From NCBI GenBank assembly GCA_002794465.1, contig MTSL01000126.1:67160-99159 (forward strand): a stretch of DNA of 32,000 nucleotides. Direction: 5' to 3'. This document shows, piece by piece, positions 1-32,000 of this stretch. Below the pieces are notes generated by a model. It saw only the letters and a program-made list of their open reading frames with translations. It did no database searches and was not told the origin of the DNA. A program made the position numbers and the translations under genes. Position 1 is the stretch's first letter, and every line of letters starts with the position of its first letter. The stretch comes from Paramicrosporidium saccamoebae KSL3 (taxonomy: Eukaryota; Fungi; Cryptomycota).

Positions 1-1
1 T

Positions 2-340
2 GCTCTCTATTCGCCCGATCGGTTCCTCTACAATCCCATCAAGACAAATCGCACGCGGGTTGTGGTGTTGGCAGGGGCGCTTGATCTGGTCACTCCGCCC
101 CCCGCCACCATCAAATGGCTGGCCAACATTACCGCCCGCGCCAAGACGCTGTTATTGTATAATGACATGGGTCATGCCCTTGCTCCTACTGCTCCCTGTC
201 TGAATCTTCTTTTCCGGGCCATCACCCTCTCCGCGCGACGCTATATGCCACTCTTACGACGCTGTCTTCAAAAACACAATGCGTGCAAAACGGGTTGGAA
301 CTTTGATGGCGAATACTCGTTTGCCCGCAATTGGTGGTGA
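2..340 (+). CDS. 3' part of an alpha/beta hydrolase (S33/TAP-like family); 5' end lies outside the window
   Basis: Frame is open from base 2 (ALYSPDRFLYNPIKTNRTRVVVLAGALDLVTP...). GALDLVTP (catalytic Asp) and MGH (catalytic His), a Cys pair and a terminal WW align with the C-termini of the hydrolases at 1137 and 5207. It stops at WW* with no transmembrane tail. Confidence 0.8.
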   Translation, partial: ALYSPDRFLYNPIKTNRTRVVVLAGALDLVTPPPATIKWLANITARAKTLLLYNDMGHALAPTAPCLNLLFRAITLSARRYMPLLRRCLQKHNACKTGWNFDGEYSFARNWW

Positions 341-435
341 TGTCGTGGTGGAGATGCCACGGTAGCAGCCAATAAAACACGCTCAAACATTGACCATAAC
401 ACTGGCCATAACACCAGTTATAGTATCAATTGATA

Positions 436-855
436 ATGCTCCACATGTTAAGGAGGGGTCGGCAGTACACTGTTAACAGTCGGAACTTGGTGCTCGACCT
501 ACTGGTGGATCTTAGCAGACGAGTGGCCCATTTGGAGGGACAGGTCCGCGTCCTTTCCGAAACCCAACGGAAATTGCAATCTGTCCAAACCCTCCTCCAA
601 TTTGGCGAACACTTCAAGTCCCTGCACCTGCAGCTCATTAAACGCGGCGGGATTGAAGACCCGACGATGCGAAGAGCCTTGAGACGTCATGGAATTAGCG
701 TAACCGATGTGCTCCGGTTGGCGGAAATATGTCAAAAACGCAACGAGGTTGCCCATCCGACCAGCGTACCAGACTTGACTGACACTGATGTGGAAATTGT
801 CCGGTTATTTGTCAAGATTCAAGGATTTCTAAAGGCCACTGAGACGAAACTATGA
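436..855 (+). CDS. Small orphan protein: N-terminal coiled coil plus HEPN-like R-x4-H motif
   Basis: The ORF track starts at TTG 430; the first ATG is at 436. Heptad-like segment LSRRVAHLEGQVRVLSETQRKLQSVQTL, then LAEICQKRNEVAHP with RNEVAH at 739-756. No signal peptide. Confidence 0.6.
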   Translation: MLHMLRRGRQYTVNSRNLVLDLLVDLSRRVAHLEGQVRVLSETQRKLQSVQTLLQFGEHFKSLHLQLIKRGGIEDPTMRRALRRHGISVTDVLRLAEICQKRNEVAHPTSVPDLTDTDVEIVRLFVKIQGFLKATETKL

Positions 856-886
856 GGGTCAGCATGAAATAGGAGGGTGTCTGAAT

Positions 887-1017
887 GTCAATATAGCGGG
901 CACTTTTGAATTTCAATATAGCGGCTACTTTTGGAGTTCAGTGTAGCGGGTACTTTTGAATTTCAACATGGCGGATACTTTTAGATTTCAATGTACCATG
1001 CCGCCCGGAGTTCAATG
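887..1017. repeat. 25-bp tandem repeat, 4 good copies plus 1 degenerate
   Basis: Units start at 887, 912, 937 and 962 (consensus about TTCAATATAGCGGGTACTTTTGAAT); a degenerate unit starts at 987. Confidence 0.85.
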
Positions 1018-1065
1018 CAATGTTCTGTCTCTTTTAACTTTTAACTTAAAATGCAATTCCCACTC

Positions 1066-1122
1066 TGATTGGCTGGAGAATAAACAAACGTGACATTGTT
1101 TATACATTATGGCCTGATTGGG
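1066..1122 (+). promoter_or_regulatory. Two reverse CCAAT boxes upstream of the hydrolase ATG
   Basis: CTGATTGG occurs twice, with ATTGG at 1068-1072 and 1117-1121. CCAAT/ATTGG motifs also lie upstream of the ATGs at 3056, 5207 and 12724. Confidence 0.35.
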
Positions 1123-1136
1123 CAAGGCAAATTTAC

Positions 1137-2819
1137 ATGCATCTTCTATCCATTATCATTGCAATCTTTGCCATAGTCTTTAAAGACGTCTTGGCTGGCG
1201 CTCCCAAGCTGAGCTGGGTTACGGCGAGCGCGGGGGGCTGCAAATGCACAAGTCTTTCTCCCTCCTCCACTGTGCTCACCGTCCCGGCCCAATACACTCC
1301 CCCGGGGGGCGAGGTAAGACTCTTCATCAAACGCTATATGACCAGTGGCAGCACAGCCACCACTCATCTGATCATGCTCCCTGGTGGGCCAGGCCAGTCC
1401 GAAACCATCCTGGAGGGCCATGTCCAGAATATTGCCAATTTCCTGGGAGGCTCAGTGGCACTATATCTGGTAGACATGCGAGGGGTTGCCCAATCCCAGC
1501 CCATCGTTCCCCAGGGCGACTTTTCATGGCGGAACAATCTAGACGCTGTGGCAAAGAGCGCTCCCTTTCCAATAGGCACCATCACCCTCTCCAATGCTGC
1601 CCAAGATGTGCTGCAGTTAGCCAAGGCCATCAAGGCTTCTCCTGAATTTGCCGCTGATTCAAAACTTTCCGTATTTGGCGTCTCATTTGGTGCTGTATGG
1701 GCCTACCGGGCGCTGCAGCTGGACAGCTCACTCTTCCATGCGGCCATTCTGGACGGCATTCTGGCCTTTGAGGGCTTATTCGATCCTGAAAATGACGAAT
1801 CACTATTTGAAAACTGCGCCCGCCATCCATACTGCAAGGAACAGTTTGGCGGTGATCCAAAGAATGCTCGGAAAATGTTTGCAGAGATTTTGAATCCGGC
1901 TCTAAATGGATGCACTGCCATCCTCGACCAGGTGTTGGGGAAGATGAAAAATCAACAAATGTCACGAGAGTATCGACTCTATGAATTGCTGCTGCCCCTA
2001 TTGGAAGGAAGCAAGTCATTGGGCAATCGATACCATTCCACTCAGCTAATGCTCGCCTTTATCAAGACCACTCACCATTGCGCCACCCCAAGTGCATATG
2101 GAGCCATCATCAGTGAAGTGGCAGGGATGGGTGGTCACACTGCTGCTGGCGTGATTGCACGCGCTGCTGATGCAAGAACAATGAACATGCTAGTCAACAA
2201 TCTGCTTTTCTGCAGTGAGCCATATAACCTCACAGCCGGCCCTACGTCCCCCTCTTGTGGAAAACCAACTCTCATGCATCATTGCATGACTCGTTTTGTT
2301 TTCAATGCGCAATATCAGTCTCTCCTCAAGCCATACGTTGTACCCCGGGATCCCATATGGAATAAGAAGCCAAGCGGGGTCAAACTGTACTTTGTGCATG
2401 GAAAAGTGGACTTGGTGACGCCGTATCGCGCGGCAGCACGACTGGCTCAATCGGTTGGCGGACGTATGTTGGCCTATGACAATTTGGGCCATTCGCTCAT
2501 CAGTGCAGGGCAATGTGCTCGGCCCATTTATCGAGAGGCGTTGTTGGGTGAGTCTTCTGGTGCCACTAACTCGTGTCTCGCCACCGTGAATAGTGCCCCT
2601 CTGGACTGGACCTTTAGAATGATGCCAAAATACACTGCATGGTTTGACTCTGCCATTGATGCTAACAAACATTACATTCCCGATCCGCCCAATCCATCAG
2701 GCGGAGGTGGTGGTTCTATCCTTTGGATTGTGTCAATCATGGCAATATTGCTCATTGCCGGTGGTGCAGCGGCGGTATTCATGTGGAAGCGAAAGGCTAC
2801 ACCCAAAGTCGCCGAATAA
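1137..2819 (+). CDS. Secreted, membrane-anchored alpha/beta hydrolase (prolyl aminopeptidase S33/TAP-like)
   Basis: Signal peptide MHLLSIIIAIFAIVFKDVLA; oxyanion PGGPG; DMRG; nucleophile GVSFG; LDG; GKVDLVTP; LGH; C-terminal TM helix ILWIVSIMAILLIAGGAAAVFMW followed by KRK. Confidence 0.85.
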   Translation: MHLLSIIIAIFAIVFKDVLAGAPKLSWVTASAGGCKCTSLSPSSTVLTVPAQYTPPGGEVRLFIKRYMTSGSTATTHLIMLPGGPGQSETILEGHVQNIANFLGGSVALYLVDMRGVAQSQPIVPQGDFSWRNNLDAVAKSAPFPIGTITLSNAAQDVLQLAKAIKASPEFAADSKLSVFGVSFGAVWAYRALQLDSSLFHAAILDGILAFEGLFDPENDESLFENCARHPYCKEQFGGDPKNARKMFAEILNPALNGCTAILDQVLGKMKNQQMSREYRLYELLLPLLEGSKSLGNRYHSTQLMLAFIKTTHHCATPSAYGAIISEVAGMGGHTAAGVIARAADARTMNMLVNNLLFCSEPYNLTAGPTSPSCGKPTLMHHCMTRFVFNAQYQSLLKPYVVPRDPIWNKKPSGVKLYFVHGKVDLVTPYRAAARLAQSVGGRMLAYDNLGHSLISAGQCARPIYREALLGESSGATNSCLATVNSAPLDWTFRMMPKYTAWFDSAIDANKHYIPDPPNPSGGGGGSILWIVSIMAILLIAGGAAAVFMWKRKATPKVAE

Positions 2820-3055
2820 CCGCCAAAGCGGGTGGAATGACAGGTTAAGAATGATCTATTTTTCTGATACTTTCTTAATCCGACCCTATTTCGATATCCT
2901 CTATGCACGGCTATGTCTCTAAGTAAATTCTGTAATTTTTCTTGACAAGATGCAATCTTTAGATCGATCTCGTATAACATAATTGGTAGAAGCAATCAGA
3001 TTGGCCATGCTGTGAGCTGGGATATAAAGCAGTTTGTGACGCAGCATGCAGCAGA

Positions 3056-3897
3056 ATGATTGTATCAATCGCCTCGCTTTTCTGCCTTTTTGTTACGTTC
3101 ACTGACGCTAGTCGAATTCTGGTATGGCTGTGGCCACTCTTAATATGTAGAGAAATGGTGGCATTCCAGCATCAGCCGGACCGATTATGCTGACTAATGT
3201 GTTAACTATCGGTACTTTTAATTCAAAAAATCCTACTTCTACGTTGAATTCATCCACTGATGGAAAGCGACGAAAATCCATACCAAGAGTCCGCACCTTG
3301 CTAGACAAGTCTGTTCCTGCCGGTCAAAAGGAAGCAGTGAACGGGGCAGAGCCCAAGAAAAAGAGCAAGAAAGCGCAACCTGCCAAGTCTGGCTCACGTG
3401 GCTCTGGCAAGCGCCCATCCAGTCCCGCTACCACATCCCAGTCTTCAAGGGCGAGCAATAGAGCTGCATCTTCCAGCTCCTCTTCGACTGATTTTCCTGT
3501 CCCGGACTTGAAGAGCACTGCTACAAAGTCTTTCGAAGAGTCCTTTACAAAGAGCGTCAATCAATCTCTAAGGTCATACCACAAGTCTGTGAAAGATGCT
3601 TACAAGGCCAAATTGCATAGCAAGATTCGTGCCCAGGGGGACTTGGAGCAGCAATGCAAGAAGCTGCAAGACACCCTCAACAAAAAGTTGAGCGAGAACC
3701 AAAAGTTAAAGGCCGAGCTGAAAGAGTCTAATCAAAAATTGCACGAGTTACAAAATGCGGTTGGGACGGCACGTAACTTTATAAAGTCGGCACTACGATC
3801 CAGTAAGGTAATCCAGAAGTCGGATGGTTGCGAGAGTGAAGCGAAAGAGTCCCCTGAAGAATCTGAATCCAGCGCGGCTAGTGATTCTTCCTCGTAA
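3056..3897 (+). CDS. Secreted Ser/Lys-rich orphan with coiled coil, about 270 aa, 2 exons (3056-3121, 3151-3897)
   Basis: ATG 3056 gives signal-like MIVSIASLFCLFVTFTDA. A 29-nt intron GTATGG...ATGTAG (3122-3150) joins in phase 0 to the 3187 ORF frame. TATA-like GATATAAAG lies at 3021-3029. Basic clusters KRRK and PKKKSKK, C-terminal coiled coil, acidic Ser tail. Confidence 0.7.
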
Positions 3898-4144
3898 AAG
3901 TATTAATCTGTTCTGGCCACCACGAAATCTTCTAATTTCAGAATATGGGATGAGACCAAGTTGCTAATAAAACCCATCTGCTATTCAATCTTGTGTTAGT
4001 CGAGTTAGGTATCGTAAAAAATTGTCGTGTGGTCGCGGAATTGCTGTAAAATGGTAGAATGATCAGCTGATTCTTTGTAGCCAATTATATAGCGTCTCAA
4101 GTCATAATCTGCACACGGGCCCTTGCCGGGGTCATTCTGGTCTA

Positions 4145-4684
4145 ATGAAGTTCATTGCCACTTCCGTCTTATTCACGTCTGTTGTCGCAGTCCTATCAAA
4201 GGCAAAATTTGGTGACGAGCTGCGCCAACTGCAACACGAACTTGTTAGTAACAATGCTGGAGTAGCCGCCATTTCACAACAGCTCGAGGGATGCCCGGAG
4301 GGCCAACTGACTGAGTGTGCTCTGGGCCTCCTAAGCCAGTATGGAGAGGTGGACCCCGCTATCCGTTTTAACCTGGAAACTCTCGGAAACTCTGCCACGA
4401 GCGTCCGTAGCGAGTTGCAGAGTTGCTCCGCCACGGGTAACCAGGAGGCGTGCAAGAACAGTGCCACTACCAAGGCGCTCCCTGAACTCGTAAAGAATGC
4501 CAAGCAAGTCTTGATGACTGTGAAAATGGCGTACCCTGGGGCATTTGAAATTCCCGAGATGCGCAAGTTGGAGGCAATACTGGCCAAATATGAAGCAGAT
4601 AACGAGTCAACTGACTTTCAAGACGAGCTCAAGGAGAGTCTCCAGACGCTTGAAACTCGCTTCCGAAGCTTTAGCATTGCCTAA
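4145..4684 (+). CDS. Secreted helical orphan protein, 179 aa, 4 Cys
   Basis: Signal peptide MKFIATSVLFTSVVAVLS; two Cys pairs (C-x7-C, C-x8-C) in similar helical contexts. Confidence 0.75.
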   Translation: MKFIATSVLFTSVVAVLSKAKFGDELRQLQHELVSNNAGVAAISQQLEGCPEGQLTECALGLLSQYGEVDPAIRFNLETLGNSATSVRSELQSCSATGNQEACKNSATTKALPELVKNAKQVLMTVKMAYPGAFEIPEMRKLEAILAKYEADNESTDFQDELKESLQTLETRFRSFSIA

Positions 4685-5206
4685 TCCTAAGGTTAGAATG
4701 AGTAAAGATTTTCAATCTTGACGTGTAAAGTTTAGTTAGCATGCACTGTAGCTCGGCAAGCCAATAATATAATTGAAAGTGTAATGTCCCTTCTTTATTA
4801 TTAGCGTTAAGGCTGTGTTGTACAAAAGCCAAACCAAGCAGAAATTTTATTTATAAGTTGATATAAAGATCTGTGGGGGGGGGTTTTTTTAGTAAAAACT
4901 CTTTACTGGGAGGTTTGTAGTAAAGAACCATTTATCCAAAATCTGTCGATATGATGCCAATGTACTTTCTCAGTGAACTATTTACATGATGTATTCTTTA
5001 GAGTAGATTATCTATCGCAAACCTGTCAACATGATAGCAATATGCTTTTCGTAATGTACTATTCATATGCTTACTTTCACTATCTCTCACTACCTCACTC
5101 CCACCCACCATCACCCGCTCCTACTCCCATTCTTACCCGCCTGGACCATGTGGCCCAATCGTGTTTAGACTTCATTTAATTGGTCAACCAATCAGGGTCA
5201 TCAATA

Positions 5207-6898
5207 ATGAAGCTATTCGCGTTGGCCGTCTTCCTTGGCGTGGCCTCGGCAAAGAACCTCAAATGGGAAACTTACAAGCCAAAGGATGTTGACGCAACGA
5301 AATACATTATCACTGCAGCCAAGCTGAACACTGGCCAAAGCCACGAAACAAGAGTTGTCAGGTTCTCTCGCGGCCATCCCTCTGCACACATTTTTCTGCT
5401 CCCTCCGGCACCTGGACAGGGCGCAAAGTACTGGGAATCCGAGGTGGAAAAGCTAAGAGCAGTGTATGGAGAGGATTTTGTGTTGTATGCAGTCGACCTA
5501 AGGGGCACGACAAACGGGACGCCATTTTTCGATGAATCATCTGGGAACTGGAACTCGCTGGACGAGGACCTCAAGTCGCAGAGCGGCAAGTTGTCAATTT
5601 CGTCGTTGAATGTTAGTGGAATGGCCAGTGATTTAGAGAGACTTGTGAATCGAGTAAAGGACGATCCCGGATTTGCCGGCAAAGTCTATCTTCATGCCCG
5701 CTCCTTTGGGGCCCTAATTGCCAAAAAAGTGCTGGAAAGCTCTGATAAGACTTATTCTGCCGTAGTTTTCGAATCCAGCCTGGTTCCTGGCTCCTGGACA
5801 CACATCCAGAATGACTCTAGTTTCCTAAAATTGTGTGAAAGTGACGACTTTTGCAGGCACCAGTTTAATGGAATGAGCCCACTCCAAATGCGAAACGCTG
5901 TGGCCTCTATTGGGTCACCAGGATATAACGAATGCTCCACTGCTCTCATGGAAACGCTGAAGAAGGAATCCATCGGCCTGCTGCCTTCAGATGCATCCGA
6001 TTGGGTTCGAGTTCAGGAATTCCTGCAGCCATTCTTTCAAGGCAAAATTCAGATTGGCGACTATCATTCGGCCATGATCACCCTTCCGTTTCTAAGTGCA
6101 ACATATCTCTGCCCAAGCGTCGATACATACAAAAAAGATATTTTGCCAAAGATGATAAAGTTTGTCAAGGACGCAAAGAATCCCTTTTCACGATACACCA
6201 CGTTCGGCTCCGAGGTGGATATTAACCGTTTTGCCAACGCTTATTTGATGATGTACGAAGTGTTTAACATGGGGCTCGAGAAGGATCATCCGTGCCAAGG
6301 AGCGGCCCCCTTGGGGCTGGCCTCGCCCTGCATCCTCTACAAATATTACCACAAATACATTAAGCAGTTCAAAAAGATTTTGGGGAAGCATTCGCATGAC
6401 TATTCCTCTGTCAAGAACAGTAATACGAAAATGTTCTTTATCGGCGGGGCATTGGACCTTGTCACTCCGCTCTCTACAACATCCGAGTTTCATGACAAAT
6501 CGACTGGCATGGAAAAGCGCCTGCTTAAATTCCAGAACCTCGGCCATCATCCACTGAACAAAGGCGCCTGTGCAAGGGAGATTGGACGGGAGATTTTGGG
6601 AAAAGCTGGCTCTGGTGATACTGATGCTTGCATGAAACGTGCTAATGCTGAAAAGCTTGATTGGAAGATGCCAAAGATTAGCTACATTTCAAGCTGGTGG
6701 TCTGGCAAGGAACTAGCACCTAGCACGACCGTTCCGCCCAAAGTCGACGTAGATGATGGGAAGAGCAAGACCAAAGCATTGTATTATGTTGCCCTTGTAG
6801 TGGGAATTGTTGCCGTATTGGCAGTTACCGGACATGTCTGCTATACCCTGTACACGCGGCGAAAGGCTCGAAATGACGATACATATAGTGTCGCCTAG
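5207..6898 (+). CDS. Secreted, membrane-anchored alpha/beta hydrolase paralog (S33/TAP-like), divergent active-site motifs
   Basis: ATG 5207 gives signal MKLFALAVFLGVASA; PPAPG; DLRG; ARSFG; GALDLVTP; LGH; TM helix ALYYVALVVGIVAVLAVTGHVCYTLY followed by RRK. Confidence 0.85.
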   Translation: MKLFALAVFLGVASAKNLKWETYKPKDVDATKYIITAAKLNTGQSHETRVVRFSRGHPSAHIFLLPPAPGQGAKYWESEVEKLRAVYGEDFVLYAVDLRGTTNGTPFFDESSGNWNSLDEDLKSQSGKLSISSLNVSGMASDLERLVNRVKDDPGFAGKVYLHARSFGALIAKKVLESSDKTYSAVVFESSLVPGSWTHIQNDSSFLKLCESDDFCRHQFNGMSPLQMRNAVASIGSPGYNECSTALMETLKKESIGLLPSDASDWVRVQEFLQPFFQGKIQIGDYHSAMITLPFLSATYLCPSVDTYKKDILPKMIKFVKDAKNPFSRYTTFGSEVDINRFANAYLMMYEVFNMGLEKDHPCQGAAPLGLASPCILYKYYHKYIKQFKKILGKHSHDYSSVKNSNTKMFFIGGALDLVTPLSTTSEFHDKSTGMEKRLLKFQNLGHHPLNKGACAREIGREILGKAGSGDTDACMKRANAEKLDWKMPKISYISSWWSGKELAPSTTVPPKVDVDDGKSKTKALYYVALVVGIVAVLAVTGHVCYTLYTRRKARNDDTYSVA

Positions 6899-6960
6899 AA
6901 TAAATACTTGATACATGCAAGGTGTGAGTTGATAATTGATTGGGGGGCTCTTTATTGAGG

Positions 6961-7003
6961 ATTAATCTAACGTCAGGTCGATACGATACGTCGTTAGATT
7001 AAT
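6961..7003. repeat. Perfect 12-bp inverted repeat (possible hairpin) between the hydrolase and myosin genes
   Basis: ATTAATCTAACG (6961-6972) and CGTTAGATTAAT (6992-7003), 19-nt loop. Confidence 0.6.
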
Positions 7004-7169
7004 ACTAGACGGATTCTCTTTCGGTTCGATTCATAAGCCCTTTGATTTGTAAATCCGCTTGATTCATAAACTTGCTCATAGACTCACTATAGACTCGATG
7101 ATTGGCTCGTCCAAAAAGGGAAAACAATAAAATTGTTTGGTTGTTATTGCTTCTGGACCGATTCTTGCT

Positions 7170-10100
7170 ATGGTACCTATTGACCATGTGCGGTCGGGCA
7201 CAGACCTACAGGTGGGAAAGCCTACCCTTAAGGAGGTATGCATATGGAAAGTGGGGTAGAATGTAGGGCTCGCACATCTGGGTGTCTGATGAGCATGAAA
7301 GCTGGCTGGCAGCAACCGTGCTCTCTACGACCATGGTGGAATTGGAGGAGAGTGGAAAAGTTTCCTGCTGTATCAGTTATTTACGCTTGTAGGAACGAGA
7401 GCTCTTGCCAAAAGACACAGTCTTGCCGCGCAATACGACACTGGGGGAGGAGCGAATTGACGATCTCACGGGACTCGCCTTTCTCCACGAAGCTTCTGGT
7501 ACACTGTGTGCTGGCTAGACTTACTTTAGTGCTGAGTACAATAAGAAGCCGCTATGCTAATGGAAGCATATACACGTATTCGGGGATAGTCCTGACCGCT
7601 GTGAATCCTTACTGTCGACAGCCAATCTATGAACGCGAAGTTATCTGGGCGTACAATGAGCAACGCCGCGAGGAATTGGCACCACACCTGTTTGCCATTG
7701 CAGAGGATGCCCTAAGGTCGCTCTGCATTCACGGAACCAGTCAATCCATCATTGTGAGCGGCGAATCGGGGGCCGGCAAGACAATCAGTGCAAAATACAT
7801 TATGCGATACTTTGCCGAAGTGTGTGCAGTTGGGACACCGTCCCTGCAGTCCACAGAACATTTGCGGAAGGCTACAGTAGAGGACCGCGTGCTCGCTACC
7901 AATCCCATTCTGGAAGCGTTTGGCAATGCCAAGACTATCCGCAATGATAACAGTTCCCGATTTGGCAAGTATGTACAAATATTGTTCAATGAGACAAATC
8001 TCATATCGGGAGCGGCCATCAAGACGTATCTTTTGGAAAAGACGCGAGTTGTCGTGCAAGCAGAAGATGAGAGGAACTTTCACATTTTTTACCAGCTACT
8101 TGCTGGATGTCCAGAAGCAGAGAGGAGTGAGCTTGGCTTGACAAAATGGTCCGATTTTCATTATCTGGCCAGCTGTGGCACCATTGACGGTATTGATGAC
8201 TTGGAAGAGTTTGGCCTGACCAAGAATGCGATGGGGATTGCTGGATTCTCTGAAGAGCAGCAATGGAAGATTTTCAAGATACTTGCAGCCATTCTGCATC
8301 TTGGAAATGTAGATTTTGATGAAGACGGCGATGGTCATGCCAGCATAAGGGCCGAGCGCGTGACTGCACTGACAACTGCCTGCGAGCTCCTTGGGATTGT
8401 TGATCTTGGAGCCCACCTTGTTAAGAGAAAGATTGTTGCTGCACACGAAGTTGTGGATGCCTTTAATAGCCGTGTGCAGGCTTTGGCAGCTCGAGACTCG
8501 TTGGCAAAATATCTTTACTCGGCACTGTTTACTCATATTGTGGACGGACTCAATGCAAATCTCTCTCCCAGTGAAGAATGCGAAAAGTTTATCGGCGTCC
8601 TGGACATTTACGGCTTTGAAAAATTCACCATAAACTCTTTTGAGCAATTCTGCATCAATTATGCAAATGAAAAACTGCAGAATTTGTTTAACAAGCATGT
8701 TTTTGATTTGGAACAAAAGCTGTACACGGACGAAGGGATTGATTGGTCATTTGTAAAGTTTTATGATAATCAGGTTTGTATTGACCTGATCGAATCTAAA
8801 CTTGGTGTGCTTGATCTTTTGGATGAAGAGTGTCGCTTCCCGAATGGGTCGGATGCTTCTTTTGTAACCAAGCTGTATGATAAACATGCCAAGGCCGAGA
8901 CGGGCGAGTTTCTGCTGCGTCCCAAAATTTCTGTGGACGGACAATTTACAGTGAAGCATTTTGCCTATGATGTTGATTATATGTCGCATGGCTTTATTGA
9001 AAAGAATCGCGACCAAGTCCCGACAGACTTGCTAGAATTTGTTAGCAACTCTTCCAATGACTTTGTCCGCTCCTTACTAGCGCCTGGTGTCAACGCTCTA
9101 GCCGCCAGTAGGGAGAATCTCAAGGGAAGGGAAGTAAAGTTGTCTACAGGAATGGCCTTTAAGGCTAGTCTCGGCAACTTGATGGACGTCATCTCCTCTA
9201 CCCGTTCACACTACATCCGATGTATCAAACCCAACGAACAAAAGGAAGCAATGCTATTTGATGCGCCATTCGTGGTTCAGCAGCTGCGAGCGTGTGGAAT
9301 TTTAGAGACAGTGAGAATTAGTTCGGCGGGATATCCAGGTCGCTGGCCGTTTGCAGAGTTTTTGGAGCGCTTCAGATTACTTGCTGCCGATCCTTGCTGC
9401 CTTTCAGAAATCGCTGATCCGCGCACGGCATGTCTGCAGCTGCTTGGAGAGTTTAAAATGTCACCGGACCAATTCCAAGTGGGAAAGACTCGCGTTTTCA
9501 TGCGATCTGGGGTGCTGGCTGCCTTGGAGGAAGCACGGACAACAAAATTGATACTTTCCGCCACGCGGATACAAAGCGTGGTCAGGAGCGCATTGGCAGT
9601 TGCAGAAATGAAAAAGAAGGTTCAATCGGCCGGTATCGTTATTACTGTGATTCGGAGGCTATTTGGATGGACCGTGTATCAAAAGTTGGCAAAAGAACGA
9701 GCTTCATATAAGATTGTTACCGTATACTCTCGATTTGCCGCAAAAAGGCTGCTGCGTTCTGCTCAAAAGGCTTTGAGTGTAATTGTGGCCGTGCATCTCC
9801 GATTTGTTGCGCGGATGGCATCCAAAGAGCTGCACAAGACGAATGCAAGCGGCACCGTAGTAACAATAGTACGCTGCTACTTGGCCCAGCGGTCGTATCT
9901 TGCACAGGTGCTGATTGCACTGGCAGTACAATCTCGATATCGACGAAATATTGCCTGGACACAGCTGCTCAAGTACAAGGAAGAGGCTAGGTCGGTGGAG
10001 CATTTCAAGGAAACGTCGGAAATGCTGCACCAGAAGATTGCGGATCTGACACTACAACTAAAGCTTGCCGACGAACACTTGTCTTATGAGCGGGGTGTAA

Positions 10101-11919
10101 ATGCCCGGCTTCAAGAAGAACAACGGACTAGCGACACTGCCGCGGTGCACTTGGATGAGGTAACTGCCTTGCGGGCCGAATTTGAAGAGAGGATCGAGTC
10201 ATTTGAAAAGATGATTGAGAGTCTTGAGATTGCAAATAGCGAGCTATTTGAACGAAACGAAGAATTGACAAGGCAGCTTTGTGCATATAGACTGGAGAAG
10301 ACGAATGCTGGCCGTCTTCCTAGCCACAATCAGTCGCTGGCCAATATTATTTTAAGAGACACTGACACACCGCCGAGGAGTATGAGACATATGAGGGTGC
10401 TCTCATATGATTCCAAGATTGGCATGTTGAGCGAGCTGAATTTGCCAGAAATTACCCGACCGGCAATGATTCAAGCGACCAGTTCTGACCAGGTAATCAG
10501 CTGTTGATGGAGATTGTTAATTGATTATAGGAGGACTTGCGGAACGCCTTGGATGATCCAGGGTGTCTGGCGGAATTGCTGCAGGTTGTGGAGACTGCCC
10601 GGATTCCCAAGACGCCAGATGAGCGGGCCATGAAAAGTCTGGCCCGTATTCCGTGTAGAATATTCGAGCGGTGGATTTCGAGTTGGCTGAAAGTTGGATC
10701 CAGCCCAGAATTGGTCAAATCGTATCTGGACCGGGTGTTGAGTCACATCAAGTTGAATTGCATAGCTGTCCATGATAATTTTGTTATGAATGGAAGACGA
10801 GGCACTACGTCGACTAGTACGGTGGGGATTAGTGCCGACAGAAAGTTGGCATTTTGGATAGCAAACCTGTTTGATTTCCTGTGCTTCTTGCAATGGGCAG
10901 TGTCCGACTTGAATGATAGTGATCAGACGCCTACTGATGGGCAATTATCACAGAACATGCTGGTGCTATTGCAGCTAAGGACAGATGTGGCCCGGGTAAT
11001 TGAGGAATTGTACCGGGCATGGATGACGGATTTATTTCGCTTTTATTCACGACTTGGGATTGCCGCCTTACTGGATCATCAGGGTCTCACGGGTTTCACC
11101 TCTGAGCAAAATGGAAGGACCGAGCCGCAATCATCGCTAAAGATGCTCATGTTACCCTTTGCCAGAGCCATTGCTGGCGAGTTGGGTGTCACGGGAAAGA
11201 GAGGCGCTGGGATTGATGACTTGGTAGCGGCACTGGAAGAACTCGCCGATGCCATGGAATCATGCCATCTTCAAGCGGAAATTGTGATCCAACTGCTCTC
11301 CTCGGTGATTAGCAATTTCTGTTCGGCCGCATTTAACCAGATTCTGCTGAGGAAGAATTATGCCTCTTGGAAAAGGGGCATCCAGATCCAGTACAATTTG
11401 AGTCGGCTCGAGGAATGGGCCAACACGCTTCAAGCCAAACATCCAGGCTACTTTTTCTCGCCTTCCACTCTTCCAAGTCCCACCAGCCATTCAAACGTTG
11501 CAGCTACCACCACCTCTCCTCTCCTCCAGATCGAGCCGCTCATCCAGGCGGTAAAGCTATTGCAGCTGGCAAAGACACGAGTCGCCTCTGATTTGGATGT
11601 GCTCCTCGAGGCCTGTCCCAAGCTGAACGTGGTGCAAATCAGAAAGATTCTGGCTGTCTATGTTCCCGATGTGTATGAAGACGGTCCTGTCTCTCCCGAA
11701 GTGCTTCGTGGCCTGACGATGCGTGTCCACCAACAACAATACGAGGACAAAGATAGGGAGCAATTGGTCGAAACATTACCCGAATTACAGCCACAAAACT
11801 TGCCGCTCCAACTGTCGATTAAGCCGGTGGAACCAGTGTGCTTCTCGGCGATACCCACTGCGGCGGTGCCCCCACATTTATGGAAGATATTTGCACTTGT
11901 TGACTCGAATCTATTATGA
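7170..11919 (+). CDS. MYO2: Class V myosin, 5 exons (7170-7235, 7267-7359, 7393-7498, 7530-10492, 10531-11919)
   Basis: Splicing out introns of 31, 33, 31 and 38 nt restores the SH3-like start (GSHIWVSDEHESW) and DDLTGLAFLHEASVL. P-loop GESGAGKT, switch I NDNSSRFGK, switch II LDIYGFE, six IQ-like repeats with 23/25 spacing, coiled coil, DIL domain (SWKRGIQIQYNLSRLEEW). Confidence 0.93.
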
Positions 11920-11962
11920 GTGGGCAACTTGGATTGATAAAGCATCAGATCACCAGAGAACT

Positions 11963-11994
11963 AGAACACCAGAACACTAGAACAGCAGAACACC
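11963..11994. repeat. Short 8-bp tandem repeat (AGAACACY-like, 4 copies) downstream of the myosin stop
   Basis: AGAACACC AGAACACT AGAACAGC AGAACACC. Confidence 0.5.
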
Positions 11995-12139
11995 AGGTCA
12001 TTAGAGCGCTAGAAAATAAATGCACCCTCTGGGACGCAGTGTATATTATCGGCTACGTCTAGTCTACTAAAGGGGTTCTGCTATTTCTATAGATAATCAT
12101 GTTACGTGGGAGGCGCACTATTGACATTCCAAAACTTTA

Positions 12140-12724
12140 TTAGCTCCAAGGACAAAAATACTGATCAGGAAGCTTAACACCCGATCGGGCAAATGCATCT
12201 AGAAGGATTTTGTTTTCTTGCTGAAGACGTTCTCGGTCAGCCCTTAACGCCTCGACTTCGGATTGGAGAGCCGAGATAAGGTTGCTACGCTTAGCTCGAC
12301 ACCTCTCAGCCGCCAACCGATTTCTCTCCCTCTTCATCTCGACATTCTCCTCGATACGTCTTCGGGGTGCAGTTGCTGGCTGCGCGGCCTTGGAACGCAT
12401 AGAAGGTACAGGGAGCAAGGGGGGCTGTTGGACAGCAACACTCTGAGCAGCGGCCTGGGAATCAGGGACGGCTGCCCTTGACATTAGCATGCGCGAAGGG
12501 TTGGAAGGATCAACAAAAAAGTCCAAAATCTCTTCAACAATGGTGCCCGACTGAGAACTCTCGCAGCTGGCATCTTCCATAACATATTCATCTCTGTGGA
12601 GAAACGGCATGTCAAAAAAGTGGCTACTGAAGAGCTCCGGGAGTGGCTTTCCAATAAAGTCTTCGAGAACTGTAGGTCTTGGGGTCGGAAAGGCAGAAGT
12701 TATAGTACTTATCATAGCTGTCAT
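12140..12724 (-). CDS. bZIP transcription factor (AP-1/ATF-like basic region), 194 aa
   Basis: KRERNRLAAERCRAKR has the N-x7-R signature and is followed by a leucine zipper (LISALQSEVEALRADRERLQQENKIL). The N-terminal part is acidic and hydrophobic, like an activation domain. Confidence 0.9.
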   Translation of the reverse strand: MTAMISTITSAFPTPRPTVLEDFIGKPLPELFSSHFFDMPFLHRDEYVMEDASCESSQSGTIVEEILDFFVDPSNPSRMLMSRAAVPDSQAAAQSVAVQQPPLLPVPSMRSKAAQPATAPRRRIEENVEMKRERNRLAAERCRAKRSNLISALQSEVEALRADRERLQQENKILLDAFARSGVKLPDQYFCPWS

Positions 12725-12750
12725 AGGGTAATAGTTGTAGTAGAGTAGGG

Positions 12751-12759
12751 TTAAAACAT
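12751..12759 (-). promoter_or_regulatory. uORF2 (ATG TTT TAA, M-F-stop) in the putative bZIP 5' leader
   Basis: Reverse complement of TTAAAACAT; A at -3; ends 26 nt before the main ATG. Confidence 0.55.
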
Positions 12760-12800
12760 TTTGGAGGCTTTAAAAGGCGGCGTGGCCGGTGGATGGATAG

Positions 12801-12812
12801 TTATTGTGACAT
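12801..12812 (-). promoter_or_regulatory. uORF1 (ATG TCA CAA TAA, M-S-Q-stop) in the putative bZIP 5' leader
   Basis: Reverse complement of TTATTGTGACAT; A at -3; lies downstream of TATA-like ATAAATAG (12860-12853). Confidence 0.55.
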
Positions 12813-12885
12813 GATGAGTGAGGGAAAGCCGGTTGAAGTGACCCTGGTGTTGCTATTTATTGACCGCCGATGACCATGTTGTCGA

Positions 12886-12894
12886 ATGAGTCAT
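12886..12894. promoter_or_regulatory. Perfect AP-1/Gcn4-type site ATGA(C/G)TCAT upstream of the bZIP gene
   Basis: ATGAGTCAT lies between a CCAAT box (12912-12916, minus strand) and a TATA-like element, about 160 bp upstream of the ATG. Confidence 0.6.
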
Positions 12895-12984
12895 ACCATC
12901 CGCAGCATTTGATTGGTCAACTGTTTGTTGTCGAGTGATATTCCTATTGAAGGGAATATGAGTGTATTGTGAACGTAGGTATCT

Positions 12985-13334
12985 GGGTTATGAGACGTGG
13001 ATTGTGAGACGTGGATTATGAGACGTGAGTTATGAGGCGTGGACTATGAGGCGTGGACTATGAGGCGTGAATTATGAGGTGTGAATTATGAGACGTGAAT
13101 TATGAGGTGTGAATTATGGGACGTGAATTATGAGGCGTGAATTATGGGGTACGAATTATGGGGTACGAATTATGAAACCGGGACTATGAGACCTGGATTG
13201 TGAAATCGGGACTATGAGACGTGGATTGTGAAATCGGGACTATGGGACGTGGATTATGAAACCGGGACTATGGGACGTGAATTATAAAATCGGGACTATG
13301 AGACGTGAATTATAAAATCGGGACTATAGGATCT
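12985..13334. repeat. 14-bp minisatellite, 25 copies, with a 28-bp higher-order repeat in the right half
   Basis: Units such as GAATTATGAGACGT and GGACTATGAGACGT. From 13167 to 13334 the units alternate ...GAAATCG and ...GAGACGT (6 dimers). Confidence 0.95.
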
Positions 13335-13538
13335 GTATTTTAAAAGATATATATCCCACGTGATTTAATAGACACCTTTTTGCCAACTTTGGTGGATCGA
13401 TCATGATAGCTCTTGATTTAGTACAATCGTCCGTATCTGCAGTTGTACTGAAAAAGTATACAATGTATTTCCTTTTTAGGGATGATTGGGGGCAGGACTT
13501 TTATCACAAATACCTTTCAGGGTATTGCGCGCTGTCGA

Positions 13539-14170
13539 ATGATATCCGGTACGAATAGTTTGGCGAGCTTCAGCTTGTAGGCTCTCTGGCGTCGACTAAG
13601 CCCTTGATTGTCATTTCTGGGCCCTCCGGTAGTGGTAAATCGACCCTGCTGAAACGGTTGGTGCAAGAACACCCGGGTGTTTTTGGATACAGCACATCCC
13701 ACACGACGCGCTCTCCACGACCTGGTGAAGAGGATGGTCGTGAATACCATTTTGTGACTCGCTCCGAATTCCAGAATCTCTGTGACAGAGGAACCTTTCT
13801 CGAATGGGCCGAATTCTCCAAGAACCTCTACGGAACCTCTATCAATTCAGTGCGCAAAATAGTGGAAGCTGGTCAAATGTGCATTATGGACATTGATTTG
13901 CAAGGAGTGCACTCTGTGAAAAATGCTGCAAAGGACCTTTGTCCGCGTTTCATCTTTATTAAACCACCCAGTTTTGAGGAGCTGCGCGCTCGTCTCCAGG
14001 CGCGCAGCACGGAAACTGACGAATCACTGGCAATTAGACTCAAGACTGCGGAAAGTGAGATGCGCTATGCTGACGAAAATCCGGGTTTCCATGATTTTGT
14101 CGTTGTGAATGACAACCTTGAACAGGCCTATAAGAATCTGAAAGTGGCAATCTTTGGCAAAGCTGATTAG
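13539..14170 (+). CDS. GUK1: Guanylate kinase, 2 exons (13539-13548, 13581-14170)
   Basis: P-loop GPSGSGKST; SHTTRSPRPGEEDGREYHFV; FLEWAEFSKNLYGTS; MDIDLQG. A 32-nt intron (13549-13580) supplies the ATG. Confidence 0.93.
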
Positions 14171-14312
14171 ATTGAGGTTTAGTTATAAATTTCGTCTCCC
14201 GCCGCCATGTGTATATGTAAGGTGGGTAAATGATCAGCTTGTTAATATCTGTCCAAAGTATAAAAGGATGGATCCTCTAGTACATTTACGTCTTTATACA
14301 CTGCCACTATGC

Positions 14313-14340
14313 TGGTACTAAACAATTTCCTGTCGCCCAT
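14313..14340. repeat. Dispersed 28-bp intergenic motif, copy 1
   Basis: TGGTACTAAACAATTTCCTGTCGCCCAT; 26/28 identical to 31719-31746. Confidence 0.75.
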
Positions 14341-14506
14341 TTATTTTGACACCGCGGCCAACGACTAAAAAGTAGAGATTGGCAGCCCAGAAATTTGGGA
14401 TCCAAAGTTTCATCGCCTAAAGATCAATAGTTACCCCTAAGATCTGTAGCTACTCCTAAATCCGCCTGTGGGTATAAATACCCGGATATTTCGGGTTGCC
14501 ATAAAG

Positions 14507-15550
14507 ATGAATTGGACTTTTTGGATATTTTTGACAGCTTCTCTGGTTTATGCGTCATGCCAGCAATACATTTTCCCATGGATTGCCAACAGCAGACAGT
14601 TGAACATTACACGCTCCTTCCTCCGATCGAATTGTTCTGCGCTGTTTAATTCAACCCTGAGTTCTTTGAACACGACCGATGGACTCAATATTACATTGTT
14701 TGCTCCTACTGATGAGGCATGGAGGGGTACTTTTAACATGACTGATTTCACTGGATTCGAAAACCTGAACTGCTCTGACACTAATGTCACTGATTGTCCG
14801 CGTCTGTTGTCTGGAAATTTGTCAGCATTGCGTGTCGAGGATGTGGCATCATGCATTCCCTTGATGGCAGCGTATCATCTTGTGAATGGGACCTATAGCA
14901 ACCTTTATAACTGCACCGACTCTATGAACATTACAGTTATCCCATCGGCCTTGAACATGACCTACGATCACAGCTACCAAGGAGTCAATATGTCACAAGT
15001 CATCATTTCACACGTGACCCCCGACGAAGCGCATGTGCATAGTGGAGGAAATAGTACTGCCTACGTCACTAATGCGTATCCTGCTCGTGATGGGCATGTC
15101 TATCTAATTGACCGGGTGCTCATCCCTCCATTGTTCTTGAATTACACTTTGAATGCGTTTAACATTTCCCAACCGCTGAATACAACAGAAATGTTGGGTG
15201 GAAACCAAACGTTTACCGTCTTTTTGCCGATAAACCAGGCAAACACTACCCTACCATCTAACGCTACCTCTTACGTCCTTCCGCAACTATTCTATCTCAA
15301 TCAAACAGAGCCGACGACAGTAAATCTTACTGCTCTGAATGGAAATCAGATTATGCTCAGTGTGCAGCAAAATAATACGGTTACCTTGAACGGAAATGTA
15401 ACGGTTGTTCGAGGGAATATCCCACTTGTCAATGGTGTTCTCCATCTGGTGAATGACACTCTTGGAGCGGCCAATATCTCCAATACTGCGGCTGCCTACG
15501 CGTTACGTCAGAATATGAATCATTGGCGTCACTGGATCCATAATCATTAA
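14507..15550 (+). CDS. Secreted fasciclin (FAS1)-domain glycoprotein, two FAS1-like repeats
   Basis: TATAAATA at 14473-14480; signal MNWTFWIFLTASLVYAS; FAS1 motifs TLFAPTDEAW, YHLV, GHVYLIDRVLIPP, TVFLP and NGVLHLVNDTL; about 27 N-x-S/T sequons. Confidence 0.88.
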   Translation: MNWTFWIFLTASLVYASCQQYIFPWIANSRQLNITRSFLRSNCSALFNSTLSSLNTTDGLNITLFAPTDEAWRGTFNMTDFTGFENLNCSDTNVTDCPRLLSGNLSALRVEDVASCIPLMAAYHLVNGTYSNLYNCTDSMNITVIPSALNMTYDHSYQGVNMSQVIISHVTPDEAHVHSGGNSTAYVTNAYPARDGHVYLIDRVLIPPLFLNYTLNAFNISQPLNTTEMLGGNQTFTVFLPINQANTTLPSNATSYVLPQLFYLNQTEPTTVNLTALNGNQIMLSVQQNNTVTLNGNVTVVRGNIPLVNGVLHLVNDTLGAANISNTAAAYALRQNMNHWRHWIHNH

Positions 15551-15621
15551 ATTTGATCTGCCAATAAATTTGCCGGTGCATTGGGACTGACTAGAGTTTA
15601 TAAGACAAGTAACACGATTGT

Positions 15622-15657
15622 CGCGTAGTGGGGATAAATAGTATGGACTGTCAGGCG
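15622..15657. repeat. 36-bp perfectly duplicated non-coding element, copy A
   Basis: CGCGTAGTGGGGATAAATAGTATGGACTGTCAGGCG; identical to 16516-16551. Confidence 0.9.
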
Positions 15658-15872
15658 GGAAGAGACGAGATGGGACGAGAAGAGAATTTATTCAGTCAAT
15701 CCAACGACCCATTTATAGTCTCACAAATAACATTATCCTTCATCGATTGTTCTGATTATCCCTTCTCCAAACTAGGGAGCTATCCTCAAATACCCAACTA
15801 ATCAGTCTTCTACATCACAAAATGATGGGCAACGATAGTACAGTTTATTTTCCAATAGTACGCCATTTTAGT

Positions 15873-16328
15873 TCATCCTTCTACCTCTTCATAGTATTGG
15901 TAGTCAATGCGGACAGCTGCACAACCAGGATTAAGAGACTCAGGATCCGTCACTGTAATCGTAATGGTATATGTGCCGGTATCCAGTGGAAGGTAGGCAC
16001 TGGACCATACTCCCGGTGTAGTGTAAGCCATGTTTGCGTCAATAACTTGCGAAAAGCCGGGAGTAGGTGGATGGGGTGTTGAGCTCGTCATCCGAAGCAC
16101 AGAATCGACATAGATATTATAAATATCGCCGGGCTGGAACAGGTCAGTCAATTTAAGGTATCCTGGGCGACCAAGTGTGACTGAAATGATGGGACTCGCA
16201 TTTGGAGCGCCGCCGTCGGCGGTAAGAATCCATCCTTGCCCGACTGTGTAAGCAAGAAGAGGTGTGCTAGAGGTCGTGACGCCAAAGAACAGGGTCACGA
16301 GTATAGCTACAAGACCAACAAACTTCAT
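15873..16328 (-). CDS. Secreted beta-rich domain protein, paralog P1
   Basis: ATG 16328 gives signal MKFVGLVAILVTLFFGVTTS; family motifs GQGW, TDLFQPGDIY, WSSAY, GTYTITI, VRIDY. Confidence 0.8.
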   Translation of the reverse strand: MKFVGLVAILVTLFFGVTTSSTPLLAYTVGQGWILTADGGAPNASPIISVTLGRPGYLKLTDLFQPGDIYNIYVDSVLRMTSSTPHPPTPGFSQVIDANMAYTTPGVWSSAYLPLDTGTYTITITVTDPESLNPGCAAVRIDYQYYEEVEG

Positions 16329-16515
16329 CAGCAGGGATGGGCGCGATTCCGGGTCTTGTTGTTTACGACTGTTAATCACTTCCACATCGGGCCATGTCTC
16401 TGCATGTACCCTGTCTATAATATGACATACGAATGAATGTCCTGCCCTGTGGTCTTTACGACTTTAAATGGGCCTTTACACTCCCAGTTTTGAATATTGG
16501 ACTGCTTATAACTGC

Positions 16516-16551
16516 CGCGTAGTGGGGATAAATAGTATGGACTGTCAGGCG
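16516..16551. repeat. 36-bp perfectly duplicated non-coding element, copy B
   Basis: Identical to 15622-15657; followed by further shared blocks (AATCCAA, TTATAGTCTC, TCCTCAAATA, CCAAACTA). Confidence 0.9.
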
Positions 16552-16695
16552 AGAAGAGAGCCCGTTCATTTTTAATCCAATAGCCCTTTTATAGTCTCCC
16601 AAGTGGTATAGTAATAGTCCTCAAATAACCAGCAACTAGGTCTTTTCCAAACTAATCAACCCTCTGCCTCTACGTCACATAACCATCGACACTAC

Positions 16696-17112
16696 TTATA
16701 TTGAATAGTCATTATCAATGCGAAGCCAGGCGCCGGCATCAACATAGCCTACCGAATTCACCTGCACCGTGACAGAATAATCCCCAGGACCAATTAGGAA
16801 TTGAGCCTTTGACCATCCCAGCGGAGTTGACAAGGCCACCTCGGGATCGAGAGTGGTAGAGTTTGCAGGCTGGGGGTTGGGAACGCTTGTTGTGGCAAGA
16901 GGGGTGGAATTGTCATAGAGAGTATACGTATCACCCATCTCTCCAGTGTCGGCAATGGAAAGGATGACCGAGTAAGCGCTGCTCCAAGCAAAGGTTTCTG
17001 AAGCAAAACTTCCAGCACCTGAAAACGAAAGCTGGCGCCACCCATCTCCAATCGGTTCTGCTGCCATTAGTCCTACGAGACTTAGAATGATGACTTTTTG
17101 AATTGCTAGCAT
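16696..17112 (-). CDS. Secreted beta-rich domain protein, paralog P2
   Basis: ATG 17112 gives signal MLAIQKVIILSLVGLMAA; GDGW, ADTGEMGDTY, DPEVA, WSKAQF, GDYSVTV, LRID. Confidence 0.8.
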   Translation of the reverse strand: MLAIQKVIILSLVGLMAAEPIGDGWRQLSFSGAGSFASETFAWSSAYSVILSIADTGEMGDTYTLYDNSTPLATTSVPNPQPANSTTLDPEVALSTPLGWSKAQFLIGPGDYSVTVQVNSVGYVDAGAWLRIDNDYSI

Positions 17113-17291
17113 GGATTGGTGGTGATATGAGGGACACTCGGGGTCAAATATAGGCAATTGAGTGGCTGCAGAGATGGGCGCCGTCAAGTTTGTTTACTAA
17201 TTCTACGACCTTACTAATCGAGAATTTATTGTCCGAATCAGGACGGAATGGGGTTTGCATATTATTGTCAGCCATTTACCAGTCGTCGGGA

Positions 17292-17843
17292 TTAGCGGTT
17301 TACATGTCCAGAGTTTCTATGGCCAAACTTTGCGCGTGGATCGTTACCGGCATAGTTTTCGTCGAATCGAATCGCTGCAACTCCACAAGTGTATGGTGAC
17401 TCGACAACCCTGATGGTAATGTTGTGATTGCCCGCGGGGATGTACGAGAATAGGGTACTATAGCGATCTGGCATTTCAAAGGCGACTGATGGGCTGTTGA
17501 TTTTCTCGGTGCAGTTCTTGGCCACGCTTGAGCTTAGAGGTGCAGTCATGTAAATAGGCACTCCATCGTCGATAATCTCAAAGCGGTCGCCGGGACATTG
17601 GATGTCTGTCACTTGCATAATAAAGTCATTGTCGGAGGAAAGGATGAATTTGACTCTAGGAAAGGTGTCTGCAAGTCCAAAGTTGAATAGGTACCATCCA
17701 CAACCGAGCTCAGCAAGAACCTCACCGACAACTGTCGGTAGTGCAGAGCCGGTGACAGGTGCCGAGAACGACAACAAGAGAGAGAGTAACAGCACGAGAG
17801 AGAGCAACAGCAAGCGAGAGTGTGGCAGCACTGTCGCCTTCAT
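17292..17843 (-). CDS. Secreted beta-rich domain protein, paralog P3
   Basis: ATG 17843 with a Leu-rich signal; GCGW, TDIQCPGDRF, YSTLF, GNHNITI, SPY, IRFD; 4 Cys. Confidence 0.8.
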   Translation of the reverse strand: MKATVLPHSRLLLLSLVLLLSLLLSFSAPVTGSALPTVVGEVLAELGCGWYLFNFGLADTFPRVKFILSSDNDFIMQVTDIQCPGDRFEIIDDGVPIYMTAPLSSSVAKNCTEKINSPSVAFEMPDRYSTLFSYIPAGNHNITIRVVESPYTCGVAAIRFDENYAGNDPRAKFGHRNSGHVNR

Positions 17844-17913
17844 TGATGCCTCTCGACGGCGCCGCACAGTCTAAAAAGGAAGGTGTAAACAAAGACGAGA
17901 TTGTATCATTCAT

Positions 17914-18360
17914 TTATGTAGGCTGCAAGTACGTGTTATAATCAAAACGGATGGCGCCAAGACCCTCGCCAAAGGGGGAGAGAACAGTCTTGAGTGTAAT
18001 TTCATGAGGTCCTGCGGGGAGGATATAGTATGCGCGACTCCAACCAACGGTAGAGAAAAAGGCGGCATTTGGATCCGCCGTGTAGGTGAGGCAATTGTCA
18101 AAGATGGGAACGCTAGTGTTTCCTTGTGACACTTTATCCACAAAGACTTCAAACTGATCTCCAGAGCAGGAAAAGTCGGTAATTCGAAGCAGTACTGGAG
18201 TGGTCGAATTTACCCGATATCCATCGCCCACCGAGCTCCCAGCCGGTCCAAATGCAAAAGTGTTCCATCCAAGGCCAATGATCACTGATTCAAAGCGTTC
18301 GGCTTCCTGAGCGGCAATCAATTTGACCAATGTTAGGAGTAGTAGCGCACGCCAGAACAT
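17914..18360 (-). CDS. Secreted beta-rich domain protein, paralog P4
   Basis: ATG 18360 gives signal MFWRALLLLTLVKLIAA; GLGW, TDFSCSGDQF, DPNAAF, WSRAYY, GPHEITL, SPF, IRFDY. The N-terminal 78 aa of the ORF-track entry are probably not translated. Confidence 0.8.
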   Translation of the reverse strand: MFWRALLLLTLVKLIAAQEAERFESVIIGLGWNTFAFGPAGSSVGDGYRVNSTTPVLLRITDFSCSGDQFEVFVDKVSQGNTSVPIFDNCLTYTADPNAAFFSTVGWSRAYYILPAGPHEITLKTVLSPFGEGLGAIRFDYNTYLQPT

Positions 18361-18518
18361 TAGGTATTGCCTACAATGAATTGATTGTCCCCTTAATGTG
18401 GAAGGCCTTTTGTTGACGTTGGCCCAAAAAGGAAAGGATTGCAATTTTGAGATAGAGTGGAGTAGATGACGAATCCCTATAAAAGGAGCGGAACGGACGT
18501 CAGGGACACAACAAGACC

Positions 18519-18959
18519 ATGCGATTTGTCTTCTTCTTCCTAGCTCTTGCTTTGTTGTCCTTTGTTGAGGCTGTGGTGGACAAAAGGAAACCATGGAGGT
18601 TAGGCTTGCCGCTAGACTTTCTAATCACTAGCAGAGAGGCTGTCCGAAACCGTAACCGCCTACAACTCCGCAAGGCACTTGCTGTTGTTCTGGACCAAAG
18701 CAAGGAGCTGGTGAGCCGTGCAGAGAATCAAGCCCTTAAGCATATGGCCGTCAAGAAGGCTCGCGAGGAAATGTTTGATATTTACGATACCTCAGTAGCC
18801 AAGCATTGCAGCGATGAGGCTGACATGGAGAATAAGAAAAAGGTTGTCAAGGACGCTTGGGAAGTGCTGGCACTGTTCCTATTCCGGCTGGACAACACTG
18901 ACATGCACAATGGATGCTTTACAGCTGACATTGCATTCCCCTCACTTATCTACGACTAG
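18519..18959 (+). CDS. Small secreted orphan protein, 146 aa, helical
   Basis: TATAAAAG at 18478-18485; signal MRFVFFFLALALLSFVEA; KR dibasic site just after it; 2 Cys; transcribed divergently from P4. Confidence 0.75.
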   Translation: MRFVFFFLALALLSFVEAVVDKRKPWRLGLPLDFLITSREAVRNRNRLQLRKALAVVLDQSKELVSRAENQALKHMAVKKAREEMFDIYDTSVAKHCSDEADMENKKKVVKDAWEVLALFLFRLDNTDMHNGCFTADIAFPSLIYD

Positions 18960-19153
18960 TCTTTTGCATCATAATGAATAAATTCCACCATTAAACTGTG
19001 TAATGGGAAGATGAGTCTGGCAGGAAGAAACCCAATAGCATATCTCGTCGATCCGTCTGTGTGTTAATAATTAGTAAAGAGCCTACTGATTGATTCTCAC
19101 AACTCGCAACTTGTACATGTATGTAGCCTCCTTGGGGAGCCGGGGACATTTAA

Positions 19154-21925
19154 ATGGAGGAAAAGGCAAAGTCACGGTTCAGCTCTTTGGATGTTAGAGC
19201 AGCAACTGTCGAATTAAAACCGTCATTAGTCGGTGCACATCTTCAGAATATTTATGATATGAATTCAAGGACATATCTACTGAAATTCACCAAGAAGGAT
19301 GCCAAAGTTCTTTTGCTAATCGAGTCAGGTGTACGCATTCACTCTACCCGTTTTGACAGGGAGAATCCCAACGTGCTACCTTCAGCCTTCGCCGGGAAGC
19401 TTCGAAAGCATCTTAGAGAGAGGAGGCTGACGAAATTTGAACAACTTGGGTTTGATCGCGTAGTTCATTTCGAGTTTGGCCATGACACTCGTCCGGAACA
19501 GACCTTTCATCTCTTTCTAGAGCTTTACGCAATGGTACATGCCATGTGCTTTGTATCATATTTTTAGGGGAATGTTATTTTGACAGACCACCAAATGAGG
19601 GTCATTAGCCTCATCAGAGAGGTCAAGGTAACAGACAAGAACACGGGCGAGGAAAGGAAGCTATTGACAGTGGGAATGGTCTATGATGCATTGTCGTACC
19701 AAAACCTCAATCTTCCGTCAGAGGAAGTGTTACTGGAACATGTCGCGAGTGCTGGCAATGAAAGTGTAAAAAATAGTCTTCGGTCGGTATTTAAAACAGT
19801 TGCTGCAGAAATGATTGAATCTTGTCTGAAAAAAAGTGGCCTGCATGGCAGCGAAAAGGCGTGCGAGGTGAAAGACCAGCTCCCTGGAGTATTTGAATTG
19901 ATTAGAGAGTTGGCAGACAAACTCAACAGTCAAGACTATGAAATGCCTGGTTTCATTCGCAAGTCTCCTACGGGCAGAAGTATTGAATTTGGTCCACTTT
20001 TAGGTAGCCTCTCCTTGAATAGCAGTCAGTTTGATAACTTTAATTCGGCTGCAGATGAGTACTTTTATCAGTTGGAAGAGACCAAAATTAAGGATCGCAA
20101 GCGTCAGGTTGAGGATGCAGTTGTCAAAAAGTTTGATGCCATTAGGAGAGAGCAAGAATCCCGCATCTCTTCATTAGAGACAGGCATTAAGAATTACCAA
20201 TTCCTGGCTCAAGTGATTGAGGCCAATATTAAGCCTGTGGAGGAGGCAGTTTTGGTGATAAACACTGGGCTGCAGAATGAACTATCTTGGAAAGATCTTG
20301 AAGCCTTGATCAAAGTTGAACAGTCCAAGGGACGTCCTACTGCGCTGTTAATATCCAAGCTGATGCTCATTGACTTTTTGATTCAGCTGAAGCTTCCATT
20401 TGGATCAGAGTCTGTCTTGGTTGAAGTAGATATCCGACTCGGTGGACATGCTAATGCTAATCGATACTATGAAATGCGAAAGAATGCCATGGAAAAACTA
20501 GCCAGGACCAGATCGGCCTTTGAACAGGCAATGAAATCTGCCGAGGCAAAAGTTAGGGCTGATAGTAAAAAGGACAAGAGACGAGACCAGCACTTGATTC
20601 CCAAGAGAAAGATTTTGTGGTTTGAAAAATACAATTGGTTTATCAGCTCTGACGCCCATCTGGTCATTTCCGGAAAGGACATGCACCAGAATGAGTACTT
20701 GGTTAAGCGACTCTTAAAGCCAGGAGACGTCTATGCTCATGCCGACCTGCCTGGAGCATCATCCGTTATTGTAAAGAACCACCGAAAACCAGTTGACGGC
20801 AGCGACACTGCACCAGAAATACCACATCGGACACTTGTTGAAGCGGGATCGTTTTCACTGTGTTTTAGTAAGGCTTGGGACGCCAAAATTGTCACTTCGG
20901 CTTGGTGGGTATTTGCTCGCCAAGTCTCCAAAACTGCACCATCGGGTGAATTTTTACCCACTGGATCTTTTATGATCAGGGGCAAAAAGAATTTCCTGCC
21001 TCCGTCCCCTCTTATTCTTGGGTTTGGCTTTATGTTTATCCTGGACGAAGAATCATCTGCCAAGCGCAAAGCATCCAGACTTGCCAAAGAGGCCGCCCGC
21101 GAGGCCGACATTACCGGAGACGATACCGGAGGGGTTGTCAGAAAAGATCCCACCATTAGTGTCAGGGAGCAAAAATACATGGATCAACTTTTAGATCAAT
21201 CTGAAGATTTGGAAGAATACATTACCACCACGACTAAAGAGGTTGAGTCACTTCAAATTGAGCCCACCAAGACACGTAAACCGGAGAAAGAGGAAAAAGA
21301 AGAGAAAATTGCTCGTGCTGATGCTTTTGTGGATATTCGTACGGATACTCGTGCGGGTGCTGGTACTCGTGGAAAGCACGGCAAGCAGAAAAAAATAAAG
21401 GAAAAATACAGGCATCAAGATGACGAGGAGCGCAAGATGCGACTAGAATTACTGGGTTCGAAAGCAAAACAACCTGAAGTTAAAATGGTCCAACTACCAA
21501 AGCCTGTAAAGTTGGCTCCTGCAAAGAAGACTCCTGCAAAGATTACTGTGGAAGACGACACACTGGAGGAGGAATTACCTGGGATCGGTGAGCTTGGCTA
21601 CATTGACTCTATTGTCGGGAATCCAGTTCCAGAAGAAGTTACGTTGGGCATCATTGCCGCAGCTGCACCGTTTTCAGTCATGCAACATTACAAATATCGC
21701 GTAAAGTTACTTCCTGGGAATCTCAAACGTGGCACTGCGGCAAAAACTGCCGTCTCTCTCATGCTATCCGAAAACAAGTCATTGGGTACCCCTCGTGAAA
21801 GAGACTTGATCCGATCCGTCACTGATACAGAGTTAAATAGTACTATTCCTGGAAAGGTTCGTATTTCTGGGAGCGGAGTGGAGCTGAGCAAAGTAAAAAA
21901 GTCACTAAAGAAGAAGAAGAAATAA
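19154..21925 (+). CDS. RQC2: Ribosome quality control subunit Rqc2/Tae2/NEMF, 2 exons (19154-19534, 19568-21925)
   Basis: NFACT-N (RFSSLDVRA...LQNIYD...IESGVRIH); a 33-nt intron joins ELYAM|GNVILTD; NFACT-R (WFEKYNWFISSD, GKDMHQNEYLVKR, HADLPGA); NFACT-C (APFSVMQHYKYRVKLLPG). Confidence 0.93.
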
Positions 21926-22146
21926 AGTGTGAGTATGGTGAGTGTGATGGGTGTGGCGAGTGTGGTAATTGTGGTGAGTGTGATGAGTGCGGTGATTGTG
22001 AGTATGAGCGTGAACGACAATGGGAGTGTAGGAAAATAAGAGTTCGAGTTCGAGTTCAAGCTCGATTCCAAGTTCGAGTTCAGGTTCAACTTCAATTTCA
22101 AGTTCAAGCTCGATTCCAAGTTCAAGTTCAAGTTCGAGTTCAAGTC
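21926..22146. repeat. Two abutting simple repeats between the convergent RQC2 and PDI genes
   Basis: GT-rich roughly 9-bp degenerate repeat at 21926-22012 (GTGAGTGTG-like); hexamer (RAGTTC)n, about 17-18 units, at 22040-22146. Confidence 0.85.
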
Positions 22147-22195
22147 TTTGCATTAACAGGATCTTTATTATACACTTTACAGCAATACTAATGGT

Positions 22196-23425
22196 TTAGA
22201 GCTCACTTTTTTGAGAGGGTATCGGAATGCCTCCAATTTGAGCAATGCGCGCCAAAATGTTACGGCGTTTGCGGAATTCATTCATTTTGCCCGCGTCTAT
22301 TGAGGCTGATTCAATGAGTTGATCAAGACGATCCAGTTCGCGCGATATGAATGCCGGTCCGTGAGCTTCAAGTTTTTCCAACGTCTTTACATAGAATATT
22401 GCCGAGCTAAAGTATTACTCCATAGCCATATGATATGGGTACAAGTCTTTGGTGGAGCGTGCCAGTTCGCCAGCTTGCTCATATACACGTTCGTGATAGT
22501 CGGGATTGGTGAAAAATTCTCTGACGTACTTGTCCATCGTGCGATCCGTTCCATAGTCTTTGGAATGAATGTCGGCCCACTCTTTGGGAGAATGCTTCTT
22601 GACAAACTCCAAAAGCCCTTTTAGACTGTTGGAACCATTATAGTCAATGACCTTGTTGTCCCTTCCAAAGAGCTTGATGGTTGGGAAGGCGTCAACTTTG
22701 TGCTGTGTGGCAATAGCTGCATGGCTCTCACAGTCGATTTGGGCAATCACAACATTCGTATTGTCCTTGAAGGAGGTGGCAAGCTTTTTGTAAATGGGAG
22801 CGAGTCGCTTGCAATGTCCACACCCTATTATAATGAGTATACTCTATGATTTGCGCACAGGGAGCATAGAACTCGACCAAGACAATCTTGTTCGGGTCCA
22901 TGACTAGGTCATTAAAGTTTTCCCCAGTAAGCTGAACGGGATTGCTCACACTAGCGTGAGCCCCCACTAAAACGGATCATCAACGTTTACTCAGATCTAT
23001 TTACGGATCCTGCTCTCGACGAAGCGCTTCATCGATTCAAAATCGTGTCCACAATCGGCGTCCTCAACGCGGCCGGAGGGATGGAAGAGCTTTAGAGTCG
23101 GGTAGCCTCCAATGTTGTACGGTCTGCGGATGCGGGCGTAATGGTCGGCGTCAATTTGCGCAATAGTAACACGGCCATCACCGCCAAAGTAAGATCCCAG
23201 ACGTTGATAGGCAGGATTCATGTTGTTGCAGTGTCCGCACCACGGGGCATAGAACTTGACAAAGACAAATTTTCCGCTGTGGATCGCCTAGTGGTCAAGC
23301 AAAGAATCCGGCAGGCTTACATTGTTGAGACTATCTGGGTCAAGCTCGCGCACATATTCGGGCGTGCAGAGCACTACAGCAACAAAGGCCAAGAAAGCAA
23401 AGAAGACGGAGGAGATGTTCGCCAT
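22196..23425 (-). CDS. Protein disulfide isomerase, ERp38/TigA type (two thioredoxin domains plus ERp29-C domain), 5 exons
   Basis: Signal MANISSVFFAFLAFVAVVLC; two WCGHC motifs, the second split by an intron; ERp29-like FYVKTLEKL...RELDRLDQLI...RRNIL; ER-retention-like KSEL. Introns 23288-23320, 22967-23004, 22825-22858 and 22407-22442 (33, 38, 34, 36 nt). Confidence 0.9.
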
Positions 23426-23561
23426 GGTGCTGCGGACGATGAGCCACCTATTTGTATTGTCTGGTGACCAAAATGGACATGTGTTGTGTACTTCCAAATT
23501 AGGAAATATTTAACAGACATTTGTTGATTTTGTCTTCCTGTTGTGTTTTTAGGCGGATAGG

Positions 23562-24620
23562 ATGATAAAGAACATTCCTCCGCAGGCCAAACGCCTGGCC
23601 ATCCTGGGGCTCTTGCTCTTTCTAATTCTTGACGCCCTCTTCTTTGGGTTGATTGGGAACGCAGTTTCCCGCATTTCTGGCGAGCGTCGTAATTTCCAAG
23701 GCCGGATCCATCTGTACTCGAGTCTTCCTGGCCGCACCAAGGCACCCAAGAAGATTGCAATTGTCACCCATTACTCACCCGATGGCTATGGCCAAGAACT
23801 CCGCAGGCTCACCTGGGCGAATAAGAAAAAGTACGCCGAGGCCCGCGGCTACGATATTTATGATGCCGAAACTAATCCTGTCATCAAGTCAAAGATGGAG
23901 AGTGTCAGGGACAAGATGAAAAACTTTTACTACTTCAAATATATTGCTGTTCAAGAGCTTCTCAATGGCGGTGAGGCCACTGGCGGGAAACAGTATGACT
24001 GGGTCGTCTGGGCAGACGCCGATGCCATCTTTTTGAACTTTGGCAAAAAGTTTGAAGACATTGTTGATGATCGCTTTGACGTGGTTGTCACAGCTGGACC
24101 TCCTGACAACCCCACCTGGACAGGCGTTGTCAATGCTGGAAGCTTCATTGTCAAAAATAGCGAATTTTCCCAGACTTTCCTCGAGGATGTGCTGCAGATG
24201 AGCCAGACCCACTGTGGAGAATTTGTGATTGAATATCCTGATGCTGGTACTGCTGTAAATGGGTGGCTTCAGGTGTGCAATTCGGATGGAGGCTACTGGC
24301 TATCTGACCAAGGAATCCTGATTGCCCTTTACTCCTTCAAACCGGCAGAATACCGATGCCACTTTAAAAAGACCTGGTTCCGGGCCTTTTCATCCGAGTT
24401 TCCCTGGTATGGCCCAGGAGATCTTGCAGTGCACTTTCCTGGACGGTCAATGGACGATCGTAGACGGCTTATTAAAGCATTCACCAAGTTTACCGACTTT
24501 AAAAATGGAGCTGTCGAGTACAAGTTTACTGACCTACTGGACCCCGATGATAGTGTTACTTCTGACCTGGTCGAGTTGGAAGAGTTTTACAACGACATGA
24601 ACCCCACCTGTGATGCCTGA
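23562..24620 (+). CDS. Glycosyltransferase family 34 (Gma12/Mnn10-like), type II membrane protein
   Basis: N-terminal TM helix; YDWVVWADADAIF (DxD motif); NAGSFIVKN; DQGIL; GDLAVHFPG. Confidence 0.85.
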   Translation: MIKNIPPQAKRLAILGLLLFLILDALFFGLIGNAVSRISGERRNFQGRIHLYSSLPGRTKAPKKIAIVTHYSPDGYGQELRRLTWANKKKYAEARGYDIYDAETNPVIKSKMESVRDKMKNFYYFKYIAVQELLNGGEATGGKQYDWVVWADADAIFLNFGKKFEDIVDDRFDVVVTAGPPDNPTWTGVVNAGSFIVKNSEFSQTFLEDVLQMSQTHCGEFVIEYPDAGTAVNGWLQVCNSDGGYWLSDQGILIALYSFKPAEYRCHFKKTWFRAFSSEFPWYGPGDLAVHFPGRSMDDRRRLIKAFTKFTDFKNGAVEYKFTDLLDPDDSVTSDLVELEEFYNDMNPTCDA

Positions 24621-24690
24621 GTGTGTGGGCGCGTGTAGGTGTGCGAGTGTGTGAGTGTGTGAGTGTGTGAGTGTTTGGGTATGTCGGTGT
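24621..24690. repeat. GT-rich microsatellite, (GTGTGA)n-like, immediately after the GT34 stop
   Basis: GTGTGTGGGCGCGTGTAGGTGTGCGAGTGTGTGAGTGTGTGAGTGTGTGAGTGT. Confidence 0.75.
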
Positions 24691-24710
24691 GTGGACATAG
24701 GATATAGGAT

Positions 24711-24878
24711 ATGAATCTTTACTACAAATTTTACTACAAATTTTACTATGAATTTTACTATAAAATTTACTATGAAGTTTACTATGAATTTTACTATGAA
24801 TTTTATTATGAATTTTACTATGAATTTTACTATGAATTTTATTATAAAATTTACTATGAATTTTACTATAAAATTTAC
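24711..24878. repeat. 12-bp AT-rich minisatellite, about 14 copies
   Basis: Consensus TATGAATTTTAC; ends about 40 bp before the Tel1/ATM ATG. Confidence 0.92.
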
Positions 24879-24916
24879 ACCAAAATGGTGGTGTAACGGA
24901 AATTTATTTTTCAGTC

Positions 24917-27900
24917 ATGCTCGCGGGACGGCATGAACCAGTCGAGGCCGAAGTGGGGCTGTTGGGCTTGCATTTAACGTCCGAAAGAGCCAAGGAAAGA
25001 ACTGAAGCATTGGGAAAGCTTCAAGATCTTTTGAAGGACAAGAAATGGGTGAGGATGCTGACCACAGCGCAATGCAATCGGATTGTCCATTCGTTTTTTT
25101 CAATGCTGGCCATTGAGGTCAAGTATGGCGACAAGGGAGATTGCATTCTTCCTTCAGCCCTCTCGAAATTGAGACAGCTGCTGAGAGACTCGGCAGCCCT
25201 TCTCTCTACCATCACATGTCGGCCCATTATCTTGGAATGCATCGACGACGTACTAGATTCGCTTGTCAGCTTGAGGCTGGAAGAACTTTTACCTGATACA
25301 TATCGCGCCATTAATGTGCTACTTTCTGACAGGAAACACCTGTTGGCCTGCTCAAGGGATCATGTGAGAATTCTCTACGATACGTGTACTTTTATGAAAA
25401 GTTCTTCTGGTCGAGGGGAATTGTCAAAGACTATGACGTATGTCGGAGAATATGCCTATGAAATGAATGACCTATATACTTTGAAGAATTTGGTGCAAAT
25501 ATGCCTGGAGCATTTGCTGGGTGAAGAGCAGGGTATCCCTGATGCGGTCGCATCCCATCTTTTGCGGACATTTGAAACGTGTCTACGGGGGCTCAAGGAT
25601 GCGTATCCCGTGTTTAGCCGATCCATTGTCCGCCGTTTACTTGACGGACTGAGTAGTAAGGGATTTGTTAAACGAGCAAGGCTGGTGGAGGAGATTGTAC
25701 TTGTATGCGAAACAGCATCTTCATGTATTGTTATTGATCCTGCAGCATGCGACAGGGTGTCAAAGTTGCTACTTGAAGAGGCAGTTTTTAGTCGCTACAG
25801 GCTGGAATCTTGCAACCCCGCGGAGCTGGTGTCCCAATCTTGTAAGAATACTGCCGTCATGCCATTCCTAAGCTGTCTTTCAAAGTACTGCAAACTACCA
25901 AAAGTACCAATATTTGAATCCAAATCTAGTCTCAGTAAAACCACTGCCATCTTTCTGTCAAAGTGTCTCTTTCATCGTGATTCCGAGTTTGACTCTGGAC
26001 TTTGGCAAAATCGTCCAAGCCAATGTTCTCCTGTCGATGCATCTTGGATGATGCTTGCCCTTTCACTGACAAACTACCCGAGCCCACCCACAGACCAAGT
26101 CTTGGAATATGTCGTCTCAAGTCTATCAAGACCGCTGCAGTCGGAATCTGCAGCAAACTTGCTGAAATCGGCCATTTCGAGATTTTCAATCCACTTGAGC
26201 ACTATGTCGTCGGCCATTACAAATGCAGAGTTGACCCCATTGCTTGTTGAGCTGATGGCACTTAATTATATCACGAGGTATAGAGACATCCTCTGGTCAG
26301 ATTCGGCAAAATTGTGCTTCAGAGATGCCATAAATAGTTTGGCATTCATGATAAGCAATTTGGAAAGCCGACAAGTTCCTGGAAAGCTGCTTGCAATCAT
26401 GCCCAAAATTTCAACCTTTTTTGCCGTGGTCTTTGGGAAAGAGTTTCATAATGGCGGCTATGCGCAAATGTGTCAGAGCCTGCTAGATTGTCTTGATGAG
26501 GTGATAAAGTCTATTGAACCAGATGCTTTCAGCAACATTTTGCGGCTAAAGTGGTCATGTTCTGCCGTAACATCTGAGCAATCTGTTGCACTGTTTACAG
26601 TTTCGCTGCGAATCCTCCGTTCTGCTCTGACAATGGCTTGTGATGCTGAAATTGGCCATCTGTTTGATATCATCGATACGATGCAATGCAAGCCCCATGC
26701 TGCCCAATATCTTTCCGAGATTGCCAGTCCGATTATAGTGGACAGCATGTCCTTTGATAAGACAGGCTATGACCGCATCATTGCCATGTGCATTGGAGTC
26801 CTCTTGTCCAATCGGCAAGCAAGTATGGTGGAAGAGGAGTTTCAGTCGCTGATGGACGATTTCGACACTAAAGCAGCCTATATGTGTCTTGAGACGTTGA
26901 CAACCATTTACGAAAAGCTGATGAATGTGAATGTTAAGACTGATGAAATTGAACAGGTCATTTTGGACTGTGGCATCTTTATTTTGGATCAACTTGTTGA
27001 ACATGAACTGTCTATTCAAGATGTGGCCAAGATTTTCGAAAGACTATCCAAAAATCTTTCAGACGATTTACTAGAAAGAGGTGCCGACTTGATTGGTCAT
27101 TTTTTCGGTCTCGTAGATTCAGCTACCATTACAAAGTTCTGCCTTGAACTCTTACAGAGACAGCCATCAAGTATTGGAACCCGGATGCGCGAGAAAATGT
27201 CAACCATCATCGAGAGCTATGATCTGGAATCAGTTCCCTCTATCACTCGAGAGAATTTGTACCAAATGCAGCAAGTACTCTCTTTGGACATTGTAGAAAA
27301 AATAGTGCTGCCAGAAACAGTACACTACACGTTGTGTCGTTTACATTATAGGAACCTATTGATCCGGCTCTTTCACACGGCGTTGTAGAAAAAATAATGC
27401 TGCCAGAAACAGTATACTACATGTCGCGCCGTTTATACCGTAGGAATCTATTGATCCGGATCTTTCACACGGCGTTGTAGAAAAAATAATGCTGCCAGAA
27501 ACAGTACACTACATGTCGCGCCGTTTATACCGTAGGAATCTATTGATCCGGATCTTTTAGACGATGTCATTTCGGCCAAAGTTATTCAAATTTGTAAACG
27601 GGACGATCTTCCGGGGACAGCTGTACTGGCAACGATCAATGAGATCCTACTCAATGTTACCAATCCGCTGGACCGCTTGGTGGAGGCTAAGCAGTACTTG
27701 AATATGATTCTTCCCTCTGAGGATCATGTTTTGAAGGCTCGCTGTTTTTTACTTGGCAAATCATCAGGAGTGGCTGGCTTTTTCACAAGGGGAGTTGTAG
27801 AACTGGAAGAGTCATTTTGGTTTTGGCAATGTTGTTCCAAGTCATGCTTGCAGATGCCTATTGCCTTTGAATTTGTTGATGCAGCCTTTTGCCCGGTCAT

Positions 27901-30900
27901 TGCAAGAGCAATGCTTGGTCATTTCGATGGTCACCGCGAAATTTCTTCAAAGGCCATCAAGTTTTTCAAGAGCGCCCTTCCTCCGCTCGACTTTGAGCAA
28001 AGATTCAAATCGTCCCTATTCAAGATTCTGGCGTTTGTGGTACTGTATTATCACGAACTTTCCACTCCAGACGATGGTATGGTAGCTGAAGGACGTTTAA
28101 TTTGGTGTAGTGTTTCAGCAGTGCTTTGCACATGTTTGCTCAACTGTCAAGTTGGAAGTCAAGAATGTATTTGACAGCATTTATGGGAGTATTCTGCTAA
28201 TGGAGATGATGAACACTTGTAATAACGACGTCGCGCTCCTATCTGTGCATTTACGTTCCACACTCTTTCTTGTCTCTAAATGCTCCAATGTGCATCCTCG
28301 CATCACTGACTATCTGCTCGCTCACATTGAGCAGAGTGCTTCTAGGGGGGCTGGTGACACGCTAAGGAAAGCGCTAGAATCTCGACGCACTGAAACCGGG
28401 CTGGACAGCGTCTTGCGCACGTCTGACGTCCAATTAGGCATCTGCCATGAAATTATGCTCAAGTTTCATGTGGTTCCGTTGAAATTGTGCCCAGAAGTTT
28501 TAAAGATTGTCAGTGAAGCGGTTAATTCAGTTGCAAGCGACCGTGTTCCAGAAGAACTTTTATTCGCGCGCATTCCAAATGGATCTCGGTTTATTCCCAA
28601 AGCCTCATTGGTAGATAAAGCCATTTGCGAGGATGATGCTGACGCTCAGTTTATCGCGCAAAGATTGTTGGATACGGGAGCACTGTCACTATTTGAGCCA
28701 ATGTTCAAGTCTGCCAGTGTTGTCCGCGCTTGTGGGCGTTGGATCTGTGCTGCTCTACTGGCCAGCAGCCCCGCCAAAAGAGACGATTTTACTAGCCGTT
28801 GCCCACCGTCATTTATAGCATGCCTTGCTGAGGGGCTGAAAATTTTGCAAGTGTCCTTGGCTACTCCAGAGATTGGAAGGATTGCTCATTTCACGACAGA
28901 TCATGTTGTCAACTTGTTCTTGGCTGAAACTATGAATAGCACGGATAAACAGCTATTCCATTCAATATTTAATTCCTTGCCAGATACGGACTATCAGAAT
29001 TATTCAAAAATCCTTGGTGAGTCGATGGATCTTGAGCAAGAGGATCAAATTTTGGACCGACAGCTTGTCAAGTACGCTAAAGAGTCTTTACTTTTAAATC
29101 AATGCTGGGACATTACCGACGTTCCACCATCATATGATCATTGTAATGAAGACAACCGACTCTATCTAGTACTCCGTAGCATGGTCGCCGATCAAAGTGT
29201 ATTGGATAAAAGCCAGTTTCCAGCAGATCCTGCACTTTCACTTGTGGTTGCTAGTGCCAAGGCGCTGGTTAATCCGGAGAAGCGGGGCACTATTACAAAT
29301 TTGGCGTTTCAGAAATTTATGGAGAGCAAGAATGACCCACGGAAACTATACAAGGTGCAGCGGGCAATCCAAGTATCTGCAGACCGGCTTGATCTTGTAG
29401 ATTTGCAAGTCATGGCCAAAATTGCAAAGGCTACATTTTTATGGAAGGCTAACGTGAAAGAGAGGGCCCTGCAAGTCATTTACGATGCTGCATGCAGCGA
29501 TCATGAGTCAGCACTTGATGAGATCAGGACTGCACTCTTGTTAAAAGTATCAAAGTATGCATGGAAGATGAAGAGCAAAACGGCAAATCAAATCCGACGA
29601 GAATATCTAGACCGAATCGACGTCTCCAAGCACACTCTTCTCCAGCGTTCAAAGGCCTTTAATGCGACAGCACGATTTTATGACGAGCAATACCAAAACC
29701 AAGAAGCATTGGGATTGCTGGCAGCTAGAAAAAAGCTGCTAGTGGACTCTCGAAAGGACTTGTCCGAGCAGACAACTTTACGAGATGCGAAATTGTATGA
29801 AAAGAGCAAGCTCGAGTTGAAGCGACAAATACGACAGGATGAATTGGACCTGGAAAGGATGCTGAATGACAGGGCATCGTATGGTCTGAAAGCTGCTGCC
29901 AATTACTTGAAAGCAATCACACATGGTGACAAGTATGACATGACGGTATTCAGAATCTGCTCCCTGTGGTTTTCATTTAAAAATGCCCCTCAGATTAATG
30001 AAATGCTAAATCGCCAGGTTCCGACCCACAAATTTATTCCGCTAATGTACCAGCTTGTTGCCCGGGCAGAACAAACAGAAGATGATGATTTGTTTCAGAC
30101 TACCTTGCAGAACCTCCTTCAAGATATCCTCTGCAACCATCCTTACCACAGTCTTCATCAGTTGCTCGCAATGCGATCGAGTGGGAGCACAGCAATAGGT
30201 TCAAAGCGGAGGCTAGTGTGTAGTGATAATATTCAGGATAGGCGCGCGCAGGCCGCAGGCCAAATAGTTGCCAAAGGAAAATGCTTGGCAATCAAGGACT
30301 TGATCTGCGACACTGAAAAGTTGTGGGCTGCGTATACGGAGATGGCATCATCAGAGCTGCCGCCCGATACCTCGACCAAAGTTGTACATGCATTTGAGGC
30401 TCGTTGGTGTATTCGGAAGATGAACGACCTGTGTTGTCCTGTGCTCACTCTGTCCATTCCTGTAGATGTATCCGGCCGTTATGCGGGCCTAACAACGGTT
30501 GTTGGATTTGCTCCTGAAGGCTACCGCGTGATTGGTGGTGTCAACTTGCCCAAAATTGTCCAGTGTCGAGGCTCTGATGGGCGACTCTATCGACAGCTGG
30601 TCAAGGGACGAGATGATGTTCGACAGGTATATATAGGACTGAAATGTCATGTTTGTAGGATGCCGTTATGGAGCAGATATTTAGGCTGGTGAACAGAGTA
30701 TTGTCAACAAATCCCCTTACAGCTCAGCTGAGTCTTCGAACGTACCGAGTGATTCCGCTGCAGCCGCTAGCAGGTGTGATTGAATGGATCGAAAATGCAG
30801 TTCCCATCGGCGACTATCTCAACTCTGCCCACCCACGATTCCGCCCACAGGATATTGCACCCAAAGAGGCTCGTGGCATCATGAAGAGGGAGTTTGAAAG

Positions 30901-31594
30901 GCCCGACTCTAACCCCTCGTCAAAGCACTGTGTGTTTATGGAAGAGATCCAAGCGCGCTTCAAGCCAGTCTTTCGCCATTTCTTTCTAGAATCGACCTAT
31001 TCGATACACCAGTGGTACTGTAAAAGACTGCACTATATCAAGTCGACTGCAGTTGGCTCGATGATTGGCTACATTGTAGGCCTCGGAGACAGGCACTGCC
31101 AGAACATTATGATGGATCAGGATAGCGGGGAGCTGATCCATATTGACTTGAACATGATTTTCGAGTTTGGAAAGACGCTGCGGATCCCAGAGCGAGTCCC
31201 ATTTCGTCTAACTCGCGACCTGGTAGACGGTATGGGATTTGCCGGAGTAGAGGCCGGGTTCACAGGCAAGGCAACCAGCGTGATGATTGCTGTCAGGAAC
31301 AAGATGGACATTATGTTGATGGTAATGGAGGCGTTCAAGTATGATCCCTTGTATCGTTGGGCCAATCTGAATGCGGCTGTCAAGGAAACTTTTGCTCCCG
31401 ATACGCCGATTGACGATTCTGGGACGGTTAACAAGGAAGCGGACCGGGCCTTGCTTCGAGTAAGAGAAAAGCTGCTTGGACTTGAAGAGGGAACCTTACT
31501 AAGCGAGCGCGGCCAAGTCTCTTACCTCGTATTGTCAGCTACAAACGAAGAATTGCTAGCCCAAATGTATCATGGATGGCAGCCATGGATGTAG
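24917..31594 (+). CDS. TEL1: PIKK kinase Tel1/ATM, about 2171 aa, 6 exons (24917-27319, 27352-27411, 27444-27503, 27536-28076, 28111-30626, 30659-31594)
   Basis: TAN motif LTSERAKERTEAL matches (L/V/I)xxx(R/K)xx(E/D)RxxxL. Kinase motifs KGRDDVRQ|DAVMEQ, GLGDRHCQN and HIDLN...PERVPFRLTRDLVDGMG; FATC LAQMYHGWQPWM. Five introns of 32, 32, 32, 34 and 32 nt restore one frame. Confidence 0.9.
27291..27556 (+). repeat. 92-bp tandem repeat, about 2.9 copies, inside Tel1/ATM (each unit = 60-nt exon sequence plus 32-nt intron)
   Basis: Units start at 27291, 27383 and 27475; copies 2 and 3 are nearly identical and copy 1 is more diverged. Confidence 0.92.
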
Positions 31595-31633
31595 CGGAAT
31601 TGTAGAGTAGTGGAATGTTTATCTAGGCGCTAA

Positions 31634-31668
31634 GTGCTGGATGCTGGGTGCTGGGTGCTAGGTGCTGG
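31634..31668. repeat. 7-bp tandem repeat GTGCTGG, 5 copies, downstream of the Tel1/ATM stop
   Basis: GTGCTGG ATGCTGG GTGCTGG GTGCTAG GTGCTGG. Confidence 0.75.
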
Positions 31669-31718
31669 GTATTATACTCTCCAATATTTGGACACTATGT
31701 CAGTGAGCTCGTACCAAT

Positions 31719-31746
31719 TGGTAATAAACAATTCCCTGTCGCCCAT
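31719..31746. repeat. Dispersed 28-bp intergenic motif, copy 2
   Basis: TGGTAATAAACAATTCCCTGTCGCCCAT; 26/28 identical to 14313-14340. Confidence 0.75.
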
Positions 31747-32000
31747 ATTGTGGTCGTACTCTCGCTACGCAACACAAAGAGTCTGTAGAAGGATTGAACT
31801 GACTTATTAAAGTCAAAGTGTTGTGCGATGAACTGGACTGAGTCAGATCAGGGCGCCTCGTTAACTAACCTCTCGATAATAGGCTCATTTCGAACAAAGA
31901 AGGCGCTGATCCGTCTACCTGACAATTGAGAGGGGTTACTCAGCAAAGGGCTGCAGGAGGTGGCCACGCCAGATGCTTATCACATTGATGTGGGGGGGGG

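Follow-up and report, generated by a model that had tools for sequence, protein, structure and literature searches.

A 92-bp exon–intron repeat, probably formed by tandem duplication, in the ATM/Tel1 gene of Paramicrosporidium saccamoebae

The TOUCH3 (TCH3) gene of Arabidopsis encodes a calmodulin-like protein, and the piece that was duplicated within it is a structural domain repeat. Two tandem internal duplications in TCH3 took along a whole pre-existing intron together with both of its exon flanks (Knowles & McLysaght, 2006, as summarized in PMC4974935), and the summary classes this case as the multiplication of a pre-existing intron, distinct from intron creation. Intragenic segmental duplications that carry complete introns have also been surveyed in model genomes (Gao & Lynch, 2009, PNAS 106:20818, as cited in PMC4974935). 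In the model of Rogers (1989), as outlined in the same source, the duplication of an exon segment containing AGGT gives rise to a new intron and leaves the protein unchanged; ATP2A1 (Hellsten, 2011) and the 24-bp repeats of fission yeast (Zhu & Niu, 2013) are the examples of this type given there. Intron gain by tandem duplication has further been described for the RdRp gene of potato (PMC4974935).

Here, we describe a 92-bp tandem repeat within the gene for the DNA-damage kinase ATM/Tel1 of Paramicrosporidium saccamoebae, a parasite of amoebae, analysed in a stretch of 32,000 nucleotides of its genome (the window), which equals positions 67160-99159 of contig MTSL01000126.1 in assembly GCA_002794465.1. 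The array belongs to the known TCH3-type class, and the mechanism as such is already known. As in TCH3, going by the summarized account, a whole intron is copied with exon sequence on both sides, and further introns and (here by prediction) protein repeats are gained. Nevertheless, on the same account, there are differences between the two. The first is the size of the unit, which an intron of only 32 nt keeps down to 92 bp. The second is the setting, here a PIKK kinase of a Rozellomycota parasite, and the third is the inserted piece of 20 amino acids. The array also resembles the class of Gao & Lynch (2009), as it is cited, in that a duplication within a gene takes complete introns along; theirs is a survey of model genomes, whereas the present locus adds an unduplicated outgroup and two datable steps. 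Tandem duplication raises the intron number both in the Rogers model, as outlined, and in the ATM array, but in that model the intron comes from exon sequence, whereas here an old intron was the source of the new ones, and the protein would grow by 40 amino acids. A de novo origin of the Rogers type was rejected on these same grounds, since the new introns align to the old one and the predicted protein is longer. As in potato RdRp, the duplication is recent and lineage-specific, crosses an intron/exon boundary and draws its splice signals from the parental intron; the potato copy, however, holds only the 3' part of the intron and recruited a cryptic 5' site, whereas each copy in the ATM array holds a complete intron. 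A preliminary description of this DNA had called tandem duplication a rarely observed route to new introns. As far as the summarized literature goes, this applies to the Rogers AGGT model only, as the duplication of whole introns is documented in TCH3 and by Gao & Lynch (2009).

The repeat array and its host gene

Tandem Repeats Finder reports a repeat with a period of 92 bp at 27291-27557 (2.9 copies, 92% matches, no indels, score 450), and a repeat search resolves three in-register, head-to-tail copies of 92 nt starting at 27291, 27383 and 27475, so that the array spans 27291-27566 (276 bp). The second and third copies are 87% and 84% identical to the first, respectively. An exon-derived 30-mer has three sites only in the 32-kb window, all of them in the array, and an intron 32-mer allowed up to 3 mismatches matches only units 2 and 3 in the same window; the chance expectation is 0 for either. 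Each unit is a cassette in which a 32-nt phase-0 intron is flanked by the end of one exon (29 nt) and the beginning of the next (31 nt), and all three 32-nt segments have the form GTA...TAG. The exon part comes to 60 nt per unit, a multiple of 3 in phase 0-0, which leaves the spliced product in frame. Thus, owing to the complete intron in each copy and the 60-nt exon parts, the 92-bp step is frame-neutral after splicing. Excision of the three segments joins the open reading frame (ORF) that starts at 24917 to the frame of the ORF that starts at 27677; the frame without splicing ends at the stop codon 27386-27388, and the retention of any single intron leads to a stop within about 23 codons. 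The preliminary description had located the repeat and its three GT..TAG segments at these positions, and had predicted the frame restored into the ORF at 27677, the peptides EPIDPALSHGVVEKIMLPET and ESIDPDLSHGVVEKIMLPET and the unspliced stop at 27388, all of which we recovered. No structure signal emerged when the intron copies were folded as RNA (z-scores of -1.1 to +2.0), and Rfam returned no match in the window.

The features of the gene, all on the forward strand, are as follows; L001 is the metagenome contig that carries the single-copy ortholog.
24917-27319, + strand: first exon, 801 codons, whose N-terminal part is TAN-like
27291-27382, + strand: repeat unit 1, 92 bp, made up of the exon end (29 nt), intron 1 and the exon start (31 nt), the latter carrying the derived tail CACACGGCG
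27320-27351, + strand: predicted intron 1, 32 nt, phase 0, GTACACTACACGTTGTGTCGTTTACATTATAG, in the position of the L001 intron 1183-1215
27352-27411, + strand: predicted new exon, 60 nt, phase 0-0, encoding EPIDPALSHGVVEKIMLPET, missing from L001
27383-27474, + strand: repeat unit 2, 92 bp, from the repeat search and the unit alignment
27412-27443, + strand: predicted intron 2, 32 nt, GTATACTACATGTCGCGCCGTTTATACCGTAG, from its GT..AG ends and the unit comparison
27444-27503, + strand: predicted new exon, 60 nt, phase 0-0, encoding ESIDPDLSHGVVEKIMLPET, missing from L001
27475-27566, + strand: repeat unit 3, 92 bp, with the tail TAGACGATG that matches the single-copy ortholog
27504-27535, + strand: predicted intron 3, 32 nt, one base different from intron 2
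27536-28076, + strand: exon after the array
28077-28110, + strand: 34-nt phase-1 intron, orthologous to L001 1757-1788 (32 nt)
28111-30626, + strand: exon with the FAT region and the start of the kinase region
30627-30658, + strand: 32-nt phase-0 intron, orthologous to L001 4317-4348 (32 nt)
30659-31594, + strand: last exon, with the kinase domain, FATC and the stop codon

After intron removal, the corrected frame is open over 2171 amino acids and has TAN-like, PI3/PI4-kinase and FATC matches. The C-terminal part contains PF00454 (PI3/PI4-kinase, 177 bits) followed by PF02260 (FATC, 41.7 bits), and the N-terminal TAN motif scores 25.5 bits, slightly below the cut-off of 27.1. In a protein search, the best non-self matches of the spliced protein are fungal Tel1 proteins (E = 1e-85), with ATR (1e-53) and also TOR behind them, and the spliced protein matches the deposited P0001, named 'Serine-protein kinase ATM [Paramicrosporidium saccamoebae]'. 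Judged by this predicted product, ATM/Tel1 is a sound assignment for the gene. The kinase and FATC domains and the fungal Tel1 proteins as best matches support the identity first proposed for it; the further label of an essential kinase is not established, and a tel1 deletion in yeast is viable. An AlphaFold2 model of 346 amino acids around the array, made without an alignment, was unusable (mean pLDDT 42.9) and drew the repeat as a coil between helices.

The two introns downstream of the array were placed with the help of conserved sequence. In the 33 nt past the intron at 28077-28110, direct reading finds five of the six nucleotide differences from L001 to be synonymous in the proposed frame. 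Lengths of 31, 37 or 40 nt for this intron were rejected, since both the comparison with L001 and the way the synonymous differences are distributed place it at 28077-28110 (34 nt). Excising 30627-30658 restores the conserved RQ/DAVMEQIF, where the slash marks the junction and the fungal Tel1 counterpart reads RQDAIMEQVF.

The single-copy ortholog and the history of the units

When the spliced repeat region was used as a protein query, a single relative was recovered, P0121, which is carried by L001, a 4693-bp JGI metagenome contig from sample 3300042203 and the sole outgroup in our comparison. With its three short introns removed, L001 encodes a partial ATM protein with 79% amino-acid identity over 1519 aligned residues. 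At the repeat site it has a single 33-nt intron, 1183-1215 (GTATGCTGCTTAGTGTATTATCTTATATTGTAG), equal in position and phase to the P. saccamoebae intron, and the tandem repeat is absent; its other introns (32 and 32 nt) lie at the positions of the 34- and 32-nt ATM introns of P. saccamoebae. In the protein alignment, a gap of exactly 40 residues in L001 stands opposite the two extra units. One intron at the site and the exact 40-residue gap agree with the prediction, made beforehand, that an ortholog would have one intron and no 40-residue insert. A scan of JGI metagenome contigs by protein patterns returned no further relatives, and a degenerate DNA pattern for DPDLLDD[VI][VI]S returned none from JGI metagenome contigs; even the contig of L001 was returned by neither. 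Among the matches of the protein searches with the spliced protein and the spliced repeat region there was no transcript-derived fragment, and an exact look-up of the unspliced 823-residue ORF, seeking an independent assembly, gave no record, with P0001 present on one NCBI contig only.

A four-way alignment of the three units with the L001 copy shows far greater similarity among the units than between any of them and L001. Over their first 82 nt, units 2 and 3 are separated by a single base. Unit 1 stands further apart: its comparison with unit 2 shows 3 differences in the exon parts and 9 in the intron, and that with unit 3 shows 7 and 8, respectively. The introns alone show the same pattern, one difference between introns 2 and 3 as against nine and eight from intron 1, in agreement with the earlier claim of a 1-nt difference between introns 2 and 3 and a more divergent intron 1. 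Ancestral states persist at the two outer flanks, the exon end in unit 1 and the tail in unit 3 (TAGACGATG, for which the L001 sequence is TAGACGACA), and a derived junction tail, CACACGGCG, is common to units 1 and 2. Since it matches the single-copy ortholog, the tail of unit 3 can be taken as the ancestral downstream flank. The simplest history would be an old 92-bp tandem duplication and a recent second one, also of 92 bp, with a register starting in the junction tail; we infer the order of the events from these shared states.

The single intron of L001, its lack of a repeat and the 40-residue gap argue that an intron already present at this site was multiplied on the branch leading to P. 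saccamoebae, in two tandem duplications that followed one another. The unit comparison is consistent with the two successive duplications suggested in the preliminary description. Its phrase 'caught in progress' suits the second duplication but not the first, which is old, with intron copies that are 25-28% different, and 'intron gain' in the sense of de novo creation does not describe a locus at which a pre-existing intron was multiplied instead. One-way C-to-T decay as the source of the nine intron transitions was dropped, as the L001 states are mixed. In regard to an introner origin, no further copies were found within the 32-kb window, and the copies carry exon flanks and stand in tandem.

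We regard an internal tandem duplication of an exon–intron cassette, with each of the introns spliced, as the likely explanation of the locus. The ancestral ATM/Tel1 gene would have had one ultra-short phase-0 intron at the site of the array. A tandem duplication on the branch leading to P. saccamoebae, probably via replication slippage or unequal exchange, would then have copied 92 bp, namely the entire 32-nt intron with the adjoining 29 nt of the exon before it and 31 nt of the exon after it. A much later second 92-bp duplication would have given units 2 and 3. The mRNA would gain two 60-nt exons, and within its N-terminal solenoid the protein would carry two additional copies of a 20-residue segment rich in proline. 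The duplications thus probably add two introns and 40 amino acids to the predicted protein; both the duplication mechanism and the splicing of the three introns one by one are inferred.

Ultra-short introns and alternative readings of the array

The supported introns in the window (n = 11, in four genes) are 32-38 nt long. ATM has the further introns of 34 and 32 nt, and a NEMF-like gene has a 33-nt intron whose junction is crossed by the NFACT_N match. A 38-nt intron joins frames of 1087 and 462 codons in a myosin-V-like gene. In a PDI-like gene on the minus strand, the excision of introns of 33, 38, 34 and 36 nt yields a 362-residue ORF and restores a second FYAPWCGHC motif. Every supported intron of the window has TAG at its 3' end, and GTA stands at the 5' end of each except one; the form of the three L001 introns is the same. 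The three predicted introns of the array fit this local class of ultra-short spliceosomal GT-AG introns in their ends, their length, the need of the frame for their removal and the position of the ortholog intron. The preliminary description had gone further and saw in the locus a test of whether the spliceosome enforces a length rule of ~32 nt. The rule is not strict, given the range of 32-38 nt in the window and a 120-bp intron in the S23 gene of P. saccamoebae (PMC6349667), and a strict 32-nt rule is doubtful; by length, then, a 124-nt skipping intron would be possible. Within the literature collection searched, no paper was found that describes the intron lengths of P. saccamoebae.

A possible but unlikely alternative makes use of such lengths: the duplicated array would be removed, always or in some of the transcripts, as a long intron, either the 216-nt intron 27320-27535 or, with one unit skipped, an intron of 124 nt, and the internal 60-nt 'exons' would be pseudo-exons in a gene whose protein is ancestral or 20 amino acids longer. 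As the exons are 60 nt long in phase 0-0, all of the skipping joins are in frame, and the published 120-bp intron speaks for this reading too. So do the inserted peptides, on which purifying selection is not evident: among the seven differences in the exon parts, six fall at first or second codon positions, and no single one is synonymous by itself. Against it, the 11 supported introns of the window are all 32-38 nt long, and the exon segments of units 1 and 2 are better kept than the intron (3/60 versus 9/32 differences, Fisher p = 0.003). This contrast between exon and intron conservation is fragile; for units 1 and 3, the proper old pair, it is 7/60 versus 8/32 (p = 0.14). It also counts against a long intron that, in organisms with short introns, the nearest splice sites are paired across the intron and exon skipping is rare.

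There is also a small probability that the copy number is partly an artefact of assembly, in which case the true locus would have two or a variable number of units and units 2 and 3 would be mis-assembled. One assembly is on record and the count of the near-identical units 2 and 3, one position apart in their first 82 nt, rests on it; the one base by which introns 2 and 3 differ and the distinct tails of the two units are nevertheless unlike a collapsed or expanded repeat, and the 12 differences between units 1 and 2 prove that there are at least two units. An array of 276 bp is short enough for read pairs to bridge.

A further reading is the GenBank gene model itself. An exact reconstruction gives P0001 as the exons 24917..27292, 27352..27439, 27561..28081, 28152..30626 and 30677..31594. 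The introns of the model are 59, 121, 70 and 50 nt long, and none of them agrees with the ortholog-supported structure. At the array, it has the introns 27293-27351 (59 nt) and 27440-27560 (121 nt), so that ...LSLDI is followed by EPIDPALSHGVVEKIMLPETVYYMSRRLY and then by HDVISAK... This is an annotated CDS with an open frame and GT..AG introns, but it is very improbable that it is correct. Its 70- and 50-nt introns delete the conserved VFQQCFAHVCSTVK and DAVMEQ, of which the first is kept in L001 and the second in both L001 and fungal Tel1, and a stretch of intron 2 is read as protein (VYYMSRRLY). With splice sites at 27292/27293 and 27560/27561, the model departs from the conserved intron site and loses residues aligned with L001 on both sides (VEKIVLPET and ESIDPDLL). 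The annotation was made, moreover, by Augustus trained on Rhizopus oryzae: the P. saccamoebae genome paper describes MAKER with this training, and its main text does not contain the word 'intron'. RNA-seq of P. saccamoebae has been published (Quandt et al., 2017; genome accession MTSL00000000).

The integrity of the gene was followed downstream of the array, where 1330 codons are free of stops. Between P. saccamoebae and L001, dN/dS is 0.12 over 1127 aligned codons of this part (dS 0.87). With the divergence between the old unit copies as a clock, a frameshift at the older duplication predicts 12-19 stops in the 1330 downstream codons, whereas none is observed, and in none of 500 simulations (0/500) did the frame stay open; for the recent duplication the same test is powerless (P = 0.40). 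The open downstream codons and the low dN/dS argue that the older duplication left the gene alive, and the absence of stops where 12-19 are expected argues that at least the first added cassette leaves the mRNA in a frame-preserving manner. It is thus scarcely credible that the 92-bp duplications are frameshifts in a decaying pseudogene or a gene for a truncated protein, as 92 not being divisible by 3 and the unspliced stop at 27388 would suggest, against the downstream codons that are open and under constraint, the failure of the expected stops to appear and the intact kinase and FATC domains.

Significance of the array and its annotation

As a duplicated cassette, the array is a very clean case of polarized intron multiplication, in which the source intron, the unit boundaries, the two steps and an unduplicated outgroup can all be read within 276 bp. 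It shows that a duplication can do no harm even when its length is not divisible by 3, provided that an intron is included. We consider it rather doubtful, although it is a conceivable extension, that the array varies in copy number between strains and is spliced into ATM isoforms of 0, +20 and +40 amino acids, and that the number of introns and micro-exons could grow by tandem-repeat dynamics in lineages with 32-38-nt introns; such growth would be possible because, at these lengths, a whole intron with its exon context fits within a slippage unit of minisatellite size. If true, variable copy number and such isoforms would offer a natural test of how strict a reduced spliceosome is about intron length.

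The misannotated ATM introns point to a broader problem with the annotation of short introns in this assembly. With introns of 32-38 nt in the window and all of the ATM introns misplaced, many protein models of P. saccamoebae may hold small errors. This annotation error is possibly a more useful result than the array itself, and it bears on comparative work on Rozellomycota and Microsporidia.

A partial ATM gene from an uncultured relative

The single-copy counterpart of the repeat site is carried by L001, a metagenomic contig with a partial ATM ortholog (JGI metagenome 3300042203, contig Ga0451581_009510; 4693 bp). Its product shares 79% amino-acid identity with P. saccamoebae ATM at a dS of 0.87, and three ultra-short intron positions are common to the two genes. 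The source of L001 is an uncultured relative of P. saccamoebae; no other relative was found in any collection searched.

Unit tails and other tandem repeats

The three 92-bp units in ATM end as follows.

27373-27382 and 27465-27474: final 10 nt of unit 1 and of unit 2, TCACACGGCG
27557-27566: last 10 nt of unit 3, TTAGACGATG; ortholog counterpart, TTAGACGACA

The tails of units 1 and 2 differ at four positions from those of unit 3 and the ortholog, and these differences change LDD to SHG. The TCACACGGCG tail may be filler from the first duplication, or else may reflect later divergence.

Tandem-repeat formation seems to be common in the P. saccamoebae genome. Other repeats in the window, and a G run, are listed here.

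12988-13345: large intergenic minisatellite, nested periods of 14, 28 and 56 nt
21929-22000: (GTGAGTGTG)n-type microsatellite, adjoining the end of the NEMF-like gene (ORF end, 21925)
24618-24693: (GTGAGTGTG)n-type microsatellite, its start overlapping the end of the GT34-like ORF (24620) by 3 nt
24710-24878: 14 copies of the 12-nt unit TATGAATTTTAC
31990-32000: G run (gtggggggggg) that closes the window; in the GenBank contig it lies internally

Both microsatellites lie at or just past stop codons, each of a different gene, and the ATM start codon (24917) is only ~40 bp downstream of the 12-nt array.

Short introns and the deposited gene model

Short introns also occur in other genes of the window.

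10493-10530, +: myosin-V-like gene, 38 nt
19535-19567, +: NEMF-like gene, 33 nt
23288-23320, 22967-23004, 22825-22858 and 22407-22442, -: PDI-like gene, 33-38 nt
3122-3150 (29 nt) and 7236-7266 (31 nt), +: putative introns

Those of the three named genes span 33-38 nt. Each ends in TAG, and the 5' end is GTA in all but one (GTG). No description of an ultra-short intron class in P. saccamoebae was found in the papers searched.

Across ATM (window 24917-31594; MTSL01000126.1:92076-98753), the gene structure backed by the ortholog contains five introns (32, 32, 32, 34 and 32 nt); the deposited CDS (protein P0001) has introns of 59, 121, 70 and 50 nt, lacks DAVMEQ and VFQQCFAHVCSTVK, and reads part of one intron as coding. 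The P. saccamoebae annotation relied on Augustus with Rhizopus oryzae as the training species, and short introns are for this reason probably mis-modelled across the assembly.
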